From: Candidatus Saccharimonadales bacterium
GTDB taxonomy: Bacteria > Patescibacteriota > Saccharimonadia > Saccharimonadales > UBA4665
Direction: 5' to 3'
Assembly (NCBI GenBank): GCA_036526215.1
Contig: DATCYV010000112.1
Coordinates: 1-29,592, forward strand
DNA: 29,592 nt
In this document: positions 1 to 29,592 of the stretch, piece by piece
Layout: each line of letters starts with the position of its first letter
Position numbering within the stretch: position 1 is the first letter of the stretch
Made by a program: the position numbers and the translations under genes
Notes under the pieces: generated by a model
What the model saw: only the letters and a program-made list of their open reading frames with translations
Database searches by the model: none
What the model was told of the DNA's origin: nothing

Positions 1-2
1 GC

Positions 3-116
3 GAACCAGACAAGACCAAAGACGCCCAGCAAACGATCGTTAATGCGCTCATTGGGTTGGCGATTGCTATTACAGCTGCCGCCTTCGTATCATTTATTGG
101 TAACAGAATAGGCTAA
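3..116 (+). CDS. VirB2/TrbC-like pilin, C-terminal fragment (5' end outside window)
   Basis: Manual translation EPDKTKDAQQTIVNALIGLAIAITAAAFVSFIGNRIG*; matches the AK-TI-YA-IGL + hydrophobic tail of the four downstream paralogs. Confidence 0.7.
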   Translation, partial: EPDKTKDAQQTIVNALIGLAIAITAAAFVSFIGNRIG

Positions 117-121
117 AACAC

Positions 122-436
122 ATGGAGCTATTTACACGAACACTAGCGGCAGTACAAGCCGAGACAGACCGCGTAAAGACGGTAATCGATACCGGTCCTC
201 TGCCAAAAGTAACAGCCGATTCCGGCAAAATCCAAACCATCTTATCAACAGTGTTCGTTATTACCGGTGCGATTGCTATGCTAGTTATCACTATTGCCGG
301 ATTTCGTTATAGCATTTCGCACGGCGACCCCAAGCTTATTTCGCAGTCAAAGAATGCTATTTTATATGCGGTTATCGGGCTCGTCGTTTCTATCTCGGCG
401 TTTGCTATTATTAACTTTGTGATTACGAGGCTCTAA
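122..436 (+). CDS. VirB2/TrbC-like (T4SS-type) pilin
   Basis: Two hydrophobic segments joined by GFRYSISHGDPKLISQSKNAILYAVIGLVV. Confidence 0.8.
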   Translation: MELFTRTLAAVQAETDRVKTVIDTGPLPKVTADSGKIQTILSTVFVITGAIAMLVITIAGFRYSISHGDPKLISQSKNAILYAVIGLVVSISAFAIINFVITRL

Positions 437-822
437 TGATGAAGTATCTTCGGACTATTGTTGCGTCCCTGGCGGTACTTTTTGTGCTTGCGCCGGCATT
501 GCCCGTGGCAGCCCAGACAAATGTTTTTAACGATGTTTGTAGCGCACCTGGCTCAAACACTTCCGCGGCCTGCCAGACCAGCCACTCCGACCCCTTAACC
601 GGCCCCAGCGGAATAATTACCAAAGCGACGCAAATCCTTGGCTATATTACCGGCGTGGTATCAATCCTGCTCATACTTGTTGCGGCGGCCATGTACGTAA
701 CTTCTGGCGGCGATTCTGGTAAAATCCAGTCAGCAAAGTCGACGCTTACCTATGCTATTGTTGGGCTTGTGGTGGTTGTGCTCGCCCAAAGCATCGTTGT
801 GTTTGTGCTTCGTAATTTATAA
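436..822 (+). CDS. VirB2/TrbC-like pilin with signal peptide
   Basis: Signal peptide ending PVAA, Cys pair, TM hairpin with YVTSGGDSGKIQSAKSTLTYAIVGLVV; TAATG overlap with upstream stop. Confidence 0.85.
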   Translation: MMKYLRTIVASLAVLFVLAPALPVAAQTNVFNDVCSAPGSNTSAACQTSHSDPLTGPSGIITKATQILGYITGVVSILLILVAAAMYVTSGGDSGKIQSAKSTLTYAIVGLVVVVLAQSIVVFVLRNL

Positions 823-832
823 AGGATAGGCT

Positions 833-1222
833 ATGAAACGATTATTACTTCTTGTACTTACAATAACAACGCTCAGTCTTGGCGGCCTTGTTTTTCATGC
901 CGCCCCCGCCCTGGCTGATGCCAAGGCCGACATTTGTAACGGCGTGGGAGCGGTGAGTGGCGCAAATGGCTGTGATACGCCCACCGGCAGCCCTAATGTA
1001 AACAGTGTGATTAATAACATTGTTAATATCTTTAGCGCATTTGTGGGTATTCTTGCTGTTATTATGATTATTTATGCTGGTTTTCGGTATGTAACAGCTG
1101 GTGGTGATTCTGGAAAGGTATCAAACGCTAAAGCAACGCTCATTTACGCTATAGTCGGCCTGGTTGTTGCTGGTTTGGCGCAGGTCATCGTGAAATATGT
1201 CATCGTAAACGTTATTAAGTAG
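833..1222 (+). CDS. VirB2/TrbC-like pilin with signal peptide
   Basis: Signal peptide ending ALA, Cys pair, YVTAGGDSGKVSNAKATLIYAIVGLVV; AAAGGA upstream. Confidence 0.85.
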   Translation: MKRLLLLVLTITTLSLGGLVFHAAPALADAKADICNGVGAVSGANGCDTPTGSPNVNSVINNIVNIFSAFVGILAVIMIIYAGFRYVTAGGDSGKVSNAKATLIYAIVGLVVAGLAQVIVKYVIVNVIK

Positions 1223-1311
1223 GGAGTAGCCTATAGTTGTGTGGTGGTTGAATGGTACGAGCGTTTCGTGGTATATATAAGGATAAGAAAACGCTTAAGA
1301 AAGGAAGCAGA

Positions 1312-1731
1312 ATGTTTAAGAACTTTCGAAAATCGTGTGCTGCGTTGATCGCCGGCTTGGCGCTCGCCGTTGTACCTATGGTGGCACCAGTGGCGGTGCA
1401 CGCTGCTGACATCGGTGGTAAGTTAAAGTGTGGTTCAAACCTTGATGCCTCAGGTGCGAACTGTAACTCAAGCGTTTCAGCGGGGAGTACTGGCCTGAAC
1501 AATGTCATCACCGACATCGTGAACATCTTCTCGATGATCGTAGGTATTGTATCGGTTATTATGATCATCTACGGTGGCTTCCGTTACGTGACGTCGGGTG
1601 GTGACTCGGGCAATGTGAGCTCGGCCAAGAACACCATCATCTATGCCGTTATCGGTCTAGTAGTGGTCGCCCTTGCCCAGTTCATTGTACAGTTTGTACT
1701 CGACAAGGTTACCGCAATCGGTCAAGGCTAG
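1312..1731 (+). CDS. VirB2/TrbC-like pilin with signal peptide (start moved to MFKNF)
   Basis: AAGGAAG upstream of ATG 1312; signal peptide ending AVHA, Cys pair, YVTSGGDSGNVSSAKNTIIYAVIGLVV. Confidence 0.85.
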   Translation: MFKNFRKSCAALIAGLALAVVPMVAPVAVHAADIGGKLKCGSNLDASGANCNSSVSAGSTGLNNVITDIVNIFSMIVGIVSVIMIIYGGFRYVTSGGDSGNVSSAKNTIIYAVIGLVVVALAQFIVQFVLDKVTAIGQG

Positions 1732-1755
1732 CCTTCTTTCGTAGCTTAAAAGATA

Positions 1756-1788
1756 GAAAAATCACTCCGTTTCCCGGAGTGATTTTTC
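1756..1788 (+). terminator. Intrinsic terminator after the pilin array (potentially bidirectional)
   Basis: GAAAAATCACTCCG-TTTCC-CGGAGTGATTTTTC perfect inverted repeat. Confidence 0.8.
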
Positions 1789-1815
1789 GTTGCGCCTTCC
1801 CTCTTTGCATGGGCA

Positions 1816-1852
1816 CTAAAAAACACCACTTTGCACAAGTGATGTTTTTTAG
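1816..1852 (-). terminator. Intrinsic terminator after Hsp20
   Basis: CTAAAAAACACCACTT-TGCAC-AAGTGATGTTTTTTAG; the single mismatch becomes a G-U pair on the minus strand. Confidence 0.7.
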
Positions 1853-1867
1853 ATGTCGCTCAGTGCT

Positions 1868-2347
1868 TTAAAGAACTTGAATCTTCTTTACTGTGTCTTG
1901 CTTGACCTTGGTAAAGCTGATTGTTAGAACACCGTCCTTAAGGACAGCTTCAATCTCTTCTTCTTTAACCGGCACTGGCAAAGCAATGCTACGAGAGAAT
2001 TCACCCCAGTAGCACTCTTGAACGAAGTAGTTAACTACGTCGTCTTCGTTGCCGGCAGAAAGTGTGCCGCGAATGCTTAATGTATTATCGGCGATGCTTA
2101 CGTCTAGGTCGTGCTTGTTAACGCCCGCAGTGCGAGCTTTAACGACAAGCCGTTCCTTGGTTTCGTATACATCAACAGCGAGCTGACCCGGTAGGTCTTC
2201 GCTTTCATCCCACTCATCATTAACGACTGCTGGCCCTTGGGCGGCTGCCGGATCGGCAGCGACGGGAGCGTCATCGTCACCTAAAAAGGCGGCGGTTAAC
2301 TCGTCCTCTTCCATCAGCAGGTCGTCGTCGCGATTGCGTCGCGCCAT
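1868..2347 (-). CDS. Hsp20/alpha-crystallin small heat-shock protein
   Basis: VDVYET, ECYWGEFSRSIALP, AVLKDGVLTI motifs; GGAGG upstream; acidic N-terminal arm. Confidence 0.9.
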   Translation of the reverse strand: MARRNRDDDLLMEEDELTAAFLGDDDAPVAADPAAAQGPAVVNDEWDESEDLPGQLAVDVYETKERLVVKARTAGVNKHDLDVSIADNTLSIRGTLSAGNEDDVVNYFVQECYWGEFSRSIALPVPVKEEEIEAVLKDGVLTISFTKVKQDTVKKIQVL

Positions 2348-2474
2348 AGTTGTTACCCTCCACAGTTATTTCAGCTTGATCTTGCGTTTTTGTGTTAATA
2401 GCAGTATAGCTTAGCTGTTAAGGAGTTCGCAACTCCAAAGCAGATATTTACAACACAATAAACACAACGAACAT

Positions 2475-3086
2475 ATGCTTGAACAAATAATTAGTATGAT
2501 AACTCCCTACGAATGTCTTTCTTGCGGCAATGAAGGGCCGCTTCTCTGTACTGCCTGCCAAAAACACCTTCCATGTGCGGCTGATGCCGGCGCGCCAAAG
2601 GATGCGTTCGCGGCAACAGTGTACGAGGGTCATGCAGAGCAGCTTGTCCATGCGCTCAAATTTGAACGTGCAAAGGCGGCCGCCGACGTGATAGCGCAAG
2701 TTATGAATGAACGCCTGCCTGATTGCAATATTGACCTAGTAGCGTATGTGCCCACGGCTAGCACGCGGGTGCGAATGCGGGGTTACGATCAGGCGGCGGT
2801 ACTTGCCCGTCGGCTTGCTCGTATGCGCCGTGTGCCCTTCGCTCCCCTTCTGGCACGGGTCGGCCAGCAAAGACAGGTAGGGCAACGACGTGCGGCCCGC
2901 TTGCGGCAGCTGCAAGAGGCGTATCGGCCACTGCGTGTTGGCCTGCTGCAACATAAGCGGGTAATGCTAGTTGATGATGTTATTACAACAGGCGCTACGT
3001 TGCATGCGGCTGCCGAAGTGCTCAGGCAAGCAGGCGCCGATGCGGTTCTGTGCGCTGCTTTTGCTGCCGCTCCGAAAAGACCGTAG
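2475..3086 (+). CDS. comF: ComF family protein (Zn finger + phosphoribosyltransferase-like domain)
   Basis: CLSC...LCTAC, RGYDQA and LVDDVITTGATL motifs. Confidence 0.9.
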   Translation: MLEQIISMITPYECLSCGNEGPLLCTACQKHLPCAADAGAPKDAFAATVYEGHAEQLVHALKFERAKAAADVIAQVMNERLPDCNIDLVAYVPTASTRVRMRGYDQAAVLARRLARMRRVPFAPLLARVGQQRQVGQRRAARLRQLQEAYRPLRVGLLQHKRVMLVDDVITTGATLHAAAEVLRQAGADAVLCAAFAAAPKRP

Positions 3087-3124
3087 TCAAATCATCGGAC
3101 ATCTGTTATAATCACCTCTGTTAA

Positions 3125-3214
3125 GGAAGGGTGTCCGAGCGGTTTAAGGAAACGGTCTTGAAAACCGTCGTGCCGGAAACGGTACCGTGGGTTCGAATCC
3201 CACCCCTTCCGCCA
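3125..3214 (+). tRNA. tRNA-Ser (TGA)
   Basis: GGAAGGG/CCCTTCC acceptor, ACGGT-CTTGAAA-ACCGT anticodon arm, long variable arm, GTTCGAATC, encoded CCA; TGTTATAAT at 3104-3112. Confidence 0.95.
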
Positions 3215-3246
3215 ACGTACATTTCAGGGTATAATAGCCCTCAGCT

Positions 3247-3339
3247 GGAGAGATACCCAAGCGGCTGAAGGGGCGGCTTTGCTAAAGCTGTAGGGGGGCG
3301 CGAGCTCCCGCGAGGGTTCGAATCCCTCTCTCTCCGCCA
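3247..3339 (+). tRNA. tRNA-Ser (GCT)
   Basis: GGAGAGA/TCTCTCC acceptor, CGGCT-TTGCTAA-AGCTG anticodon arm, long variable arm, CCA; TATAAT at 3230-3235. Confidence 0.95.
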
Positions 3340-3381
3340 AACAAAAAACACCCAAGGTGCTATACCGGGTGTTTTTTGTTT
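3340..3381 (+). terminator. Intrinsic terminator after the tRNA-Ser pair
   Basis: AACAAAAAACACCC...GGGTGTTTTTTGTT inverted repeat. Confidence 0.75.
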
Positions 3382-3424
3382 GGCGCCTTTTATTGCCGGC
3401 AAGACTTGGTGTACAATAACGCTT

Positions 3425-4003
3425 ATGAAGGTGGACGACGAGCAAAAATCCACGCCCCCACGCGGCGAAACTACAGGCTGGCGTTTTGCGGCCGAGCCGC
3501 AACATATAGATGCAACCCCTCAGCCAGGCATGGGCGGTCAGGTGCCGCACGATGTCGAGTGGACGGCTTCGGAGTTTGTGGCTCATGGCAAGGGCACCGG
3601 CTGGTATGCAGCCCTGGGCGGCGTCGCAGTTGTTGCTGCTGCCCTGGCGTTCTTTTTGTTACACGATATCGTCTCGTCGATCATTATTGTTCTGGTTGCG
3701 GTGCTTCTTGGCGTGGCCGCATCTCGCCAGCCGAGGGTATTGCACTACCAGGTAAACGAACACGGCCTGTCGATGGGCCAAAAGTTTTACCCTTACAGCG
3801 AGTTCAAGTCGTTTGCCGTTATGGAAGAAGGCGCTTTCTCGAGCATTATGTTTATGCCACTCAAGCGCTTTATGCCACCAATCAGTATTTATTACGCCCC
3901 AGAAGATGAAGACCGCATTGTGCAGGTCTTATCGTATTATTTGCCCATGGAAACACGTACCCACGATGCCTTTGACCGGCTCGCGCGCCGCATCCGCTTC
4001 TAG
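3425..4003 (+). CDS. Hypothetical membrane protein (two TM helices, C-terminal soluble domain)
   Basis: EWTASEF..H.K..GWY, two hydrophobic helices; start moved to ATG 3425, 7 nt after TACAAT. Confidence 0.75.
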   Translation: MKVDDEQKSTPPRGETTGWRFAAEPQHIDATPQPGMGGQVPHDVEWTASEFVAHGKGTGWYAALGGVAVVAAALAFFLLHDIVSSIIIVLVAVLLGVAASRQPRVLHYQVNEHGLSMGQKFYPYSEFKSFAVMEEGAFSSIMFMPLKRFMPPISIYYAPEDEDRIVQVLSYYLPMETRTHDAFDRLARRIRF

Positions 4004-4014
4004 GCCCTCCTGCT

Positions 4015-4830
4015 CTACTCTTTTACGTTGCGATTAAGCGCGACAATATATGGCTTGTTGTCGCTGAGGTTGGCCGTTAGCACAACACGCACACAGGCGA
4101 TGCTGTCGGCATTGCAGTCAGAGCCGTTCATGGCAGTTACCCGGTAGCTAAAGCAGCCAGGTGAGCGGGCGTCGATAAGCACCGGATTGCCCTGCTGGTC
4201 GGTGCAGCCGAGTTTTTTATTCCACTGCGGATCAACGAGGTCCATAATAGCGAAGCCGTTCTTGGTGTTTGCAAAGCCAGCATTGTTTATTTGCGCAATG
4301 AGCGGATAAGTCTTGTTGGTTATGTAATAATTCTGCAGTTTGATCGCAAGCTGGTCGATGCGCTGTTTGCGCGTGGCGTCAAGCTCCGTAGCATTGGGCT
4401 GAGCGGTTGCTTGCTGTTTTGGTTTGTTGCCCGCTAAAGTCTTGTATGCAAAGTAGCCGCCTATCCCGATTCCAAGCAAGACGAGCGAAGTAAGTAGTAT
4501 GATCAAGAGTTTTCGCCAGCTCTGCTTGCCGTTTGGCTTGTCGTAGGCTCTAGGCATCTTAAACTGCGGCTCATCCGGTAATGGCAGCGAGGTGCCATTG
4601 TCCGCCGTTGATGTTGGCAAATTAGCGGCAGGCATACCATACGCTTGCTGACCGCCTGTTATGTCTGTGGCTGGTGTTGAGGGCTGGGCCTGCCCCACCA
4701 TACTAAACGCGCGATCAATAAGCGGCTGCGGCCAGCCATTCTGCGCTAGGGTGGCACGAATGGTCTGCTCCGGCACGCCGTACCGAAGCTGCTGGAGCAC
4801 GTAGATGATGAGTTCGTTATTGTCGTCCAT
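4015..4830 (-). CDS. Hypothetical single-TM protein with type IV pilin-like extracytoplasmic domain
   Basis: Small helical N-domain, Pro-rich linker, TM, DATRKQRIDQLAIKLQNYYITNKTYP, four Cys. Confidence 0.7.
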   Translation of the reverse strand: MDDNNELIIYVLQQLRYGVPEQTIRATLAQNGWPQPLIDRAFSMVGQAQPSTPATDITGGQQAYGMPAANLPTSTADNGTSLPLPDEPQFKMPRAYDKPNGKQSWRKLLIILLTSLVLLGIGIGGYFAYKTLAGNKPKQQATAQPNATELDATRKQRIDQLAIKLQNYYITNKTYPLIAQINNAGFANTKNGFAIMDLVDPQWNKKLGCTDQQGNPVLIDARSPGCFSYRVTAMNGSDCNADSIACVRVVLTANLSDNKPYIVALNRNVKE

Positions 4831-4938
4831 ATTGCCTGCCAGGCCTCGTACCTCAAAGTAATTGCGCCAAATTATACCATAGATAAGGCGACTTAGCGAA
4901 CTATTACCTCGAGACGGTAAGTTTGTTATCCAGAAAGC

Positions 4939-4958
4939 AAAAAGCCTCCGAAGAGGCT
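4939..4958 (-). terminator. Terminator after tRNA-Arg
   Basis: Minus strand AGCCTC-TTCG-GAGGCT-TTTT. Confidence 0.75.
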
Positions 4959-4971
4959 CTAATACAGAATT

Positions 4972-5048
4972 TGGTACACCCGGCAGGATTCGAACCTACG
5001 ACCTTTGGCTCCGCAAGCCAACGCTCTATCCAGCTGAGCTACGGGTGC
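4972..5048 (-). tRNA. tRNA-Arg (GCG)
   Basis: Reverse complement GCACCCGTAGCTCAGCTGGATAGAGCG-TTGGC-TTGCGGA-GCCAA-AGGTC-GTAGGTTCGAATCCTGC-CGGGTGT-ACCA. Confidence 0.93.
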
Positions 5049-5139
5049 ATAATTTGTGCAACAGAGGTAATATTAGCACAAGTGAACGATAATTGCTAGC
5101 CCCACGGCGTTCAATCTGCTACAATAACCGAAGTTAATT

Positions 5140-5230
5140 GGAGAGGTCGCATAGTTGGTCTAGTGCGCCGCACTCGAAATGCGGTATAGGGGCAACTCTA
5201 TCGAGGGTTCGAATCCCTCCCTCTCCGCCA
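5140..5230 (+). tRNA. tRNA-Ser (CGA)
   Basis: GGAGAGG/CCTCTCC acceptor, CCGCA-CTCGAAA-TGCGG anticodon arm, long variable arm, CCA; TGCTACAAT at 5117-5125. Confidence 0.95.
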
Positions 5231-5237
5231 TGCCAAG

Positions 5238-5260
5238 AGGCTCCTGCAAAGGGGCCTTTT
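5238..5260 (+). terminator. Terminator after tRNA-Ser(CGA)
   Basis: AGGCTCC-TGCAAA-GGGGCCT-TTT. Confidence 0.55.
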
Positions 5261-5263
5261 AGT

Positions 5264-6385
5264 TTAGCTTGTGGTTGTTGGTGGCTTATCGTGGCCTTTG
5301 CCCTGCTCTTTTTGGTGTTCAACGGGCTGCACCGGCGGTTCAGAAATTGGTTCAGCCAGTGATTTCTTGTCGCTAGCTTGTTCAACAGACTCTTCATGTG
5401 ACACTTTGACAAATTGGGCAAGCAGATACCCTGCCACACCTAGGCCGATTAGCACCAGCCCGTAATCTACCCACCAATTACGCAGGTCGGCCGTAATGTT
5501 AGTAATGGCTGTTATAATCTTTGATTGCAATTCGGCGTTTTGCTGCTCAGCAAGCTTATTGCTGACAGTCTTAAGCAGCCATCCCGTCAGCAGGGCGAGC
5601 CCAGCGCTCACTGCCCCGATGCTCAAATACGTAAACGACGCCCGTTTGACGCCGCGCTGCCATGGCCGGCTCAAGACAATAACTGCGACGGTCAGCAAAA
5701 CAGCCAGTAAAACGGCCACCTGCGCTCCATATTTAACAACTTTATAAGATGTAGCCAGCGGCTTCAGCTGATCTTGCAAAGACTTGCCGTCTTGTGCCAA
5801 CGTACTCGGCGTAACAGTGCTGTTCTTGAAGGCGTCGCTAGTCTCGGCTTGCTGCCGGGCTGTGGCCGCAATCTGTGCTGGCGTTACGCCTGGAGGCAAA
5901 CAGCTGACCGTAAACGGATCAATATTCGTCGTGTTCATATCCCTCAGCTCTTGCGGTGTACAGGCTGGTAATGTTGCTGCACGCTGACTGGCTTGGTCGG
6001 CCAGGCCGTTTACGAGTTGCGATTTAACTGAGCTAATGTCAATAGAAAATGATAGGTTAGGCGTCTTCCCTTGCATCCAGTTATAGATGCCCTGTACTAC
6101 GGTGTTGGTTTGCTGTTCAAGATACGACGGCGAAACGGCGCTATTAACTGCCTTCTGCAATGCTTGTTGGCCAGACGTATCGAGCTTGGCGCCGGTTTGC
6201 GAAGTTGCTTGCTGGACGATGTTTGCCGCAATAGTATCGTATATGCCGCTCTTTTTGAGCGTACTTTGAAGCTTGCCGGGCGAGCCAAGTGTTTGGTTAA
6301 TACTAAAAAGCGCCCCGAAGGCCAGTAGTGTAACCGGCAGGAGCGCGCGGGCAATAACAATAGTGAGTCTGCGCAGTATATTCAT
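5264..6385 (-). CDS. Hypothetical multi-pass membrane protein with large extracytoplasmic domain
   Basis: N-terminal TM, about 190-aa Gln/Ser/Thr-rich loop with a Cys pair, three C-terminal TMs; start moved to MNIL, 7 nt after TATAAT. Confidence 0.75.
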   Translation of the reverse strand: MNILRRLTIVIARALLPVTLLAFGALFSINQTLGSPGKLQSTLKKSGIYDTIAANIVQQATSQTGAKLDTSGQQALQKAVNSAVSPSYLEQQTNTVVQGIYNWMQGKTPNLSFSIDISSVKSQLVNGLADQASQRAATLPACTPQELRDMNTTNIDPFTVSCLPPGVTPAQIAATARQQAETSDAFKNSTVTPSTLAQDGKSLQDQLKPLATSYKVVKYGAQVAVLLAVLLTVAVIVLSRPWQRGVKRASFTYLSIGAVSAGLALLTGWLLKTVSNKLAEQQNAELQSKIITAITNITADLRNWWVDYGLVLIGLGVAGYLLAQFVKVSHEESVEQASDKKSLAEPISEPPVQPVEHQKEQGKGHDKPPTTTS

Positions 6386-6459
6386 AAGCATCATTATACC
6401 CTAACCCTTTCTGGCTAGTTAACGTTGCGTATTAACGGCTGAACTAGTATTATATGGCT

Positions 6460-7305
6460 ATGGATGAGAAGGGGTTGGGCCGCCGTCTTCAAGAGATGCG
6501 GGTTCGGTCAGGATTAACACAGCAAGCGCTCTGTCACGAGGCTGGTTTAAGCTATTCAACGCTGACCAAGATCGAGCGCGGCGCCATTAAGGCCCCCTCG
6601 ATTTTTACGATCCAAAACATTGCTGGGGCACTTGGTATCGGGCTCGACGAGCTTATGGGTGGCCCGGCCGGCAAGCCGGGTAAACTCAAGCGGACCTCTA
6701 AGAGTGGTATCACCTTTGTTTACTTTGATATCAACGGCTGCTTAGTGAGCTTTTACCACAGGGCGTTTACTCGTCTGGCCGAAGTTAGCGGCGCACCTGC
6801 CGACGTTATCGAGACCACGTTTTGGCACTACAACGACGAGGTCTGTCGTGGCGACATGACCATGGCCGAATTCAACGTCGCCTTCGCCAAAGCCATTGGC
6901 TTGCAAAAGCTCAACTGGCTCGAATACTACCTTGAAGCTATCGAGCCGATTGAAGCCATGCATGACCTCGTGCACTGGGCGAGCGAGAACTACAAGGTCG
7001 GTTTGCTTACCAACATCATGCCGGGCTTTGTGGATGCTATGCGCAAGCAAGGCATACTGCCCAACATCAAATACGACGCTATTGTTGATTCATCAGAGGT
7101 ACGAGCGATCAAGCCCGAGGCCAAGATATACGAAGTTGCCGCTCAAAAAGCTGGTGTTTCTCCCCCGGAAATCTTACTGGTCGACGACGCACGAACCAAC
7201 CTTATGGCCGCCGAAAAGCAGGGCTGGCATGTACTATGGTTTGATGATTATCGCCCAGAGGATTCTATTAAGCGTATCCAAGGCGCGCTAGAGCCGGCCG
7301 AGTAG
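6460..7305 (+). CDS. XRE-family HTH fused to HAD-family hydrolase
   Basis: GLTQQALCHEAGLSYSTLTKIERG HTH; FVYFDINGCL, LLTN, KPEAKIY and LLVDD HAD motifs. Confidence 0.85.
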   Translation: MDEKGLGRRLQEMRVRSGLTQQALCHEAGLSYSTLTKIERGAIKAPSIFTIQNIAGALGIGLDELMGGPAGKPGKLKRTSKSGITFVYFDINGCLVSFYHRAFTRLAEVSGAPADVIETTFWHYNDEVCRGDMTMAEFNVAFAKAIGLQKLNWLEYYLEAIEPIEAMHDLVHWASENYKVGLLTNIMPGFVDAMRKQGILPNIKYDAIVDSSEVRAIKPEAKIYEVAAQKAGVSPPEILLVDDARTNLMAAEKQGWHVLWFDDYRPEDSIKRIQGALEPAE

Positions 7306-7308
7306 TCT

Positions 7309-7746
7309 CTAGCTTATCGCTTTCGTGGTCTTCAACTTTTGACACGCCACGCACATGCCCTGGATCTCAATCTGGTGGCCAAGCGGCAGATAGCCGTGTG
7401 CGACCGCCAAGTTTTCTATAAACTGTTCGAGCTGTTGCTCGTTCAGCGCTACTGTGCGGCCGCATTGCTTGCAGGTAAGGTGGTGATGGTGATCGGCAAA
7501 TTGATCGGAGAGCTCAATCTTGTACTTCCAGCCGGTGTTAAGGCGCTGTACGATACCGAGCTTTTCGAACAGGTCGATGGCGCGGTATACGCTTGCCCGG
7601 TTGATTCCCCTGGCCTGCAATACGACTTCGCGCATGCTGAGCGGCTCGTGACCGACCAGCGCTAAAAACACGGCCATACGCGCCTTAGTAAGGCTGTAGC
7701 CGTGTTCTTTTAGCAGACGTACAAATACATCCTGAGCCGTTGACAT
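7309..7746 (-). CDS. Fur-family (Fur/Zur-like) transcriptional regulator
   Basis: RASVYRAIDLFEKLGIV, HHHHLTCKQCG and CVAC; TTGCAA-N18-TATGCT-N6-ATG fixes the start at 7746. Confidence 0.9.
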   Translation of the reverse strand: MSTAQDVFVRLLKEHGYSLTKARMAVFLALVGHEPLSMREVVLQARGINRASVYRAIDLFEKLGIVQRLNTGWKYKIELSDQFADHHHHLTCKQCGRTVALNEQQLEQFIENLAVAHGYLPLGHQIEIQGMCVACQKLKTTKAIS

Positions 7747-7798
7747 GCGGTGAGCATACCACAAATTGCGACATTTTTGCAATTATGTCTCTGACGAA

Positions 7799-10342
7799 CT
7801 AAGCGGTGTAGCGCTTGATTTCGCTCTTGATGGCATCGAGCCGGGCCTCGGCTTCGGCAAGTTGGCTGCGGGTTTGCTCAACTACGTGCGCAGGGGCGTT
7901 ATCGACGTAGCTCTTATTGCCTAGGCGGGCTGCCAGACGGGACACGGACTCAGTTTCGGCCTTACGGTTTTCCTCGAGTTTATCTGTGTAGCGCTTGGCA
8001 ACGTCGGGCTCAATCGCGAGCCAGGCTTCGGTGGTACCTTGGGTCAGCTTAAGGCCGTTCGACTGGTCGACCGTGATCATGGCTTCAAGGTGTCCCATGC
8101 GCTTAATGACCTCTTGGTTATCAGTGAGCGCCTTTGCTGGCTTGTACTCGAGCACACTTTGGCGAATGCCAAGGTTCTTGAGGACGCCACGTACTTCGGT
8201 AATAACCGTCTTGGCTTGCTCAAAGGCTTGGCTGCGCTTTTTGTCGCCGGCCTTCACGGTTGGCCACTCGCTGCTTGCGAGCAAGCTGTCTTTTTCCCCG
8301 GCGAGTGTCTGCCAAATAGTCTCGGTTACAAACGGCGCGAACGGGTGGGCAATCTTGAGTACGGCTGTCAGCGCATAGGCTAGTAATGGCAGGTTTTCTT
8401 CGGCTTTTGATGCTTCGATGTACCAGTCGGCAAAATCATCCCACACAAAGTGGTACAAACGCTCGTAGGCCTCAGCAAATCGGTAGTTATCGAGATCGGC
8501 AGCAATGCCGTCGGCGGTTTCACGGAGCTTGCTCAAAATCCAGTGGTCAGCGTCGGTTTTGGCTTCGACTTCCCCGCTTTGCTTTGTGTCACCGACTTTG
8601 TCTTCGACGTAGCGGGCGATGTTCCAGAGCTTGTTACAGAAGTTGCGGCCGCTCACAATCTTGGGCATGCCGAACGGCTGGTTGTTACCCGGGGTCTGGC
8701 CGGTGATGATACCCATGCGCATAGCATCGGAGCCGTATTGGTCAACGATGTCCATCGGGTTGATCACATTACCTTTACTCTTGCTCATCTTTTGGCCGTG
8801 TTCGTCCAAAATCAGGCCGTGCAGGTACACTGCCTTAAACGGGATACTGTCGGTTATGTACAGTCCGAGCATGATCATACGTGATACCCACGGGTATAAG
8901 ATGTCAAAGCCGGTTTCCATAAGGCTCAGCGGGTAATGCTCGCGGTAATCATCGCTGTCTGGATAGCCCAGGGTGGCATATGGCCACGAGCTGCTACTAA
9001 ACCAGGTGTCAAACACGTCGGGGTCGCGGCGGTACGTTTTGCCATCAACGGTGATGATCTCTTGGTCGACGCGTTCATCGTAAATCCAGTCATCGGTGTC
9101 GACGACGTTTTGGAAGGCTGGGATCGGGATGCCCCAAGCGATCTGGCGTGAGATGTTCCAGTCTTTCAGGTTCTCGAGGTAGTTAATGAGCTGGTCGCGC
9201 TTGCGCTCTGGGTAGAATGTAATCTCTCCCTTCTTGATGACCTTGATGGCACGCTGTGCGAGCGGCTGCATCTCGACAAACCACTGCTCCATGAGCATTG
9301 GCTCAATAACTGTATCGCACTTGTAGCAGTGGCCAACGCGGTTGACGTAGTTCTCGTCAACCTTAACCAGCAGATCTTTCTCTTTGAGGGCGGCTACCAC
9401 TGCTTTGCGGGCGTCGAGTATGGTCATGCCTTCAAAACGGCCCGCGTGGTGGTTCATGGTGCCGTCGTGGTTAATAACGCGCACTGCTGGCAGGTTGTGG
9501 CGCTGGGCGACTTCCCAGTCATCAAAGGAGTGCGCTGGTGTAATCTTTACTACGCCAGTACCGAAGTTAGGGTCAACCATTTCGTCGGCTACGACGCGGA
9601 CCTCGAACGGACCGTTGGCACCTTCAACGGTCACAACCTTCCCTACCCACTTTTTGTAACGCTCATCATCGGGGTGGACGGCAACGGCAGTGTCACCAAA
9701 CTTGGTTTCCGGGCGAGTAGTAGCCAGTTCGAACGGGCCGTACTTCATGTAGTACAGTGGCGTTTTACTGTCTTTGTAGGACACTTCAATATCGGCAAAA
9801 CCAGTGCGGTGGAAGGTGCAGTAGTTGACCAAGCGCTCACCTCTGTAGATGCGGCCTTCGTCCCACATGCGTTTAAAGGTGGCGTAGGCGCGCTGGACGA
9901 TCTTTTCATCTAGCGTAAAGGTATAGCGCGACCAATCGACGCTAGCGCCCAAACGGCGGAACTGGCTTTCAAAATTCGTGCGGTTTTGAGCAACAAATTC
10001 CCAAATATCTTTGTATAGCTCTTCGCGTGTGAAATCGAAGCGGCTCTTCCCTTCTTTGGCCAGGAATTTCTCGTACACAGCCTGGGTTTCAAACCCGGCG
10101 TGGTCGGCGCCTGGCACAAACAGTGTACGGTCGCCCTTTAGGCGGTGGTAGCGAATGGCAATATCTTGCAGGCCCAGTGTGATGGCGTGGCCAAGGTGGA
10201 GGTTGCCGTTGGCGTTTGGCGGTGGGACGACGACGGTGTAGCTCTTCCCTGCTTTACGTGGCTGGAAGGCTTGGGATTGCTCCCAAAGGGCATAGATGTC
10301 GGCCTCGTACAACGAAGGCTCGTACACTTTCGGTAACTTCAT
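7799..10342 (-). CDS. valS: Valine--tRNA ligase
   Basis: PPPNANGNLHLGH, DHAGFETQ, DWNISRQIAWG, DTWFSS, KMSKSKGN, C-terminal coiled coil. Confidence 0.97.
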   Translation of the reverse strand: MKLPKVYEPSLYEADIYALWEQSQAFQPRKAGKSYTVVVPPPNANGNLHLGHAITLGLQDIAIRYHRLKGDRTLFVPGADHAGFETQAVYEKFLAKEGKSRFDFTREELYKDIWEFVAQNRTNFESQFRRLGASVDWSRYTFTLDEKIVQRAYATFKRMWDEGRIYRGERLVNYCTFHRTGFADIEVSYKDSKTPLYYMKYGPFELATTRPETKFGDTAVAVHPDDERYKKWVGKVVTVEGANGPFEVRVVADEMVDPNFGTGVVKITPAHSFDDWEVAQRHNLPAVRVINHDGTMNHHAGRFEGMTILDARKAVVAALKEKDLLVKVDENYVNRVGHCYKCDTVIEPMLMEQWFVEMQPLAQRAIKVIKKGEITFYPERKRDQLINYLENLKDWNISRQIAWGIPIPAFQNVVDTDDWIYDERVDQEIITVDGKTYRRDPDVFDTWFSSSSWPYATLGYPDSDDYREHYPLSLMETGFDILYPWVSRMIMLGLYITDSIPFKAVYLHGLILDEHGQKMSKSKGNVINPMDIVDQYGSDAMRMGIITGQTPGNNQPFGMPKIVSGRNFCNKLWNIARYVEDKVGDTKQSGEVEAKTDADHWILSKLRETADGIAADLDNYRFAEAYERLYHFVWDDFADWYIEASKAEENLPLLAYALTAVLKIAHPFAPFVTETIWQTLAGEKDSLLASSEWPTVKAGDKKRSQAFEQAKTVITEVRGVLKNLGIRQSVLEYKPAKALTDNQEVIKRMGHLEAMITVDQSNGLKLTQGTTEAWLAIEPDVAKRYTDKLEENRKAETESVSRLAARLGNKSYVDNAPAHVVEQTRSQLAEAEARLDAIKSEIKRYTA

Positions 10343-10649
10343 TTTGTCGTCCCTGTTTACGTTAGTTTATACGAAAACTAGCATAACACTTTAAACAACA
10401 ATTTTCTACCTCTGTTTTTGATTCACGTGAAAAATTTCACAATGCAAACAAGGCTTTCTTGTGAAAACCCTACAACAAAACTCCTGAACTAAATGTTTGC
10501 TTTTTGTATAGGTCATGCATAATTGTTGCAAGGTACGATCCGTGGGTAAGTCGGGATAATATACCCGGTGTTTTTGTTTTTGCTCCCCGAGAATAATCAA
10601 GGTTGCCCAAACTTGCAACCCTGTTATTAAAACTACAATAATACCCCTG

Positions 10650-11711
10650 TCACATTGACAGGTTAGGGGCAGCGTCAATCAGCAACGGATCGGCCGTAGG
10701 CCGCCCGCAGCGTACGTGGTAACAGCCAAGGGCGGCAATCATAGCGCCATTGTCGCCGCAAAGCTTGAGGTCGGTGTATTCAACAGAGCAGGGGAGGCGG
10801 TCGGCAAGTTGCCGGCGGAGTTCGCCATTTGCTGCTACGCCGCCGCCAATAACCACGCTGGCAGGCTGATACTCATCGTAGGCTTCAAGAACCTTATCGA
10901 CGATGGTTTCGCAGGCGACGCGCTGAAAGCTTGCAGCAATATCGGCCTTTTGCACGTCGTTCAGCAGGCCAGGCAACTCAAAAGAGGGCAGGGAGTAATC
11001 TTTGCCGACCAATTCCTGCGCGAGCCGCAACGTAGCCGTTTTAATGCCCGAAAAACTAAAGTCATATTTGCCCGGCATTTTGGCCTTGGGTAATTTGTAG
11101 GCCATAGGGTTGCCGCTATCGGCCAGCCGCGAAACATTTACGCCGCCAGGGTAGGGGAGTCCAATAATCTTTGCTACTTTATCAAATGCCTCGCCGATTG
11201 CATCGTCACCGGTCTGGCCCAGCAGCTCGTAGTCAAAATGATCATTCCAGAGCGCTAGCTGGCTGTGCCCGCCGCTTACAATCACACCAAGCATCGGAAA
11301 CTGCGGCTGTTTGCTCGGTAACCGTAAACCTAGCTTTGGCGCATCTGTGATGAAGTTTGCGTAAATATGCCCCTCGACATGATTGACCGCATAAAGCGGC
11401 TTATTCTTTGCCAGAGCCAGCGTACGGGCGGCCAGCAGCCCAATCAGCAGACTGCCTTGCAGCCCAGCCCCATAGGTGACAGCAATGGCATCAATATCAT
11501 CCCAATCGCAGTCCGCATCGCTCAGCGCCTGGGTTATTACCGGCAGTATTGCTTCTATATGACTGCGTGCCGCGATTTCTGGGATGACGCCGCCGTACTT
11601 GGCGTGCAAATCCAAACTGGTGGCGATCACATTGCTCAGCAGGCGATAGCCGTCTTCTACTATGGCCGCGGCTGTTTCATCGCAACTTGACTCAATGCCC
11701 AAAACCTTCAT
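10650..11711 (-). CDS. tsaD: tRNA N6-adenosine threonylcarbamoyltransferase TsaD
   Basis: GIESSCDET, GGVIPEIAARSH, HVEGH, VSGGHS, DDAIGEAFDK, DNGAMIA. Confidence 0.96.
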   Translation of the reverse strand: MKVLGIESSCDETAAAIVEDGYRLLSNVIATSLDLHAKYGGVIPEIAARSHIEAILPVITQALSDADCDWDDIDAIAVTYGAGLQGSLLIGLLAARTLALAKNKPLYAVNHVEGHIYANFITDAPKLGLRLPSKQPQFPMLGVIVSGGHSQLALWNDHFDYELLGQTGDDAIGEAFDKVAKIIGLPYPGGVNVSRLADSGNPMAYKLPKAKMPGKYDFSFSGIKTATLRLAQELVGKDYSLPSFELPGLLNDVQKADIAASFQRVACETIVDKVLEAYDEYQPASVVIGGGVAANGELRRQLADRLPCSVEYTDLKLCGDNGAMIAALGCYHVRCGRPTADPLLIDAAPNLSM

Positions 11712-11867
11712 CTTATACCTAGCATAGCACACCCAAAGACTAACCTAAACGCACAATTAGCTAAACTAACAAGATTAGTAGCTAATAATTGACAATTCGT
11801 AGCGTTTATGCTTGAATGTTAGTAATAAAGCACAAAAAGCGCGGCAAGATAAGCAAGGAACAAACTC

Positions 11868-13301
11868 ATGGAGCGCAACGCAGTACCGCCATCATCACCA
11901 GGAGAAGATATACCGCAGTATCCCGAACAGTTACCTCAGTCTGCTGTCACGGAACAGCCTGAAGGCGAAGTTCGTCAGACGAGTGAACTCTTGGATGAGA
12001 AGGCACGCCGCGAAGCTCTCCGCCCACTGACTATTGCTGGCCAGCGTGCTGCAAATATGGTTAGGGCGCAGCTTGCCGCTACTCGTGAAGCCCGTATCGC
12101 TGGACTTGTTGGTAGTAGCGGCGTGAGTGGCGAAGAAGCCACAGAGCGCATAGAAGCTGAAGACGCTGCCATGGTTCAGGAGGTGGCTTACGAAGCTGCT
12201 GCCGAAACCAGGCACTTAATTGGAGAACGCGGCACGGACGACATGGACGGAATCTACGCAGAAGTTGCCCGTAGCTGCGCCGAAAACTTAAACAATCCGC
12301 TCGACCGTCCGGAAGGATATCCAATTGAGCAATGGCGCCAATTGACACGTAGTGAAAAGGAGCAGATTATTGCAGAGTCTGTCGAGCCTGATCGTGATCC
12401 TGAGCGGGCTACTGTCGAGGGCTCCGACTCCGCGCGCTCTGTGCGTGATGTTCTCCGTGATCTTCAAGAACAGCGTGCAGCATACGAAGCGGACAAAATG
12501 GGTGCGGACGAGTATCATACTGTGCTAAGTGGAGCGGTCTCGGCGCTGTGGGCATTGTATAGAGCCGGACAAATAAGCGTTGCAGAATACTGGAGTTTGG
12601 CGGCCCAAATAGATGAAGAAGGGTCGAGAATAGATAGTGGTTCTCAAGCGGGCCGCGCAGCAGAGCAGCCTGCGACAGATTTTTGGTCATCAGATCCTGA
12701 ACGGCACCAAGACTATTCAGGAGAGGCTGCTGGGGGTGCTACAGGTCATGAAGGGCCTGATGATCAGCGGTTTGGCACGCGCGATGATCTTGGCCGTTTA
12801 GCCGTTCGGCCCCTTCTGACTCCTGTTGCTCCGCCGTGGGGCGTTGGCCGTAACACTGTGCCCAACCCGCTGTACGGTGAGCCAGACGCGACACCTCGTC
12901 GCCCAGAGCGTCCACGTGGCTTTCGTGCACGTATTCGCCGCACATATGAGGTATTTGTCGATTGGTGGAATGGCTTTAGGCAGGATGGTGATACGACTGC
13001 TGCCGATCTGCCTCCGCACGAGGGTGGTCCTTACTCGATACGTGCTACCATCCTGCGTGGTTTAGGTTGGGCATCTGAGCAAGTTGGTTTGTCTCACCCA
13101 GAAGATCCGACGAGTCCCTATCATCGCAATTGGCTTCGTCGTATGGCCTGGTGGAAAAGACGTCGCGAGAATGCGCCACCTAGACAACCAAAGCAGCTGC
13201 CTGTTCCGCCAATATACGTTCGCGGCGCCTCACATCAGCCGGTACCGCCTACTACGGAGGGTTCTGGCTCAGGCCCTTCTGAGGAAGGCGCCGGCAATTG
13301 A
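11868..13301 (+). CDS. Hypothetical protein (acidic, largely disordered orphan)
   Basis: 477-codon ORF filling the tsaD-murE gap; AAGGA upstream; no recognisable family motif. Confidence 0.7.
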   Translation: MERNAVPPSSPGEDIPQYPEQLPQSAVTEQPEGEVRQTSELLDEKARREALRPLTIAGQRAANMVRAQLAATREARIAGLVGSSGVSGEEATERIEAEDAAMVQEVAYEAAAETRHLIGERGTDDMDGIYAEVARSCAENLNNPLDRPEGYPIEQWRQLTRSEKEQIIAESVEPDRDPERATVEGSDSARSVRDVLRDLQEQRAAYEADKMGADEYHTVLSGAVSALWALYRAGQISVAEYWSLAAQIDEEGSRIDSGSQAGRAAEQPATDFWSSDPERHQDYSGEAAGGATGHEGPDDQRFGTRDDLGRLAVRPLLTPVAPPWGVGRNTVPNPLYGEPDATPRRPERPRGFRARIRRTYEVFVDWWNGFRQDGDTTAADLPPHEGGPYSIRATILRGLGWASEQVGLSHPEDPTSPYHRNWLRRMAWWKRRRENAPPRQPKQLPVPPIYVRGASHQPVPPTTEGSGSGPSEEGAGN

Positions 13302-13345
13302 GACGACCCCTGGCACATATGCCTCAGGGGTCGTATACTTTTAGT

Positions 13346-14719
13346 ATGCGTACACTTGTTAAAAAAATTATCCCTGCCAGTGCGTTTCGGGCCATCGAGC
13401 CGTACGGGCATTTGGGTGAGGCGGTGCTGCTGAATGCGGCGAGCGGCTTCCCATCAAAAGGGCTAAAAGTTATTGGGGTGACTGGGACGAATGGCAAAAC
13501 CAGCACGGCGTTTTTAATTCACCGCATGCTTCACGAAGCGGGCTTTAAGGTTGGCCTGATGACCACCGTGGCGTATGGCGTGGGCAGCGACATTAAACCG
13601 CAAGTCGCCCACATGACGACCGTATCGGTACCTGAGCTACTTAACCGCATCAAGCAATTTAAGGCCCAGGGCGTGGAGTGGTTGGTTTTGGAAGTCACAA
13701 GTCACGCGCTCGCGCAGCACCGGGTGTGGAGCGTACCATTTAGTGTGGCGGTACTAACCAACGTCACGCACGAGCATCTGGATTATCACGGTACATTTGA
13801 GCGGTATGTTGATGCAAAGCGCCAATTATTTGTGCAGACCACCAATAATCGCAAGGGGCTGCGGGTGGGTATCATCAATGCCGAGGATCCGAGCGCCAAG
13901 CTGTTTGCGGACTCTATCGCGCACCCGGTGCTGTATGGCACGGGCAAGGCCGACTTGCGAGCCAAGGATATACAATTGTCGCCGGATGGTGTGGACTATA
14001 CGGCGGTGCACGGCGAGCGCACGTATCGCATCCATTGTAATTTGCCGGGGAGCTTCAATGTGTACAACTCGCTTGCAGCTATTGGCGTGGGCGAGGCGCT
14101 GGGTTTGAGCGTGGCACAGATCGAGCAAGGCATTGCCGCGCTTGAGGGTGTCGAGGGACGCATGACGCGCATCAGCGAAGGCCAAGATTTTAATGTGATT
14201 GTCGACTACGCACACACACCGGATAGTTTTGAAAAATTGTTCAAAGATTTGCGGCCGGTGGTGAAGGGCAGGTTAATTGTGTTGTTCGGTTCGGCTGGCC
14301 GGCGCGACGCAGCCAAGCGGGCGGTGCAGGGCAGGCTGGCTGGCGAGTATGCCGACGAAGTTATTGTGACCGAAGAGGACGATCGCGACATGGACGGCGC
14401 CGAGATTATGGGCGAAATTGCCGGGGGTGCCGAGCTAGCGGGCAAGGTGCAGGGCAAAGATCTCTTTTTGGTACACGACCGGCCGGAAGCTATTCAGTTT
14501 GCGATTGACCGCGCCAAAAAAGGCGACACCGTACTGCTGCTCGGCAAGGGGCACGAGAAGGATATTTTGCGCAATGGACCGCGGGCAGCCGAACTGCGGC
14601 ATTTGCCACAAGACGACCATAACCCAGAGCGGGTCGTGGAGTTCAAGTGGGACGAGATTGGCGTGGCGCGCAAGGCACTCAAAAAACGCCTTGGCAAATC
14701 TAGCAAGAGCAACAAGTAG
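13346..14719 (+). CDS. murE: UDP-N-acetylmuramyl-tripeptide synthetase (MurE-like Mur ligase)
   Basis: GVTGTNGKTST, LEVTSHAL, NVTHEHLDYH, VDYAHTPDS, GKGHE; start moved to MRTLV, 6 nt after TATACT. Confidence 0.9.
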   Translation: MRTLVKKIIPASAFRAIEPYGHLGEAVLLNAASGFPSKGLKVIGVTGTNGKTSTAFLIHRMLHEAGFKVGLMTTVAYGVGSDIKPQVAHMTTVSVPELLNRIKQFKAQGVEWLVLEVTSHALAQHRVWSVPFSVAVLTNVTHEHLDYHGTFERYVDAKRQLFVQTTNNRKGLRVGIINAEDPSAKLFADSIAHPVLYGTGKADLRAKDIQLSPDGVDYTAVHGERTYRIHCNLPGSFNVYNSLAAIGVGEALGLSVAQIEQGIAALEGVEGRMTRISEGQDFNVIVDYAHTPDSFEKLFKDLRPVVKGRLIVLFGSAGRRDAAKRAVQGRLAGEYADEVIVTEEDDRDMDGAEIMGEIAGGAELAGKVQGKDLFLVHDRPEAIQFAIDRAKKGDTVLLLGKGHEKDILRNGPRAAELRHLPQDDHNPERVVEFKWDEIGVARKALKKRLGKSSKSNK

Positions 14720-14721
14720 AA

Positions 14722-15582
14722 TTATTCGTTATCGAGCGTAAGGGTGGTGCAGCGGATGTAGCCGCCGCCCTTGGCGAGTTCGTGGATAACCGGCGTGATG
14801 GTTTTGAGGCCTTTGGCCTCGATGGCCGCTTTGAGCTGGGGTGCCTCGGCACTCATGATGACGGTTTCGCCGGTTGATACAAGGTTGCAGGCGAAGTGCT
14901 CTTTGGCTTCTTCGAGCGAGACTTCGACTTTATCAACGGCGGTCAGGCTGCGGATTTTGGCTTGGCTTTCTGGCGTAAACGCCTCTGGGCACCAGGCTAT
15001 GAGGCTTGGCGTCAGCACCGAAAGGGCAAGGTCGATGTCATAAAAGAAACTGTCGGGCCAGCCGGTAAGGCGGTTGGTAACTGGTTTGCCGTGCTCGTCG
15101 AGTTCGGGCACCGTTTGTAGGCTGACAACCTCGTAGCCGAGCGTGTCGGCGATAAACTGGTGCATACGTGGATCCGTGCGGTAGCCGCTGCCAGCAAAGA
15201 GCAGGTTGCCGCAGGACAGAGCATCGCCTTGGCCGCTAAAACGGAACGGCGGCTTGATAATCTCTTTGCCTTGTTCGCGCAGGTATTTTTCGGCCCAAGC
15301 TTCTTCGGCCTGGCGCTGTGGCGGCAGGGAAGACAGGATGGCTTTATTGCCGCGGCACAGTGCCCAGTTGGCGGTAAAAATGCCGTCCTGGCAGCTCTGG
15401 GGCGCGGGTACTTTTATGATGGTGACGCCAGCAGATTCGAGTGCTTGCTGGATCGAGGCAAACTCTTCGTTGGCTTTGGCGGCATCGGGCTGTGCATCAG
15501 CGTGCGAGTACGGGTTGAGTTCCTGCACGCTAAAATACGTAGCGCCGGACATTAGTACGGTTTGATTGATCTGGTGCTTCAT
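14722..15582 (-). CDS. Amidinotransferase/dimethylargininase-fold (guanidino-modifying) enzyme
   Basis: DGIFTAN, SGQGDAL, FYDIDLAL and GGGYIRCTTL motifs. Confidence 0.85.
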   Translation of the reverse strand: MKHQINQTVLMSGATYFSVQELNPYSHADAQPDAAKANEEFASIQQALESAGVTIIKVPAPQSCQDGIFTANWALCRGNKAILSSLPPQRQAEEAWAEKYLREQGKEIIKPPFRFSGQGDALSCGNLLFAGSGYRTDPRMHQFIADTLGYEVVSLQTVPELDEHGKPVTNRLTGWPDSFFYDIDLALSVLTPSLIAWCPEAFTPESQAKIRSLTAVDKVEVSLEEAKEHFACNLVSTGETVIMSAEAPQLKAAIEAKGLKTITPVIHELAKGGGYIRCTTLTLDNE

Positions 15583-15628
15583 TGCCCAGAATTATACAAG
15601 AAACAGCCGGGTTGACGTAGGTGAAATT

Positions 15629-15874
15629 ATGGAGTCTATGGTGCGCAGACCAAAGCGTAATAGAAAGGCTGGAGTTGGTGCTTTGGCCGAGAGTGATGAC
15701 CCCTGGCGTGACTTTTGTGCGTTGGTTTTTGATGAATACTTAGGCACGCGTCTCGACAGTGCTAAGCCAGATGAAGTGCACGCCGTCCACGATGAGCTCA
15801 TTGAACTAGATCGTAGTCTCAAAGCCCACATGCGACTTGTTCTACGTGAAGAAAACGCTTACATAGAGCAGTAG
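15629..15874 (+). CDS. Small hypothetical protein
   Basis: 81-aa ORF filling the gap and ending just before the groES promoter; no motif. Confidence 0.35.
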   Translation: MESMVRRPKRNRKAGVGALAESDDPWRDFCALVFDEYLGTRLDSAKPDEVHAVHDELIELDRSLKAHMRLVLREENAYIEQ

Positions 15875-15877
15875 TGC

Positions 15878-15907
15878 TTGACAGGTGTTCGCAGCCTGCG
15901 GTACATT
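15878..15907 (+). promoter_or_regulatory. Sigma-A promoter of groESL
   Basis: TTGACA-N18-TACATT upstream of CIRCE. Confidence 0.65.
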
Positions 15908-15921
15908 TGGATGTAGCAGAA

Positions 15922-15948
15922 TTAGCACTCGCACCATTTAAGTGCTAA
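15922..15948 (+). promoter_or_regulatory. CIRCE operator (HrcA binding site)
   Basis: TTAGCACTC-N9-AAGTGCTAA, one mismatch to TTAGCACTC-N9-GAGTGCTAA, directly upstream of groES. Confidence 0.92.
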
Positions 15949-15986
15949 TTCTCTTACTTACAAGGTCTAAAAAGGAGGAGTAATCC

Positions 15987-16256
15987 ATGAGTGTCAAAGT
16001 GCAACCTCTTGCAGAATACGTTGTGGCTGTGGCCGAAGAGGCACAAACCAAAACGGCCAGTGGTCTCTATCTACCGGGTAGTGCTACCGAAAAGCCAAAG
16101 GTCGCCAAAGTGGTCGCCGTCGGCAAAGAAGTAACCGATGTGAAGGTGGGTGACCGCATCCTCTACAAAAACGAGTACGAAGCAACCAACGTCAAGGTTG
16201 ACGGTGAAGCGTACATAATTGTGTACCAAAAGAACATTATTGCAACGGTGAACTAA
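15987..16256 (+). CDS. groES: Co-chaperonin GroES
   Basis: KTASGLYLP mobile loop, VKVGDRILY; AAAGGAGGAG upstream. Confidence 0.95.
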   Translation: MSVKVQPLAEYVVAVAEEAQTKTASGLYLPGSATEKPKVAKVVAVGKEVTDVKVGDRILYKNEYEATNVKVDGEAYIIVYQKNIIATVN

Positions 16257-16269
16257 AGGGGAGTAAGCA

Positions 16270-17919
16270 ATGGCAAAGAAAGTATTTTACGATGACGATG
16301 CCCGCCGCCGCGTGCTGGCTGGCGCCCAGATTTTATACGATGCAGTAAAGACCACCATGGGCCCAAAGGGTCGCAACGTAGTCATTAGCAAGAGCTACGG
16401 CGCCCCAACGGTAACGCATGATGGTGTTACGGTGGCCAAGGGTGTCGAAATTGCTGATGTCGACGACGAGACCTTGGGCTACAAGGTTGGAGCCGAGCTC
16501 ATTAAGCAAGCTGCATCTAAGATGAACGATGTTGCCGGTGACGGTACGACTACTGTGACCGTGTTAACCTACAACATCTTGAACGAGGCCAACAAGCTGA
16601 TTGCTGCCGGCCACAACCCAATGCTACTGCGCAAGGGGCTGGAGGCTGCGGCTGCCGATGTGCTCGACAAGCTCGACGGCTTGCGTGAAGACATTGCCGC
16701 CAACAAGAAGCGTATTGCCGAAGTTGCGACTATCTCGGCAGGCGACGCCGAAATCGGCCAGCTGATTGCCGATGTTATGGACAAGGTTGGCCGCGAAGGT
16801 GTGGTGACGGTCGAAGAAGGCCAGGCACTGGCGCTTGAGAGCGAAGTAGTTGAGGGCTTTACCTTTGACAAGGGTTTTGTGAGCGCCTACATGGTGACCG
16901 ATACTGCTCGCATGGAAGCTATTTACGACAAGCCAGCAGTCGTGATTACCGACAAAAAGATTAGCTCGGCCCAAGAGCTCTTCCCGGTGCTTGAAAAGGT
17001 TGCTCAGACTGGCAAAAAAGATCTCGTGCTGATCGCCGAAGATGTTGACGGTGAGGCTTTGGCCGCGTTGGTGCTTAACCGCCTGAAGGGTGCGTTTAAC
17101 ACACTGGCCGTTAAGGCACCATCGTTCGGTGACCGCCGCAAGGAGATCCTTGAGGACATTGCTATTTTGACTGGCGCGACAGTTATTACCGAAGATCTTG
17201 GCATTACGCTCGATGGCTTTGAGCTGAGCATGGTCGGTACTGCCCGCAAGGTTGTTTCAAGCAAAGACGAAACCACCATTATTGAAGGTGCCGGCGCAGC
17301 TGCTGACGTGCAGGCTCGCATTAAGCAAATTACCGCGCAAATTGATGCTGCCAGCAGCGAATATGACCGCGAACAGCTCGAGAAGCGCCGCGCTGCTTTG
17401 ACCGGCAAGGTTGCCGTGATTAAAGTTGGTGGTGCAACCGAGACCGAGATCGAAGAAAAGAAATACCGCGTTGACGACGCTGTTGCTGCCGTAAAGGCCG
17501 CGCTGACCGAAGGTATTGTGCCTGGTGGTGGGGTGACGCTCGTTAATCTATCGGCGACAATCACTACAAGTAATGATGATGACGCAGCCATTGCAGCAGG
17601 CAAGATGCTCCTAAAGAACGCACTTGAGCAGCCGTTCCGTATCTTGATGCGCAATGCTGGTCTCAATGCTGACGAATGGTTGCCGCAGGTCAAGGCTGCC
17701 AAGCCAGGCTATGGCGTGAACGTGAATGACCCAACAAAGCTAGTTGACATGAAGGCTTCTGGCGTTGTTGACCCGGCCCGCGTTACTAAAGAAGCGCTTC
17801 TCAATGCGGTCTCGATTGCCGGTACCAGCATGACTATGGGTGCCTTGGTCGTTGAAGTGCCCGAAAAGGCTTCGGCCGCTCCTGCTATGCCCGACATGGG
17901 CGGCGTGGGCATGATGTAG
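16270..17919 (+). CDS. groEL: Chaperonin GroEL
   Basis: TMGPKGRNV, AGDGTTT, GGATETEIEEKK, C-terminal MGGVGMM. Confidence 0.98.
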   Translation: MAKKVFYDDDARRRVLAGAQILYDAVKTTMGPKGRNVVISKSYGAPTVTHDGVTVAKGVEIADVDDETLGYKVGAELIKQAASKMNDVAGDGTTTVTVLTYNILNEANKLIAAGHNPMLLRKGLEAAAADVLDKLDGLREDIAANKKRIAEVATISAGDAEIGQLIADVMDKVGREGVVTVEEGQALALESEVVEGFTFDKGFVSAYMVTDTARMEAIYDKPAVVITDKKISSAQELFPVLEKVAQTGKKDLVLIAEDVDGEALAALVLNRLKGAFNTLAVKAPSFGDRRKEILEDIAILTGATVITEDLGITLDGFELSMVGTARKVVSSKDETTIIEGAGAAADVQARIKQITAQIDAASSEYDREQLEKRRAALTGKVAVIKVGGATETEIEEKKYRVDDAVAAVKAALTEGIVPGGGVTLVNLSATITTSNDDDAAIAAGKMLLKNALEQPFRILMRNAGLNADEWLPQVKAAKPGYGVNVNDPTKLVDMKASGVVDPARVTKEALLNAVSIAGTSMTMGALVVEVPEKASAAPAMPDMGGVGMM

Positions 17920-17939
17920 CCGCTCATCTACCAGGCACT

Positions 17940-17970
17940 AAAAGACCGGGTTTGCGCCCGGTCTTTTCTT
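17940..17970 (+). terminator. groESL terminator
   Basis: AAAAGACCGGG-TTTGCG-CCCGGTCTTTT. Confidence 0.85.
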
Positions 17971-18033
17971 GAGCAAGTAAGTATCAACAGCTATGAACGG
18001 CTTGAGCTAGGTCTGAACGGGGTAGATACAAGA

Positions 18034-18073
18034 CTAACGCCATCGCATTTATTCAATAATGCAATGGCGTTAG
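18034..18073 (-). terminator. Hairpin after the tat gene cluster (likely terminator)
   Basis: CTAACGCCATCGCATT-N8-AATGCAATGGCGTTAG; the mismatch is G-U on the minus strand; weak U tail. Confidence 0.55.
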
Positions 18074-18100
18074 ATCTTTTACGCGAAAACTTAGTTTACG

Positions 18101-18295
18101 TTATGCTTTGCGCTTTTCGCCACCGTACGCGCCACCGCCGTAGCCGAAGGATGATGTTTGGTGAAAAGGATTCTTCTTGCCGAGGAGTTGCAGCAGGGTA
18201 GAGAAGCCCATGATTGTTGCAGCGCCAAAGCCAAGGGTGGCTAAGAACTCTTTGCGGGTCATTTCCTTTTCCATCAGGTTGTTTATTCGCAGCAT
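18101..18295 (-). CDS. Small protein consisting of a Tat-signal-like segment and a YGxGxYG tail
   Basis: MTRKEFL + hydrophobic helix + KK + YGGGAYGG; AAAGGAAG upstream; directly downstream of tatC. Confidence 0.75.
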   Translation of the reverse strand: MLRINNLMEKEMTRKEFLATLGFGAATIMGFSTLLQLLGKKNPFHQTSSFGYGGGAYGGEKRKA

Positions 18296-18369
18296 ATCTC
18301 TTCCTTTATATATGTTTGTATAAGCTTAAGCGTATTGTAGAACGGCAGGCGCACACATGTCAACTGACT

Positions 18370-19461
18370 TTACTTGGAAATTTGTATTTTCCTGGTTGTC
18401 GGAGATACTGGGCGCCCGATTGCGGGTTTGCTGTAGTCGCTGATATAGCGCCTTGGTCGATTTGCCTGCCGTGTGGCATGTTGTGGAATTGATGCAAGCT
18501 GCGGCATCGGAGAAATGCCTGCAGTAACTGGTTCAGACTGGGCGAGAACGGTGGCTTTGGTTTCGTGTATGGCCTGAGACATTGCCGATTCCCAGGTTTG
18601 GCGGGCTCTAGTGAATTCATTAACACGTTTTTCGCGCGTTTCGGCATCTTTTTGGAGAAGGGCAAGTACTTTCTTTGGTCGTCGATGCTTGCGATTTACC
18701 ATCCAAATTAGAACAATGCTTAACTCATACATGGCGATAATGGGCGCGGCCATAATGGTTTGGTTTTTGACGTCTGGTGACGGACTAATCATCGCCCCAA
18801 CGACAAATGCTATAAGTATGACCCAGCGTTGCTTGCCCATGAGCATACCGGGCTTAAGCGGCTTGATATGGTTAATAAAGAGCAGTATTAATGGCAGCTG
18901 AAAGAGTATTGCTGCGCCCAATAAGTAGACGAGTACAAATGAGAGATACGATTGGACAGAAATCAGTGCTTGTATCTGATTGGTAGAAAACGTGTGCAAT
19001 AAGAAATTAAGCCCGGCTGATAGCCCGACAAAGTAACCAAAGCTCATGCCTAGACATGCTAAAACGGCCGACCAAAAACCCACCCAATGCAAAAAATGCA
19101 TGGTTTCTTTTTTGACAAGCGGAGTAAAGTACAGCAGTATTTGGCTGACAATGACTGGAATGCTCAAAAAGAAACCAGTGTACACACAAATGCGTACAAT
19201 AAAGTCAAACCCACCCCCTGGTGATGTGTATATAAACTGTTGGTTTCCGGCAGGCGCAAGAAGCCACTGCGTTAACTGCTTGTGGAACATGCTGGCTAAG
19301 CCGCTAAATACCGCCACAGAAAGCGCAATATAAAATAGCCGCTTCCGCAGTTCATACACATGCTCGATAAAGGGGAGCCGTTGGGGCTCAATCGCTTGCC
19401 TAAGAAGCTGATTCTGAGCGTGTCTTCTCGCCGGTTTGCTTTTGGCTTTTTGCTTGTTCAC
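18370..19461 (-). CDS. tatC: Twin-arginine translocase subunit TatC with long C-terminal extension
   Basis: PFIEHVYELRKRL, multiple TMs, FQLPLIL, ISPSPDVKNQ..MAAPIIAMYELS; GTG start. Confidence 0.92.
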   Translation of the reverse strand: MNKQKAKSKPARRHAQNQLLRQAIEPQRLPFIEHVYELRKRLFYIALSVAVFSGLASMFHKQLTQWLLAPAGNQQFIYTSPGGGFDFIVRICVYTGFFLSIPVIVSQILLYFTPLVKKETMHFLHWVGFWSAVLACLGMSFGYFVGLSAGLNFLLHTFSTNQIQALISVQSYLSFVLVYLLGAAILFQLPLILLFINHIKPLKPGMLMGKQRWVILIAFVVGAMISPSPDVKNQTIMAAPIIAMYELSIVLIWMVNRKHRRPKKVLALLQKDAETREKRVNEFTRARQTWESAMSQAIHETKATVLAQSEPVTAGISPMPQLASIPQHATRQANRPRRYISDYSKPAIGRPVSPTTRKIQISK

Positions 19462-19615
19462 CGTCGCTCAAACCTTTCCGAAGTTCACGTACTTAAGACC
19501 CCGCGCTGCGTGCCAGTTCTGGAAGCTTCTTACCACCGAACAGCAAGAGCACGATCAAGAAGATTAGCAAAAGTTCTGGTGCGCCCAGATCCAGAAAACC
19601 AAACTCGCTAAACAT
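19400..19615 (-). pseudogene. tatA: TatA interrupted by an in-frame TAA at codon 41 (or a sequencing error)
   Basis: Manual translation [70 protein letters not shown]; GAGGG upstream; absent from the ORF track. Confidence 0.85.
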
Positions 19616-19693
19616 GTTACCCTCACTTACTATTAATTATTAGCATTTCCATGATATCATAAGCATGAAGGTTAACGTAAGAAAATTATCAAA

Positions 19694-19972
19694 ATGTATA
19701 TATCATATTTCGCAGAAGCATACGGTACAGGTAATTACGGAAGTGGCAGTTATTCATGTACGACAGCCCAACAGCAGGCTGGTACTTGTGCCACTACGAC
19801 TACAGGTCTAAGTAATACGGGTATTGCAGTGGCGGCTATCGTCACATTGGCGTGCCTTATTATCTTTATTGGCCTTGTGGTGCGTATTTGGCGTCGTAAG
19901 CCGGCGGTTGTCGCCCAAGAGATCGACGACGAAGACGTAGCTCGCATCAGTCGCGGCTCAAGCAACGAATAG
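19694..19972 (+). CDS. Small putative sortase substrate with N-terminal YGxGxYG motif
   Basis: YGTGNYGSGSY, Cys pair, LSNTG + hydrophobic helix + RIWRRK; adjacent to a sortase. Confidence 0.75.
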   Translation: MYISYFAEAYGTGNYGSGSYSCTTAQQQAGTCATTTTGLSNTGIAVAAIVTLACLIIFIGLVVRIWRRKPAVVAQEIDDEDVARISRGSSNE

Positions 19973-19992
19973 GACGGACGAAGGAGCAAACC

Positions 19993-20064
19993 ATGTTACT
20001 GTACGGCAACATGGTTTGCGGCTGTATTCGCATACCAGAGCAGGGCAATACTGGCTATAAGTAG
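19993..20064 (+). CDS. Candidate micro-ORF MLLYGNMVCGCIRIPEQGNTGYK
   Basis: AAGGAG 6 nt upstream of ATG; 23 codons. Confidence 0.25.
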   Translation: MLLYGNMVCGCIRIPEQGNTGYK

Positions 20065-20096
20065 TCCAAGCAAGACCCAAAATTTTATGCGGTCGC

Positions 20097-20681
20097 TCAT
20101 TCAATCTTCTCCAAATTGGCAATAACAACTAAGCGGTTCTTGGGCATCCAGAGAGGTGTGCAAGTATAAATGGTAAGTCGGGCATCGGCCGTTGGGGCTT
20201 CGATGCTCGTTTGGTCTGGGCTAACTTCTTTGATTTCGCCCACTGAGTATACATAATGCTTGTTTTTCCACCATACGCCGATGTGATCGTGTAGCTGTAC
20301 GGCATTAAGGCTGTAGAGTATGCCTTTTGGATTGCTGTATGTAAAACGGTGGCCAACGATTACAGTGTTGCTGCCTTTGTCGGGGGTGCTGCCGTTTGGG
20401 CGTAGCCATAGCCCTTTTTGGAGTGTTTGCGCGGTGCGTCCTTGATTGATGGGCTGATCGAGGCCCATGCTCGGAATAATGAGGCGATCGTCGGCTGGCG
20501 CATTTTGTATTTTGGGAGATGGGGTGTTTATCTTGGTTTCAAGATGCTGTATGTACCGCTTGTCTCGATTATGCAGCAGTAGTGCTATTTGGGGAACTAT
20601 CGGCAGCACAATTACATACCCGTTTATGAGTATGATTGCGGCAAGCAGTCCTGTATTTATACGCGACAACGATAACTTCAC
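20097..20681 (-). CDS. Sortase
   Basis: N-terminal TM, VIVGHRF (His), LTIYTCTP (Cys), RLVV (Arg). Confidence 0.92.
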   Translation of the reverse strand: MKLSLSRINTGLLAAIILINGYVIVLPIVPQIALLLHNRDKRYIQHLETKINTPSPKIQNAPADDRLIIPSMGLDQPINQGRTAQTLQKGLWLRPNGSTPDKGSNTVIVGHRFTYSNPKGILYSLNAVQLHDHIGVWWKNKHYVYSVGEIKEVSPDQTSIEAPTADARLTIYTCTPLWMPKNRLVVIANLEKIE

Positions 20682-20701
20682 GTATGTAAGTATACGACTT
20701 T

Positions 20702-21214
20702 TTAGGCCTCGGCTTCACCCGTATTGTGGGTAAAGTAGTTGATTTCGTTGACGATGTCGAGTAATGCTTGGGCGCGGACTTTTTCGTCCGGAATTTGCAA
20801 GGCAGCGTCGTAGGCAGTTTTAATGAGGTCGGCATTGTCTGCGGCCTGGATCATCATCATGGTCGTTCGGAACTTTTCTTCTGGCGTTTGATCGAGATGA
20901 CCGACGAGTGGTGAAAGCTGCTGCAGGGCTTGTTGTTTGAGACCGAGCAGTTCGTTGGCATTTGCCACTACATCAGGCAGGGCGGCTGGAGCCGTGTCGT
21001 CGGCGGAGGCCACTGGTGCGGTAGCGGCTGCTGCCGCTGCTGATGGCATAACGCCGCTTGGCGACGTGATACCAGCGGGCATTGGCGAGTCGCTGTCGAT
21101 ATATTCACCTGCGTCATTACCAACGGCCGGTGCGGTAGCAGCTGCGCCAAGGTCTTGGTCGGTTGGCGTTATTGCAGATGCGTTCTGCTGCATTTGATCA
21201 TCGTGCCCAAACAT
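20702..21214 (-). CDS. Hypothetical protein (Ala/Pro-rich N-terminus, helical C-terminal domain)
   Basis: ORF fills the gap; start moved to MFGHD after a GGGGG element. Confidence 0.7.
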   Translation of the reverse strand: MFGHDDQMQQNASAITPTDQDLGAAATAPAVGNDAGEYIDSDSPMPAGITSPSGVMPSAAAAAATAPVASADDTAPAALPDVVANANELLGLKQQALQQLSPLVGHLDQTPEEKFRTTMMMIQAADNADLIKTAYDAALQIPDEKVRAQALLDIVNEINYFTHNTGEAEA

Positions 21215-21291
21215 TATTGTTCCCCCACTTAACGTATCTTTTAGTAGTATACTATATGACACTACCATATTAGCACAAGGAGTATAACTGT

Positions 21292-22317
21292 ATGCTAGAT
21301 GACCTTAAATTAATTCACGAGCGGGATCCGCAAGATGCGCTTGGTGTTTCTGGCCGGCAGTGGGAATACCTCGATCGTACGTTTGATGCGCAGTTTACTC
21401 CCACTGCCCCAATTGAAAACGTTGTGCTGGCTGGTATGGGCGGATCGGCACTTCCGGGTGTTATTGTGAATTCGTGGCCGCAGCTGACGGTTCCGTTTGA
21501 AATAGTGCGAAATTACGATATCCCGGCATACGTTGGTGGAAAAACCTTGTTTATTTCGTCAAGCTACTCGGGTAATACCGAAGAGACGATTGAAGCGCTG
21601 CGCCAGGCTGAGGATAAGGGTGCTCAAATTGTGGTAATCGCTGCCGGTGGTAAACTCGCCGATATCGCCAAAGAAAAAGGCTACCCAATCTATGCTATAC
21701 CCACTGGTATTCAGCCAAGAATGGCGACGTTTTACTTTGTAAATGCGTTTGTAAAGATACTTGAGCCGCATGGCTTAACGGTGCAAAGGGCGAGCGACCT
21801 GGCCGAGGCGCGCGATTGGCTTAAAGGTGAAATCACGCAGTTTGGGCCAGATGTGCCCACCGCCCAAAACCCTGCCAAGCAAATTGCGCTGGAGCTTATG
21901 GGCAAAACGGTTATTGTGTATGCTGGCCCCAAGCTCTTTCCTGCGGCCAACAAATGGAAGATCTGTATGAACGAAAATGCCAAGAATACGGCGTGGTGTA
22001 ATCAGTACCCAGAGTTTAACCACAATGAATTTATCGGCTGGTCGAGCCACCCAACCGATAAGCCGTTTACTGTGGTCGAGATCCGCTCAAAGTTGGAACA
22101 TCCACGGGTGCAAAAGCGTTTTGAGGTATCTGAGCGTTTGCTGTCGGGCATGCGACCGGCGCCAATTGTTGTCGAGCCAAAGGGCGATACGCTGCTTAAA
22201 CAGCTTTTATGGTCGTTTGCGATGGGTGATTTTGTCAGCGTGTATCTTGGCATTTTGAATGGTGTTAACCCGACGCCGGTTGCCCTTGTCGAGAAGCTCA
22301 AGAAGGAGCTGGTCTAG
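21292..22317 (+). CDS. Bifunctional phosphoglucose/phosphomannose isomerase (SIS)
   Basis: AGMGGSA, SSYSGNTEET, KICMNENAK, PEFNHNE; AAGGAG upstream. Confidence 0.9.
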   Translation: MLDDLKLIHERDPQDALGVSGRQWEYLDRTFDAQFTPTAPIENVVLAGMGGSALPGVIVNSWPQLTVPFEIVRNYDIPAYVGGKTLFISSSYSGNTEETIEALRQAEDKGAQIVVIAAGGKLADIAKEKGYPIYAIPTGIQPRMATFYFVNAFVKILEPHGLTVQRASDLAEARDWLKGEITQFGPDVPTAQNPAKQIALELMGKTVIVYAGPKLFPAANKWKICMNENAKNTAWCNQYPEFNHNEFIGWSSHPTDKPFTVVEIRSKLEHPRVQKRFEVSERLLSGMRPAPIVVEPKGDTLLKQLLWSFAMGDFVSVYLGILNGVNPTPVALVEKLKKELV

Positions 22318-22465
22318 TTAGAGAGTGCGGCGCTCAGGTGACAGAGGCCTCCCGGCGATTTTTTTGCGTAGCAAAGTGTCTGAGCATTAGGGAGATGGCA
22401 GCTGAGATCCGCGGTATTATTTATCCAGCTATCCTGCAGTACAGCAGTGATATGATTAAGGTAAT

Positions 22466-23128
22466 ATGCGTATTTTAGTGGTTGAAGACGAGGTAAAAAT
22501 TGCCAAGAGCTTAGAAAAGGGTTTGGCCTCGGAAGGCTACATTGTTGATCTGGCATTTGATAGCGATAGTGCCGCGACATTGGCGGCGGCTAACGCCTAT
22601 GACCTCGTACTTCTCGATTGGATGGTCCCCGGCAAATACGATGGTCCGGAACTTGTCAGGCTCTGGCGCGAAAGTGGTGAGCAAGCGCCTATTTTGATGC
22701 TGACTGCGCGCTCGACGATTGGTGACCGAGTGGTTGGACTGGACGCTGGTGCAGACGATTACTTACCCAAGCCGTTTTCGTTTGACGAGCTGCTTGCGCG
22801 GGTCCGTGCTTTGCTGCGCCGGCCGCGGGCCCATGGCGGCAACATTCTTAAGAGCGGTGACTTGCTTCTTGATGTGATAGCCAAAACGATTGAAATAAAG
22901 GGTAGGCCAGTGCATTTGACTGCCAAAGAGTTCCAACTTATTGAATATTTGCTACGTCACAAGGGCGAAGTAGTCAGCAAAGACCAGCTGCTTGACCATA
23001 TTTGGGCCGACGAAGAGCGTGTGCAACACAACACGGTCGAAACGTTTATTGCCAACGTGCGCAAAAAGATTGGCGGCGGCGATGCTGTAATCCATACCGT
23101 GAGGGGCTATGGCTACAAGGTGGAGTGA
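22466..23128 (+). CDS. OmpR/PhoB-family response regulator
   Basis: ILVVEDE, LLDWMVP, GADDYLPKPF, IHTVRGYGY. Confidence 0.95.
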   Translation: MRILVVEDEVKIAKSLEKGLASEGYIVDLAFDSDSAATLAAANAYDLVLLDWMVPGKYDGPELVRLWRESGEQAPILMLTARSTIGDRVVGLDAGADDYLPKPFSFDELLARVRALLRRPRAHGGNILKSGDLLLDVIAKTIEIKGRPVHLTAKEFQLIEYLLRHKGEVVSKDQLLDHIWADEERVQHNTVETFIANVRKKIGGGDAVIHTVRGYGYKVE

Positions 23129-23138
23129 GCGCCTCAAT

Positions 23139-24158
23139 ATGTTCCGGTCGGCTCGGCTTAAGCTGACGCTCTTTTATTTGGGGATTATCGTTTTGTTCAA
23201 CCTCATGGTGACTATGAGCGTGCGCGTGTATGCCGAACACGAATTTTTGCGAGCGAATACCGAGCAGCGGTCTGAAGTGCGCCAGTGGGTAGTTCAGTTT
23301 TTTGAGGCCCAGATTGGCAAGCGACCAGAGAACGCCATTAATACCATCCAGGATAACCAGGTAGAGCAGGTACGCCGACATTTAAATGACGGCTTGCTCA
23401 TCATCAATCTTGGGGCGCTCGCCATTGGTGGTATCTTGAGCTACTGGTTTGCCGGGCGGACACTGCGTCCCATCGAAGAAGCGCACGAGGCGCAGGCACG
23501 GTTTACGGCGGATGCTAGTCACGAATTGCGAACACCGCTTGCTAACATGCGGCTTGAAAATGAGGTATTTCTGCGCCAAAAACACTTTACTGAAGACGAA
23601 GCACGCGAGCAGTTGATCAGTAACTTAGAGGAGATCCAGCGCTTAGAGCGGCTATCTGGCAATTTGCTTGCACTGCACCAATATGGGCAAGTATCGCTCA
23701 CGCGTATGCCAGCAAACGTGCGGTCGATAATAGACACATCAATTAACCCTTTGCAGGCTGTGGCGCGCACCAAAAATGTGCACATTGAACTTCAAATTGA
23801 TCCAGCCAGAGTACTCGTGCACCACGACAGTATAGTTCAGCTGCTGAATATATTGCTTGATAACGCACTGAAATACGGCGCGACGGGCGGTGAAGTGCTA
23901 CTACAGGGTAAGAAGCGCGGTGGTGTCTATCTGCTAGCGGTGAAGGATAAAGGCCCGGGTATTGCAGCCGGCGATTTGCCACATATTTTTAACCGCCTGT
24001 ACAGGGGAGACAAAGCGCGCTCGGCCAAAGTTGCCGGGTATGGCTTGGGCCTGGCTTTAGCCAAAGAGATCGCCGAGGCAAATAGCGCCACACTGACAGC
24101 TTGCAATAACCAGGGTGGCGGGGCGTGCTTTGAGCTTGGTCTGACACTTGCAGTATAA
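23139..24158 (+). CDS. Membrane sensor histidine kinase (HisKA + HATPase)
   Basis: Two TMs, ADASHELRTPL, LLDNALKY, DKGPGI, GYGLGLAL; start moved to MFRSA. Confidence 0.93.
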   Translation: MFRSARLKLTLFYLGIIVLFNLMVTMSVRVYAEHEFLRANTEQRSEVRQWVVQFFEAQIGKRPENAINTIQDNQVEQVRRHLNDGLLIINLGALAIGGILSYWFAGRTLRPIEEAHEAQARFTADASHELRTPLANMRLENEVFLRQKHFTEDEAREQLISNLEEIQRLERLSGNLLALHQYGQVSLTRMPANVRSIIDTSINPLQAVARTKNVHIELQIDPARVLVHHDSIVQLLNILLDNALKYGATGGEVLLQGKKRGGVYLLAVKDKGPGIAAGDLPHIFNRLYRGDKARSAKVAGYGLGLALAKEIAEANSATLTACNNQGGGACFELGLTLAV

Positions 24159-24165
24159 TAAGAGT

Positions 24166-24846
24166 ATGCAGCGGTTTTTCTTGTCTGCGCGCGTGAGGAT
24201 TTACCTTGTGTTGGGAGCGTCCAGCCTTGTTAGTGTTGGACTGTTTTTGTTGGATGCCTGGAAGAATCACAGCTATGAGTTCAGCTACCTTATATGGAAT
24301 TTAACACTAGCCTGGGTTTCTTTGCTGGCTACGCTCTGGCTCGAGGGTGTCTTGCTTCGACGGCTTTGGTCGAGCTGGTATGCGATGTTCGTAACGGCGG
24401 TGTGGCTGGTATTCTTGCCGAACACCTTCTACATGATCAGCGATTTTATTCATATACAAACGCTCGGGCAAACGGACGTACTCTATGGTGTGGTGATGTT
24501 CACGTCATTCATCATCAACGGTGTCATGCTGGGATTTTTGAGTCTATTTATTGTGCATCAGGAATTGCTCAAGCGTTTGCGATCCAGGCAGGCTGGTGGC
24601 TTAATTGCTCTGGTGGTGCTCATCTGTAGTTTCGCAATTTATATCGGACGCGAGTTGCGTTGGAATACTTGGGATCTTATTACGAATCCTGCGTCAGTAT
24701 TAATTGACGTCTCGGACCGTGTGTTAAACCCGCGAGAACACCCGCAGGCGCTGACGACGACGACTAGCTTTTTTGTACTGCTCATGTCGCTGTATGCTGT
24801 CTTTTGGTACAGTACTCGCTTGAGCCGCATCAAGCCGCGTGATTAG
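24166..24846 (+). CDS. DUF1361-like membrane protein
   Basis: YLIWNLTLAW, WLVFLPNTFYMISDFIH, IYIGRELRWNTWD; start moved to MQRFF, 6 nt after TATAAT. Confidence 0.8.
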   Translation: MQRFFLSARVRIYLVLGASSLVSVGLFLLDAWKNHSYEFSYLIWNLTLAWVSLLATLWLEGVLLRRLWSSWYAMFVTAVWLVFLPNTFYMISDFIHIQTLGQTDVLYGVVMFTSFIINGVMLGFLSLFIVHQELLKRLRSRQAGGLIALVVLICSFAIYIGRELRWNTWDLITNPASVLIDVSDRVLNPREHPQALTTTTSFFVLLMSLYAVFWYSTRLSRIKPRD

Positions 24847-24853
24847 TGCGTGT

Positions 24854-24891
24854 CCCCCCCCTTGCGGGGGGGGGCTATATTGCCCTACAAT
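24854..24891 (+). promoter_or_regulatory. Putative promoter containing C8 and G9 homopolymers
   Basis: C8-TTGC-G9; TTGCGG (24862-24867)-N18-TACAAT (24886-24891) upstream of CDS 24960. Confidence 0.5.
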
Positions 24892-24959
24892 AACCACTAG
24901 CATATAGAGCACCCTGAGCCCAAACCAGGAAACCATAGTAGAAGGAGTAAACCAACACC

Positions 24960-26561
24960 ATGTCACGACTACCAACCCCCGGCCAAGACAACGGCACCTG
25001 GGGCAGTATCCTCAATGACTACCTAGCCCAAGCCCACAACACTGACGGCAGCCTCAAACCCGGCTCAGTCGGTGCTGCCCACATCCAAGACGGTGTCCTG
25101 CCCAAAACTAAGCTCGATACAGCCACCCAGGCTTCACTTACCAAAGCAGACGGATCCCTGCAGGCAGCCAATAACCTGAGTGATGTAGCTACACCAGCTA
25201 CGGCCAGGACAAACCTCGGGCTGGGGACAGCCGCAACAATGACTCCCGCAACCCTTGCGGCAGATACGGCGTTTAGTGGGACGTATGCCACCAAGAAAGC
25301 GGTCGCCCTCGGGCGGATCATGCGCGGTAGGAGCGTCCTCGACGCATACCCGAACGTCATGGCTAGCCCTCCAGCGATCACGTTCTCTGCAACCACGGGG
25401 ATCAGCCCGAACTACGACTACCAGCCCGACGAGTCCAGCCGCCTGACGATCCTCCAGGCCAACACGGCATGGAACGACCCGTCCGGTTTCCAGTACAACA
25501 CCTGGAGCATCTACCAGGAGTGGGGCGTCGAGTTCGACATCAACACCGGGGCTGCGACGGCCGTCGAGGTGAAGTGGCGGTGCTCGTCGAGCAACTCCGA
25601 GAAGTTCTGGGTGTGGCTCGACGGTGCTCCCACAACGGCATGGTTCGTGGCTCCGGGGGCACTGTCAACCACCGCTGGCAGCACGTACTACATGAACATC
25701 CCTGTGAGTGCAGGACAGCGTCGGATCAAGGTGCTGTGGATCAACGCCTCCTTCCGAGGGATCCGGGCGGCGCCGGGATGCTCTGTGCAGAAGACTCCAC
25801 CTCCGCCCTACCGGATCGCCGTCGTCGGGGACTCCTACATCGATGGCGGTTACTTGTCGCTGGCCAACAGCGACTGCATCGGCCCGCACCTGGCCGCCCT
25901 ACTGGGCGGTGATGTCGCTCTGTTCGGAACCGCCGGATCCGGGTACGTTGCAGGTTCCAACACGTTCGGCTCTGCCACTCGCGTTTCGGCCGTTCAGACG
26001 TTCAACCCGGATGCCGTCATCATTTACGGGTCGATCAATGACGATTCCTTGGCTGCATCAGTGCAGGCCGCAGCAACGGCGGCATTTGCCGCCTACCAGG
26101 TCGCCTTACCGAACGTTCCGATCTACGTGATCGGGCCGCAGCAGACCGCGGCAAACACAACGCTGGCCGCGAACCGGGCCGCGAACACCGCCGCCGTCAA
26201 GGCCGCTGCGCTGGCCGCCCCGAACGTGATCGGCTGGGACGACCCCTGCGGCGGGTACCTGGCGTCCACGCCTGCCTACGCTGGCGGCGCCAACTACGCG
26301 GTCGGCGACCTGGTCACCTACCAGGGTGGGGTCTACCAGTGCACGCAGACGGTGAGCAATGCTGGCGGCTCGATGAACCACGGGTCGTTCAACCGCACCT
26401 CATGGCTGTTCGGTACCGGCTACTCGGGGGCAACGGCCGGAGACGGAGATCGTGACATCGCGGTGGGGACCGATCAGATTCACCCTTCGGCGGCAGGATC
26501 GCTGATCCTCGCCCGGAAGATCGCCACGGACTTCCTGACCACGATCCGCGGACTGCTCTAA
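24960..26561 (+). CDS. SGNH/GDSL hydrolase with tail-fibre-like linker and inserted CBM5/12-like module
   Basis: GDSY, GTAGSGY, GSIND and DQIHP SGNH blocks; ANNLSDV..ARTNLGLG; YAVGDLVTYQGGVYQC; AGAAGGAG upstream. Confidence 0.85.
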   Translation: MSRLPTPGQDNGTWGSILNDYLAQAHNTDGSLKPGSVGAAHIQDGVLPKTKLDTATQASLTKADGSLQAANNLSDVATPATARTNLGLGTAATMTPATLAADTAFSGTYATKKAVALGRIMRGRSVLDAYPNVMASPPAITFSATTGISPNYDYQPDESSRLTILQANTAWNDPSGFQYNTWSIYQEWGVEFDINTGAATAVEVKWRCSSSNSEKFWVWLDGAPTTAWFVAPGALSTTAGSTYYMNIPVSAGQRRIKVLWINASFRGIRAAPGCSVQKTPPPPYRIAVVGDSYIDGGYLSLANSDCIGPHLAALLGGDVALFGTAGSGYVAGSNTFGSATRVSAVQTFNPDAVIIYGSINDDSLAASVQAAATAAFAAYQVALPNVPIYVIGPQQTAANTTLAANRAANTAAVKAAALAAPNVIGWDDPCGGYLASTPAYAGGANYAVGDLVTYQGGVYQCTQTVSNAGGSMNHGSFNRTSWLFGTGYSGATAGDGDRDIAVGTDQIHPSAAGSLILARKIATDFLTTIRGLL

Positions 26562-26642
26562 CTCGCCCATAACGGCGGCTAGCTGGCGCTTCGCCAACCA
26601 TCCCCTTGTCGGTGGCAGCAAGCAGCTGTAGAATACAAAACC

Positions 26643-27188
26643 ATGAGCAACTCTCGCAATAAACAGCCCATCGTCTACGCCTTCATTGACAGCCAAAACC
26701 TCAACCTTGGCACTCAAAGCGCTGGCTGGAAACTAGATTTTCGTAAGTTACGCCTGTACCTAAAGAACAAGTATGGTGTGCAGAGAGCGTACCTATTCAT
26801 TGGCCAAATGGCCGGGCAAGAGTCTCTTTACGATCGACTACAGAGTTATGGCTACCACTTGATCCTAAAACCAACCACCGAATACAAGGCTAACGGTCAG
26901 ATTGTGGTGAAGGGCAATGTTGATGCCGAGCTAGTCCTTTGGTCTGCCGCTAAAGTCATAGACGATTATGACAAAGCAATCATCGTAAGCGGGGACGGCG
27001 ATTTCCATTGCCTGGTTGAATATCTCCAAGAGAAAGATAAACTGTTTCACCTTATGGTGCCAAATGACAAATTCTCCAAGCTACTACGTAGGTTCACCAA
27101 GGAAATTGTTAGGACTAACCAACTGCGCAGGAAGTTAGAATATAAGCCAACAAAAAAGACTGGGAGTAGCGGTCGGTCGAAACCTTAG
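26643..27188 (+). CDS. NYN domain (LabA/DUF88, PIN-like) protein
   Basis: FIDSQNL, KGNVDAEL, VSGDGDF; TTGTCG-N17-TAGAAT upstream. Confidence 0.9.
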   Translation: MSNSRNKQPIVYAFIDSQNLNLGTQSAGWKLDFRKLRLYLKNKYGVQRAYLFIGQMAGQESLYDRLQSYGYHLILKPTTEYKANGQIVVKGNVDAELVLWSAAKVIDDYDKAIIVSGDGDFHCLVEYLQEKDKLFHLMVPNDKFSKLLRRFTKEIVRTNQLRRKLEYKPTKKTGSSGRSKP

Positions 27189-27208
27189 GCCTGCCCAGTC
27201 ATGGTGAT
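27152..27208 (-). ncRNA. Predicted 57-nt cis-antisense RNA overlapping the NYN 3' end
   Basis: Own promoter; sequence AUCACCAU-GACUGGG-...-GGU-UUCG-ACC-...-CCCAGUC-UUUUUU. Confidence 0.6.
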
Positions 27209-27214
27209 AGTGGT

Positions 27215-27243
27215 ATTGTAGCCGTTGGTAGTGGTTTTGTCAA
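27215..27243 (-). promoter_or_regulatory. Near-consensus sigma-70 promoter firing antisense into NYN
   Basis: Minus strand TTGACA (27243-27238)-N17-TACAAT (27220-27215). Confidence 0.75.
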
Positions 27244-27393
27244 CCGCTTGTGTGCCAAAGCGGTATATAGCGGCGGCTACATCACCCCTAGGTTAAGCCA
27301 ACCTCTTTGGCGAACCGGACAAGAAACGTCTAGTACTAATGGGGTGCGTCCTTGTAATGTTCTGGGTTTGCAATCTGTTATAATGATGTCACT

Positions 27394-29073
27394 ATGCAAA
27401 CAATACAATCAGCGCTCGAGAGCGTAATTCGGGATGAGTTTGACGTCGACGTCCAGCCCGAGCTTACGCGCCCAGACGAACAGTTTGGGGATTATGCCAC
27501 CAACGTCGCAATGCAATTGGCTGGCCGCTTGCGTCGCTCTCCGCGCGAGGTTGCTGAAGTATTGGTTGCCGCTCTTAAAGAAAAAATGGGCGATCAGGTC
27601 AAGGACGTTACCATCGCTGGCCCTGGCTTTGTGAATATTACGCTCAGCGATGCTTCGCTCGGTGAGCTTGCTTTGCAGGCCCCGACAAACAAGCCTACGA
27701 CATACAAAGGGCAGGTGGTTGTAGCCGAGTACTCTGATCCAAATCCGTTCAAGATTTTGCACGCAGGGCACCTGTATACCAGTGTGGTAGGCTATGCTAT
27801 TGGTAGTTTGCTTGAGGCTGCAGGCGGCGAAGTACACCGCGTAAACTTTGGCGGCGACGTTGGTTTGCATGTGGGCAAAACTATGTGGGCGATGCTCCAG
27901 GACCTCGGCGGTGAACACCCCGAAAAGCTGGCCGATATACCCGAGGCCGAGCGATCAGTCTGGATGGCGGGCTGCTACGTAAAGGGCAACAATGCCTACG
28001 ATGATGACGAAGCCGCCAAGGAGCAAATCGTTGCCCTGAACAAACGCGTGTACCAATTGCATGAGCAAAGTGACCACGATTCGCCGTTTGCGCAAATCTA
28101 TTGGACTTGCCGCCAGTGGAGCTATGAAGCATTTGATGTCTTCTATGACCGTATTGGTACGCCGTTTGAAAAATACTATCCAGAGAGCATATGCGCGCCG
28201 GTTGGTCTTAAAACGGTCCGCGAACACCTTGCCAAAGGGGTGTACGAAGAAAGTGACGGCGCCGTCGTGTTCAAGGGCGAGCCGTATGGTCTGCACACCC
28301 GCGTGTTCATTAACTCCCAGGGCATTCCCACATACGAAGCCAAAGACGTCGGCCTGATTATGCTCAAAAAGCAGGACTACAATTTTGACCGTTCAGTAGT
28401 GATTACCGACAACGGCCAGGGACAGTACATGGCGGTGGTTCTCAAGAGCATTGAACAGTTTGCCCCTGAGCTGACTAAGGCCACGAGCCATCTGACACAT
28501 GGTGTGCTCAAGATGAGGGGCGGCGTCAAGATGAGTTCACGCAAGGGCAACATTCTGCGTGCTGGTGACGTGCTCGATGCCGCGGCTAGTGCCAACCGTC
28601 AGGCCACGGGGCGCGAAGATGAGAGTGCAGTGCTTGGTGCTGTTAAGTATGCCTTTCTTAAACAGCGCATTGGACCGGATATTATTTATGATCCAGAAGA
28701 GTCGGTTAGCCTTGAGGGTAACTCGGGTCCGTACCTGCAATACGCCCACGCCAGGGCGCGGAGCATTTTGACAAAGGCGGCCGCCCAGCCGGTAGCGCGC
28801 ATACATGATTTGCTCGATGGGGGTGAGCGTAGTCTCGCCCGCAAAATCAGCGAATACCCGGAAGTTATTCAAAAAGCTGTCGACGAGATGATGCCACATT
28901 ATGTGTGTACTTATTTGTACGAGTTAGCTCAGGTGTTCAACCGTTTTTATGAGCATAACCGTGTGGTTGGTGATGAGCGAGAGCCGGTGCGTGCTGTGCT
29001 GGTCGGTCTGTACGCCGACGTTCTAAAGGATGGCTTAGGGCTCTTGGGTATTGTCGCGCCCGACCGGATGTAG
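27394..29073 (+). CDS. argS: Arginine--tRNA ligase
   Basis: FGDYATN, GPGFVN, EYSDPNPFKILHAGH, KMSSRKG, GPYLQYAHAR. Confidence 0.96.
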   Translation: MQTIQSALESVIRDEFDVDVQPELTRPDEQFGDYATNVAMQLAGRLRRSPREVAEVLVAALKEKMGDQVKDVTIAGPGFVNITLSDASLGELALQAPTNKPTTYKGQVVVAEYSDPNPFKILHAGHLYTSVVGYAIGSLLEAAGGEVHRVNFGGDVGLHVGKTMWAMLQDLGGEHPEKLADIPEAERSVWMAGCYVKGNNAYDDDEAAKEQIVALNKRVYQLHEQSDHDSPFAQIYWTCRQWSYEAFDVFYDRIGTPFEKYYPESICAPVGLKTVREHLAKGVYEESDGAVVFKGEPYGLHTRVFINSQGIPTYEAKDVGLIMLKKQDYNFDRSVVITDNGQGQYMAVVLKSIEQFAPELTKATSHLTHGVLKMRGGVKMSSRKGNILRAGDVLDAAASANRQATGREDESAVLGAVKYAFLKQRIGPDIIYDPEESVSLEGNSGPYLQYAHARARSILTKAAAQPVARIHDLLDGGERSLARKISEYPEVIQKAVDEMMPHYVCTYLYELAQVFNRFYEHNRVVGDEREPVRAVLVGLYADVLKDGLGLLGIVAPDRM

Positions 29074-29112
29074 CAGAATAAGATAACATAGGGTGGAGTA
29101 GGAGTTAACTGC

Positions 29113-29592
29113 ATGGCAACTACCAAAAGAGCTAAAGATTCAACGGTGGTTCCGGCTAAGAAGCCGGCGAAGTCAGCTAATAAAACGTCTAAAACGTCCT
29201 CTATGGCTGAGCGCGCGCAGGCGGCCGAAGCCCGTGCCGCTAGAGCCGAGAAGGCCTTGGACCGGCTGCGCGAAACAACTTCTGTTCGCAAACAATTCAA
29301 TGGATTTGTTGAGTTTTTGCGTGAACAGAGCGTGGTTGGTCTGGCTATCGGTTTGGTTTTGGGTACCCAAGCCAAAACATTGGTCGACCAACTTGTAACG
29401 AGTTTTATTAACCCGGCTACAGGCTTGCTGCTGCCGGGGCAGGGCACACTGGCGCAAAAGGTAGCGCATGTGCAGTTTAATGGCAAGTCGGCCGTCTTTG
29501 GCTGGGGTGCATTTGTGTACAGTTTGCTTACTTTTGTGATCGTGGCGGCGCTGGTGTACTTTGTTTTTAAGGGCTTGCATCTGGACAGGCTC
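29113..29592 (+). CDS. mscL: Large-conductance mechanosensitive channel MscL-like, partial (runs off window)
   Basis: Manual translation: FVEFLREQSVVGLAIGLVLG...LVTSFINP...WGAFVYSLLTFVIVAALVYF; AGGAG upstream; about 60-aa Lys/Ala-rich N-terminal extension. Confidence 0.85.
   Translation, partial: MATTKRAKDSTVVPAKKPAKSANKTSKTSSMAERAQAAEARAARAEKALDRLRETTSVRKQFNGFVEFLREQSVVGLAIGLVLGTQAKTLVDQLVTSFINPATGLLLPGQGTLAQKVAHVQFNGKSAVFGWGAFVYSLLTFVIVAALVYFVFKGLHLDRL

Follow-up and report, generated by a model that had tools for sequence, protein, structure and literature searches.

Gene content and organization of the locus

The window analysed here is a whole stretch of 29,592 nucleotides from Candidatus Saccharimonadales bacterium (GCA_036526215.1 DATCYV010000112.1:1-29592), in which the locus under study occupies positions 18101-20681. 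On the minus strand lie tatA (19400..19615), tatC (18370..19461, coding for 363 amino acid residues) and a gene for a protein of 64 residues, which we designated S64 (18101..18295). The plus strand codes for a protein of 92 residues, S92 (19694..19972), whose gene diverges from tatA across a gap of 78 bp (19616-19693) and converges with a sortase gene on the minus strand (20097..20681; 194 residues with an N-terminal membrane helix). An earlier note on this DNA had described the same gene set and layout, and all the genes were found where it had placed them, with Pfam matches for TatA (TatA_B_E, 7.7e-13), TatC (1.6e-46; also TIGR00945, 4.7e-38) and the sortase (PF04203, 2.6e-21). S64 was delimited by ORF call and S92 by ORF call and alignment; neither protein, nor the product of the neighbouring gene P188, had a match in the Pfam search. 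The order GroEL, S64, tatC, tatA, divergent S92, convergent sortase, P188 and PGI is met again across the genus and the family. Comparisons were made with a class sample of 151 genomes and a sample of 61 genomes of relatives; the source genome, that of a soil Saccharibacterium, is 75% complete. A literature search found no paper on S64, S92 or the RLP family described below.

The TatC and TatA domains of a Tat translocase are both present and both genes are most likely intact, the tatC start codon being a GTG that overlaps the 3' end of tatA. The window itself has an in-frame TAA at tatA codon 41 (19493-19495). In contigs of three other soil runs this codon is TCA (Ser), with G, not T, at position 19494, and tatA in all 40 relatives examined reads ...SAGSSVRELRKG... 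or similar, with a serine at the position of codon 41. A pseudogene was rejected on the serine in the three other assemblies, and the predicted TatA is, therefore, most likely intact at 71 residues (71 codons with codon 41 as serine). TatC is present in 46 of the 151 genomes of the class sample.

S64, a candidate free-standing Tat signal

S64 is composed of a predicted RK-type Tat signal (MTRKEFL), a glycine-rich h-region and a tail of about 29 residues that carries GYGGGAYGG near the C-terminus (residues 51-59, five residues from the end). Its signal reads T-R-K-E-F-L, against the Tat consensus S/T-R-R-x-F-L. R14, F17, Y57 and G58 are the same in all 34 sequences of the alignment, and G51, Y52 and G53 are almost invariant; a conserved AxA cleavage site was looked for in the same alignment and none was seen. 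The hydrophobicity of the h-region is 1.6-2.4 (about 1.6 in the window), as against 3.1 (about 3.0) for the membrane helix of S92. The family comprises 1536 cluster representatives at E <= 1e-3, and among the best 150 of these 105 have RK in the signal motif and 25 have RR, and 127 carry the strict YG motif, whose median distance from the C-terminus is 4 residues. Since the RK-type signal also heads GH16, VanY and beta-helix proteins of relatives, the predicted signal of S64 is of a real type, common to these enzymes.

Of the 151 genomes of the class sample, 46 have TatC and 105 do not; a full-length S64 turned up in 43 of the former and in none of the latter. NCBIfam NF038009 ('TatB_1', 'Tat system-associated protein') matches S64 over its full length (1.8e-18, profile positions 6-68 of 70), but at 66.5 bits, below the curated cut-off of 100 bits, which is reached in none of 301 genomes of the phylum; the name of this family states no mechanism. 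Judged by its sequence features, S64 is a candidate for a free-standing Tat signal or anchor.

S92 and the neighbouring sortase

From its N- to its C-terminus, S92 presents a short stretch without a signal peptide, YGTGNYGSGSY (residues 10-20), a Cys-x9-Cys loop, a run of threonines, LSNTG, a membrane helix, RIWRRK and an acidic tail. Residues Y10, Y15, Y20, L39, T42 and G43 are invariant in the alignment, and the N-tail of 38 residues contains no lysine or arginine. S92 has the features of a sortase substrate: the sorting motif LSNTG, with invariant L, T and G, a helix with a hydrophobicity of 3.1 and the basic RIWRRK. A proline at the second position of the sorting motif is absent in the window and present in deeper lineages (LPxTG). 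No N-terminal secretion signal was found in S92, in which only nine residues precede the YG motif, with a stop codon upstream. In other families, as in one genome that belongs to another class, homologues of the S92 type have a Sec-type signal that ends in AxA directly before the YG motif, together with a canonical LPxTG; FAEA-YG of the window S92 thus seems to be what remains of a cleavage site. The use of Sec by these deeper homologues also indicates that a YG protein can do without Tat. A contig from an RNA library spans 19594-19960, covering S92.

The sortase scores above the cut-off of TIGR01076, while the models of classes E, C and D give 54-56 bits against cut-offs of 160-165, and by these profiles it is a generic sortase that passes the general model and reaches none of the class-specific thresholds. 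It adjoins S92 in about 17 relatives. The earlier note had taken Tat plus sortase as a compact module, and this part of its reading did not hold: a sortase is present in 149 of the 151 genomes of the class sample and adjoins S92 mainly in this family, so that it is not specific to a module of Tat, S64 and S92, and the conserved core is not "Tat + sortase". A class-wide profile search with S92 was too insensitive, returning mostly sorting signals of large proteins, and neighbourhood scans were, therefore, used instead.

A YG motif shared by non-homologous proteins

The motif Y-G-x-G-x-Y-G, which the earlier note had pointed out as the one feature common to the two small proteins, is indeed present in the tail of S64 and at the N-terminus of S92, and it is conserved in both families (Y57 and G58 in S64; Y10, Y15 and Y20 in S92). 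Profile-profile comparison of the two families aligned just the nine residues of the motif, with a probability of 6%, and homology between S64 and S92 was rejected. YGxxxYG was found in 10 of the 6141 ORFs of at least 40 residues in the genome, and this rarity, together with the conservation in both families, indicates that the motif is more than a chance resemblance. The predicted complex of S64 with S92 scored 0.01, a value that speaks neither for nor against binding.

The neighbourhood of S64 extends this observation to other proteins. Of 80 S64 loci, 52 have a gene with an N-terminal YGxGxYG module no more than 600 bp away from S64 or tatAC. Class-wide, the YG motif occupies the extreme C-terminus of S64 and the mature N-terminus of its partner proteins, and S64, tatAC and genes for YG proteins remain linked; co-occurrence and synteny were checks that the earlier note had proposed. 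At least 7 loci pair an S64-like gene with a YG-protein gene without tatAC nearby. Besides S92, the YG partners include pilin-like proteins of about 210 residues, membrane-anchored proteins and two sensor histidine kinases. Genome G007 has neither S92 nor the sortase, and the motif of its S64 is degenerate.

It could be argued that these are independent parts, S64 being a small Tat substrate or an accessory of TatAC and S92 an ordinary sortase substrate inserted N-out via YidC or Sec, with tyrosine and glycine shared because of a common environment (wall or glycan binding) and not because of a common partner. The match of S64 to NF038009, the near-universal sortase with or without Tat, the lack of homology beyond nine residues and the short, nearly charge-free N-tail of S92 (37-55 residues), compatible with signal-independent N-tail insertion, all agree with such a reading. 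We, nevertheless, consider it rather improbable, as it does not account for the pairing of S64-like and YG-protein genes away from tatAC, for the opposite positions of the motif in the two partners throughout the class, or for the loss of S92 together with the sortase in G007, where the S64 motif has also decayed.

A family of signal-less proteins that co-occurs with S64

Saccharibacteria live on other bacteria and carry many signal-less proteins resembling phage tailspikes. The earlier note had named the N-terminal module of CDS 24960 (24960..26561, plus strand) as possible signal-less cargo, and this protein turned out to belong to a signal-less family that we designated RLP, defined by an N-terminal handle M-x-RLPxPG..WG..LN of about 35-45 residues. 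The handle is invariant at 12 positions in 20 aligned sequences, including an arginine at residue 3, and a PDB sequence search with it retrieved nothing real. The source genome has 16 RLP ORFs. CDS 24960, the local member, starts M-S-RLPTPG..WG..LN..L, without a signal peptide and without a YG motif in its N-terminus, and continues with an SGNH esterase and a CBM5/12 domain; it also has a PHROG tail-fibre match. Across the family, the handle is followed by pectate-lyase-like beta-helices or SGNH esterases, with PHROG matches to tail proteins, and these predicted beta-helix and esterase payloads fit export by Tat.

The distribution of RLP follows that of S64. In raw counts uncorrected for shared ancestry, RLP is present in 43 of 43 S64-positive genomes of the class sample and in 2 of the 108 others; the corresponding figures for the 61 relatives, likewise raw and uncorrected, are 37 of 37 and 1 of 24. 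Seven families have mixed states, and in all seven the tallies per family are identical, which argues against a single inherited event as the origin of the co-occurrence. Two TatC-positive genomes without S64 (G399 and G430) also lack RLP, suggesting, on these two informative genomes, that RLP tracks S64 and not TatC. Genes are also arranged accordingly in relatives: of 82 loci, 18 (against about 1 expected) have an RLP gene directly 3' of S64, on the same strand and at a distance of -3 to 378 nt, several S64-RLP pairs have overlapping stop and start codons, and S64 paralogues located away from tatAC stand immediately 5' of RLP genes. In this window itself, S64 is not followed directly by an RLP gene.

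The RLP handle was detected in 45 genomes of the class sample, 44 of which are TatC-positive. Taken with the invariant arginine at residue 3 and with the near-constant location of S64 in the tatAC operon, this could mean that TatC itself reads the handle as a non-canonical Tat signal, and that S64 is no carrier but a subunit with a structural, TatB-like or regulatory role. The handle, however, has a single arginine and no hydrophobic h-region, S64 paralogues stand directly 5' of RLP genes away from tatAC, and the two informative TatC-positive genomes without S64 are also without RLP; direct recognition by TatC is, in our view, very unlikely.

YG-tagged pilin-like proteins in relatives

The pilin-like YG proteins of about 210 residues are predicted to fold as a Csu/SCPU/WxL-like beta-sandwich, in which the YG module is a low-confidence (disordered) N-terminal extension. 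In relatives, their genes are found in operons with the order pilin-like protein, membrane protein of 305-322 residues with a long C-terminal helix, YG-pilin and S64-like protein. The best PDB match of the 305-322-residue protein, which resembles a chaperone, is E. faecium WxLIP (5e-12), followed by the fimbrial chaperones CfaA and CsuC. We searched the source genome (75% complete) for the pair that marks an Elr/Csc system, a WxL-type pilin and a chaperone of the DUF916/DUF3324 type, and found no match; 5 of 9 congeners do have one, at another place in the genome.

These operons raise the possibility that the locus is the base module of a pilus and nothing else. The YG motif would then be a donor strand for WxL/Csu-like pilins, S92 a sortase-anchored terminator and S64 a Tat-inserted, membrane-tethered strand acting as primer or terminator, with RLP proteins as tip adhesins or as unrelated proteins exported otherwise. 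S64 paralogues close the operons of pilin-like protein, WxLIP-like membrane chaperone and YG-pilin, the disordered N-terminal extension of the YG-pilin model and the WxLIP, CfaA and CsuC matches of the chaperone-like protein agree with this reading, and ElrB, of the Elr pilus, has the same architecture as S92 (bioRxiv 10.64898/2026.10.17.759780). A pilus base, however, accounts neither for the way in which signal-less RLP proteins track S64 and Tat nor for the translational coupling between RLP genes and S64. Moreover, such a pilin and chaperone were not found in the source genome, at 75% completeness, and the YG motif departs from the consensus of Elr donor strands, [S/T]-x-[G/A]-x-[V/I]-x-F. 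We regard a module dedicated to pilus assembly as unlikely, although it is the strongest of the competing explanations.

Proposed mechanism

Gene identities, conservation of the motif, synteny and co-occurrence are established by the comparisons above, and from them we infer a dependence of RLP on Tat, binding through the YG motif and a hand-off to S92. We hypothesized that the locus is the core of a Saccharimonadia-specific surface-display cassette, in which hitchhiker export of RLP on S64 through Tat is followed by docking on a YG anchor, a proposal that we hold with a confidence somewhat short of even. Such a cassette would probably be an undescribed route for the export of signal-less RLP enzymes and their anchoring on the surface.

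TatA and TatC would export folded proteins, and S64, as a Tat signal provided in trans, would most likely escort the signal-less, tailspike-like RLP proteins through TatAC. S92 may be a minimal anchor of the ElrB/CscD kind, its N-terminal YGxGxYG strand exposed outside the cell, and its N-terminus would get there by N-tail insertion or by co-export. The neighbouring sortase would cleave LSNTG and link the S92 peptide to the cell wall. Since S64 and S92 appear to offer one and the same strand, they probably share a binding site on a partner, in which case S92 could take over the load of S64; in relatives, YG-tagged pilin-like proteins could take over likewise.

A more detailed version of this scheme, which we put forward as doubtful, specifies the successive steps. 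The YG strand of S64 would plug into the RLP handle in the cytoplasm, TatAC would export the complex, on the outside the identical YG strand of S92 would replace that of S64 by strand exchange, and the sortase would fix the loaded anchor to the wall. YG-pilins or YG-sensor kinases could stand in for S92 in relatives, and the signal-less S92 of this family may itself leave the cell as a passenger of that complex.

Comparison with known systems

Export of hitchhikers by Tat is known for HybO/HybC, DmsA/DmsB and Streptomyces MelC1/MelC2, in which one partner carries the signal and a folded, signal-less partner rides along. The cassette resembles these pairs in the Tat signal of S64 and in the signal-less RLP encoded beside S64 in relatives, with the ride-along proposed here from the genes. 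It differs from them in that S64 is almost nothing but a signal and a nine-residue motif, and that its clients would be a multigene family (16 copies here), addressed by the N-terminal handle that they have in common. If true, a signal-only carrier of 64 residues that works for an entire gene family would put the Tat pathway to a new use, and would be a concrete route by which an uncultured phylum displays enzymes of host recognition or wall degradation.

In the Elr pilus of E. faecalis, the small LPxTG protein ElrB is both donor strand and anchor (bioRxiv 10.64898/2026.10.17.759780). S92 shares with ElrB and with CscD of the Lactobacillus csc clusters (PMC1534035) a small size, a disordered N-terminal strand, a sorting signal, a membrane helix and a basic tail. 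In contrast with both, the S92 of this family lacks a signal peptide, carries YGxGxYG in place of the Elr consensus and is encoded beside tatAC and not beside pilins. The Elr system was reported as confined to Bacillota (bioRxiv 10.64898/2026.10.17.759780); chaperone-pilin operons of the WxL/Elr type, with genes for a WxLIP-like chaperone and WxL/Csu-like pilins, exist in the relatives analysed here. Pam pili, described with a co-located tail-fibre-like gene (PMC13278184), showed no direct connection with the locus, their pilins being larger and two-domain.

On the side of the cargo, Pantoea WceF, a trimer of tailspike-like beta-helices, has a Tat signal of its own by which it is exported (PMC7949094), and the MAT proteins of Bdellovibrio are a multi-copy fibre family with variable tips and an invariant N-terminal domain presumed to bind a surface element (PMC10769870). 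Unlike WceF and the MAT proteins, each with its own signal peptide, RLP proteins lack one, and they occur in dependence on a separate mini-protein.

The Tat and Sortase Genes

An in-frame TAA interrupts tatA (window 19493-19495); three further soil metagenome runs yielded contigs with TCA (Ser) at this position. Misassembly or a rare variant probably accounts for the TAA. The GTG start of tatC lies within the 3' end of tatA, giving an overlap of ~62 nt. At 19594-19960 and 18494-18791, contigs of a root metatranscriptome library match S92, the mini-protein with LSNTG, and part of tatC with identity of 99% or more, which hints at expression, DNA carry-over being the other possible source.

The gene of P188, a 188-aa protein (20702-21268, minus strand), keeps its place beside the sortase and PGI genes in relatives, and is retained even where S92 and sortase are lost. 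The family search with P188 gave no match, and its N-terminal half is of low complexity. A 244-aa ORF of the window's own genome (C41:8244-8978, plus strand), ending with LAATG, a hydrophobic stretch and RRDAN, may be a second substrate of the sole sortase found.

Related Modules in This and Other Genomes

In the same genome (0.78-Mb assembly), the RLPxPG..WG..LN handle heads sixteen ORFs (contigs C24, C28, C30, C63, C64, C70, C78, C84, C89 and C105; loci L118-L127), whose payloads are SGNH esterases, NosD-like beta-helices or pectate-lyase-like beta-helices.

In two genomes of one family, tatAC and the gene of S64, the mini-protein with a putative Tat signal, are adjoined by a sensor histidine kinase gene (L096:4814-6709, minus strand; L101:5514-7619, plus strand), the extracellular N-terminus of the kinase beginning with a YGxGxYG-Cys module.

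Operons of relatives (L063:1936-5106, L052:5788-8252, L037:4912-8537 and L041:5358-8366) combine WxL/Csu-like pilins, a chaperone-like protein resembling E. faecium WxLIP, with a long helix at its C-terminal end, a YG-pilin and an S64-like gene. Such pilin systems were reported as confined to Bacillota (2026 preprint, bioRxiv 10.64898/2026.10.17.759780).

What the first reader, a model, noticed from the sequence alone, without database searches (positions are those of the whole stretch)
26606..27243. NYN (PIN-like) RNase with a convergent 57-nt antisense RNA: candidate RNA-antitoxin system
Seen: minus-strand TTGACA-N17-TACAAT (27243-27215) predicts a start at A 27208. The transcript AUCACCAUGACUGGGCAGGCCUAAGGUUUCGACCGACCGCUACUCCCAGUCUUUUUU folds into a GACUGGG/CCCAGUC stem with an inner GGU-UUCG-ACC tetraloop and a U6 terminator. 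It overlaps the last 12 codons and stop of NYN. Known: 3'-overlapping convergent sRNAs define many type I TA loci; type III antitoxins are RNAs binding RNases; LabA/DUF88 NYN proteins are PIN-fold. Inference: an RNA-controlled nuclease toxin or defence module, which I do not recognise as described for NYN.
Basis: partly seen in the sequence, partly recalled or inferred. Interest (0 to 1): 0.8.

Follow-up and report, generated by a model that had tools for sequence, protein, structure and literature searches.

The report
Antisense small RNA facing NYN nuclease
A real 57-base hairpin RNA gene with its own strong promoter runs back into the end of a NYN ribonuclease gene; the same pair recurs as a movable cassette across the ultra-small Patescibacteria, the hairpin also occurs alone in phage contigs, no described RNA family matches it, and it most likely keeps the nuclease in check like the RNA half of a toxin-antitoxin pair.

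Summary
The minus-strand promoter at 27243-27215 matches consensus at 11 of 12 positions. The 57-nt hairpin RNA with a U6 tail lies at 27208-27152. It overlaps the last 37 nt of the NYN ORF (26643-27188).

It is one member of a large family. An invariant 18-nt loop sits on two covarying helices, between a conserved promoter and a U-run, at 119 or more loci in Saccharibacteria, Microgenomates, Dojkabacteria and WWE3. A convergent NYN gene lies beside 98 of 126 copies; no other gene recurs there.

NYN genes without the RNA form one separate clade. The RNA often survives beside truncated, broken or deleted NYN genes. An intact NYN of the RNA-linked type almost never lacks an RNA. Seven distinct viral contigs carry the hairpin without NYN.

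In this genome the cassette lies in a 2.5-kb insertion that same-genus genomes lack. A second NYN paralog carries a variant RNA.

No Rfam family or paper that I searched describes this. The scan itself has noted the same module on other genomes.

An antidote or regulator role is inferred, not shown. I could not separate antisense pairing from protein binding, and I found no expression data for the RNA.

The parts
26606..26634 (+). Candidate NYN promoter, TTGTCG-17-TAGAAT. The -10 box ends 8 nt before the ATG, so the mRNA would be leaderless or nearly so.
   Evidence: The site matches 9 of 12 positions. Many homologous loci also have a -10-like box 6-8 nt before the NYN ATG (judged by eye). The transcription start is inferred.
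26643..27188 (+). NYN (LabA-like, PIN-like fold) ribonuclease gene, 181 aa. Its last 12 codons (KKTGSSGRSKP, then stop) are read from the complement of the small RNA.
   Evidence: Pfam PF01936 at E 3.4e-17. Nearest solved structure is 2qip. AlphaFold model has pLDDT 89.9, with low confidence at the C-terminal tail. D16, N19, N92, D94, E96, D118 and D120 are at least 97% conserved.
27152..27208 (-). The 57-nt small RNA. It comprises the 5' tail AUCACCAUG (27208-27200), helix 1 (27200-27194 with 27164-27158), helix 2 (27191-27189 with 27170-27168), the invariant 18-nt loop (27188-27171) and the U6 tail (27157-27152).
   Evidence: Fold; family alignment A1; covariation in 7 of 7 and 3 of 4 pairs of the two helices; G-U pairs outnumber A-C pairs on this strand. 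No Rfam match.
27171..27188 (-). Invariant loop core, CUAAGGUUUCGACCGACC in the RNA. On the + strand it reads GGTCGGTCGAAACCTTAG, which encodes GRSKP and the stop.
   Evidence: Exact matches at 119 or more genome loci and 9 viral-contig loci. Loci retrieved through NYN rather than through the core also carry it: 6 exact, 1 with two changes, 1 with a one-base insertion.
27215..27243 (-). Promoter of the small RNA, TTGACA-17-TACAAT.
   Evidence: Matches 11 of 12 positions. A promoter lies at the same place in 82 of 115 unique family members at 9/12 or better, and in 60 at 10/12 or better, against 3 of 118 controls.
24847..27372 (.). A 2.5-kb accessory insertion holding a high-GC SGNH/CBM gene, NYN and the small RNA. 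It lies between a membrane-protein gene and the argS promoter.
   Evidence: Five same-genus genomes have the membrane-protein gene directly upstream of argS. In the alignment to G004 homology runs to 24794 and resumes at 27373; I place the left edge just after the membrane gene's stop at 24846.

Best explanation
This is a self-contained two-gene module. One gene encodes a catalytically intact NYN (LabA-like, PIN-fold) ribonuclease, probably on a leaderless mRNA. The other, on the opposite strand, encodes a strongly promoted small RNA of about 57 nt. That RNA is transcribed back into the 3' end of the NYN gene and stops at its own hairpin and U-run.

I read the RNA as the dedicated antagonist of its NYN, antitoxin-like. 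Two routes are likely, and they may act together.
(a) Cis-antisense action. The RNA is fully complementary to the NYN mRNA 3' end. That would give a duplex of about 57 bp that RNase III could cut, and convergent transcription would add interference.
(b) Direct recognition of the invariant 18-nt loop by the NYN protein, as a pseudo-substrate or inhibitor.

Shown: the RNA gene's anatomy, conservation and covariation; its linkage to one part of the NYN family; the cassette's mobility; the decay asymmetry; and the phage-borne hairpins. Inferred: transcription, negative control, NYN toxicity or a defence role, and which route acts.
For: 1. The gene is real. The promoter matches 11/12. A promoter lies at the same position in 82 of 115 unique copies, with the -10 box ending 26-27 nt before the core. 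A T-run of 4 or more follows in 106 of 115.
2. The structure is real. In 95 sequences, 91% of cells pair against 82% in shuffles (0 of 500 shuffles reach it) and 19-50% in slid controls. Changes on both sides occur in 7 of 7 pairs of helix 1 and 3 of 4 pairs of helix 2. G-U pairs number 31 against 14 A-C pairs on this strand, or 19 against 4 without one ambiguous pair.
3. Linkage. A convergent NYN lies beside 98 of 126 core copies. About 8 of the remainder sit at contig ends. NYN is the only flanking gene family that recurs widely, in 82 loci.
4. Clade specificity. NYN genes without the RNA form one clade of 27 (SH-aLRT 99). All other NYN genes carry the RNA, with 4 exceptions, and one of those turned out to have a variant RNA.
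5. Decay asymmetry, in 401 genomes of the class. The RNA persists beside 5'-truncated NYN, stop-broken NYN, NYN remnants, or no NYN at all. Among roughly the 40 best NYN matches, nearly every testable gene has an RNA at its 3' end; for those I fetched the exceptions are a TGA-broken gene (G107) and genes of the RNA-less clade (G299, G420).
6. The loop is constrained as nucleic acid, not as codons. The NYN stop lies inside the core in 67 copies and before it in 18, and the frame reads through it differently in 13.
7. Viral contigs carry the same loop on different stems with no NYN within 3 kb. Two copies lie near a terminase gene and an Erf-like gene.
8. The cassette is accessory here.
9. RNase III is encoded in this genome.
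10. The catalytic residues are conserved.
Against: There is no expression evidence for the RNA. Nothing shows that NYN is toxic. A sister clade of 27 NYN genes has the same catalytic residues and no RNA or conserved partner gene, so an RNase of this kind can apparently exist uncontrolled.

The two proposed routes pull against each other. The near-universal convergent geometry is not needed for a protein-binding RNA. The invariant loop, the orphan copies and the phage copies are not needed for a cis-antisense RNA.

Most family members were retrieved with the exact core, so the loop's invariance is partly ascertained. The NYN-based retrieval is a smaller sample.
Confidence: 0.55

Rival explanations
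1. The hairpin RNA is NYN's working partner rather than its inhibitor. It could be a cofactor, a guide-like or scaffold RNA, or a substrate that NYN processes, forming a ribonucleoprotein whose activity needs both parts.
For: The loop is invariant across phylum-level lineages and the 5' tail AUCACSAUG is conserved. That pattern suits a specific RNA-protein or RNA-RNA contact. Two-hairpin versions within one transcript occur in several genomes.
Against: Orphan RNAs persist in genomes with no NYN match at E 1e-20 or better, such as G188, G288, G436 and G388. Phage contigs carry the hairpin without NYN. The conserved tail is not variable, as a guide would be. No complementary target beyond chance was found in this genome.
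Confidence: 0.2
2. Pure cis-antisense control of an ordinary, non-toxic RNase gene. The RNA only tunes NYN mRNA stability or 3'-end formation, with no toxin-antitoxin or defence logic.
For: The geometry is convergent and overlapping at nearly all loci that have NYN. NYN homologues are near-universal in related genomes (55 of 61). A clade without the RNA exists.
Against: This does not explain the invariant loop, the orphan copies with intact promoter and terminator, the phage copies, the patchy distribution or the accessory insertion.
Confidence: 0.15
3. The RNA is an independent small RNA or mobile RNA element with its own function, and it merely tends to land next to NYN.
For: About 20 genome copies and all the viral copies lack NYN. 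Some copies lie beside tRNA genes.
Against: A convergent NYN lies in the same register beside 98 of 126 copies, while the other flanks vary. Several apparent orphans sit beside NYN remnants, which indicates NYN loss rather than independent insertion.
Confidence: 0.08

Closest known systems
Type I toxin-antitoxin pairs with convergent 3' overlap (Bacillus subtilis txpA/RatA and bsrG/SR4; PMC3531473, PMC3834814, PMC4147584)
   Same: A small RNA with its own promoter is transcribed convergently and overlaps the 3' end of the partner mRNA. RNase III, which degrades such duplexes in B. subtilis, is encoded in this genome.
   Different: The partner here is a 181-aa soluble NYN RNase, not a small hydrophobic peptide. 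The RNA loop is invariant across phyla and also occurs as orphan and phage copies, which cis-antisense pairing does not require.
Type III toxin-antitoxin systems (ToxIN, CptIN, TenpIN; PMC5086642) and phage pseudo-ToxI mimicry (PMC3475682)
   Same: An endoribonuclease is paired with a structured RNA. Occasional tandem RNA units occur. Phage contigs carry look-alike RNAs without the nuclease, as the PhiTE escape phages do with pseudo-ToxI.
   Different: The RNA is not a same-strand repeat array upstream of the toxin. It is a single hairpin on the opposite strand with its own promoter and terminator. The nuclease has a NYN/PIN-like fold, not a ToxN fold. Neither binding nor processing has been tested.
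LabA-like NYN proteins, group NYN.COG1432 (PDB 2qip; Matelska et al. 2017, PMC5499597)
   Same: The domain, fold and acidic active-site residues match.
   Different: That review lists the group as function unknown, with no functional studies, and its text does not contain the word 'antisense'.
VapBC and other PIN-domain toxins (from my own knowledge)
   Same: A small PIN-like RNase sits in a compact two-part, mobile module.
   Different: VapC is neutralised by a protein antitoxin from an upstream co-directional gene. No such gene recurs here.

Membership tests
NYN domain (Pfam PF01936; LabA-like, PIN-like fold) | Profile match above the curated cut-off | tested here: met
   63.8 bits against a cut-off of 24.2, E 3.4e-17.
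NYN domain (Pfam PF01936; LabA-like, PIN-like fold) | Conserved acidic active-site residues on a PIN-like alpha/beta fold | tested here: met
   D16, D94, D118 and D120 are 98-100% conserved. The model has pLDDT 89.9. The best structural matches are 2qip, then the MARF1 and KHNYN NYN domains.
Type I toxin-antitoxin | The antitoxin is an RNA complementary to the toxin mRNA | tested here: met
   The RNA overlaps the NYN mRNA 3' end on the opposite strand. Only the geometry is shown; pairing in vivo was not tested.
Type I toxin-antitoxin | The toxin is a small, usually hydrophobic peptide | tested here: not met
   The partner is a 181-aa soluble NYN RNase. Nuclease-type exceptions such as SymE exist (from my own knowledge).
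Type I toxin-antitoxin | Toxicity of the protein and rescue by the RNA | not testable with these tools
   Needs expression assays.
Type III toxin-antitoxin | The antitoxin is an array of direct repeats upstream of the toxin on the same strand | tested here: not met
   The RNA is a single hairpin on the opposite strand, downstream of NYN. At most two hairpins occur per transcript in some genomes.
Type III toxin-antitoxin | The toxin belongs to the ToxN, CptN or TenpN families | tested here: not met
   The only Pfam match is NYN, and the fold is PIN-like.
Type III toxin-antitoxin | The RNA binds and inhibits the RNase protein | not testable with these tools
   The invariant loop and the orphan and phage copies are compatible with this, but binding was not tested.
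Any Rfam family | A covariance-model match | tested here: not met
   Nothing over the RNA at gathering score in the whole window, nor at E up to 10 in 27050-27400; the only weak hit lies outside it. ARAGORN finds no tRNA or tmRNA there.

The most novel reading that the evidence does not exclude
The invariant-loop hairpin is a protein-binding RNA antidote for a NYN ribonuclease. That would make this a new class of RNA-protein toxin-antitoxin or abortive-infection module, hybrid between type I geometry and type III mechanism and specific to Patescibacteria. Their phages would carry decoy hairpins that disarm it.
Probability: 0.3. Interest if true: 0.85.

Novelty: new variant of a known kind. Interest (0 to 1): 0.7.

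Why it matters
Bacterial LabA-like NYN proteins are abundant, yet the 2017 classification of PIN-like domains lists their function as unknown (PMC5499597). A TM7x transcriptome preprint states that no small RNA had been validated in that Saccharibacterium (10.1101/2022.03.25.485537).

A conserved, strongly promoted RNA partner gives a concrete handle on both gaps. It defines which NYN genes are probably conflict or regulatory modules. It predicts a specific 18-nt recognition element. It also suggests an RNA-based arms race between episymbiotic bacteria and their phages. All of this can be tested in E. coli with one gene and one 57-nt RNA.

Tried and rejected
- Rfam at gathering score and at E up to 10, and ARAGORN: nothing at the RNA.
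- RNA runs: no RNA holder was listed for 27120-27270. One metatranscriptome's contigs cover only 26423-26786, and a 40-nt piece comes from a related locus. None covers the RNA, so this says nothing about expression.
- A peptide in the RNA: the AUG in the 5' tail is replaced by AUA or ACG in some copies, and the frame that follows varies from 3 to about 19 codons (by inspection). Rejected.
- Trans targets or mimicry in this genome: 11-14-mers complementary or identical to the RNA occur no more often than chance. The single 13-mer match, on contig C63, equals the expected number.
- A CRISPR-like mini-array in G007 (two units of two hairpins): rejected. The 'repeats' are the same covarying hairpins, each unit has its own promoter and terminator, and the upstream gene ends like an NYN, so the arrangement is still convergent.
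- SRP RNA, 6S RNA, hammerhead, tRNA T-arm and the sarcin-ricin loop were compared from memory only. None was convincing.
It is wrong: the paralog has a variant RNA.
- GenBank phages and PLSDB plasmids: no match to 27140-27250.
- A conserved third gene: none found.

Full report
**Observation.** The NYN ORF runs 26643-27188 on the + strand. It matches Pfam NYN PF01936 at E 3.4e-17. On the minus strand, TTGACA-17-TACAAT at 27243-27215 matches consensus at 11 of 12 positions and is the best promoter-like site in 24000-29592. Six bases after the -10 box begins window:27152-27208:-. This RNA folds into a 7-bp outer stem, a 3-bp middle helix and a GGU-UUCG-ACC mini-helix, followed by U6. The energy is -17.6 kcal/mol and z = -2.9. 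It overlaps the last 37 nt of the ORF. No Rfam family, tRNA or tmRNA matches it.

**It is a family.** I retrieved NYN homologues from 61 related small genomes. The window comes from a 0.78-Mb, 112-contig assembly that is 75% complete. The closest homologues had the same 3' element. They come from Saccharibacteria, Woese-, Gottesman-, Davies-, Levy-, Beckwith-, Blackburn- and Dojkabacteria and WWE3, plus bins with other labels.

Every copy has the same plan:
- an A-run;
- stem 1;
- stem 2;
- the invariant loop;
- the complement of an AUCACSAUG tail;
- a -10 box and then a -35 box on the RNA's strand.

In 115 unique copies, 82 have a promoter at 9/12 or better and 60 at 10/12 or better. The control was 80 nt inside NYN, where 3 of 118 reach 10/12. 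The -10 box mostly ends 26-27 nt before the core. A T-run of 4 or more follows the hairpin in 106 of 115.

On an alignment of 95 sequences, 91% of cells pair, against 82% in shuffles (0 of 500 reach it) and 19-50% when partners are slid. All 7 pairs of helix 1 and 3 of 4 pairs of helix 2 show changes on both sides. G-U pairs outnumber A-C pairs 31 to 14, or 19 to 4 without one ambiguous pair. That marks the minus strand as the folded one.

**Linkage to NYN.**
- Of 126 core copies, the NYN stop lies inside the core in 67 and 1-56 nt before it in 18, and the NYN frame reads through the core in another frame in 13. That makes 98 copies with a convergent NYN.
- About 8 of the other 28 lie at contig ends, and about 20 are true orphans.
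- Because the stop position and frame vary, the core is constrained as nucleic acid, not as the GRSKP tail. The AlphaFold model also gives low confidence to that tail.
- Among flanking ORFs only NYN recurs widely, in 82 loci.
- Many NYN genes, this one included, have a -10 box 6-8 nt before the ATG, which suggests leaderless mRNAs.

**Which NYN genes have the RNA.** In a quick maximum-likelihood tree of 97 NYN proteins, the genes without the RNA form one clade of 27 (SH-aLRT 99, long stem). Everything else carries the RNA, with four exceptions.
- One exception is this genome's second NYN (G000:C77:6151-6636). It does have a convergent RNA, of a variant type. That RNA has the same kind of tail and an apical AAGGUUUCG but a different hairpin (-26.7 kcal/mol, z = -6.0). 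The variant also sits at the 3' end of NYN in four other genomes and in G022.
- In genus g189 a diverged copy lies about 150 nt downstream of NYN.

**Decay asymmetry.** I sampled 401 genomes of the class. An NYN match at E 1e-20 or better occurs in 160 genomes, and the core with up to 2 mismatches in 61.
- The RNA persists beside 5'-truncated NYN (G438, G241, G077), stop-broken NYN (G121, G314, G097), NYN remnants (G373, G122, G105) or no NYN at all (G116, G076, G188, G288, G304, G399, G436, G388).
- Among roughly the 40 best NYN matches, nearly every testable gene has an RNA at its 3' end. For those I fetched, the exceptions are a TGA-broken gene (G107) and genes of the RNA-less clade (G299, G420).
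- So the RNA outlives NYN, and not the reverse. That is the pattern expected of an antidote.

**Phage copies.** The core occurs in 9 IMG/VR contigs, 7 of them distinct. None has NYN within 3 kb. In each, the loop sits on a hairpin with a different stem. One copy lies about 2 kb from a terminase large-subunit gene and another about 1 kb from an Erf-like gene. This parallels phage pseudo-ToxI mimicry of a type III antitoxin (PMC3475682). Here it remains an inference.

**Local context.** Five same-genus genomes have the membrane-protein gene (24148-24846 in the window) directly upstream of argS. The window has an extra 2.5 kb, 24847-27372, holding a high-GC SGNH/CBM gene, NYN and the RNA. The module is therefore accessory in this genus.

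**The protein.**
- D16, N19, N92, D94, E96, D118 and D120 are at least 97% conserved in RNA-linked NYN genes, and mostly so in the RNA-less clade, where E96 drops to 56%.
- The model has pLDDT 89.9. It resembles 2qip most, then the MARF1 and KHNYN NYN domains and the T5 flap endonuclease.
- PADLOC's candidate-defence NYN model matches at E 5e-9.
- RNase III is encoded in this genome.

**Mechanism.** The convergent, overlapping geometry argues for antisense action or transcriptional interference, as in type I pairs. The invariant loop, the orphan copies, the tandem copies and the phage copies argue for recognition by a conserved partner, and NYN itself is the most economical candidate, as in type III pairs. 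I cannot separate the two routes, and they may coexist.

The main caveats are these. There is no expression evidence for the RNA. There is no evidence of toxicity. An RNA-less sister clade has the same catalytic residues and no recurring partner gene.

**Novelty.** I found no description in Rfam or in the papers I searched. The 2017 classification of PIN-like domains lists this NYN group as function unknown (PMC5499597). Earlier notes of this scan reported the same module on other genomes, including phage-borne copies of the RNA. I re-derived those points independently here. I add the split between RNA-less and RNA-linked NYN clades, the decay asymmetry, the type 2 variant RNA and the insertion boundaries in this genome.

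Noticed in passing
G000:C77:6050-6640 (locus L032:1297-1864): This genome has a second NYN gene with a convergent variant small RNA ('type 2'). The 5' tail is AUCACCAAUAG and the apical AAGGUUUCG sits in a different 11-bp hairpin (-26.7 kcal/mol, z = -6). The same variant follows NYN in G360, G330, G010 and G282, and precedes a canonical copy in G022.
   Followed up: partly
window 24847-27372: A 2.5-kb insertion relative to five same-genus genomes. It combines a high-GC (63-66%) SGNH/GDSL plus CBM5/12 gene that has a phage-fibre-like N-terminus with the NYN-RNA cassette. Whether they arrived together is unknown.
   Followed up: partly
window 26606-26645 and NYN starts in L048-L166: A -10-like box lies 6-8 nt before the NYN ATG in many loci, with no Shine-Dalgarno sequence. 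NYN mRNAs therefore appear leaderless.
   Followed up: partly
L041 (G007:C10:24528-26539): Two adjacent small-RNA units lie between an NYN-like gene end and a TGA-broken NYN. Each unit has its own promoter, two invariant-loop hairpins separated by 29-41 nt, and a separate terminator.
   Followed up: partly
L176-L179 (genus g189: G161, G127, G159, G186): A diverged form of the RNA (nhmmer E about 1e-10) lies about 150 nt downstream of the NYN stop. The overlap with the coding region is therefore not obligatory.
   Followed up: no
L170, L173, L171, L172, L174, L175, L169 (IMG/VR contigs): Viral contigs carry the invariant loop on unrelated stems without NYN. L171 and L172 also keep the AUCACGAUG tail. 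L175 lies next to a tRNA gene.
   Followed up: partly
L115, L124, L152 (= G030:C8), L175: Some cassettes or orphan hairpins abut tRNA genes, which may hint at integration next to tRNAs.
   Followed up: no
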